Virus record (IMG/VR): IMGVR_UViG_2660238352_000014 | Origin: a virus | Lineage: Duplodnaviria > Heunggongvirae > Uroviricota > Caudoviricetes | DNA length: 5,625 nt | Direction: 5' to 3' (one strand) | Part shown: positions 1 through 5,625 of the stretch, one piece after another | How positions within the stretch are numbered: the first letter of the stretch is position 1 | How the letters are laid out: the number at the start of each line of letters is the position of its first letter | Notes under the pieces: model-generated | What the model saw: only the letters and a program-made list of their open reading frames with translations | Database searches by the model: none | What the model was told of the DNA's origin: nothing | Translations under genes and position numbers: made by a program

Positions 1-1095
1 TACTACTGGAAGGAAAGGTATGCAGCGCCGTATGAGGCGGTTTACGGTGGGTATAAAGGCAAAGCTGCGCAGAATATTCACTTTGTGCCGTTGATGACGG
101 ATGAGCATGGTGTGAATGTGCCGACAAACGAGCCGTCAGAAGATCCGGACATTATCCCGGCGGGATACTATGGCGCTGCGTCACGCACTGCCAGTAACTG
201 GACGTCAGCCGATCGTAAAACGCACTTCAGTTCATGGGCGCGAAGAGGCCTTGTTTCAGACCGCCTGGCAGGTGCCATTTTGCAGTACGCCGGGCGGACA
301 TTATCGTTCCTTACCGGGCAGAGCGCACCGCAGTCGGGTGGTACAACTCCCGGTGATGATGTCAGTCCGGGGGTACCGGGTGTTGAGAAACCGCAGGATG
401 GCGGTGTTGCTGGTACTGGTCATGATGAGGCCGTGAGCAGTACCAGGACGGTGGCTGAATATGATGCGAACAGTGGAAATGGTGTATGGACAGAGCAGCA
501 GTGGGGGGCTGCCGGTGGCAAAGGCACTGTGACTGATGACGGTGGACGGAAAGCGCTGCGACTGGAAAAACAGCCCGGTAAACTGACGTCCTGGAAAATG
601 TTCCGTACTGTTGCAGTGGAGGAGGCAAAAAATCTTCTCAGCAAGGGGGGTGAAATTGCCGTACGGTTCAAAATTCCGGATGGAAGCGAACTGGTGAACG
701 GACAGTTTGTCTTTGGTCTCTACTGGCCGGTGTCGCAGTGGGCGTCAGGCGCGGCAGCAAACAGTATGCTGGCATCATTCTTCCTTCAGACGGATGCATC
801 AAATCTGAATCTTATGCACCACAAGGGCACGTCGAATGCACAACTGGGTACATTTGGTGCGTTTGACCATAACTGGCATACGGTTGTTTTCCGCTTTGCG
901 GGAAATAACAGCGAAAGAGTCGTTCCGGTGATTGATGGTACAGAGCAGACGGCGTTTGACCTTGTGATGTGGACAAATGATGGCTTTACAGCAGATACGC
1001 TGACGCTGACAGATATCACGGGGGCAAAAGCGACGTATCCTGTACTGCTTGATACGGTCACAGTCAAAGTTAACGAAAGCCGGGCATCATCATAA
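1..1095 (+). CDS. 3' portion of a large ORF (5' end outside window); C-terminal ~200 aa resemble a concanavalin-A/LamG-like lectin jelly-roll domain; possibly a NanS-p-type carbohydrate esterase moron or other glycan-binding phage protein
   Basis: Frame 1 is open from base 1 to TAA at 1093-1095, so the GTG at 85 in the ORF track is not the true start. C-terminal motifs such as FDHNWHTVVF and alternating hydrophobic beta-strand patterns are typical of lectin-like jelly rolls. In lambdoid prophages the position just upstream of S commonly carries such morons. Identity not verified. Confidence 0.6.
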   Translation, partial: YYWKERYAAPYEAVYGGYKGKAAQNIHFVPLMTDEHGVNVPTNEPSEDPDIIPAGYYGAASRTASNWTSADRKTHFSSWARRGLVSDRLAGAILQYAGRTLSFLTGQSAPQSGGTTPGDDVSPGVPGVEKPQDGGVAGTGHDEAVSSTRTVAEYDANSGNGVWTEQQWGAAGGKGTVTDDGGRKALRLEKQPGKLTSWKMFRTVAVEEAKNLLSKGGEIAVRFKIPDGSELVNGQFVFGLYWPVSQWASGAAANSMLASFFLQTDASNLNLMHHKGTSNAQLGTFGAFDHNWHTVVFRFAGNNSERVVPVIDGTEQTAFDLVMWTNDGFTADTLTLTDITGAKATYPVLLDTVTVKVNESRASS

Positions 1096-1100
1096 CCGGC

Positions 1101-1137
1101 AAAAAAAGCCGCCAGCGGCAGGAACGGAAGCTGGCGG
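1101..1137 (-). terminator. Intrinsic terminator oriented for leftward (minus-strand) transcription
   Basis: 8-bp stem GCCGCCAGC(1109-1116)/GCTGGCGG(1130-1137) with a 13-nt loop, flanked on the + strand by A7 (1101-1107), which is a U7 tract after the hairpin on the minus strand. No U-tract follows on the + strand. Confidence 0.45.
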
Positions 1138-1234
1138 AGGTAATCCCAATGGAGAATGTAAAGAAAAGATGCTTTCGTATATCGGTTTTTTAAATGAAAA
1201 CAGTTCTCATTGTCAACCATAACGGTAAGAAACT

Positions 1235-1429
1235 ATGACATTTGTTCATCAGGTGATGCTGTACTTCTGTACGGCGGTCTGTGTGCTGTATCTTCTTTCG
1301 GGTGGGTACAGGGCAGTGCGCGATTTCTGGCGCAGGCAGATTGATAAAAGGGCCGCAGAGAAAATCAGCGCCAGTCAGTCAGCCGGAGCAAAAACAGAAG
1401 CCCCACTCATTCCGGAACAACCTTCTTAA
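1235..1429 (+). CDS. Hypothetical small membrane protein (64 aa, one predicted TM helix)
   Basis: ORF with a hydrophobic stretch VMLYFCTAVCVLYLLSGG; weak SD (AAGAAA). Alternative frame 1281..1745 is open across this region, so the coding assignment is uncertain. Confidence 0.3.
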   Translation: MTFVHQVMLYFCTAVCVLYLLSGGYRAVRDFWRRQIDKRAAEKISASQSAGAKTEAPLIPEQPS

Positions 1430-1454
1430 TAACCCCTTTCAACGAGAAAATCCT

Positions 1455-1745
1455 ATGTCAGAAATAAAATCGCTGGTCACTGCTGAGGCAGTGAAGGAAG
1501 TCCTGCGCTCTGAAGAAGTCCGGAGCGCACTGAAACAGCAACTTCGGCAGAACCTTGAGGCGCGTCTTGATGCAGAAGTGGATGCCATTCTGGATGAATT
1601 GCTTGGTGCACAGCCGGAACCATCCCCGGAACTGCTTCCGGAACCACAGGCGGAAGATGTCACCACGGAAAATGGTGATATTCAGCCGGAGCCACCGGTG
1701 ACGGATATGACAGACACACAGCCAGAATCGGGCACAATGCTGTAA
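1455..1745 (+). CDS. Hypothetical acidic protein (96 aa) with Pro/Glu-rich C-terminal half
   Basis: ATG at 1455 follows the stop of the previous ORF. The N-terminal half looks helical (EVLRSEEVRSALKQQLRQNLEARLDAEVDAILDELL) and is followed by PEPSPELLPEPQ-type repeats. Codon usage is host-like. The SD is weak and I recognise no homolog. Confidence 0.45.
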   Translation: MSEIKSLVTAEAVKEVLRSEEVRSALKQQLRQNLEARLDAEVDAILDELLGAQPEPSPELLPEPQAEDVTTENGDIQPEPPVTDMTDTQPESGTML

Positions 1746-1771
1746 CGGTGAGTCAGGGTCATCAGTAAAGA

Positions 1772-1779
1772 GCTGGTGG
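1772..1779 (+). other. Chi site (5'-GCTGGTGG-3')
   Basis: Exact octamer match on + strand. Confidence 0.6.
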
Positions 1780-1820
1780 CCCTTTTGTTGTTGTGAGCTT
1801 CCGAGTACGGGAGACGGGGT

Positions 1821-2036
1821 ATGTACCAGATGGAAAAAATCACAACAGGTGTGTCATACACCACGTCAGCGGTGGGAACGGGCTACTGGTTCCTGCAGTT
1901 GCTGGACAGGGTTTCCCCGTCTCAGTGGGCGGCAATAGGCGTGCTGGGGAGTCTGCTGTTTGGGCTGCTGACATATCTGACTAACCTGTATTTCAAAATC
2001 AGAGAGGACCGTCGTAAGGCAGCGCGGGGAGAGTAA
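1821..2036 (+). CDS. S: Pinholin, phage 21 S21 family (71 aa; possible second start at Met4 giving 68 aa)
   Basis: By-memory near-identity to S21 over the core ([46 protein letters not shown]). Two TM segments, the first Gly/Ala/Ser/Thr-rich (SAR-like). SD GGGAGACGGGG precedes the ATG. Sits immediately upstream of a SAR endolysin. Confidence 0.9.
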
Positions 2037-2040
2037 GGCG

Positions 2041-2550
2041 ATGAATAAACAATACGAACTGGTTGTTAAAGGGATAAATAATTACCCGGATAAGATTACT
2101 GTTACTGTAGCGCTGGAAACGGGTGGGTATACGTCACTGTTGTTGCCAAATGTGGTGATTGATCTTGATCGTGTTGAAGGTGCCACGCTGGAATTTTACG
2201 AAGCTGAGGCGAAAAAGAAGGCGAAGCAGTTTTTCATGGATATTGCTGCCGGGTTATGTGAAGGGGATGAACAGTCACAGGAAAAGTGCCTTTGTTCCGA
2301 AGATCGGTATACCATACAAATTAACAATGCATATAACACGATACTGTCAGAAAAAGATGATATCGAATCACGCATTGAAAAACTGGAGAATTGCGTCGTT
2401 GAACTGAATAAAAAACTGTCGACGCTGATGCCTTCTGAAGATGCAAAAAAACGCCGCGATGAGCAGTTCGCGGCGTTTTACGATTATTGCATTGAAGTTA
2501 CTCGCAGGAATTTTGTGAAGGCTTTTGAGGAGAGTAAATCTCTTCAGTAA
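2041..2550 (+). CDS. Hypothetical protein (169 aa), inserted between holin and endolysin; N-terminal beta-rich region, C-terminal coiled-coil-like helices, three Cys (C-x11-C-x-C)
   Basis: ATG 4 nt after the holin stop, using the SD-like sequence at the holin 3' end. GC looks lower than flanking lysis genes (first 60 nt about 30% GC by hand count). No recognisable homolog. Confidence 0.6.
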   Translation: MNKQYELVVKGINNYPDKITVTVALETGGYTSLLLPNVVIDLDRVEGATLEFYEAEAKKKAKQFFMDIAAGLCEGDEQSQEKCLCSEDRYTIQINNAYNTILSEKDDIESRIEKLENCVVELNKKLSTLMPSEDAKKRRDEQFAAFYDYCIEVTRRNFVKAFEESKSLQ

Positions 2551-2758
2551 GCTTAATGGCGGACGCTGCAATTAATTCAGGAAGGTCCGCAAGGTCATCT
2601 GTCAGTGGGAATGATGAAAAATCGGCGGCAGTTCTGTTAAGAATTGCTTTAACTAATTCCTTTTCCTCATCCGGCAACACGTTGATTAGAGCTACGACTG
2701 CTTGCCTGAGTGCGATTAAATCAGCAAAAGTTTGTTTTGGTAGATTTGGATAATCCAT
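2498..2758 (-). CDS. Hypothetical small acidic protein (86 aa), convergent with and overlapping the 3' end of the 169-aa ORF by 53 bp
   Basis: ATG at 2758-2756 (minus) is preceded by a strong SD (minus-strand ACAGAGGTGACT-ATG). The longer ORF-track start at 2830 has no SD. AT-rich codons (CTA, TTA, AGA) match the neighbouring inserted gene. Product is acidic and predicted helical. Confidence 0.5.
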   Translation of the reverse strand: MDYPNLPKQTFADLIALRQAVVALINVLPDEEKELVKAILNRTAADFSSFPLTDDLADLPELIAASAIKLTEEIYSPQKPSQNSCE

Positions 2759-2793
2759 AGTCACCTCTGTGTTTATCAGATTGACATACCCTG

Positions 2794-2812
2794 GCCAGTG
2801 CCCACCACTGGC
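2794..2812. promoter_or_regulatory. Perfect inverted repeat GCCAGTG-cccac-CACTGGC in the divergent intergenic region between the 86-aa minus gene and the endolysin; candidate operator or RNA hairpin
   Basis: 7-bp arms with 5-nt spacer seen directly; a perfect TTGACA hexamer lies at 2781-2786 on the + strand but lacks a convincing -10. Confidence 0.3.
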
Positions 2813-2869
2813 GGGGTGAAGGCTTAACATATCCAGGGATTCGGAACCGATAAATCCTGATAAATATCC

Positions 2870-3403
2870 ATGAACGCAAAAATCAAATACGGCCTGTCAG
2901 CTGCTGTTCTGGCGCTGATTGCTGCAGGCGCGTCTGCTCCTCAGATACTTGACCAGTTTCTGGACGAAAAAGAGGGTAACCACACAACGGCATACCGTGA
3001 TGGTGCAGGTATCTGGACCATCTGCCGTGGTGCCATCATGGTGGATGGCAAACCTGTCGTTCCGGGCATGAAGTTGTCGAAGGAAAAATGCGACCAGGTT
3101 AACGCCATTGAGCGTGATAAAGCGCTGGCGTGGGTGGAGAAAAACATCAGAGTGCTGCTGACCGAACCCCAGAAAGCGGGGATCGCGTCATTCTGTCCGT
3201 ACAACATTGGTCCCGGTAAGTGTTTCCCGTCGACGTTTTACAGACGAATTAATGCTGGTGATCGCAGGGGAGCATGCGAGGCGATTCGCTGGTGGATTAA
3301 GGACGGTGGCAGAGACTGCCGTATTCGCTCAAATAACTGTTACGGTCAGGTATCCCGTCGTGACCAGGAGAGTGCGCTGGCGTGCTGGGGAATTGACAGA
3401 TAA
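2870..3403 (+). CDS. R: SAR endolysin (signal-arrest-release lysozyme, T4-lysozyme/GH24 fold, R21-like), 177 aa
   Basis: N-terminal weakly hydrophobic Gly/Ala-rich SAR domain (GLSAAVLALIAAGASAPQ). Catalytic triad spacing E-x8-D-x5-T in KEGNHTTAYRDGAGIWT. By-memory similarity to phage 21 R (..GVWT.C.G.., ..RINAGD..GACE.IRWW..). Paired with a pinholin. No canonical SD upstream of the ATG. Confidence 0.9.
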   Translation: MNAKIKYGLSAAVLALIAAGASAPQILDQFLDEKEGNHTTAYRDGAGIWTICRGAIMVDGKPVVPGMKLSKEKCDQVNAIERDKALAWVEKNIRVLLTEPQKAGIASFCPYNIGPGKCFPSTFYRRINAGDRRGACEAIRWWIKDGGRDCRIRSNNCYGQVSRRDQESALACWGIDR

Positions 3404-3492
3404 GCAGAATATTTTGCTGAAAAATGCGGTTTGCTCACACGGGCGGATAACACGAAATCCTGCGAACTGACAAAAACTAAGTGAATAAAAGT

Positions 3493-3533
3493 AAAAACCC
3501 CGTTTGTTGGCTGCAAGCGGGGTTTTGTGTTTC
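3493..3533. terminator. Rho-independent terminator, probably bidirectional, downstream of the endolysin gene
   Basis: Stem AACCCCG(TTTG)/(CAAG)CGGGGTT with a ~7-nt loop followed by TTTTGTGTTTC on the + strand; A-rich run upstream gives a U-tract on the minus strand as well. Confidence 0.65.
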
Positions 3534-3559
3534 TGACCTTGGATAAGGCAAGGGAGAAC

Positions 3560-3742
3560 ATGGAAAAGTATAAACGAATTCTGTTGAGGTTGACTATGAA
3601 AAACGGCCTTGAACTGAAAGCGCCTGTAACTGATGACATCAGCAGAGCACTGGCTTTTGCCATTAAGTGGGTGGCGGTCGGTGTTGCTGTGTCCCCGATG
3701 CTGTATGGGCTGGCAAAACTGGTCATTGCGTTGAAATCGTGA
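3560..3742 (+). CDS. Hypothetical small membrane protein (60 aa; basic N-terminus, C-terminal TM helix)
   Basis: ATG at 3560 preceded by AAGGGAGA. The ORF-track start at 3527 is a GTG inside the terminator U-tract and is unlikely. TM segment [28 protein letters not shown]. Confidence 0.45.
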
Positions 3743-3756
3743 AGGGAGGATTAAGC

Positions 3757-3888
3757 ATGTCAGACAAACTCATAACGCTGGCGAAGATCCTCTGTGTAAT
3801 TGTCGGCATTTCATTTTCACTAATGCTGGTTGCTCTTTTTCTTTCCATGGCCTGGATGATGTTGTCTTCGTCGGGGCTGCTGGGGTGA
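3757..3888 (+). CDS. Hypothetical small hydrophobic peptide (43 aa, single TM helix); its stop overlaps the Rz start (GTGA)
   Basis: Strong SD AGGGAGG 6 nt upstream of ATG 3757. TM segment [26 protein letters not shown]. The stop/start overlap with the next gene suggests translational coupling. Confidence 0.4.
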
Positions 3889-4358
3889 ACATAAACCGAA
3901 TGCTTTCCGCGTTTATCGTTATTCTGCTGGTGGCCTGTGGAGCGCTGTGGATGGCAACAGACCATTACCGTGATAACGCGATTACCTACAAAGCGCAGCG
4001 CGATAACAAAGCCAGTGAACTGAAGCTGGCGAACGCAACCATTACTGATATGCAGGTGCGCCAGCGCGATGTTGCTGCGCTCGATGCAAAATACTCGAGG
4101 GAATTAGCTGATGCGAGAGCTGAAAATGAAACTTTTCGCGCTGACGTTGCCGCTGGTCGTAAGCGCCTGCGTATCAACGCCACCTGTCCAGGTCCCGTGC
4201 GTGAAGCCACCGGCACCGCCCGCGTGGATAATGCAACCGGCCCCCGACTGGCAGACACCGTTACACGGGATTATTTCACCCTCAGAGAGCGGCTGATGAC
4301 GATGCAGAAGCAACTGGAAGGGGCGCAGGAATATATCCGTACTCAGTGCATTAAGTAG
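3885..4358 (+). CDS. Rz: Rz i-spanin (inner-membrane spanin subunit); start either GTG 3885 or ATG 3900
   Basis: By-memory strong similarity to lambda Rz ([46 protein letters not shown]...R.DVAAGR.RL.I.A.C...REAT....[33 protein letters not shown]). N-terminal TM helix followed by a coiled-coil periplasmic domain. Confidence 0.9.
3926..3933 (+). other. Chi site (5'-GCTGGTGG-3') inside Rz
   Basis: Exact octamer match on + strand. Confidence 0.6.
4111..4296 (+). CDS. Rz1: Rz1 o-spanin (outer-membrane lipoprotein spanin subunit), fully embedded in the +1 frame of Rz
   Basis: Signal peptide with lipobox LVVSAC (Cys20) followed by a proline-rich mature region ([30 protein letters not shown]) closely matching lambda Rz1 by memory. 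SD GAGGGA lies upstream of ATG 4111. Confidence 0.85.
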
Positions 4359-4381
4359 TCTTTTTATTATCCGGAGGATGT

Positions 4382-4606
4382 ATGAAGAAATTACTGGTAA
4401 CCGTAAAGCCTTTTCAGGGAACAATTCCGTTCCGTATTTTGCAGCGTGGTCGTGTTCTTGTTGAAGGTTCGTTCAGTGGTAAATGTACGCAATTACACTC
4501 CCGGACCTTTCAGGTGAATGCCACGAATGAAGAGCTAACCGTTGAGTGTACGATGAATGCCGCTAAATGCCGCATGGTATCCGCTGCATTACAGCCAGTG
4601 TGTTGA
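4382..4606 (+). CDS. Hypothetical protein (74 aa), conserved-looking small ORF downstream of Rz
   Basis: Strong SD (GGAGGA) 5 nt upstream of the ATG and host-like codon usage. No signal peptide or TM helix. Four Cys residues. Function unknown. Confidence 0.5.
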   Translation: MKKLLVTVKPFQGTIPFRILQRGRVLVEGSFSGKCTQLHSRTFQVNATNEELTVECTMNAAKCRMVSAALQPVC

Positions 4607-4887
4607 GCGACCTTATTATCCATGCGCGGTATTGTCGCCGTATTCCTGCATTAACAGAGACCGCAGCCCGACCGGGAGACTCCTCTGCGCGAGTGTGCGG
4701 GGATAATCAAAAACGATACACACCGGGGTTTACCGCGTTAACGGAGCGCGGCGTTGTCCCCTCATGGTCGCTGGTCCGGTGCGATGGTGGAAGAAACCGG
4801 ACGATGTGTTACCTCGCAAGCTCTGTTATGTCATGTGTCTGATTTGTGATTTAAGTCGGATAATTGTCGTTGCCATTAAACAGAGGA

Positions 4888-4930
4888 TTGATGACCGACA
4901 GGGTGGCATTGTTAGAATAAGACTTATTCT
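4888..4930 (+). promoter_or_regulatory. Putative sigma70 promoter (-35 TTGATG 4888-4893; extended -10 TGtTAGAAT 4910-4918) overlapped by a perfect palindrome AGAATAAG-a-CTTATTCT (4914-4930), upstream of the TonB-C-domain gene
   Basis: Hexamers and palindrome read directly from the sequence. The -35/-10 spacer is 19 bp, which is suboptimal, so the promoter call is tentative. The palindrome is exact. Confidence 0.35.
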
Positions 4931-4944
4931 TATCTGTGCCGGGA

Positions 4945-5277
4945 ATGAAAATGAAAAGAAATCTTCCGTTAATTATTTTGTTGTCTTCTCTGGTTATGGG
5001 CTGTACGCAACATAAAACAGATATGCCCCGACAGTTGGTTAAGGCATTACCACAATATCCGGCCTATGCAGCGGCAAATTATATAAAGGGACGGGTTGAT
5101 GTGAAGTTTGATATTGGTGCTGATGGTACTGTCACCCGAATTGAGTTTATCCGTTCAGAGCCGCACCATTTGTTTGATGAGCAGGTTGTAAAGGCGATGG
5201 CAAAATGGCGATTTGAGAAGGACAGGCCGTGTAAAGGCGTGAAGAAAACGTTTATCTTTAGTCCTTCTGCACCCTGA
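4945..5277 (+). CDS. Probable lipoprotein consisting of a stand-alone TonB C-terminal domain (TonB_C fold); start at ATG 4945 or 4951
   Basis: N-terminal signal peptide with lipobox-like LVMGC. The remainder aligns by eye with the E. coli TonB C-terminal domain: PQYPAYAAANYIKGRVDVKFDIGADGTVTRIEFIRSEPHHLFDEQVVKAMAKWRFEKDRP against TonB [60 protein letters not shown]. There is no TonB N-terminal TM anchor and no proline-rich spacer. Confidence 0.7.
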   Translation: MKMKRNLPLIILLSSLVMGCTQHKTDMPRQLVKALPQYPAYAAANYIKGRVDVKFDIGADGTVTRIEFIRSEPHHLFDEQVVKAMAKWRFEKDRPCKGVKKTFIFSPSAP

Positions 5278-5408
5278 TTATTTCATCAGAAATTAATTAT
5301 CACTCTGTTGTTATTCTGTACATCCCGGCAGGGTAAGTCTTGTTCCGTCGGATATGAAGATGAAATATTGTTGGAGGACAGTGGGTACCTGCTCCTGTAA
5401 CCGAACGT

Positions 5409-5609
5409 TCATTTCTCGTTATTTTTCATGCTGGCCGGGCGCAGATGCGTTGCATCTGTTGCCAGCCTTCTCCTGCAGGCTTCAATAACCCACGCTGAAA
5501 AGTTACCGGACCCTTTATGCTCAAGGGCGATGCTGATCTGTTCAATCATGTGATTGGGGAAACGGATATTGCGGGTTGTGGTTCTGCGGGTCCGGTTTTT
5601 CGATGACAT
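5409..5609 (-). CDS. Small conserved lambdoid-prophage protein (66 aa), ribbon-helix-helix-like; resembles the YlcI/YnfO-type proteins found upstream of terminase genes in E. coli prophages (from memory)
   Basis: Good SD (AAGGAA) upstream of the minus-strand ATG at 5609-5607. The motif TRNIRFPNHMIEQISIALEHKGSGNFSAWVIEACRRRL is consistent with a beta-strand followed by two helices. Convergent with the TonB-C gene. Confidence 0.6.
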   Translation of the reverse strand: MSSKNRTRRTTTRNIRFPNHMIEQISIALEHKGSGNFSAWVIEACRRRLATDATHLRPASMKNNEK

Positions 5610-5625
5610 ATTTATTTCCTTTACT

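Follow-up and report, generated by a model that had tools for sequence, protein, structure and literature searches.

The late region of a Stx-phage-type lambdoid prophage of E. coli carries, between a carbohydrate esterase gene and the lysis cassette, a compact unit oriented against the surrounding genes, which we read, with a probability of about 0.62, as the gene of a small non-coding RNA that acts in trans and binds Hfq. The unit couples promoter elements to an intrinsic terminator, recurs in related prophages as a modular and conserved arrangement, has no coding potential and is equivalent in position to validated sRNA genes. By its sequence and by analogy with these genes, it is probably an undescribed, very common allele of an already known kind of prophage sRNA locus (Pas/EcOnc). 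The original prediction had proposed an uncharacterised prophage sRNA; conservation, the lack of an ORF and the Pas precedent support this proposal with the amendment that the locus type is already known and only the allele is new.

Pfam scans and the annotation of near-identical genomes placed the window, i.e. the whole stretch of 5,625 nucleotides analyzed here, among the late genes of a lambdoid E. coli prophage that resembles Stx phages. From left to right, the window reads DUF6645/SASA esterase, candidate unit, DUF1378, DUF826, P21-type holin, DUF1327, lysozyme and Rz/Rz1, followed by a TonB-C-like lipoprotein gene and then a leftward DUF3950 gene. Of the esterase gene, annotated as DUF6645/"SASA family carbohydrate esterase" (NanS-p-like, as in Stx phages), the window contains the part that encodes the C-terminus. 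The late genes are all rightward and the candidate unit is leftward, and as originally described it is aimed at the 3' end of the large upstream gene, converging on the rightward esterase gene. Its U-tract ends 5 nt from the esterase stop codon here and 1 nt after the stop in most relatives. At the other end, the DUF1378 gene starts 19 nt past the -35 hexamer; DUF1378 is annotated beside the unit in most matches, and no annotated feature was found under the unit itself among the matches listed. In Stx phages the candidate unit lies one gene downstream of the stx genes. The features of the locus are as follows.

1093-1095, plus strand: stop codon (TAA) of the esterase-like gene, the convergent late gene.
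1107-1101, minus strand: U7 tract, predicted RNA 3' end and left edge of the mosaic module (from sequence and BLAST).
1137-1109, minus strand: terminator hairpin with an 8-bp GC-rich stem, 7/8 pairs G-C (from folding and shuffles).
1116-1109, minus strand: hairpin 3' arm GCTGGCGG (also written GCUGGCGG), seen in the sequence.
1129-1117, minus strand: hairpin loop of 13 nt, seen in the sequence.
1137-1130, minus strand: hairpin 5' arm CCGCCAGC, seen in the sequence.
1136-1141, minus strand: ACCUCC, anti-Shine-Dalgarno-like, running into the terminator stem.
1149-1156, minus strand: single-stranded motif UUCUCCAU, candidate seed (RNA nt 25-32).
1163-1176, minus strand: possible 5' hairpin GAAAG/UUUUC, tentative (RNA nt 5-18).
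1101-1180, minus strand: predicted sRNA of ~80 nt, with a putative 5' end near A1180 and a 3' end in the U-tract.
1192-1187, minus strand: -10-like hexamer TAAAAA with an 18-nt spacer, 4/6 matches with A-11 and no T at -7.
1216-1211, minus strand: -35 hexamer TTGACA, 6/6 to consensus, seen in the sequence.
1235-1429, plus strand: DUF1378 gene (Pfam PF07125, E = 4.5e-35).

The promoter had been described as a perfect TTGACA -35 at 1216-1211, a 17-nt spacer and a TTAAAA hexamer at 1193-1188, followed about 45 nt downstream by a GC-rich hairpin (1137-1109) and U7 (1107-1101). Every coordinate of this description holds: the -35 is present on the minus strand, the spacer to TTAAAA is 17 nt long (1210-1194), and both the hairpin and the U7 tract are found, separated by the single base C1108. 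Two details needed revision. The hairpin does lie downstream of the -10, at a distance of about 50 nt and not ~45 nt, and TTAAAA, though correctly located, is not the better -10 register, as it matches TATAAT at 3/6 positions without A-11 and T-7. TAAAAA, one base over, fits better, and this register with its 18-nt spacer is the one conserved among relatives. By sigma-70 standards, the unit thus has a -35 of 6/6, a spacer of 17-18 nt and a -10 of only 3-4/6 that lacks T-7. A consensus promoter scan of the window did not call the candidate leftward promoter because TTAAAA has no A at position 2 and no T at position 6. The same scan found 4 promoter-like sites in the window against 6.6 expected, and since such sites occur here at chance level, the candidate promoter alone is not significant.

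We gathered 41 unique copies of the unit via BLAST and two pattern scans of viral contigs. In diverged copies recovered independently of the -35 (L008, L009 and L132 by BLAST, L089 by the terminator pattern), the hexamer reads TTGACA, with TTGACT in two copies. TA[A/G]AAA is found 17 or 18 nt from the -35 in 39/41 unique relatives despite indels elsewhere, and this spacing is held while the spacer sequences themselves differ between alleles (ATGAGAACTG..., TAAGTAAACAG..., TAATTTACTTA...). The spacer sequence, the length of the A-run and the first transcribed bases are all variable among relatives. The stretch upstream of the -35 partly coincides, on the opposite strand, with the translation-initiation region of DUF1378, which could account for part of the conservation.

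At the other end of the unit, 0/2000 dinucleotide-preserving shuffles yielded a terminator of this strength, defined as a perfectly paired stem of 8 bp, 6 or more of them G-C, and then T7. The elements of an intrinsic terminator, i.e. a G+C-rich hairpin, one base and U7, are present on the minus strand only. On the plus strand, A7 precedes the hairpin and AGGUAAUC comes after it with no U-tract, and the intrinsic terminator can therefore act only leftward. All alleles collected have a run of at least 5-6 T after the hairpin. Stem position 8 changes from C-G to U-A in both allele A and allele B backgrounds (the alleles are described below) with the stem kept, and the stem also tolerates an A-U to G.U change and a U.G wobble, neither of which would pair on the plus strand. 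These compensatory changes were judged by inspection, the MAFFT alignment having put gaps within the stem, and the covariation rests on few events because most stems were retrieved with a stem-containing pattern.

The 5' end of the predicted RNA was placed near A1180, 7 nt past the -10, and the same promoter-to-start geometry also yields the 5' ends published for PasA and PasC, two prophage sRNAs of enteropathogenic E. coli (EPEC). Both are preceded by TTGACA, 17 nt and TCAGAA, and both begin exactly 7 nt past the hexamer; a perfect -35 with an A-rich, weak -10 is therefore active in vivo at this locus. A covariance model (R1) built from 20 variants scored window positions 1101-1181 (minus strand) at 107.9 bits and the copy in the Sakai prophage Sp5 at 91.3 bits. 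Folding of the ~80-nt RNA, proposed earlier as a check, recovered the terminator hairpin, and the RNA as a whole was only modestly more stable than its shuffles (z = -1.7) because nearly all of its structure is the terminator. Pairing of the GAAAG...CUUUC type with different loops is seen near the 5' end in L008, L009 and L017, and a G.U pair becomes A-U in L122. We regard this 5' hairpin as tentative, since its register shifts in Sakai-type copies and RNAalifold, run on the 20 variants, called the terminator stem alone and not the 5' hairpin.

Between these structures lies UUCUCCAU, which is mostly unpaired in silico (unpaired probability 0.36-1.0). UCUCCAU or UUCUCCAU is present in 19/20 aligned allele-A variants, the exception being L008 with UUUCCAU, and the motif columns T26, T28, C29, C30, A31 and T32 are invariant among the 20. 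The second pyrimidine-rich motif, ACCUCC, reads ACCUCC or ACCACC among relatives.

The 130-nt unit is found in about 979/5426 complete E. coli genomes, with a median of 2 copies. It was further detected in 306 phage records, the majority of them Stx1/Stx2 converting phages (VT1-Sakai and VT2-Sakai among them), and in the Sakai genome itself the copies reside in Sp5 (NC_002695.2 1272086-1272219) and Sp15. E. coli S19-651 is one strain that has the window's exact allele, and ATCC 25922 has it with ~98% identity. In a scan of species-representative genomes, the only matches to the body motif came from two MAGs whose labels are implausible and which are probably misbinned phage contigs. Conservation of the promoter and the hairpin in related prophages had been named as a point on which the original prediction could fail, and both turned out to be conserved. 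While the body falls to about 60% identity, the -35, the spacing, UUCUCCAU, the hairpin and the T-run persist. The interval overall evolves no slower than the neighboring genes, and the conservation signal is a set of conserved patches and not a blanket conservation.

The unit is also modular. In BLAST alignments with most other prophages, homology sets in precisely at window position 1101, and the esterase C-termini to the left of this point differ; the U-tract is therefore the edge of a mosaic module. We distinguished three body alleles, with the promoter context and the terminator common to all. Allele A is the type in the window. Allele B, found in 70 genomes, differs in its body and has a terminator loop of 36 nt. 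Allele C, which occurs at full length in 36 genomes, forms another, perfect 5' hairpin (CGAUAUGU/ACAUAUCG); it keeps UUCUCCAU although its 5' body differs.

The same evidence bears on the first alternative, in which only the terminator is functional, the promoter-like hexamers being kept through their overlap with the 5' region of DUF1378 and no discrete sRNA accumulating. The terminator would then block stray leftward antisense transcription into the esterase/stx region or stabilize RNA ends. Such a role is consistent with the weak -10 that was missed by the consensus scan and with the overlap between the sequence around and upstream of the -35 and the DUF1378 initiation region. It also agrees with the expression records. 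A look at Hfq datasets, suggested with the original prediction, went against it: the allele is absent from the Hfq-CRAC peaks of enterohemorrhagic E. coli (EHEC; Tree et al. 2014, PMC4104026), though present in Sakai Sp5 and Sp15, and among the RNase E CLASH entries listed, none falls at the position of the Sakai copy. We take this absence as a weak negative because the lists are filtered and the CLASH comparison covers only the entries listed. Against a terminator-only role, the spacing between the -35 and TA[A/G]AAA is held in spite of different spacer sequences, the same promoter build drives the abundant PasA and PasC, and UUCUCCAU is conserved between promoter and terminator. Moreover, from 1216 to the next leftward terminator at 2445-2476 there is no other leftward gene that would need it. 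Taken over both of its possible functions, we consider this explanation unlikely.

A second alternative accepts that the unit is transcribed and confines its role to the late operon, as a cis-acting antisense RNA or insulator. Convergent transcription and the complementary RNA might damp moron/esterase read-through into the lysis cassette in lysogens, or RNase III might cleave the late mRNA between esterase and DUF1378 during lytic growth. Over 1101-1180, every base of the RNA would indeed be complementary to the late transcript, and its transcription would converge on the late operon; since the plus-strand hairpin has no U-tract, nothing here stops rightward transcription. Convergent sRNA genes are, furthermore, a regular occurrence at moron junctions downstream of PR' (Tree et al., PMC4104026). 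However, a terminator-like hairpin on the plus strand just before holin (1755-1783) means that an insulator is already present, and the candidate RNA does not overlap the ribosome-binding site of DUF1378. For the analogous sRNAs PasA and PasC, many trans chimeras on Hfq are known (PMC8550237). Finally, a conserved short motif in a variable body fits a trans-acting seed better than pure antisense, for which any sequence would serve. The two variants together appear to us rather improbable.

The unit had been described as free of ORFs, and no reading frame is conserved on either strand among relatives. That the interval encodes a very small protein is highly improbable: the plus-strand micro-ORF (14 codons, ATG at 1149) has a perfect Shine-Dalgarno sequence (GGAGGT, 1136-1141) at good spacing and an ATGGA(G) conserved in relatives, but its peptide is anywhere from 4 to 33 residues long, with shifts of frame even between close relatives caused by indels of 1-2 nt in the A-run, its Shine-Dalgarno sequence is GGTGGT or GTGAG in other alleles, and the minus-strand ORF 786-1220 is mechanical, starting upstream of the promoter and running antisense through the esterase gene, with no minus-strand ORF starting downstream of the promoter.

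For the preferred reading of a trans-acting, Hfq-binding sRNA, we infer transcription, the exact 5' end, Hfq binding, the seed and the targets along the following lines. Host sigma-70 polymerase would start near A1180 at TTGACA, 18 nt, TAAAAA, either constitutively or in a condition-dependent manner, and would proceed leftward against the late operon to stop ~80 nt on at the terminator abutting the esterase stop codon. The predicted product consists of a short 5' hairpin, a U/C-rich single-stranded stretch with UUCUCCAU and ACCUCC, the terminator hairpin and a U7 tail. A short RNA with a single-stranded seed, a terminator hairpin and a U-tail is the usual build of Hfq-binding, base-pairing sRNAs that act in trans, with the hairpin and U-tail as their standard module for Hfq. 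In the lysogen, where the late operon is silent, the most likely mode would be pairing with purine-rich ribosome-binding regions of host or prophage mRNAs, which would change the translation or stability of these targets. Within the window, a target scan gave its best duplex at the Shine-Dalgarno region of orf4382 (UACAUUCUCC vs GGAGGAUGUA, z = -3.95), followed by the TonB-like gene (z = -3.28). We treat these matches as a lead and not as a result, because they are low-complexity purine/pyrimidine pairings among 12 tests. Pairing at ribosome-binding regions has been inferred for PasA and PasC and demonstrated for other prophage sRNAs such as HnrS (PMC13502914).

The three alleles also suggest a broader and more tentative proposal, possible but not one that we would favor: the slot between esterase and lysis genes may be a swappable sRNA cassette, with the UUCUCCAU/ACCUCC seed of the dominant allele reprogramming translation of the host or of co-resident prophages in lysogens. 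The conserved promoter and terminator would serve as fixed flanks and recombination anchors between which RNA bodies are exchanged, and PasA and PasC may be further diverged alleles beyond the three described here. Each prophage would in this manner deliver a different seed to its host, the dominant allele being that of the window and of VT1/VT2-Sakai-type Stx phages.

In EHEC and EPEC, host regulation is rewired by sRNAs that prophages carry at moron junctions, among them AgvB, AsxR, StxS, HnrS and the Pas sRNAs. No other occupant of the esterase-lysis slot was as common as the candidate in the collections searched: it is present in ~18% of complete E. coli genomes, frequently with several copies each, and in most Stx1/Stx2 converting phages of the phage collection. 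If expressed, it would add a widespread regulator to the Stx-phage repertoire and make the Pas locus, so far two related genes, a multi-allelic cassette; if not expressed, it would be an ordinary terminator beside a promoter look-alike. The sRNA literature searched, including work on EcOnc51/52, nanS-p and Sakai dRNA-seq, contained no description of the window's allele.

We also compared the unit with known prophage sRNAs. At E <= 1, Rfam gave no match at the interval in a search of the whole window; elsewhere in the window it returned only a sub-threshold rimP-leader look-alike. Similarly, at the gathering threshold nothing was found at the candidate interval in seven related loci, where Rfam does find STnc100 and AsxR upstream of the esterase gene. 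AgvB (RF02702), AsxR (RF02703) and STnc100/PasD (RF02076) resemble the unit as prophage sRNAs located at moron junctions downstream of PR'. AsxR is likewise leftward and convergent, and the variable 5' and conserved 3' parts of the AgvB/AsxR family are echoed by the three alleles of the unit. In contrast to the unit, these genes are located upstream of the esterase gene, on its opposite side; for example, STnc100 and AsxR occupy positions 1923-2182 of the Sakai Sp5 locus (L006) and the unit positions 5587-5669. In addition, AgvB and AsxR are 51-60 nt long with a conserved 3' region of ~42 nt, and the unit does not match the Rfam models.

HnrS (EcOnc10-12; Poudyal et al. 2026, PMC13502914) is likewise a short, terminator-ended sRNA with multiple copies among the late genes of EHEC and EPEC prophages, and its pairing partner is the ribosome-binding site of hha (PMC13502914). 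It differs in being 66 nt long, in having another sequence and in lying beyond the lysis genes (Sakai 1946819, 1779522, 2234239), and we rejected it as the identity of the unit because it is a different locus. The DLP12 prophage of K-12 (ybcW region) was likewise set aside as a counterpart, being without the esterase/DUF1378 arrangement.

Closer candidates are EcOnc51 and EcOnc52, identified as Hfq-CRAC peaks in the EHEC Sakai prophages Sp12 and Sp4 (Tree et al. 2014, PMC4104026) and given as PasA homologues by Pearl Mizrahi et al. (PMC8550237). Like the unit, they converge on the same esterase gene, lie at or close to its stop codon and are predicted to end in Rho-independent terminators; unlike it, they are PasA/PasC-type sequences and do not represent the window's allele. 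The covariance model scored 9-10 bits at their positions (E about 1-2), and neither PasC (11.3 bits, E = 0.45) nor the second PP2 unit (10.4 bits) reached significance. Such weak scores at Pas and EcOnc positions reflect terminator resemblance only. In agreement with this, blastn of the unit against the PasA, PasC, EcOnc51/52 and AgvB loci produced no alignment at the Pas genes, and the unit falls short of the blastn coverage of >75% by which Zhu et al. define Pas homology. An anchored alignment to the Pas sRNAs left only the promoter geometry, the GCCAGC/GCUGGC stem core and the U-tract in common. Given the lack of detectable homology, we file the unit as Pas-like and as an occupant of the Pas locus, and not as a member of the PasA/PasC sequence family.

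PasA and PasC of EPEC E2348/69 were validated by Northern blot and RIL-seq (Pearl Mizrahi et al. 2021, PMC8550237), whereas the window's allele is known from its sequence. Their levels are ~4- to 7-fold lower in an hfq deletion mutant under activating conditions (PMC8550237). The pasA and pasC genes are variable in sequence and adjoin the holin-lysozyme operon and a sialic acid esterase gene (Zhu, Shabalina and Storz 2026 preprint, doi 10.64898/2026.05.13.724894). When mapped on NC_011601.1, both were found on the strand opposite to the same esterase gene, ahead of holin, with the end of PasC 2 nt after the esterase stop. Holin follows directly in the Pas arrangement, whereas DUF1378 and DUF826 precede it in the window's allele. 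The slot is the same, from the esterase to the holin-lysozyme cassette and on the strand opposite to the late operon, and the Pas sRNAs measure 79-85 nt against the ~80 nt predicted here. The promoters share one build, with TTGACA, 17-18 nt and an A-rich, weak -10, and the terminators share a GCCAGC/GCUGGC core and a U7 tail. Finally, the published seed of PasA overlaps its terminator stem, and in both cases the candidate seed runs into that stem.

The sequence occupying the slot between the esterase gene and the lysis genes was found to vary among prophages. Two further alleles differ from the window allele in the body of the RNA while sharing its promoter context and terminator core:

Loci L089, L137 and L156, esterase-lysis slot: allele B
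Loci L147 and L151, esterase-lysis slot: allele C

Allele B is carried by 70 complete E. coli genomes and allele C by 36, and these alleles, too, are without annotation. Of the species-representative genomes, only two contained the body motif (L133 and L134). Both are metagenome-assembled genomes, labelled as Rhodocyclaceae and Muribaculaceae, and probably represent contigs of E. coli phages that were placed in the wrong bin. Prophage PP2 of E2348/69 (L001), which encodes the validated Hfq-dependent sRNA PasA, harbors a second promoter-to-terminator unit resembling that of PasC, another such sRNA of this strain:

L001 ~2768-2866, minus strand: unannotated PasC-like unit (TTGACA, 17 nt, TGAAAA ... 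GCCAGCG/CGCTGGC, T7)

This unit is located between PasA and the esterase stop codon, and its terminator falls at the 3' end that was published for PasA as "minor" (236 nt). In Sakai prophage Sp5 (L006 4004-5313), IS629 has inserted into the esterase gene adjoining the candidate sRNA unit and split it; the 3' remnant (ECs_5706) directly abuts the unit. In E. coli O18 (L010 2501-2540) the terminator loop reads GGCAGGAATGGAC, the reverse complement of the usual GTCCATTCCTGYC (window 1117-1129), with stem arms unchanged; the loop appears to have flipped inside its palindromic stem.

Two open reading frames bear on the candidate sRNA itself, one opposite to it and one farther along the window:

1136-1193, plus strand: micro-ORF of 14 codons with a perfect Shine-Dalgarno (SD) sequence (GGAGGT) and ATG at 1149
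4382-4606, plus strand: unassigned 74-aa ORF, SD/start region GGAGGAUGUA within 4366-4390

The micro-ORF ranges from 4 to 33 aa in relatives, where neither its length nor its frame is kept. Nucleotides 21-30 of the candidate sRNA (UACAUUCUCC) form 10 contiguous complementary pairs with the SD/start region of the 74-aa ORF, the top pairing (z = -3.95) when 12 initiation regions of the window were compared.

Within the window, only one other terminator matches that of the candidate sRNA in strength, and it likewise points leftward. It is contained in the DUF1327 ORF, directly past the end of a leftward ORF:

2445-2476, minus strand: terminator, stem CGCCGCGA/UCGCGGCG followed by U7 (z = -5)
2498-2758, minus strand: 86-aa ORF with a strong SD sequence

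No Pfam match was found for the 86-aa ORF; at the matching position, the annotation of strain O18 has a leftward hypothetical CDS. Together, ORF and terminator look like a single gene inserted in reverse orientation within the lysis cassette.

Two hairpins were also detected on the late-gene (plus) strand:

1755-1783, plus strand: hairpin of 12 bp, then UUUUGUUGUUG; located between DUF826 and holin
3494-3526, plus strand: strong terminator-like hairpin, intergenic, downstream of the lysozyme gene

The single Rfam match in the window, a rimP leader at 3470-3558, lies on the strand opposite to the latter hairpin. It scores 27.5 bits (gathering score 47; E = 0.24) and probably arose by chance. 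The 1755-1783 hairpin might stop read-through into the lysis genes, except by Q-modified polymerase. It is comparable to the plus-strand terminators upstream of holin in E2348/69 prophages PP2 (L001 3134-3163) and PP5 (L002 2545-2574).

Follow-up and report, generated by a model that had tools for sequence, protein, structure and literature searches.

The window, by which we mean the whole analysed stretch of 5,625 nucleotides from a tailed-phage genome (IMG/VR record IMGVR_UViG_2660238352_000014), carries around the gene studied here the following features, all on the plus strand:

85..1095, plus strand: 3' part of a nanS-p-type SASA/DUF6645 carbohydrate esterase gene, whose 5' part lies beyond the window (Pfam DUF6645, E=3e-33; phrog_143, positions 322-632 of 634)
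1235..1429, plus strand: DUF1378 gene, 64 aa (Pfam PF07125, E=4.5e-35; phrog_494)
1341..1454, plus strand: upstream extension of the DUF826 frame from TTG 1341 (further up, GTG 1281), which overlaps DUF1378 in the +1 frame; we regard it as non-coding
1441..1454, plus strand: translation-initiation region of DUF826; a weak Shine-Dalgarno-like GAGA lies 7 nt ahead of the ATG
1455..1745, plus strand: DUF826-family gene, 96 aa, with an ATG start; codons 1-51 form a helical domain, codons 52-96 an acidic tail
1755..1793, plus strand: terminator-like element at the end of the cassette, consisting of a G+C-rich 12-bp hairpin (1755-1783) and, after it, TTTGTTGTTG
1821..2036, plus strand: S21-type pinholin gene (Pfam Phage_holin_2_1, E=9e-33)

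The open reading frame at 1455..1745 is a bona fide and already catalogued prophage gene of the DUF826 family, whose function is unknown. Its product matches Pfam PF05696 with E=7.1e-29 (100.2 bits against a gathering cut-off of 25), residues 1-57 corresponding to profile positions 1-59 of 75, and it matches phrog_311 over its full length (E=2.7e-37); phrog_311 and phrog_8301, both of unknown function, are its only PHROG matches. The homologues form 105 protein clusters, and an HMM search of 1.84 billion representative proteins recovers only 51 clusters, all of them DUF826. An alignment-based scan of GTDB representative genomes gave pattern matches, none of which was confirmed as a relative. 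Copies 100% identical to the window protein are found in IMG/VR contigs and in E. coli strain 2018-166, and E. coli prophages carry the identical sequence; altogether, DUF826 is present in 1052 of 5426 complete E. coli genomes. The first-pass annotation, made from the letters of the sequence alone, had made its reading depend on the frame being conserved. It is: the profile matches, the number of homologous clusters and an in-frame dN/dS of 0.03-0.35 in the N-terminal domain place the gene far above a chance reading frame. Fels-1 retains a mere remnant of a short DUF826 form and is uninformative. A search of the literature under the locus tags ECs1208-1210, Z1467 and L0106 returned nothing relevant to the gene, nor do the passages searched of the phi24B lysogen-expression paper (PMC3342100) contain anything on it.

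The true start of the gene is the ATG at 1455. Close relatives share the sequence CAACGAGAAAATCCT-ATG, and in diverged relatives strong Shine-Dalgarno motifs (AGGAG, GGGAGG, GGAGG) precede the homologous ATG. In all family members the conserved block starts at the initiator methionine with Met-x-Glu-Ile-Lys, and the current RefSeq annotation is the 96-aa form.

The product is as strongly acidic as it had been described: 22 Asp/Glu stand against 7 Lys/Arg, which gives a net charge of about -15.5 and a pI of about 4.05. The family protein consists of an amphipathic helical domain of about 50 residues under strong purifying selection, followed by an intrinsically disordered tail. The claim of an amphipathic helical N-terminal half agrees with a proline-free segment of residues 1-51, in which AlphaFold2 (AF2) predicts helices at 10-17 and 20-49 with a pLDDT of about 90. 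Residues 52-96 comprise 11 acidic and no basic residues and 9 prolines (tail charge about -11), and the pLDDT of residues 50-96 is below 55, falling to about 40-50 in the tail. In essence, the AF2 model shows a single long helix and disorder; half of the acidic residues (11/22) lie in the disordered tail and the other half (11/22) along helices whose oligomeric state the model does not give. The protein lacks a signal peptide, and a transmembrane segment is not seen in it either: there is no hydrophobic stretch, the GRAVY value is -0.57, and the model shows nothing besides amphipathic helices and the disordered tail.

Selection acts very differently on the two halves. While dN/dS in the N-terminal domain is low, it amounts to 0.3-1.2 in the tail, and among 12 close members nearly all of the 40 invariant columns fall in residues 1-51; T9, V13, K14, K27, V42 and G51 remain invariant down to 34% identity. 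A comparison of 37 variants reveals that the tail, of 28-50 residues, always contains 4-12 acidic residues, almost no basic ones and 4-10 prolines, and that the C-terminus always consists of two or three hydrophobic residues (ML, MML, MMM or LL; the window copy ends in ...GTML). The sequence of the tail drifts and its character, i.e. acidity, proline and hydrophobic tip, is kept. The PEP/PEL repeats that had been noted in this part are real, with CCGGAA (Pro-Glu) occurring three times at 12-nt spacing from 1614 and a fourth element, GCGGAA, closing the last copy, and with CAGCCGGA(A/G)CCA at 1611 and 1683 and a CTTCC variant at 1635; they are nevertheless weak, and Tandem Repeats Finder scored no array in the gene.

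The genes upstream of DUF826 are its most constant companions. We define here, as a grouping of the present analysis, a cassette in the order SASA/DUF6645 esterase (NanS-p, a sialate O-acetylesterase; RefSeq names the gene at 85..1095 'SASA family carbohydrate esterase'), DUF1378 and, as last gene, DUF826, closed by the terminator-like hairpin; the gene order across loci shows this arrangement to be conserved. DUF1378 adjoins DUF826 in 78/78 IMG/VR loci, nanS-p is adjacent upstream in 72/72, and in the diverged long-form loci DUF1378 lies upstream wherever the sequence reaches far enough. Members of 43-48% identity (P0110, P0114, P0116) keep the complete order. Even a Mu-like E. coli prophage (P0115, a variant found in 207 E. 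coli genomes) carries the cassette, here between the gin invertase and com/mom and with no holin beside it. Across the 5426 E. coli genomes DUF826 occurs at 2709 places and DUF1378 at 2652. DUF1378 is a single-pass membrane protein with an N-terminal transmembrane helix and then a basic juxtamembrane helix (tail charge about +2.8, pI about 10). The long acidic tail of DUF826 with its hydrophobic tip exists only where SASA and DUF1378 are present; tail-less forms of 59-79 aa occupy other cassettes.

The 3' boundary of the cassette is likewise recurrent. The minimum free energy of 1743-1822 is -29.2 kcal/mol (z=-2.76), and of 25 distinct downstream sequences, most have a G+C-rich hairpin behind the stop codon of DUF826, in most cases with a T-rich tract after it. 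The stems differ in sequence between lineages, and such hairpins are also present in Mu-like and some short-form loci. A crude consensus scan detected no sigma-70-like promoter on the plus strand of 1000-2900, including the region between nanS-p and DUF826 (the region 5' of nanS-p lies beyond the window), which makes co-transcription of these genes likely.

In lambdoid prophages, the cassette occupies the Q-dependent late region and directly precedes the pinholin gene. In phage PhiR5_1, in which the 721 nt compared are 99.7% identical, the order is Q ... nanS-p, DUF1378, DUF826, S, so the assignment to the zone between Q and S was correct. The gene also proves to be accessory rather than core, as had been supposed: it is present in 1052 genomes, against 4428 that match any part of the 5.6-kb window, much of which consists of lysis genes. 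Its location immediately upstream of the holin is a different matter. The stop codon does lie 75 nt upstream of the pinholin gene, yet the association is not a conserved one, because the cassette of the Mu-like prophage has no neighbouring holin.

The DUF826 gene lies inside a mitomycin C-induced late transcription unit, downstream of Q and nanS-p, and nanS-p transcripts rise by 1-2.4 log on mitomycin C (PMC10462455). According to a 2026 preprint, NanS-p (gp84) of phage phi24B is a capsid-decorating, self-processing protein, which processes itself after release (bioRxiv 10.64898/2026.04.10.717836). In the virion proteome table of that preprint, as far as it was accessible, no ORF from the DUF1378/DUF826 coordinates is found by peptide and ORF coordinate, a weak negative given that DUF826 yields few tryptic peptides. 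GenBank entries PV340545-PV340554 label the DUF826 gene 'head completion protein'. The protein matches no head-completion or connector family in Pfam, and a role as head completion protein or virion component was rejected: no such family matches in Pfam or PHROG, and the protein is absent from the accessible phi24B table.

As the best explanation of these observations we tentatively propose, at somewhat below even chances, that DUF826 is produced late, stays in the cytoplasm rather than entering the virion, and acts as a partner of the two other proteins of the cassette, docking by its helix while its acidic tail and hydrophobic tip serve as flexible ligand. According to this model, synthesis would fall into the late phase after induction of the cell, and in the cytoplasm the helical domain would dock or oligomerise and leave the polyanionic tail and its tip as a tethered ligand. 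The target of the tail might be the basic cytoplasmic helix of DUF1378, or else the esterase or lectin part of NanS-p; in effect, NanS-p could be held in check, or chaperoned, until capsid decoration and lysis. Since NanS-p is reported to decorate the capsid and its gene is always followed by DUF1378 and DUF826, these two are the obvious candidates when one asks what controls how NanS-p is assembled or processed, or how active it is. DUF826 would then be neither a DNA mimic nor a lysis protein in its own right.

Several observations temper this proposal. The link to the partners is guilt by association, and much of it could result simply from the joint inheritance of genes separated by less than 400 bp. 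The helical domain has a role independent of both SASA and DUF1378, since the tail-less relatives occur where these are missing. The same DUF826 protein (P0115) is found beside two DUF1378 variants that differ greatly from each other, an observation that speaks against tight co-evolution, and nanS-p-like DNA is present at 3655 places in the E. coli genomes compared with the 2709 of DUF826, so that the esterase may not need it.

A bolder version of the partner model is decidedly unlikely on present evidence, though specific. It holds that DUF826 proteins are dedicated partners of phage-borne sialic-acid enzymes, and that the Pro/Thr/Glu tail of the long forms with its free hydrophobic C-terminus would mimic an acidic glycan, either plugging the lectin or esterase site of NanS-p or tethering NanS-p to DUF1378; the capsid-decorating esterase would in this way stay inactive, unprocessed or correctly targeted until lysis. 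The tail-less relatives adjoin a cassette whose first gene carries the PHROGs label 'alpha-2,3-sialyltransferase', a weak lead: the label finds no support in sequence similarity to PDB entries, and the Pfam match to MptE-like is below threshold.

Among the alternatives to the partner model, a modulator of lysis timing survives best, although we consider it unlikely. Here, DUF1378 would be holin- or antiholin-like and DUF826 its cytoplasmic partner, with the acidic tail binding the basic C-terminus of the S21-type pinholin (or DUF1378) and thereby tuning membrane permeabilisation, a logic analogous to that of cytoplasmic antiholin factors such as T4 RIII. The position of the gene speaks for such a role, the pinholin gene following directly 3' of DUF826 in 71/71 close loci and in diverged lambdoid loci, and so does the charge of its potential target: the C-terminal 13 residues of the pinholin are basic and the DUF826 tail is strongly negative. 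Of the tail-less relatives, three (L101, L103, L104) directly follow Rz/Rz1 and one (L094) precedes a KilA-N/ORF11CD3 gene; in phage 933W an antirepressor-like gene fills the slot between R and Rz. However, the conserved terminator-like hairpin separates DUF826 from S, and the Mu-like prophage maintains the cassette far from any lysis gene. A further short form (L095) is located on the far side of another cassette, beside a terminase gene. The excess of genomes that match the window, largely lysis genes, over those with DUF826 suggests that lysis proceeds without need of this protein, which moreover has no membrane-spanning segment. A holin or antiholin proper was rejected for the last reason; it is the neighbours, DUF1378 and S, that carry such segments.

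The first-pass annotation had suggested that small acidic phage proteins of this kind act as mimics of DNA or protein in anti-restriction or anti-defence. We found no positive support for this idea and regard it as quite improbable; DUF826 is more likely a helper of the nanS-p cassette than a DNA mimic. To be sure, the protein is small and very acidic, and it is accessory, occurring in only some related prophages. But the window protein has no similarity to Pfam, PADLOC or NCBIfam families beyond DUF826, nor to any PDB sequence or fold: there is no match to Ocr, ArdA or another Pfam family at E<=0.1 save DUF826 itself and one insignificant NNH5 match, PADLOC and NCBIfam contain nothing for it, and a profile search of PDB sequences is not significant (best E=0.11 and 0.48). 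Foldseek against the PDB gives 0 matches as well, which says little for a model that consists of one long helix and disorder. Known DNA mimics carry rigid charge arrays, whereas half of the negative charge of DUF826 is predicted to belong to a disordered, proline-rich and fast-evolving tail and not to a rigid DNA-like surface. Furthermore, a gene that stands with the late genes downstream of Q would act too late to protect entering DNA, and this one stands in strict linkage with the genes for an esterase and a membrane protein.

It is very improbable, too, that the pair forms an addiction or abortive-infection module hitch-hiking with nanS-p, in which the toxic part would fall to DUF1378, as a membrane peptide resembling Hok or a holin, and DUF826 would be a labile, protease-sensitive acidic neutraliser, its disordered tail and non-polar C-terminus serving as degron. 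The two genes have nearly equal place counts, are always adjacent and encode products of opposite charge (about +2.8 for the DUF1378 tail, about -15.5 for DUF826), and non-polar C-termini, such as the one that ends the disordered tail, promote degradation in E. coli. Opposed to this, we observed no similarity to toxin-antitoxin or defence families in Pfam, PADLOC or NCBIfam and no promoter of their own for DUF1378 and DUF826. The pair is part of a late lytic transcript, not set for constitutive expression in the lysogen, and tail-less DUF826 forms exist without DUF1378.

Finally, there is next to no chance that the real product is longer, be it a 154- or 134-aa ORF from GTG 1281 or TTG 1341 or a DUF1378-DUF826 fusion by +1 slippage at GAT AAA AGG (1343-1351) that would anchor the acidic domain to the membrane; the diverged loci appear to have largely refuted this reading already. 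In 50/51 close variants no stop codon interrupts the extension frame over 62-70 codons, which explains why it was used in 933W L0106, in the 134-aa calls and in many older PGAP calls. At the putative slip site an A-run is found together with the rare codon AGG, and two singleton database proteins (P0032, P0069) are fused exactly there; being single sequences, such fusions are consistent with 1-nt errors or mutations. In diverged loci, in contrast, the relative frame of DUF1378 and DUF826 is 0, 1 or 2, the extension closes after 8 codons (L093) or 25 codons (L088), and a good Shine-Dalgarno motif stands before the conserved ATG at which the block common to all members begins. One relative (L024) has a stop in the extension, and another (L036) has, as deduced from protein sequences, AAA AGC in place of AAA AGG at the slip site. 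Both the longer product and the frameshift were rejected on account of the shifted frames, the closed extensions and the separate Shine-Dalgarno motifs of the diverged loci. The first-pass annotation had also allowed for an overlapping frame as the real gene in place of 1455..1745. This alternative fails on both counts: 1235..1429 is a separate real gene, DUF1378, and diverged relatives do not conserve the long ORF starting at 1281.

Stx-converting prophages and their relatives are of medical importance, and much of the DNA that separates stx from the lysis genes still lacks an explanation. For this stretch our analysis offers a corrected gene model, i.e. a 96-aa product from ATG 1455 in place of the versions of 134-154 aa or the name 'head completion protein' given in databases, and a defined three-gene cassette that is also present in Mu-like prophages. 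NanS-p was long treated as a metabolic conversion gene and is now reported on the phi24B capsid. If the DUF826 protein is only a passenger, the finding is an ordinary one; the conserved C-terminal tip provides a simple mutational handle.

Compared with known members of PF05696 and phrog_311 (the DUF826 part of 933W L0106, the VT2-Sakai H0118-H0120 region and RefSeq 'DUF826 domain-containing protein'), the window gene shows no essential difference. It shares with them the N-terminal block MSEI(K/T)SLVTAEAVKEVLRSEEVRSALKQ(Q/K)LRQNLEARLDAEVDAILDELLG and the position between DUF1378 and the pinholin gene. The window represents the 96-aa tail variant 'QPEPSPELLPEPQ...GTML', while 933W has a 90-aa form ('...VMML') and other prophages have forms of 81-89 aa ('...MMM').

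With T7 Ocr, ArdA and T4 Arn the protein has small size and a strongly negative net charge in common, but neither sequence nor fold, and half of its charge resides in a disordered, non-conserved tail; unlike these early mimics, it is encoded by a late gene linked to an esterase cassette. A closer analogy, and an analogy only, is offered by E. coli SSB (C-terminal ...DDDIPF) and T7 gp2.5, in which an acidic disordered tail with a hydrophobic tip serves as docking ligand. The design is the same: a folded or oligomerising N-terminal domain, a drifting flexible acidic linker and a conserved short hydrophobic tip. DUF826 differs in that it has no OB fold and no sequence similarity to these proteins, its tip reads (T/M)M(L/M) where that of SSB reads IPF, and it gives no sign of DNA binding or of an SSB-like interactome.

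The cassette as a whole resembles the morons of lambdoid phages (bor, lom and stx, in the sense of Hendrix). Both are inserts in the late operon, and the cassette is absent from related prophages, ends in its own terminator-like hairpin and has been transplanted as a block into a Mu-like prophage. It departs from the morons in that no promoter of its own was found before DUF1378 or DUF826, and in that its lead gene, nanS-p, is now reported to encode a capsid-decoration protein of the virion and is not a pure lysogenic-conversion gene.

The window covers the late region of an E. coli prophage that is lambdoid and resembles Stx phages. Its genes are:

85..1095: 3' part of a SASA/DUF6645 esterase gene of the nanS-p type
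1235..1429: DUF1378 gene (E=4.5e-35)
1455..1745, plus strand: DUF826 gene, the subject of this analysis
1821..2036: S21-type pinholin gene
2041..2550, plus strand: YdfR/DUF1327 gene, between the pinholin and endolysin genes
2870..3403: lysozyme gene, which we take to be of the SAR type from its hydrophobic N-terminus
3885..4358: Rz gene
4111..4296: Rz1, a nested ORF read from its position and lipoprotein-like sequence
4936..5277, plus strand: lipoprotein gene encoding a TonB_C domain
5409..5609, minus strand: YlcI/DUF3950 gene

The gene at 1455..1745 is a textbook member of a catalogued family of unknown function, and identical copies of it are annotated. The reading frame proposed by the first-pass annotation is borne out exactly (96 aa, 22 acidic versus 7 basic residues, charge about -15.5, pI about 4.05), and homology searches assign it to Pfam DUF826 (PF05696, E=7e-29) and to phrog_311 (E=2.7e-37). 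A collection of 5.8 billion proteins contains 105 homologous clusters, and all named ones carry the name DUF826; the family is tiny, with 51 representative clusters in 1.84 billion proteins. Copies of the 291-nt gene with 100% identity occur in an E. coli chromosome and in IMG/VR contigs. For ten diverged alleles, pairwise Nei-Gojobori dN/dS is 0.03-0.35 in codons 1-51 and roughly 0.3-1.2 in the tail; hence, the frame is under selection, mostly on its first half.

Databases disagree about the start codon: 933W L0106 follows a long GTG frame, many older PGAP proteins comprise 134 aa from TTG 1341, and the current RefSeq annotation uses the 96-aa form. Of 51 distinct close variants, 50 keep the upstream extension of the frame open, and the +1 frame of DUF1378 (window 1281-1454, plus strand) is free of stops over 62-70 codons. 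GAT AAA AGG at 1343-1351, where an A-run leads into a rare Arg codon (AGG occurs three times among the 64 codons of DUF1378), is a candidate slip site, and the singleton database proteins P0032, P0069, P0034 and P0111 are DUF1378-DUF826 fusions. This site, together with singleton fusions joined exactly there, suggested a +1 frameshift. It is rejected as a conserved feature: in diverged relatives, the frame of DUF1378 with respect to that of DUF826 varies (0, 1 or 2), and the extension shuts after 8 codons at locus L093 and after 25 at L088. Furthermore, a Shine-Dalgarno motif precedes the homologous ATG in each diverged lineage, and the conserved protein block starts at that Met. The start is therefore ATG 1455, a longer product from the long ORF or a frameshift is extremely improbable, and the open +1 frame explains the widespread mis-annotation (933W L0106, the 134-aa PGAP proteins, phrog_8301). 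The overlapping frame 1235..1429, named earlier as a possible competitor, is a separate real gene, DUF1378.

DUF826 consists of a helical domain under constraint, followed by a disordered polyanionic tail whose hydrophobic tip is conserved; it is a late-region protein of cytoplasmic type, with neither signal peptide nor transmembrane segment. AlphaFold2, run on a 12-sequence alignment, predicts two helices with pLDDT about 90, a short one at residues 10-17 and a long one at 20-49, and a low-confidence coil for residues 50-96; composition analysis agrees with the amphipathic N-terminal half described previously. The C-terminal half has nine prolines and no basic residue. As for the PEP/PEL repeats also described there, short degenerate repeats do exist (CCGGAA at 12-nt spacing; unit CAGCCGGA(A/G)CCA at 1611 and 1683, CTTCC variant at 1635), but Tandem Repeats Finder scored no array. 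Across 37 variants, the tail has 28-50 residues, of which 4-12 are acidic and 4-10 are prolines; basic residues number 0-1, or 3 in the most distant member. Its end is always hydrophobic: GTML, VMML, (D/E)MMM, ATML, ATLL, ATTL, SAMM or ATILP. Judging from these variants, composition and C-terminal tip are kept and sequence is not, the signature of a flexible tail bearing a short terminal motif. Searches of the PDB by sequence and fold detected no relatives.

Three genes form a cassette that ends in a hairpin, and DUF826 is the last of them. Among 80 IMG/VR loci, all close relatives, those with sufficient flank invariably have DUF1378 directly upstream (78/78), preceded in turn by the esterase gene (72/72), and the pinholin gene downstream of DUF826 (71/71). 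The same order is retained around the lambdoid variants P0110, P0114 and P0116 (43-48% identity; P21-type holin). Variant P0115 (48% identity; 910 blocks in the assembly index list it, and 207 complete E. coli genomes contain it) belongs to a Mu-like prophage, in the order tail-fibre assembly gene, gin invertase, SASA/DUF6645, DUF1378, DUF826, unknown 66-aa ORF, com and mom, and no lysis gene was found near this cassette. Since the order survives both divergence and the move to another phage type, the unit kept together is esterase, DUF1378 and DUF826, and not DUF826 with the holin. In the Mu-like loci L084-L087 (about 2600-5250), where the three genes lie between gin and com/mom, no DUF1737 capsid-binding domain is detectable in the esterase; an identical DUF826 protein is accompanied there by two very different DUF1378 alleles, which indicates recombination within the cassette. 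In 5426 complete E. coli genomes, DUF826 occurs at 2709 places (1052 genomes), DUF1378 at 2652 (1017) and the C-terminal DNA of nanS-p at 3655 (1554).

The G+C-rich hairpin lies just past the DUF826 stop codon (window 1755-1783, plus strand, followed by TTTGTTGTTG; whole element 1755-1793), and the 80 nt at 1743-1822 fold with -29.2 kcal/mol (z=-2.76). A hairpin with different stem sequences recurs in most lineages, usually with a T-rich tract behind it; it is also found after DUF826 at L002, L021, L084, L088, L094, L096, L097 and L101. Of these, L094 and L101 are short-form loci, and the Mu-like locus is included as well. The hairpin of lambdoid prophages would shield the lysis genes from any Q-independent transcription of the cassette. 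No plus-strand sigma-70-like promoter was found between the esterase gene and DUF826; within 1000-2900, a promoter-like site was seen once only, at 2640-2611 on the minus strand. A further hairpin at 1108-1139, GCCGCCAGC...GCTGGCGG, lies just 3' of the esterase stop codon; because A7 precedes it, it reads as a minus-strand intrinsic terminator, and no minus-strand gene ends near it.

Several observations concern the lysis region. The pinholin ribosome-binding site is overlapped by a small hairpin, GCTTCCG-agta-CGGGAG (window 1798-1813 and 1821-1832, plus strand), and the gene has two in-frame starts (MYQMEK; Met1, Met4), resembling the 71/68 antiholin/holin pair of S21 and the sdi structure of lambda. 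A minus-strand gene (2498-2758, phrog_2572, 86 aa) converges on YdfR/DUF1327 and shares 53 nt with its 3' end. The interval separating the endolysin gene from Rz (3527-3888, plus strand) contains two short ORFs encoding hydrophobic stretches, 3527/3560..3742 and 3667/3757..3888, for which PADLOC and NCBIfam gave no family match. The prophage lipoprotein at 4936-5277 (plus strand) has the lipobox LVMGC and a TonB C-terminal domain (Pfam TonB_C 1.4e-14; TIGR01352), and PHROGs places it under 'Rz-like spanin' (phrog_1267); a TonB-domain decoy located in the envelope could disturb TonB-dependent uptake or phage entry.

Other relatives lack the tail and form a second group: they consist of the helical domain, with 59-60-aa cores (called 79 aa where the gene call begins further upstream). 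Their neighbours are a 178-aa phrog_4603, a 287-aa phrog_6804, a Methyltransf_23 and a phrog_1924 protein, four genes that make up a cassette lying between the Rz and terminase genes, with DUF826 on one side or the other (L101 5306-7944; L095 2898-4901); this cassette could be a virion- or surface-glycan modification module. PHROGs labels phrog_4603 'alpha-2,3-sialyltransferase', and there is a weak MptE-like hit; as PDB sequences gave no confirmation of the label, a 'sialic acid' theme common to both cassettes is a weak lead only.

The only published mentions of DUF826/DUF1378 in this context are ORFs between nanS-p and S in some Stx2a phages (PMC10462455). The same study reports the nanS-p transcript up 1-2.4 log upon mitomycin C, consistent with Q-dependent late transcription. 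NanS-p of phi24B (gp84) is reported as a capsid-decoration protein that attaches to face-centre hexons through a hexamer of its DUF1737 N-domain and is processed once released from the cell (2026 preprint 10.64898/2026.04.10.717836). Its proteome table names ORFs by genome coordinates (gp84 = 23254-25248); among the entries listed, no ORF starts within 25,200-25,799 and no DUF826 peptide string occurs, a weak negative only, because few tryptic peptides are expected. In GenBank PV340545-PV340554 (L001 6356-6646; induced E. coli phage genomes), the orthologue is named 'head completion protein'; the label is unsupported by family matches or by the virion proteome entries listed.

The long acidic tail is restricted to loci with DUF1378 and the esterase. 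DUF1378 is predicted by the positive-inside rule to be N-out/C-in, so that its conserved basic helix, GGY(R/K)xxRxxxR(R/K)xID, would share a compartment with DUF826. We infer that DUF826 works jointly with the other products of the cassette. The most economical model, to which we give somewhat less than an even chance, has two steps: the helix would dock or oligomerise, and tail and tip would then bind either NanS-p, in its esterase/lectin part, or the basic helix of DUF1378, the decoration protein thereby being regulated or chaperoned until assembly and lysis. A modulator of lysis timing would suit the pinholin gene downstream, but the Mu-like cassette persists with no lysis gene nearby, and we consider this role unlikely. 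Still less probable is the anti-restriction or anti-defence mimic favoured by the first-pass annotation: the testable defining features of that class were not found, and PADLOC and NCBIfam hold no detectable relative. That DUF1378 is a membrane toxin and DUF826 its labile antidote would accord with their adjacency, and ranks last among these roles as very improbable. The remaining probability falls to something else. Overall, the original observation stands and its interpretation is partly supported; added here are the corrected gene model, the nanS-p/DUF1378/DUF826 cassette including its Mu-like copy, and the conserved tail tip and hairpin. The link to capsid decoration by NanS-p makes the function of DUF826 directly testable.

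With regard to known systems, DNA mimics and DUF826 are alike in small size and charge only. In SSB and T7 gp2.5, an acidic tail with a hydrophobic tip serves as a docking ligand; DUF826 shares this architecture by analogy, not by membership.

What the first reader, a model, noticed from the sequence alone, without database searches (positions are those of the whole stretch)
2041..2869. Lower-GC two-gene convergent cassette inserted exactly between pinholin and SAR endolysin
In phage-21-type lysis cassettes S and R are normally adjacent. Here a 169-aa ORF starts 4 nt after the holin stop, taking over what looks like the endolysin's translational coupling site, and an 86-aa acidic ORF on the opposite strand converges on it with a 53-bp 3' overlap. 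Both have AT-rich codon usage unlike the flanking lysis genes, suggesting horizontal acquisition. I recognise neither protein. The convergent overlapping layout, the acidic small partner, and a divergent intergenic region carrying a perfect palindrome suggest a self-contained module: toxin/immunity, abortive-infection or superinfection-exclusion pair, or a lysis-timing modulator. Insertions at the S/R junction occur in some E. coli prophages (for example ydfR in Qin, from memory), so this may be a cargo hotspot.
Basis: partly seen in the sequence, partly recalled or inferred. Interest (0 to 1): 0.7.

Follow-up and report, generated by a model that had tools for sequence, protein, structure and literature searches.

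The report
Mosaic accessory genes inside prophage lysis cassette
Between the hole-forming and wall-cutting lysis genes of this E. coli prophage lie a common phage gene of the YdfR family and, on the opposite strand, a small gene with its own terminator; both are real and conserved, their function is unknown, and the layout is an ordinary phage cargo arrangement.

Summary
ORF169 (2041-2550, +) starts 4 nt after the pinholin stop. ORF86 (2498-2758, -) converges on it with a 53-bp overlap. The interval has 42.7% GC against 53.5% in S plus R.

It is not a single novel two-gene insert. ORF169 is a YdfR-family protein (Pfam DUF1327, E 3e-35). DNA of its N-domain is found in at least 2363 of 5426 complete E. 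coli genomes. K-12 Qin ydfR is a shorter form lacking 580 bp.

ORF86 belongs to phrog_2572 (function unknown). It is an acidic predicted three-helix protein with a Shine-Dalgarno site. A 12-bp hairpin plus U7 terminator lies 18 nt past its stop, inside ORF169 codons 136-147. Diverged homologs (42-58% identity) keep three features: the convergent overlap, the hairpin (with compensatory changes), and a weak promoter-like motif.

The cargo between hairpin and promoter is swapped in other phages: a 210-aa gene in O157/Stx1 phages, and orf6 in Stx2 phage 86.

I found no similarity to toxins, defence systems or lysis regulators. My reading is a late YdfR-type gene plus an antisense, bor-like 'moron'. 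Transcription and function remain untested.

The parts
1821..2036 (+). Class II (phage-21 type) holin S, 71 aa. This is the left flank of the interval.
   Evidence: PF04971, E 9e-33. RefSeq annotates relatives as 'class II holin family protein'.
2041..2550 (+). ORF169, a YdfR-family late gene. Residues 1-80 are the DUF1327 domain (beta-beta-beta-alpha). Residues 74-106 are a low-confidence linker. Residues 101-167 form a helical hairpin. The tail KKRRDEQFAAFYDYCIEVTRRNFVKAFEESKSLQ is nearly invariant.
   Evidence: PF07041 scores 120.7 bits against a cutoff of 25. phrog_2091 matches full length at E 1.7e-84. Identity to K-12 YdfR is 39%. The frame is open in the 169, 176, 183 and 211 aa variants. 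AF2 model pLDDT is 67.
2041..2290 (+). The DUF1327 N-domain as an independently exchanged mosaic block. The right boundary is at 2290.
   Evidence: NCTC9112 and Stx2 phage 86 share 1821-2290 and then diverge. One Stx2a phage lacks this block altogether. The block's DNA is present in at least 2363 of 5426 genomes.
2445..2479 (-). Intrinsic-terminator-like hairpin for the minus-strand gene. The 12-bp perfect stem is 2479-2468 / 2459-2448, with an 8-nt loop, and is followed by U7 in total. It lies within ORF169 codons 136-147.
   Evidence: Perfect inverted repeat. Folding energy -22.5 kcal/mol, z = -5.05. Conserved with U7-8 in the E. coli variants. A hairpin 18-23 nt after the stop is present in types A, B and C, with compensatory changes in type B.
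2498..2758 (-). ORF86, a small acidic predicted three-helix protein of the phrog_2572 family. No function is known.
   Evidence: phrog_2572 matches 86/86 positions at E 3.6e-50. The ORF is intact in 70 of 81 loci. Diverged homologs P0139 and P0140 were found. It has the lowest pN/pS of the six frames. AF2 predicts helices at 8-27, 30-48 and 56-74, pLDDT 67.
2762..2767 (-). Shine-Dalgarno sequence GAGGTG, ending 3 nt upstream of the ORF86 ATG.
   Evidence: Read directly from the sequence. AAGGA sits at an equivalent position in types B and C.
2794..2869 (-). Conserved 76-bp linker just upstream of R. On the minus strand it carries a weak promoter-like motif: -35 TTTATC at 2854-2849, a 17-nt spacer, and -10 TATGTT at 2831-2826. 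It also carries a 7-bp leader hairpin at 2812-2794. The left edge, 2794, is a recurrent recombination boundary.
   Evidence: The linker is shared at 89-99% with phages carrying other cargo. The motif keeps its position in type C, where the spacer is unrelated and R is not adjacent. It falls below the threshold of the consensus scan. The promoter is therefore inferred, not shown.
2491..2793 (-). The exchangeable cargo segment (ORF86 plus a short leader). O157/Stx1 phages carry a 777-bp segment here instead, encoding a 210-aa minus-strand protein.
   Evidence: Boundaries. The 210-aa protein has full-length homologs at 53-65% identity.
2870..3403 (+). SAR-type endolysin R, 177 aa. This is the right flank of the interval.
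   Evidence: PF00959, E 3.5e-23. RefSeq annotates relatives as 'lysozyme'.

Best explanation
The S-R interval is a mosaic accessory region made of two units that overlap physically.

Unit 1, ORF169. This is a YdfR-family late gene and a regular occupant of this junction. It starts 4 nt after the holin stop, so it is transcribed with the lysis genes from the late promoter and is probably translated by coupling to S (inferred from position). Its N-terminal DUF1327 domain is homologous to residues 1-72 of K-12 YdfR. Published two-hybrid and co-purification experiments report that those residues bind the catalytic half of RNase E, and that YdfR carries RNA with it. ORF169 therefore most likely acts on RNase E or RNA late in infection (inferred by homology only). 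Its C-terminal half is a helical hairpin.

Unit 2, ORF86. This is an oppositely oriented, self-contained transcription unit of the 'moron' type, laid out like lambda/DLP12 bor. It consists of:
- a weak sigma-70-like promoter in the 76-bp linker just upstream of R (predicted; transcription start near 2819);
- a short leader hairpin and a Shine-Dalgarno site;
- an 86-codon ORF for an acidic three-helix cytoplasmic protein;
- an intrinsic terminator embedded in ORF169 codons 136-147.

Because ORF86 is antisense to the late operon, it can only be made from its own promoter. That most likely happens in the lysogen. Convergent late transcription would then be expected to silence it during lytic growth (inferred).

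The segment between terminator and promoter behaves as a slot in which different minus-strand cargo genes are exchanged among lambdoid phages. What the ORF86 protein does is unknown. My best guess is a small binding or inhibitor protein that benefits the lysogen.
For: Family and position of ORF169:
- PF07041 at E 3e-35, and phrog_2091 at full length.
- K-12 Qin has essQ, then 4 nt, then ydfR, then rrrQ. Identity to YdfR is 39%.
- The YdfR 1-72 interaction with RNase E and the RNA co-purification are reported in PMC13232886.

Mosaicism and slot:
- Boundaries lie at 2290, 2447/2490 and 2794.
- Alternative cargo: a 210-aa gene with homologs at 53-65% identity, found next to sodC in a Salmonella prophage; and orf6 in Stx2 phage 86.
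- K-12 ydfR lacks 580 bp relative to type B.

Terminator:
- Perfect 12-bp stem plus U7, z = -5.
- Conserved in the E. coli variants.
- Retained 18-23 nt after the stop in types A, B and C. In type B the stem is kept by compensatory changes even though the overlapping amino acids change from KRRDE..AAF to RHHEN..VAF.

ORF86 as a coding gene:
- Lowest pN/pS of the six frames.
- Intact in 70 of 81 loci.
- A Shine-Dalgarno site is conserved in position.
- Homologs at 42-58% identity match phrog_2572 at E 1e-27 to 1e-40.

Promoter motif: it keeps its position in type C, where the spacer is unrelated and R is absent.

The bor precedent in the same kind of cassette is shown by DLP12 borD.
Against: - No promoter upstream of ORF86 reaches the consensus-scan threshold. 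The motif matches only 7 of 12 positions. No transcript data were available.
- In type B the hairpin is not followed by a U-run, so it may not terminate transcription there.
- The plus-strand frame antisense to ORF86 (2556-2753) is also open, and its pN/pS is only slightly higher at 0.43-0.65. The strand assignment therefore rests on several moderate clues.
- Within type A, divergence is too low to show purifying selection: 12 differences, dN/dS about 0.6. Polymorphic sites split 14 synonymous to 20 nonsynonymous.
- Seven of 81 loci have ACG in place of the ATG start.
- The RNase E link rests on one study of a 39%-identical protein. In that study, overexpression hardly changed the transcriptome.
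- RefSeq annotates ORF169-type genes as partial pseudogenes.
Confidence: 0.55

Rival explanations
1. The helical C-terminal part of ORF169 and ORF86 form a functional two-protein pair. One version: a late effector paired with an antagonist made in the lysogen, as in toxin/antitoxin or effector/immunity systems. Another version: two partners of a lysogeny-versus-lysis switch. On this view the convergent overlap enforces mutually exclusive expression.
For: The pair is kept as a convergent overlapping unit (53-59 bp) in three diverged types. In type C the partner is a free-standing 73-aa helical protein with no DUF1327 domain. It is translationally coupled to Rz, and the pair lies after Rz rather than between S and R. 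The tail and the ORF86 family have diverged to a similar degree.
Against: Physical overlap alone makes the two inseparable by recombination, so co-inheritance does not need a functional link. O157/Stx1 and Stx2a phages keep the helical part and the hairpin but carry a different cargo gene in place of ORF86. No toxin, antitoxin or defence family matches either protein. K-12 ydfR overexpression caused no growth arrest, although that protein lacks the helical part.
Confidence: 0.22
2. The interval modulates lysis timing. Either protein might act on the pinholin or the SAR endolysin. Alternatively, the minus-strand RNA might pair with the late S-R transcript and change R expression.
For: The genes lie inside the lysis cassette. 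ORF169 is placed for translational coupling to S. The ORF86 transcript would be complementary to about 100 nt of the late mRNA between S and R. R has no obvious Shine-Dalgarno site after the linker.
Against: Neither protein has a hydrophobic segment or signal sequence (GRAVY -0.51 and -0.06), unlike known membrane or periplasmic antiholins. The type C module sits after Rz next to the terminase gene, away from S and R. The same slot carries unrelated cargo in other phages. K-12 Qin and DLP12 cassettes lack the module.
Confidence: 0.1
3. ORF86 is not an expressed gene. On this view the region is conserved because it spread recently by recombination, or because the plus strand is the functional one (a 65-aa frame at 2556-2753, or simply R's 5' leader). 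The hairpin would then serve the late transcript.
For: The plus-strand frame is open in all three types, and its pN/pS is only moderately higher. Type A copies are 95% identical where their flanks are 79% identical, which indicates recent spread. No consensus promoter was found. The family is restricted to Escherichia-type prophages.
Against: The ORF86 frame has the lowest pN/pS in every comparison, and the most third-position changes. A Shine-Dalgarno site and start codon are conserved in position despite sequence change. The U-run follows the hairpin on the minus strand (U7-8), with only U4 on the plus strand. The ORF86 sequence gives a coherent three-helix model. The antisense product is basic (pI 10.3) and looks low-complexity and Ser/Ala-rich by eye. 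RefSeq and PHROGs both call ORF86.
Confidence: 0.1

Closest known systems
YdfR of the E. coli K-12 Qin prophage (Pfam DUF1327, PF07041)
   Same: Same family for residues 1-80 (E 3e-35; 39% identity). Same position and same 4-nt spacing after a class II holin, upstream of a lysozyme.
   Different: K-12 YdfR has 103 aa and overlaps rrrQ directly. Relative to type B it lacks a 580-bp stretch that holds the helical C-terminal half, the minus-strand gene and the linker. RNase E binding has been tested only for K-12 YdfR.
bor of phage lambda / borD of DLP12, the classic antisense 'moron' in a lysis region
   Same: A small gene oriented against the late operon inside or next to the lysis cassette. 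It has its own terminator, a composition unlike its neighbours, and is present or absent among related phages. In type C the module sits in the bor position, after Rz.
   Different: From my own knowledge, Bor is an outer-membrane lipoprotein with a known phenotype (serum resistance) and a demonstrated lysogen promoter. ORF86 has no signal sequence, no known function and only a predicted weak promoter. Its terminator lies inside the coding sequence of the converging gene.
phrog_2572 and phrog_2091 (PHROGs families of unknown function)
   Same: ORF86 and ORF169 match these families over their full length.
   Different: The families carry no functional annotation, and their entries returned here give no function or description. 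I found no paper describing them.
Phage-encoded RNase E modulators (T7 gp0.7, T4 Srd, phiKZ Dip; named from my own knowledge)
   Same: If the YdfR result carries over, ORF169 would be a phage protein that docks on RNase E.
   Different: I did not test sequence or fold similarity to any of these proteins here. The known examples act early or throughout infection and are not part of lysis cassettes.

Membership tests
YdfR / DUF1327 (PF07041) | Significant match to the Pfam model above its gathering score | tested here: met
   ORF169 scores 120.7 bits against a cutoff of 25, with residues 1-80 covering model positions 1-80 of 93.
YdfR / DUF1327 (PF07041) | Located directly downstream of a class II holin and upstream of the lysozyme in lambdoid prophages | tested here: met
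   Seen in the window, K-12 Qin, CFT073, phage 2H10 and Stx phages.
YdfR / DUF1327 (PF07041) | Binding of the N-terminal domain to the catalytic half of RNase E (reported for K-12 YdfR residues 1-72) | not testable with these tools
Moron (autonomous cargo transcription unit in a phage operon) | Present or absent, or exchanged, between otherwise collinear related phages, with sharp boundaries | tested here: met
   Boundaries at 2490/2491 and 2793/2794. Alternative cargo in O157/Stx1 phages and in Stx2 phage 86. Absent from K-12 Qin.
Moron (autonomous cargo transcription unit in a phage operon) | Base composition unlike the flanking genes | tested here: met
   GC is 41.8% and GC3 is 0.35 for ORF86, against 53.5% GC for S plus R. 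ORF169 is also low in GC, so the contrast is not specific to ORF86.
Moron (autonomous cargo transcription unit in a phage operon) | Own factor-independent terminator | tested here: met
   A 12-bp GC-rich stem plus U7 lies 18 nt after the stop codon, with z = -5. It is conserved and shows compensatory changes. This is a prediction; termination was not measured.
Moron (autonomous cargo transcription unit in a phage operon) | Own promoter, active in the lysogen | tested here: inconclusive
   The motif TTTATC-N17-TATGTT is conserved in position across types A to C. It matches only 7 of 12 consensus positions and falls below the scan threshold. No expression data were available.
Known anti-phage defence, abortive-infection or toxin-antitoxin systems | Match of either protein to a model of a known or candidate defence or toxin-antitoxin component | tested here: not met
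   PADLOC gives only a non-significant hit (E 0.0024 to PDC-S11) for ORF169, and nothing for ORF86, its homologs or the 210-aa cargo. Pfam shows no toxin or antitoxin domain.
Type I toxin-antitoxin (antisense RNA plus small hydrophobic toxin) | Small hydrophobic membrane toxin encoded opposite an antisense RNA | tested here: not met
   Both products are hydrophilic and acidic (GRAVY -0.51 and -0.06; pI 4.8 and 4.3), and are predicted to be soluble helical or alpha/beta proteins.
Lysis regulators (antiholins such as S21-71, P1 LydB, T4 RI; named from my own knowledge) | Membrane or periplasmic location, or sequence relation to a known antiholin | tested here: not met
   No signal peptide or transmembrane stretch is visible by inspection of the sequences and models. 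No family match was found. No dedicated transmembrane predictor was run.

The most novel reading that the evidence does not exclude
The late helical protein (here fused to an RNase E-binding YdfR domain) and the antisense three-helix protein form a previously unrecognised effector/antagonist pair carried in lysis cassettes. ORF86, made in the lysogen, would neutralise leaky ORF169. Convergent late transcription through a terminator shared inside the coding sequence would flip the balance at induction, releasing a phage factor that reprograms RNase E-dependent RNA decay just before lysis.
Probability: 0.08. Interest if true: 0.65.

Novelty: new member of a known kind. Interest (0 to 1): 0.33.

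Why it matters
Three practical points follow.

- RefSeq annotates the long YdfR-type genes as partial pseudogenes. Across the 169 to 211 aa variants they keep an open frame, so they are probably real genes.
- The much-used K-12 ydfR appears to be a cut-down form. It lacks the helical half and the converging gene. This bears on how the recent RNase E interaction data for YdfR should be read.
- The S/R junction of phage-21-type cassettes, including those of Shiga-toxin phages, contains a defined slot: a promoter-bearing linker on one side and a terminator inside a coding sequence on the other. Unrelated minus-strand cargo genes are exchanged there, which makes it a compact place to look for lysogen-expressed phage genes.

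None of this is surprising in kind for lambdoid phages. Real interest would come only if ORF86 or its pairing with the helical protein turned out to have a clear phenotype.

Tried and rejected
Searches that gave no function for ORF86:
- Pfam: only DUF1823 at E 0.023, below threshold.
- NCBIfam and PADLOC.
- PDB sequence profiles: best relevant hit AcrIIC4 at E 0.23, not significant.
- BFVD: no hit at E 0.001 or better.

Other searches: Rfam found nothing in the interval. Literature searches by accession or PHROG number found nothing. 'DUF1327' appears in one paper, only in passing.

Considered and rejected or set aside:
- dN/dS within type A is uninformative, with only 12 differences.
- Two TPR-CHAT proteins (P0141, P0142) match ORF86 in 5-6 repeated stretches. 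I treated this as a repeat-like helical resemblance, not as homology.
- The 110-aa extended reading of ORF86 is rejected. The extension is absent in Qin-type copies, and its ATG lies inside the predicted -10 element.
- The intergenic palindrome is rejected as a significant signal.
- The genome-contig scan returned only one E. coli locus.
Full report
**1. The observation**

The window is a lambdoid late region. It holds, in order:
- the 3' part of a DUF6645 esterase-like gene;
- DUF1378 and DUF826 genes;
- a phage-21-type holin at 1821-2036;
- the interval in question;
- a lysozyme at 2870-3403;
- two small ORFs;
- Rz and Rz1.

The closest public sequences are an E. coli chromosome (99.1% identity) and the temperate phage PhiR12_1 (97.6%).

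ORF169 (2041-2550) starts 4 nt after the holin stop. ORF86 (2498-2758, minus strand) overlaps its 3' end by 53 bp. The interval has 42.7% GC, against 53.5% for S plus R, and ORF86 is acidic.

Two details need correction. First, the palindrome in the divergent intergenic region has only 7-bp arms and is not significant. Second, S and R are not 'normally adjacent' in E. coli. They are adjacent in DLP12, but DNA of the DUF1327 N-domain is found in at least 2363 of 5426 complete genomes.

**2. The plus-strand gene**

ORF169 is a YdfR-family protein. Its residues 1-80 match Pfam DUF1327 at E 3e-35, and the whole protein matches phrog_2091.

In K-12 Qin the order is essQ, 4 nt, ydfR, then rrrQ overlapping ydfR by 4 nt.

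The family has many length variants, from 103 to 296 aa. In all the variants I examined the frame is open. RefSeq nevertheless labels the long forms as partial pseudogenes.

The AlphaFold model has a mean pLDDT of 67. It shows a three-strand-plus-helix N-domain, an unstructured linker and a C-terminal helical hairpin. Fold and PDB searches were uninformative.

The only experimental lead is a 2026 paper. It reports that residues 1-72 of K-12 YdfR bind the N-terminal catalytic half of RNase E, by two-hybrid and co-purification. YdfR preparations carry RNA, and overexpression changes few transcripts (PMC13232886). ORF169 is 39% identical to YdfR over this domain.

**3. The minus-strand gene**

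ORF86 matches phrog_2572 over its full length and has no Pfam, NCBIfam or PADLOC match.

A word-indexed search found only E. coli proteins at 81% identity or more. The exhaustive HMMER search added two true relatives, P0139 (93 aa) and P0140 (89 aa). Both match phrog_2572 at E 3.5e-27 and 8.5e-40.

Evidence that the ORF86 frame is the coding one:
- Among 81 related loci, ORF86 is intact in 70. It has ACG in place of ATG in 7, where a GTG two codons upstream remains available. In 4 no stop codon was found within the stretch examined.
- In comparisons between the three diverged types, the ORF86 frame has the lowest pN/pS of the six frames (0.32-0.52 uncorrected). It also has the most third-position changes.
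- The margin is modest: the open antisense frame scores 0.43-0.65.
- Supporting clues are a Shine-Dalgarno site and start codon conserved in position, and a coherent three-helix model at pLDDT 67.

Structure searches gave nothing specific.

**4. The hairpin**

A perfect 12-bp inverted repeat lies at 2448-2459 / 2468-2479, inside ORF169 codons 136-147 (KKRRDEQFAAFY). On the minus strand it begins 18 nt after the ORF86 stop and is followed by seven U in total. It folds at -22.5 kcal/mol, with z = -5. On the plus strand only four U follow it.

The stem and the U7-8 run are kept in the E. coli variants. A perfect 8-12-bp stem sits 18-23 nt after the stop in all three diverged types. In type B the stem is CGCCACC/GGTGGCG instead of CGCCGC/GCGGCG. 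The overlapping codons change from KRRDE..AAF to RHHEN..VAF, so the pairing is preserved while the protein changes.

I read this as the terminator or 3' end structure of the minus-strand gene. In type B no U-run follows the stem, which weakens that reading for type B.

**5. Promoter**

The consensus scan finds no promoter upstream of ORF86 or its homologs.

There is a positionally conserved motif on the minus strand: TTTATC, 17 nt, TATGTT (2854-2849 and 2831-2826). In type C it is CTTATC, 17 nt, TATTGT, with an unrelated spacer and no R gene nearby. There the similarity to the window begins at the point that corresponds to R's start codon.

This fits a weak promoter that travels with the gene. 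It is an inference, not a result.

**6. Mosaic structure**

Pairwise comparisons give sharp boundaries:
- O157:H7 and Stx1 phages share 1821-2490 and 2794-3403. They replace 2491-2793 with 777 bp that encode a 210-aa minus-strand protein.
- That 210-aa protein has full-length homologs at 53-65% identity. One of them lies beside sodC in a Salmonella prophage remnant. It matches no Pfam, PHROG or PADLOC family.
- Stx2 phage 86 shares 1821-2290 and 2794-3403, and carries orf5 (268 aa) and a minus-strand orf6 (104 aa) in between.
- NCTC9112 exchanges only 2291-2446, giving a 211-aa protein.
- One Stx2a phage has the helical part directly after S, with no DUF1327 domain.
- K-12 Qin matches type B on both sides of a 580-bp gap. 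The gap covers the helical half, the minus-strand gene and nearly all of the linker.

The cargo unit is the minus-strand gene, which lies between a conserved hairpin and a conserved linker.

**7. The pair**

Three diverged versions keep a convergent 3' overlap of 53-59 bp between an ORF86-family gene and a gene ending in a homologous helical tail:
- Type A: this window and the Qin-like prophages.
- Type B: S, a YdfR-family gene of 174 or 243 aa, a minus-strand ORF of 93 aa, then R.
- Type C: a free-standing 73-aa helical protein coupled to Rz, with the pair lying between Rz and a DUF1441 terminase gene.

This is the best argument for a functional link between the two proteins. But the overlap itself prevents their separation by recombination. 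And the O157 and Stx2a forms keep the helical part with other cargo. I therefore rank the functional-pair idea second.

**8. Verdict**

The interval holds a YdfR-family late gene plus an antisense cargo unit laid out like bor (borD in DLP12). Both gene families are already in databases as proteins of unknown function.

No evidence supports toxin/immunity, abortive infection, exclusion or lysis-timing roles, and none of these is excluded by experiment.

- Shown here: gene identities, conservation, mosaic boundaries, and the conserved hairpin.
- Inferred: transcription of ORF86 from its own promoter in the lysogen, its silencing by late transcription, and RNase E or RNA binding by ORF169.
- Unknown: what ORF86 does.

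Noticed in passing
L004 (K-12 Qin, essQ-ydfR-rrrQ) compared with L107: K-12 ydfR (103 aa) matches type B prophages on both sides of a 580-bp gap. The gap holds the helical C-terminal half, the ORF86-family gene and most of the linker. The last residues of K-12 YdfR (HKYL) are encoded across this junction. K-12 therefore appears to carry a deletion derivative.
   Followed up: partly
window 3560-3742 and 3757-3888 (+): Two small ORFs (60 and 43 aa) lie between the endolysin and Rz. RefSeq relatives annotate them as hypothetical, and they have no Pfam match. In Stx phages the same position holds an antirepressor-like gene, so this looks like a second accessory slot in the cassette.
   Followed up: partly
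window 4936-5277 (+): A 113-aa ORF whose N-terminal sequence looks like a lipoprotein signal peptide (by eye). It has a TonB C-terminal domain (PF03544, E 1.4e-14), lies in a low-GC stretch (about 39-45%) downstream of Rz, and is oriented with the late genes. It is probably another cargo gene.
   Followed up: partly
window 5409-5609 (-): A 66-aa DUF3950 protein (YnfO-like, PF13132), as also found in K-12 Qin.
   Followed up: partly
window 1755-1783 (+): A terminator-like stem-loop (12 pairs, followed by a T-rich run) lies between the DUF826 gene and the holin, inside the late operon.
   Followed up: no
P0141, P0142 (hits): ORF86 residues 13-75 align to 5-6 repeated stretches of two large TPR-CHAT proteins at 33-35% identity. 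The first two helices of ORF86 may resemble a TPR-like repeat unit. I treated this as resemblance, not homology.
   Followed up: partly
L005 760-1461 (-), L110 2501-3133: The 210-aa alternative cargo of O157/Stx1 phages is not annotated in the RefSeq O157 record I examined. It has full-length homologs at 53-65% identity, and one lies next to sodC in a Salmonella prophage remnant. It matches no Pfam, PHROG or PADLOC family.
   Followed up: partly
window 2556-2753 (+): A 65-aa frame fully antisense to ORF86 stays open in all three diverged module types. Its product is basic (pI 10.3) and looks Ser/Ala-rich. It is probably a by-product of ORF86's composition, but I have not formally excluded it as a gene.
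   Followed up: partly
window 3470-3558 (-): A weak Rfam match to the rimP leader (27.5 bits against a gathering score of 47; E 0.24). This is most likely chance.
   Followed up: no

Follow-up and report, generated by a model that had tools for sequence, protein, structure and literature searches.

Phage P2 carries, between its endolysin gene K and its spanin genes lysB/lysC, a gene for the membrane protein LysA, which comprises about 140 aa with several membrane segments, is non-essential and is thought to tune the timing of lysis. Antiholins of the dual-start type, e.g., lambda S107 and S21-71 of phage 21, are products of the holin gene itself, and the T4 antiholin RI possesses a periplasmic domain. 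Membrane-active peptides are also found among the type I toxins with cis-antisense RNAs, for which the SymE/SymR layout as well as Hok/Sok, TisB/IstR and Ibs/Sib are the established examples, and the late regions of lambdoid phages accommodate the classic morons, cargo such as bor, which are equipped with a promoter of their own and, downstream, a terminator. A membrane protein other than a holin that liberates SAR (signal-anchor-release) endolysins has been described as the releasin of phage Mu, gp25 (DUF2730), a protein of 99 aa with an N-terminal membrane segment in N-out/C-in orientation and an acidic cytoplasmic domain of 73 aa, which is confined to Mu-like phages (PMC9239132).

The locus considered here lies in a window of 5,625 nucleotides (5.6 kb; by the window we mean the whole stretch of DNA that was analysed), which represents late-region DNA of a lambdoid E. 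coli prophage resembling Stx phages. Two small genes, ORF1 and ORF2, are situated between the endolysin gene R and the i-spanin gene Rz, and the features of the region are as follows, with coordinates counted from the first letter of the window:

Upstream of the pinholin: C-terminus of a SASA esterase, followed by DUF1378 and DUF826 proteins
1821-2036, plus strand: S21-type class II holin (pinholin) with the dual start MYQM (Pfam Phage_holin_2_1, E=9e-33; PHROG holin families)
2041-2550: DUF1327/YdfR-like gene between the pinholin and R
2870-3403, plus strand: R, phage lysozyme (Pfam Phage_lysozyme, E=3.5e-23)
3494-3526: terminator-like GC-rich hairpin of 14 pairs between an A-run (5') and a T-run (3') (terminator scan)
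3527-3559, plus strand: conserved leader of 33 nt with the Shine-Dalgarno (SD) sequence of ORF1
3560-3742, plus strand: ORF1, 60 aa, stop at 3740-3742; 48 aa from a start at Met13 (3596) (phrog_1115, E=1e-42)
3567-3596, minus strand: sigma-70-like promoter match TAGTCA-18-TATACT within ORF1 codons 3-12, facing the hairpin
3757-3888, plus strand: ORF2, 43 aa, one very hydrophobic helix, stop at 3886-3888 (phrog_4906, E=2e-23)
3885 or 3900 to 4358, plus strand: Rz, i-spanin (Pfam Phage_lysis, E=1.8e-49)
4111-4296, plus strand: Rz1, o-spanin lipoprotein, inside Rz (Pfam Rz1, E=4e-20)
Downstream of Rz/Rz1: ORF of 74 aa, TonB_C lipoprotein, and a DUF3950 gene on the minus strand

A preliminary description of this DNA had started from a terminator, two ORFs of 60 and 43 aa, their SD sequences and a GTGA overlap with Rz, and each of these elements is present at the coordinates given above. 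It had also held that Rz usually comes straight after R; the K-12 prophages DLP12 and Qin, in which R directly overlaps Rz with no gene in between, provide the reference for this order, which is split by ORF1 and ORF2 in the window. As read from its sequence, R combines an Ala/Gly-rich N-terminal segment of the SAR type with an E-x8-D-x5-T motif. From 3404 to 3900 the DNA matches prophages of several complete E. coli genomes at 100% identity, and the deposited phage PhiR12_1 and its relatives, for which K-12 or E. coli C are listed as hosts, at 99.8%.

Among the described systems P2 LysA is the nearest positional analogue, its gene likewise being placed between those for endolysin and spanin; ORF1 (60 aa) and ORF2 (43 aa), however, possess a single helix each, and a sequence relationship to LysA has not been found. 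With Mu gp25 the two share that they are small, membrane-anchored, non-holin proteins encoded near a SAR endolysin gene, but in ORF1 the N-terminus is basic and the helix C-terminal, ORF2 consists almost wholly of helix, and neither matches DUF2730. ORF1 resembles the dual-start antiholins in its in-frame Met1 and Met13, of which the former yields a longer form with extra basic N-terminal residues, and differs from them in being a separate gene without holin similarity that is found with unrelated holin families. Unlike T4 RI, neither peptide has a periplasmic domain. We group ORF1 and ORF2 with the accessory membrane proteins of small size that phage late regions encode, and they are real, conserved genes of membrane type, mosaic in their distribution and independent of the type of lysis cassette.

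The mere existence of the two ORFs is not new, since both are annotated in RefSeq as hypothetical proteins (WP_021566721.1 and WP_001280932.1) and are members of PHROG families. ORF1 matches two further families besides phrog_1115, namely phrog_4493 (E=3e-30) and phrog_3246 (E=5e-19), and all of these, like phrog_4906 of ORF2, are annotated as of unknown function. Scans of both ORFs against Pfam, NCBIfam and PADLOC have returned nothing above noise, searches of the literature by accession, locus tag and peptide string have yielded nothing relevant to them, and the general lysis literature searched does not mention them. What is new is the selection acting on both ORFs, their independence of the lysis cassette, the mosaic array of paralogs to which they belong, and an Rz haplotype without a start of its own.

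Selection has been assessed by the Nei-Gojobori method on 36 unique ORF1 and 30 unique ORF2 DNA sequences, drawn from about 190 fetched loci that include some contigs fetched twice. In the annotated frame dN/dS is 0.23 for ORF1 and 0.31 for ORF2, compared with 0.6-2.5 in the two shifted frames of the same strand; both genes are under purifying selection, and the reading frames are conserved among homologous regions, a point on which the preliminary description had made its proposal depend. In ORF1 the constraint resides in codons 13-60 (dN/dS 0.16), while codons 1-12 give a value near 1 among close relatives; variable sites are distributed over the codon positions 1/2/3 as 15/6/36, and codons 3-25 are almost unchanged at the DNA level. 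For ORF2, dN/dS between its two sequence classes is 0.27, a value reached by randomised substitutions in 0.05% of cases (p~0.0005), and an ATG start is present in 147 of 147 full-length copies. Two shadow ORFs on the minus strand (3346-3726 and 3723-3965) have been considered as true genes and rejected: they have no PHROG match and would run across the terminator or the Rz start, and the one opposite ORF1 shows a dN/dS of 0.46 against 0.23 in the sense frame; opposite ORF2 the values are about equal (0.34 and 0.31).

Both products have the character of single-helix membrane peptides. ORF1 starts with an amphipathic helix of basic character and continues with a long hydrophobic one, the two being placed by AlphaFold at residues 2-16 and 22-59 (mean pLDDT 79), and ORF2 is modelled as one helix spanning residues 2-42 (mean pLDDT 88). 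The best 19-residue Kyte-Doolittle window reaches 1.9 for ORF1, the helix of which is Ala/Gly/Val-rich and moderately hydrophobic, and 2.9 for ORF2, so that hydropathy and predicted structure agree with the two small membrane-peptide genes originally proposed. No more than about 3-8 residues lie outside the helix in either peptide. ORF1, the overall net charge of which is +6, would adopt an N-in topology by the positive-inside rule, with nearly nothing exposed to the periplasm.

The translation signals of the two genes are closely spaced. ORF1 is preceded by the SD AAGGGAG at 3550-3556, and the SD of ORF2, GGGAGG, begins immediately past the ORF1 stop and lies 7 nt 5' of its ATG. The start of ORF1 is ambiguous, as Met1 (3560) and Met13 (3596) are both conserved; Met13 and its own SD, GAGG, are invariant, and the 48-aa form is given in many databases. 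The 60-aa form is probably translated, because in distant homologs the N-terminal extension is retained, altered by conservative substitutions (RQYKRILMRLT, KLYRKFFRMRLS, and RKYKRFFLRLS in Sakai Sp4), and ORF1 possibly has a dual start at Met1 and Met13.

A comparable ambiguity concerns Rz, for which RefSeq assigns the ATG at 3900, a codon without a good SD, instead of the GTG at 3885-3887, which lies in the Rz frame and overlaps the TGA stop of ORF2 as GTGA. The start region reads GAGGGGGAT-ATG-AAC-CGT in other haplotypes and GGGGTGAAC-ATA-AAC-CGA-ATG in that of the window, which is represented by about 60 loci; here the canonical Rz ATG has become ATA (3891-3893) and its SD is gone as well, i.e., GTGA is present and the start region GAGGGGGATATG of the other haplotypes is absent. 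Frameshifts in ORF2, seen in about 10 of 85 loci of the SAR type, occur only in haplotypes whose Rz retains its own SD and ATG, and the shifted frame still ends as ATGA on the Rz ATG. This pattern is the best indirect sign that ORF2 is translated and that Rz depends on it in the window haplotype. The suggested coupling of Rz to ORF2 through the GTGA overlap is plausible in this haplotype, in which Rz has lost the canonical SD and ATG: ribosomes ending ORF2 would probably re-initiate on Rz at GTG, and ORF2 would have a second role in this haplotype as a translational bridge to Rz. The observations provide leads to the likely start sites of ORF1-family genes and of Rz.

Regarding the genomic surroundings, the pair is found behind endolysins in two unrelated types of cassette. 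The first, encountered in about 80 of the fetched loci, has the order S21 pinholin, SAR-type R, ORF1, ORF2 and Rz. In the second, seen in at least 30 (about 36) distinct sequences, Phage_holin_8 and Phage_holin_3_7 are followed by an endolysin of either the GH108+PG_binding_3 or the M15 type, ORF1, ORF2, a lipoprotein of 60 aa and Nu1. Homology between the two contexts starts exactly at the hairpin and runs out close to where ORF2 ends. No Rz/Rz1 is present at all in the cassettes of the GH108 and M15 kind. Either ORF has been considered as a spanin and discarded, as both have neither a periplasmic domain nor a lipobox and Rz and Rz1 are separately present in the window; a role as i-spanin partner of the 60-aa lipoprotein in the GH108 cassettes has been rejected likewise for want of a periplasmic domain. 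These GH108 and M15 lysis cassettes without a recognisable spanin constitute a lead in themselves.

The fact that the pair directly follows the gene of a SAR endolysin, with a pinholin in the same cassette, had suggested a regulator of the releasin or antiholin kind, which would time the exit of R from the membrane or the triggering of S21. The precedent of the Mu releasin and the Ala/Gly/Val-rich, moderately hydrophobic helix of ORF1 speak for such a function. However, ORF1 and ORF2 are also found beside GH108 and M15 endolysins of the cytoplasmic type and beside other holin families, and homologs of ORF1 occur outside lysis cassettes. A regulator specific for the SAR endolysin and pinholin is very unlikely, because the genes go with three endolysin types and two holin sets and are also found at sites beyond lysis cassettes. 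A releasin-like role in particular finds no backing in the Pfam scan, in which neither ORF matches DUF2730 at E<=1, and the architecture is reversed relative to gp25. As for an antiholin, there is no periplasmic domain, BLASTP of ORF1 and ORF2 against the S protein of the window gives no significant match, and the pair is found with the S21-type holin as well as with Phage_holin_8 and Phage_holin_3_7. An association with holins that are devoid of Lys in the dual-start extension has been tested and is absent, since MKSM and MYQM holins, i.e., dual starts with and without Lys, are accompanied alike. The synteny comparison does not support the role tied to the SAR endolysin that had been put forward at the outset, and ORF1 and ORF2 are probably not the partners of one particular endolysin or holin.

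The reading that we tentatively prefer, at somewhat less than even probability, is that of a portable, non-essential cassette of inner-membrane peptides that acts late and most plausibly tunes a membrane or energisation step at the time of lysis with any holin. The cassette would consist of the hairpin, the leader, a gene of the ORF1 family and 0-4 further small peptide genes. On the plus strand no sigma-70-like promoter has been found between the hairpin and the ORF1 start in any of five contexts; without a promoter of its own, transcription of the cassette must therefore come by read-through from upstream. In the window a Q-antiterminated late transcript would carry ORF1 and ORF2 along with S, R and Rz/Rz1, and the peptides would for that reason be in the cytoplasmic membrane at lysis time, where they might act as non-essential modulators of the membrane step of lysis, e.g., through the membrane energisation that sets the time of triggering. 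Placement in the late operon is supported by the common strand of ORF1, ORF2 and the flanking late genes, by the presence of the pair in deposited phage genomes, and by its position directly after the endolysin in two unrelated cassette types. The cassette is dispensable for lysis, because the related functional cassettes of DLP12 and Qin are without it. Against the preferred reading count this absence, the marked mosaicism of the array into which the pair falls, the distant ORF1 homologs outside lysis cassettes, which are compatible with cargo as well, the upstream terminator, which would restrict expression where antitermination is absent, and the lack of association between the pair and the antiholin status of the holin.

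These distant homologs have been collected by an HMM search of 1.84 billion representatives, which has yielded 18 clusters only. They share about 40-50% identity in unrelated genomic contexts and, together with a D-type peptide, match the PHROG families of ORF1. Typically they follow the tail-fibre and tail-fibre-assembly genes at prophage ends, beside host genes; one is located upstream of tail genes, and another in a tandem of small ORFs with a hairpin ahead of each. Database searches with ORF1 and ORF2 themselves have returned about 120 clusters per ORF, nearly all from E. coli for both, with E. marmotae and Salmonella in addition for ORF1, and the host range is accordingly narrow, comprising Escherichia, Shigella and Salmonella. 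In a scan with one genome per species ORF1 has not been detected and ORF2 has been detected in a single contig of 328 bp. The family is strain-level prophage cargo and not a species-wide gene.

The slot after the endolysin proves to be a mosaic array of small one-helix peptide genes, often rearranged among prophages of E. coli and Salmonella, and the array is a feature of this region. Its genes vary in order and number and are sometimes situated behind an Ant-like gene. Its members include the ORF1 type with alternative N-termini, the ORF2 type, one with the C-terminus LIVAIKG, one of 28 aa with the C-terminus AIRWW, and two others of 49 and 50 aa. Of these, the AIRWW type represents a shortened ORF1 paralog, with which ORF1 has also formed recombinants, and truncated ORF1 copies that lack a start codon occur as well. 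Array content varies over about 190 loci, and the final gene always abuts the next one, the junction being GTGA, TGAnATG or 4-8 nt of spacing. A pattern of this kind, in which both the members and their copy number vary, is typical of accessory or conflict-related loci.

Such a pattern invites the interpretation that the peptides are moron-like cargo, which would aid the lysogen or keep other phages out, for example through a block to DNA entry or by disturbing a host inner-membrane protein, and which would reside after R merely because this junction tolerates insertions. We regard it as an alternative of some weight, albeit an unlikely one. ORF1 and ORF2 share with morons a patchy presence among similar prophages at late-region module junctions (they are absent in DLP12 and Qin, and array content is variable even in close relatives) and small envelope-located products. 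The distant homologs are the last genes of their prophages with host genes adjoining, a classic cargo position; each unit is flanked by terminators in loci L195 and L196; the neighbours are cargo-like, with the TonB_C lipoprotein, a PerC-family regulator, Bor and the 60-aa lipoprotein; and the narrow range of hosts fits as well. On the other hand, a moron has its own promoter and a downstream terminator, whereas the terminator here is upstream with none before Rz, no coding-strand promoter has been found in the five contexts, so that expression in the lysogen is unexplained, and no PADLOC match has been obtained. In the window, moreover, the genes are fixed in place within the late operon, with R before and Rz behind them, the last of them overlapping Rz.

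The peptides might also be functionless, selfish or decaying filler, with the DNA being kept mainly for its terminator and the translational bridge to Rz. The frameshifted ORF2 copies, a dN/dS of ORF2 of 0.46 inside the window's own sequence class, and the startless, truncated copies of ORF1 are what one would expect from it. ORF1, however, is intact in 167 loci at a dN/dS of 0.16-0.23, its family persists at the above identity in unrelated contexts, and ORF2 is under purifying selection between its sequence classes, which renders this explanation quite improbable.

The hairpin upstream of ORF1 looks like an intrinsic terminator for both directions, and the conserved peptide cassette begins with it on the 5' side. 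Its stem is preserved with differing sequences in other contexts, and its 5' A-run is invariant even where homology upstream stops. The promoter-like site on the minus strand, a candidate promoter for an antisense RNA, recurs at the homologous place in five contexts (the window and loci L097, L194, L199 and L196), with TATAAT as the hexamer in L199 and a different -35 element with 16-nt spacing in L196. From these features one may construct a type I toxin-antitoxin-like module, an alternative that the preliminary description had already named, in which ORF1 is a toxic membrane peptide kept from being translated by a cis-antisense RNA of ~75-90 nt, running from the promoter in codons 3-12 to the upstream hairpin and covering the SD and start. 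With 48 or 60 aa for ORF1 and 43 aa for ORF2, both hydrophobic peptides are in the size range of type I toxins (below about 60 aa), and the candidate promoter in the 5' coding region together with the upstream terminator gives a layout like that of SymR/symE. The invariant A-run, a folding z of -3.7 for the predicted 85-nt antisense RNA, the near-invariance of codons 3-25 at the DNA level, and the stem variants 3539 T>C and 3552 G>A, for which pairing is kept on the minus strand alone, point in the same direction.

Several observations are at variance with an antisense RNA. The minus-strand site matches at 9 of 12 positions, a quality of match for which chance alone predicts roughly one site per region; its -10 element is lost in L195, the most distant homolog; and when hairpin and leader were folded on either strand, the plus strand came out as the better one for 31 of 39 unique sequences. 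The two hexamers overlie conserved codons (Tyr-Lys and Leu-Thr-Met) and the SD of Met13, so protein-level selection can explain their conservation. In contrast to type I systems, ORF1 and ORF2 are embedded in a phage late operon, a promoter for a peptide (toxin) mRNA has not been found in the five contexts, and no family match has been obtained, the Rfam search of the whole window giving a sub-threshold terminator-like match only. Support for the type I idea is weak and mixed, and we consider it improbable. A variant that combines it with late action, according to which ORF1 would define a hitherto undescribed prophage module for a toxic membrane peptide, silenced in the lysogen by the upstream terminator and by an antisense RNA that late transcription swamps, and which would then provide a portable, holin-independent depolarising trigger or timer of lysis, appears hardly more than a slim prospect.

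Should the peptides tune the timing of lysis, they would affect the phage burst and, in Stx phages, also the time at which the toxin is released; should they instead be exclusion factors or toxins, they would form a new small-protein family among the prophage conflict systems. The family is common and medically adjacent. Among complete E. coli genomes about one in five (1,043 of 5,426) has full-length ORF1 in its prophages; the O157:H7 strain ECP19-198 is an example (NZ_CP066759.1, around 1,986,867-1,987,193). In O157:H7 Sakai the prophage Sp4 carries a D-type paralog of ORF1 (ECs_1094). An ORF2-type gene (ECs_5707) is located between Ant and Rz, immediately 5' of the latter, in the Stx2 prophage Sp5 of the same strain, in which Bor is annotated as well.

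The junction between ORF2, the second of the two small membrane-peptide genes, and the spanin gene Rz has been found to differ between sequence versions, and the difference bears on where Rz begins in the window.

Window 3885-3902: Rz start region, compared with other haplotypes.

In the window haplotype, the canonical Shine-Dalgarno sequence and start of Rz present in other haplotypes (GAGGGGGATATG) are gone, and the former ATG position (3891-3893) now reads ATA. Consequently, Rz starts here either at GTG 3885, a candidate that overlaps the ORF2 stop, or at ATG 3900, which is the start given in the RefSeq annotation.

Members of both peptide families have also been observed in O157:H7 Sakai prophages.

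L202 (prophage Sp4) 12615-12767, minus strand: ORF1-family gene ECs_1094.
L192 (prophage Sp5) 12383-12529: ORF2-type gene ECs_5707.

In Sp4, ECs_1094 is the sole gene between R and Rz; it is annotated with 37 aa, and alignment of the family suggests a true length of 50 aa with GTG as the start. In the Stx2 prophage Sp5, Ant is followed by ECs_5707 and then by Rz.

The pinholin allows a regulatory role of the peptides to be weighed.

Window 1821-1832: dual-start motif MYQM of the pinholin.

The extension in the window carries no basic residue, whereas phage 21 and DLP12 have MKSM. As the ORF1-ORF2 pair accompanies both MYQM and MKSM variants, the peptides do not substitute for a missing antiholin charge.

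A candidate promoter lies on the opposite strand.

Window 3567-3596, minus strand: sigma-70-like promoter match inside ORF1 codons 3-12, facing the bidirectional hairpin 3494-3526.

The homologous position is occupied in five genomic contexts, and the site could give rise to a predicted antisense RNA of ~75-90 nt across the ORF1 Shine-Dalgarno sequence and start; such an RNA has not been favoured by the strand-specific folding test.

The pair further occurs in lambdoid cassettes of a different composition, in which Phage_holin_8, Phage_holin_3_7 and a GH108 or M15 endolysin are accompanied by ORF1/ORF2 and then by a 60-aa lipoprotein gene.

L097 1648-3534: lysis cassette with GH108 or M15 endolysin; also in L092, L101 and ~30 other distinct sequences.
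Window 3403-3462, L097 3549-3608 and L092 3546-3569: recurrent stretch, a possible module boundary.

The lipoprotein belongs to phrog_7528, a family with no assigned function, and Rz/Rz1 have been found absent throughout the stretch from the TerB-like gene to Nu1. The phages concerned either have no spanin or use the lipoprotein for an unrecognised outer-membrane step. The 24-60 nt immediately 3' of the R stop codon recur immediately 3' of the lipoprotein gene in this second cassette type and look like a short boundary for module exchange.

Outside lysis cassettes, a second hairpin or hairpin pair comes after the ORF1-family gene, with another small one-helix ORF behind it.

L196 4200-4504 and L195 505-737: hairpin(s) and small ORF 3' of the ORF1-family gene.

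Hairpin plus peptide gene recurs here as a tandem unit.

Three other genes of the window have been recorded.

Window 4948-5277: 109-aa lipoprotein with TonB C-terminal domain (Pfam TonB_C, E=1e-14).
Window 2041-2550, plus strand: DUF1327/YdfR-like gene between holin and endolysin.
Window 2498-2758, minus strand: 86-aa ORF (phrog_2572, E=4e-50).

The 109-aa lipoprotein matches phrog_1267, labelled 'Rz-like spanin'; for this protein the label looks wrong, and the gene is more likely cargo downstream of the real Rz/Rz1. The DUF1327/YdfR-like gene and the 86-aa ORF overlap tail-to-tail by ~50 nt, as a convergent pair within the lysis cassette.

Follow-up and report, generated by a model that had tools for sequence, protein, structure and literature searches.

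A TonB C-terminal domain lipoprotein gene in lambda-like prophages of Escherichia coli: a possible competitor of TonB

The gene and its signals

The window (the whole stretch of 5,625 nt that we analysed, from the Caudoviricetes record IMGVR_UViG_2660238352_000014) carries beyond its lysis genes a plus-strand ORF that ends at 5277 and has three possible starts, 4936 (GTG), 4945 (ATG) and 4951 (ATG). The likely start codon is ATG 4951, since GGGA lies 6 nt upstream of it, since it is the sole ATG in the allele of phage 21 (which has AGGA at the position of GGGA) and since it is the choice of RefSeq PGAP. The features of the locus are as follows.

4802-5408, plus strand: moron-like insert with the TonB C-domain gene; left edge defined, right edge approximate
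4891-4918, plus strand: sigma-70 promoter-like site; -35 ATGACC, 16-nt spacer, -10 TAGAAT (4913-4918), TGn at 4910-4912
4916-4934, no strand assigned: degenerate Fur-box-like palindrome AATAAGACTTATTCTTATC, 13/19 on the minus strand; overlaps the -10 element and the likely transcription start
4941-4944, plus strand: Shine-Dalgarno-like GGGA, read from the sequence
4951-5277, plus strand: CDS, with its stop codon, of the TonB C-domain lipoprotein of 108 aa (ORF, Pfam, TIGR01352, RefSeq PGAP, TonB alignment)
4951-5004, plus strand: lipoprotein signal peptide MKRNLPLIILLSSLVMGC; predicted lipidated Cys18 at 5002-5004
5005-5028, plus strand: short tether TQHKTDMP from the lipid anchor to the folded domain (low pLDDT, family spacing)
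5029-5262, plus strand: TonB C-terminal domain; protein residues 27-104, corresponding to E. coli TonB 153-230; contains the YP motif and beta1-beta3 (Pfam, alignment, AF2, Foldseek)

An earlier note, made from the letters of the sequence, had described the product as a signal peptide with the lipobox LVMGC joined to a TonB C-domain, ~110 aa in all, and this description holds for the 108-aa protein. The signal peptide, followed by TQHK, matches the PROSITE-type lipobox pattern: K2 and R3 make a positive n-region, the h-region is hydrophobic, LVMGC ends in Cys18 and the +2 residue is Thr19 rather than Asp. Of 29 aligned family members 28 fit the pattern, and the Cys does not vary among the 29 sequences. 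By its Thr at +2 the lipoprotein should be sorted by Lol to the outer membrane, the location predicted for it. Eight residues separate Cys18 from the TonB C-domain; across the family the Cys and the YP motif lie 15-24 residues apart, so that the length of the tether is constrained.

A TonB C-terminal domain

Pfam TonB_C (PF03544) matches residues 27-104 with E=1.3e-14 and 54.8 bits (cutoff 24.6), and TIGR01352 (tonB_Cterm) scores 54.5 bits (cutoff 27.1). The Pfam search of the window protein yielded TonB_C and TonB_2 only, with no similarity to Bor, OmpA_C or LysM. The alignment to E. coli TonB residues 153-231 (1u07, E=6e-16) is ungapped with 39% identity; PQYPA, VKFD..DG.V, AM..WR.E..P, the YP motif and core aromatics are shared. 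In the AF2 model the pLDDT is >95 for residues 27-104 (>=95 from residue 31), with a mean of 53-54 over residues 1-20. Foldseek comparison of this model with the PDB gave TonB CTDs as best matches (target TM-scores 0.88-0.92), with rmsd of 1.2 A to 1u07_A, 1.1 A to 2gsk_B (BtuB:TonB) and 1.1 A to 2grx_C (FhuA:TonB). The alpha/beta fold of the TonB CTD, including the three-stranded sheet with an open beta3 edge, is found in the model. The C-terminal domain of FusB, its complex with ferredoxin included, is also among the top fold matches (7zc8, 9hi3; E about 5e-7). The similarity to TonB read from the sequence in the earlier note, with the Pfam search and the structural superposition that it named as checks, is thereby confirmed.

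The same note had remarked that the membrane anchor and the proline-rich spacer of TonB are absent, and neither is present in the 108-aa product. The protein has no N-terminal TM anchor for ExbB/ExbD, its lone hydrophobic stretch being the cleavable lipoprotein signal, and the short tether takes the place of a proline-rich spacer spanning the periplasm. Because both anchor and rod are missing, the protein has no means of coupling to ExbBD. The NCBIfam TonB equivalogs NF008080-NF008084 score 49-74 bits against cutoffs of 265-448, each aligning by the C-terminal part of the model only. From these scores, and from the absence of anchor and spacer, we conclude that the window protein is not a TonB energy transducer proper.

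In comparison with E. coli TonB, whose CTD (residues ~150-239) has the same Pfam family, fold and domain length, the window protein is predicted to be lipid-anchored from the outer-membrane side, belongs to a separate lipoprotein lineage and ends about four residues short of the TonB C-terminus. It has Leu at the position of TonB Q160. TonB with Q160L is functional and rescues the activity of Ton-box mutants (PMC11658791); the Leu carries little weight here because the residue at this position varies across the family.

Alleles, prevalence and selection

Two alleles were distinguished, the window type and the phage 21 type, which are about 72-73% identical. The window type occurs in 417 and the phage 21 type in 1225 of 5426 complete E. 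coli genomes, so that up to about 30% of these genomes have one or the other; the copies are annotated merely as "TonB family protein". Between the two alleles dN/dS is 0.12 (dS=1.46), and all 67 window-type copies examined (67/67) are intact. By comparison of its copies, the gene is real and under purifying selection.

The carriers include the classical phage 21 and Stx1a phages. Among 50,697 phage records the gene was found in 15, and all of these (15/15) are temperate lambdoid phages or prophages. The gene itself has been noticed already: phage 21 and RefSeq have annotations of it, and it constitutes PHROG 1267. A search of the literature found no experiment on the window protein and no study of a decoy or exclusion function for it, and PADLOC gave no match to known defence systems. 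A paper on prophage genes in iron acquisition (PMC7724020) deals with other genes than that of the TonB C-domain, namely an ORF for a tail fibre and an unrelated one. What is new here is the recognition of a lipoprotein lineage at prophage and chromosomal sites, of Fur boxes upstream of the relatives and of a TolA C-domain lipoprotein in a carrier.

An insert between lysis and packaging genes

The lysis genes of the window are Rz at 3885-4358 (Phage_lysis, E=1.8e-49) and an embedded Rz1 lipoprotein ORF at 4111-4296; the TonB C-domain gene lies about 590 bp beyond them. Homology to the related phage PhiR12_1 ends at window position 4801, and PhiR12_1 continues from the shared post-Rz segment directly into cos/Nu1. 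The GC content of the insert is 41-43%, that of its flanks 49-58%. The gene is therefore inserted, with deviant composition, between segments that are adjacent in a related phage, as a moron would be. The segment 4620-4800 was considered as a regulatory element of the gene and rejected, as it also occurs in PhiR12_1, which has no such gene, and abuts cos there. The slot between lysis genes and terminase is conserved in prophages of E. coli, Rahnella, Sodalis and Klebsiella, and the lysis and packaging genes themselves differ among these carriers. The window gene is best explained as a moron, a gene for lysogenic conversion carried by a lambda-like E. coli prophage.

The -10 element of the promoter-like site is conserved in the phage 21 allele and invariant in the 67 window-type copies. 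The site as a whole was recognized by consensus match alone, and promoter-like sites are no more frequent in this region than in shuffled sequence. Of the earlier proposal of a moron placed after the lysis genes with a promoter of its own, the placement is supported by the insert and the slot, but the promoter is a candidate at the level of a consensus match. No intrinsic terminator was found downstream of the gene. Rfam at a permissive threshold gave nothing near the gene; its sole match, to rimP-leader at 3470-3558 on the minus strand (E=0.24), we treat as chance.

Relatives and Fur boxes

The window protein belongs to an Enterobacterales lipoprotein lineage that is found in prophages, always in the lysis-terminase slot, and at ordinary chromosomal sites, with non-phage contexts in Pantoea, Erwinia and Raoultella. 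Since the lineage occupies both kinds of site, the gene is not a recent copy of the host tonB. Recent capture of the 3' end of host tonB was rejected also on the grounds that identity to E. coli TonB is 39% and that the protein clusters with the separate lipoprotein lineage. That relatives sit in ordinary chromosomal contexts points to a role in the physiology of the host itself. A transporter or iron gene was not found as a neighbour in any of the contexts examined.

Upstream of six relatives there are Fur boxes of 14-17/19 (scores attained by 0-0.5% of shuffles), located 26-36 nt before the start. The degenerate element of the window is in the matching place, 35 nt upstream of the ATG, and its score of 13/19 is attained by 2.3% of shuffles. 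The phage 21 allele has a deletion at the Fur-box position; in the E. coli prophage alleles the Fur box is weakened or lost. From these upstream regions the lipoprotein lineage appears to be under Fur control, which would turn the protein on just when iron uptake is required.

Proposed competition with TonB

The earlier note had proposed that the protein is a TonB decoy for superinfection exclusion. We regard this as a plausible hypothesis because exported TonB fragments inhibit TonB function: the periplasmic fragments 33-239, 103-239 and 122-239 inhibit the activity of the TonB system, an effect attributed to blocked contacts between TonB and the transporters (bioRxiv 10.1101/2020.01.05.895219). 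Like the window protein, these fragments are an energy-uncoupled periplasmic part of TonB that a signal peptide takes past the inner membrane; unlike it, they are soluble, overexpressed laboratory constructs containing more of TonB, whereas the window has a natural gene for the C-domain alone with a predicted lipid anchor.

The mechanism would be the following. The short tether would hold a complete, energy-uncoupled TonB C-domain just under the TonB-dependent transporters, where its open beta3 edge could pair, as in TonB, with the Ton-box strands of ligand-loaded FhuA, BtuB, FepA or Cir, or with those of incoming group B colicins. The domain would in this way compete with the scarce TonB of the cell. 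The pay-off would be less TonB-dependent entry of T1/phi80-type phages, of group B colicins and of catecholate and other TonB-dependent microcins, and the cost would be a somewhat lower uptake of siderophores and B12. Transcription might come from the gene's own promoter, descended from a Fur-repressed one, together with late read-through. The fold, the lipobox, the missing anchor and spacer, purifying selection, the slot and the Fur boxes of relatives are shown; we infer the location in the outer membrane, the binding of Ton boxes, competition with TonB and any effect on exclusion. That a moron lipoprotein competes with TonB at Ton boxes and so lowers the entry of TonB-dependent phages, colicins and microcins is a tentative reading, one that we place somewhat short of probable.

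Several of our observations speak for this reading: the domain and its fold, the anchoring signals, the selection on the gene, the slot shared by different prophages, the occurrence in temperate phages, the Fur boxes as a link to the TonB/iron regulon and the parallel case of a TolA C-domain lipoprotein in a carrier. Against it stand the relatives in ordinary chromosomal contexts and the timing that Fur control would impose. There are limits to such an effect. With up to about 30% of complete E. coli genomes as carriers, a strong block of iron uptake is not to be expected: a strong competitor of TonB would come at the expense of iron acquisition, and an effect, if there is one, has to be weak, conditional or selective. 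The tail-tip J proteins were considered as well. For one carrier the best matches of the J C-terminus are J proteins of other lambdoids (lambda J at about 43% identity), with no phi80-, N15- or T1-type tail tip among the matches listed, and the J C-termini of Lys8385Vzw and JLK-2012 are 42-43% identical to that of the first carrier. Self-exclusion through a FhuA-binding tail tip was rejected on this evidence; since the J C-termini of the carriers differ, any exclusion would not be self-exclusion.

The superinfection-exclusion lipoproteins Llp of T5 and Cor of phi80, N15 and T1 resemble the window protein: all are small and encoded by phages, sit (the window protein by prediction) on the periplasmic side of the outer membrane and have an action on TonB-dependent transporters that is shown or proposed. 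Llp jams the FhuA plug and refolds the extracellular loops, and the Ton box is untouched in the FhuA-Llp structure (PMC9586334). The window protein, in contrast, shares the fold of TonB; its target would be the Ton box and therefore many transporters instead of one, and it would leave TonB-independent phages such as T5 unblocked. Pfam families limited to TonB_C and TonB_2, along with fold matches to TonB CTDs, gave no sign of kinship with Cor or Llp, and the view that the mechanism would differ from theirs seems a fair one.

Alternative functions

Iron physiology of the host, rather than defence, is an unlikely alternative: a Fur-induced, TonB-like outer-membrane lipoprotein might tune or assist TonB-dependent transport by rationing TonB among transporters, by capping exposed Ton boxes or partly unfolded plugs, or by holding a substrate, and prophages would then carry the gene as a fitness factor in iron-poor niches. 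This agrees with the strong Fur boxes that precede relatives in chromosomes and in prophages, with the stable non-phage contexts in Pantoea, Erwinia and Raoultella and with the high prevalence in E. coli. It also agrees with the fold search, in which the FusB C-domain and its ferredoxin complex are among the top matches: FusB, a homologue of TonB in Pectobacterium, is an example of a TonB-type C-domain whose binding partner is not a Ton box, and could serve as the model for holding a substrate, although FusB, unlike the window protein, is a full-length, anchored energy transducer. Help with transport is nevertheless hard to envisage in a protein that has neither anchor nor rod for energy coupling, exported TonB fragments are inhibitory, the Fur box is weakened or lost in the E. 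coli prophage alleles and no transporter or iron gene is adjacent in the contexts examined. Another partner might be the TonB machinery itself, if the protein paired with the TonB C-domain or with the periplasmic domain of ExbD and sequestered or relocated TonB at the outer membrane. The TonB CTD crystallises as dimers, and the entry of the top fold match, 1u07, holds two TonB CTD chains. The authors of the TonB-fragment study asked whether an exported periplasmic domain also blocks the PMF-dependent contact of ExbD with TonB (10.1101/2020.01.05.895219). ExbD, however, is poorly reachable from the outer membrane on an 8-residue leash, and we think this reading improbable.

Equally doubtful is a role as an envelope tether, in which the TonB C-domain would contact peptidoglycan or another envelope protein and stabilise the envelope or, like bor, add serum resistance. 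The C-terminus of TonB has been proposed to bind peptidoglycan in a LysM-like way, and the architecture is that of a small outer-membrane lipoprotein. Bor, known from lambda and phage 21, is likewise a small outer-membrane lipoprotein expressed from the prophage and encoded in the post-lysis region, a moron region that it shares with the TonB C-domain gene in phage 21, where the two genes adjoin; but it is unrelated in sequence, lies on the opposite strand and has a serum-resistance function. The Fur boxes point to the iron/TonB regulon and not to envelope maintenance, the nearest structures are TonB domains bound to Ton boxes, and Pfam detects no similarity to Bor, OmpA_C or LysM. The PHROG label raises the question of a lysis accessory or spanin-like function, because phrog_1267, 'Rz-like spanin', covers the whole protein (E=7.7e-43) and the product is a predicted outer-membrane lipoprotein encoded next to the lysis cassette. 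Yet the window already has a complete Rz with embedded Rz1, the gene lies well beyond them with a promoter-like site of its own, its relatives occur far from any phage gene, and PhiR12_1 has matching lysis genes with no TonB C-domain gene. The protein itself has the TonB_C fold and no C-terminal TM segment of the kind found in unimolecular spanins; it does not qualify as a spanin, and such a function is highly improbable. That the gene is a decaying, functionless fragment of a captured tonB, as the database names 'partial tonB-like' and 'TonB fragment' might imply for a product consisting of the C-domain alone, we consider next to impossible: the low dN/dS (0.12), the 67 intact copies out of 67, the lipoprotein signal with its invariant Cys and the membership, at 39% identity to E. 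coli TonB, in a separate lipoprotein lineage refute it as far as sequence evidence reaches.

If the protein does compete with TonB, a common prophage gene would shift the sensitivity of E. coli to TonB-dependent phages, colicins, microcins and siderophore-antibiotic conjugates, and iron and B12 uptake would change too. This would bear on phage therapy, on bacteriocin competition in the gut and on Trojan-horse antibiotics, and would add a new principle of prophage protection, in which the energy transducer is mimicked instead of a single receptor being modified. If the function is in iron physiology, the Fur regulon of several Enterobacterales would gain a candidate member that had so far escaped notice.

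A TolA C-domain lipoprotein in a carrier prophage

In one of the carrier prophages there is also a gene for a lipoprotein with a fused TolA C-domain (L001 2880-3308; LTTGC lipobox; TolA C-terminal PF06519, E=5.7e-23), the counterpart of which in phage mEp460_ev081 is labelled 'TolA protein'. Like the window protein it combines a lipobox with the C-terminal domain of an envelope energy transducer; it differs in the domain family, in its locus downstream of Q and tRNAs and in its presumed targets, which are TolB, group A colicins and the g3p of filamentous phages. With mimics of the TonB and TolA C-domains anchored in the outer membrane, enterobacterial prophages might possess broad 'import decoys': incoming colicins, microcins and phage proteins would have their Ton boxes and Tol-binding epitopes occupied, and iron starvation, at which receptor abundance peaks, would set the timing. 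We put this wider idea forward as speculative and rather unlikely. If true, exclusion independent of the receptor would be available to as many as about one third of complete E. coli genomes, by a principle distinct from the plug-jamming of Llp and Cor. The TolA-like gene, a prophage accessory gene, is common in E. coli, with 895 of the 5426 genomes carrying it.

A lipoprotein with a TonB C-terminal domain

The ORF that ends with the stop codon at 5277 is best started at ATG 4951, given the GGGA 6 nt upstream, the presence of this codon as the sole ATG in the allele of phage 21 and the choice made by PGAP. The 108-aa product opens with MKRNLPLIILLSSLVMGC followed by T and satisfies the PROSITE-type lipobox rule, so the lipoprotein signal proposed in an earlier note holds with this start; Thr at position +2 would imply Lol sorting to the outer membrane. 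Residues 27-104 make up a TonB C-terminal domain (Pfam TonB_C, E=1.3e-14), which is also matched by TIGR01352 and which phmmer aligns without gaps to residues 153-231 of E. coli TonB (E=6e-16). An AlphaFold2 model, built with 29 homologues as input, has pLDDT >95 throughout the domain; the free TonB CTD (1u07) and TonB as bound in the BtuB:TonB (2gsk) and FhuA:TonB (2grx) complexes superpose on it at 1.1-1.2 Å. The structural interpretation is correct, including the claim that TonB's anchor and spacer are missing: the product has neither a membrane anchor nor a proline-rich rod, and full-length TonB equivalog models match it by their C-terminal ends only, with scores far under cutoff.

The protein stops about four residues before the equivalent of the TonB C-terminus, with the final sequence SPSAP. 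At the position of TonB Q160 it has Leu; the TonB allele Q160L is active and rescues Ton-box mutants (PMC11658791). We give this residue little weight, since the position differs among family members in a 29-sequence alignment.

Genomic setting and promoter

ORF calls, Pfam searches and the annotation of a matching genome identify the window as the late region of a lambdoid E. coli prophage. In the complete genome that matches the window at 100%, an HNH endonuclease and terminase come next.

Features of the window
85-1095, +, SASA/DUF6645 esterase gene, 3' part
1235-1429, +, DUF1378
1455-1745, +, DUF826
1821-2036, +, class II holin, phage-21-type
2041-2550, +, DUF1327 gene, inserted between holin and endolysin
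2870-3403, +, phage lysozyme (endolysin)
3885-4358, +, Rz
4111-4296, +, proline-rich lipoprotein ORF typical of Rz1, embedded in Rz
4382-4606, +, 74-aa ORF after Rz
4891-4918, +, promoter-like site ATGACC-16-TAGAAT with TGn extension, consensus match
4951-5277, +, TonB C-domain lipoprotein
5409-5609, -, YlcI/YnfO (DUF3950) gene, convergent

PhiR12_1, a related phage that does not have the gene, shares its late region with the window up to 4801 and then goes straight to cos and Nu1, and the GC content is 41-43% from about 4802 as against 49-58% in both flanks. By these signs the gene appears to act as a moron. The earlier note had also given this moron promoter-like signals of its own; this part stands less firmly. 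The site at 4891-4918 is the sole one found near the gene on the + strand, and promoter-like sites in the region are not more numerous than in shuffled sequence. We give the site weight because its -10 block, ATTGTYAGAATAAGAC, is kept in the phage 21 allele, whose upstream DNA has otherwise diverged, and is invariant in 67 window-type copies. A search 3' of the gene revealed no intrinsic terminator. As the gene is read in the same direction as the late genes, it should also be transcribed by Q-dependent read-through late in infection.

Alleles and prevalence

The gene is real, under selection and common. E. coli prophages carry two alleles, the window type and the phage 21 type (CPT_21_73, 'TonB C-terminal domain protein'), which are 73% identical in DNA and 72% in protein; the Nei-Gojobori estimates are dS=1.46 and dN=0.18 (dN/dS=0.12), and dN/dS is low alike in signal peptide and domain. 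All 67 window-type copies parsed from viral contigs (67/67) are intact 108-codon ORFs. Among 5426 complete E. coli genomes, 417 have the window allele and 1225 the phage 21 allele. A homologue is encoded in only 15 of 50,697 phage records, all of them temperate lambdoid phages or prophages (Stx1a phages, Lys8385Vzw, JLK-2012, phage 21, ev017, Perceval, three PhiR phages and a Klebsiella prophage).

Database names for the protein include 'TonB family protein', 'protein TonB', 'TonB fragment' and 'partial tonB-like membrane protein'. PHROG 1267, which covers the whole protein (E=7.7e-43), bears the label 'Rz-like spanin' and is filed under lysis. Since the window holds its own Rz/Rz1 pair, this label is almost certainly a location-based misnomer, one that will spread into phage annotations.

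A lipoprotein family with Fur boxes

An exhaustive HMMER search yielded relatives of ~105-130 aa that align from the signal peptide on with 33-49% identity. A profile search found them, named 'TonB family protein', in Salmonella, Rahnella, Pantoea, Erwinia and Sodalis, and further ones in Raoultella came from a locus search. All sequences of the 29-sequence alignment share the lipobox Cys, the lipobox pattern fits 28 of the 29, and the spacing from Cys to the YP motif is 15-24 residues across the family.

Prophages of Rahnella (35% identity), Sodalis (49%) and Klebsiella (40%) carry the gene in the same slot as the window, 3' of the lysis genes and 5' of terminase, and their holins, endolysins and packaging modules are unlike those of the window. 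The gene is chromosomal in Pantoea agglomerans, Pantoea sp. SM3, an uncultured Erwinia and two Raoultella species; there it stands alone amid genes for metabolism or the envelope, and the 6-7 kb around it contain no phage genes. In a neighbour-joining tree of the domain all lipoproteins form a single clade, which a long branch separates from E. coli TonB, with prophage and chromosomal copies interleaved; the window protein shows 39% identity to E. coli TonB as against 52-54% to the Raoultella and Sodalis proteins. The low identity to TonB and the separate clade rule out a recent pick-up of the 3' end of the host tonB gene; together with the interleaving, they place the gene in a lipoprotein lineage of greater age, which has passed between chromosomes and lambdoid prophages.

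Upstream DNA was scanned for the Fur consensus GATAATGATAATCATTATC, counting matches out of 19 and comparing with shuffles. Six relatives have strong boxes at a fixed place, 26-36 nt 5' of the start codon.

Fur boxes of relatives
Sodalis prophage, 17/19
Erwinia (uncultured), 16/19
Pantoea agglomerans, 16/19 (after correcting an over-long called start)
Raoultella ornithinolytica, 15/19
Raoultella planticola, 14/19
Pantoea sp. SM3, 14/19

In the loci of these relatives the boxes are at L097 5971-5989, L099 5966-5984, L091 7037-7055, L004 5972-5990, L005 5967-5985 and L098 5971-5989. Only 0-0.5% of shuffles attain the respective scores, and the leader alignment shows the six boxes at homologous positions, overlapping a -10-like hexamer. 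At 4916-4934 the window has a degenerate Fur-like box (13/19, palindrome GAATAAG-a-CTTATTC), which 2.3% of shuffles equal; its distance to the ATG is 35 nt, and it overlaps the -10. At this place the phage 21 allele has lost 13-14 nt, the Klebsiella prophage scores 12/19, and the scan upstream of the Rahnella copy found no box. Judged from these sites, the family appears to be part of the iron-starvation response, with Fur control tending to be loosened in prophage copies. The Fur boxes therefore tie the family to the TonB/transporter regulon; they do not imply inhibitory action.

A TolA-domain counterpart

In the prophage of E. coli SCU-104 the gene region is present in an identical copy. A 142-aa CDS annotated 'tolA' (L001 2880-3308) lies about 6.2 kb upstream of the gene there, outside the window and downstream of Q and two tRNA genes. 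In its product a lipoprotein signal (MYCRAVPVLVLILASLTTGC followed by T, lipobox LTTGC) precedes a TolA C-terminal domain (PF06519, E=5.7e-23). The protein falls in PHROG 5772, 'unknown function'; 895 of 5426 E. coli genomes and phage mEp460_ev081 encode relatives. TolB, colicin A and filamentous-phage g3p all dock on domain III of TolA, and a Tol-Pal review likens the beta-strand-augmentation complex of TolA with TolB to TonB bound to the Ton box (PMC7391070). In this prophage the CDS probably provides a second mimic of an envelope force transducer, likewise anchored in the outer membrane. Lambdoid prophages carry lipoprotein versions of the C-domains of both transducers, together in at least one prophage, which would fit a shared 'mimic the transducer' strategy for TonB and TolA.

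Downstream of the tail genes, the SCU-104 prophage has further cargo (L095 14600-20618): genes for an adhesin with a YadA C-terminal domain and for a 1341-aa S6-family (SPATE-type) peptidase autotransporter.

Proposed function

When a Ton box, of a transporter or a group B colicin, binds to the TonB C-domain, it joins the latter as an additional beta-strand, as in the BtuB:TonB and FhuA:TonB complexes. On the most economical reading, the lipoprotein would compete with TonB, a short tether of 8 residues keeping its uncoupled C-domain at the membrane from which Ton boxes emerge, and such competition would lower TonB-dependent entry of phages, colicins and microcins. There is a precedent: exported periplasmic TonB fragments that lack the anchor inhibit the TonB system, an effect ascribed to blocked TonB-transporter contacts (bioRxiv 10.1101/2020.01.05.895219). 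The phage protein would be their natural equivalent with a complete, uncoupled C-domain. The proposed action differs from that of the exclusion lipoproteins Llp and Cor, which jam the FhuA plug and leave the Ton box untouched (PMC9586334).

The TonB decoy suggested in the earlier note is thus a reasonable function with precedent, and an unproven one. We lean slightly towards the view that the product binds Ton boxes and competes with TonB; the full story with its protective pay-off we put forward more tentatively, as somewhat short of an even chance. The C-termini of the J tail-tip proteins differ between carrier phages, so the gene is not tied to one receptor, and exclusion, if there is any, would be directed against other phages or toxins. 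PADLOC gave no match for the gene, and a literature search found no experiment on this protein. That up to about 30% of E. coli genomes carry the gene, and that chromosomal copies in other genera appear to be under Fur control, argues against a strong block of iron uptake and leaves room for a regulatory or supportive role in iron physiology. For competition with TonB, what is new is the functional hypothesis and not the gene, which was already annotated; the lipoprotein lineage, the fixed prophage slot, the Fur boxes and the TolA counterpart are newly added.

Other features of the late region

Adjoining the DUF1327 gene is a 110-aa antisense ORF (2498-2830, -), whose DUF1823 match is below the Pfam cutoff (15.5 bits vs 25) and whose equivalent in PhiR12_1 is annotated 'DUF1823 containing protein'. 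In SCU-104 a shorter YdfR-family gene occupies the DUF1327 spot, which marks another variable cargo site within the lysis cassette. Two overlapping small ORFs with hydrophobic stretches (3527-3742 and 3667-3888) lie between endolysin and Rz; a Pfam search gave no match for them, and at this place related genomes have short proteins annotated as hypothetical. The 74-aa ORF at 4382-4606 matches only positions 100-172 of the 291-position PHROG 2571 profile and so appears to be what is left of a longer gene; the equivalent interval of Lys8385Vzw is filled by a Rha-family regulator gene.

The non-coding segment of ~180 nt at 4620-4801, for which an Rfam search gave no match, is about 85-95% conserved among the window, phage 21 and PhiR12_1, better than the adjoining coding DNA. 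It lies 3' of Rz and, in PhiR12_1, directly before cos, and may have to do with packaging or with the way the late transcript ends.
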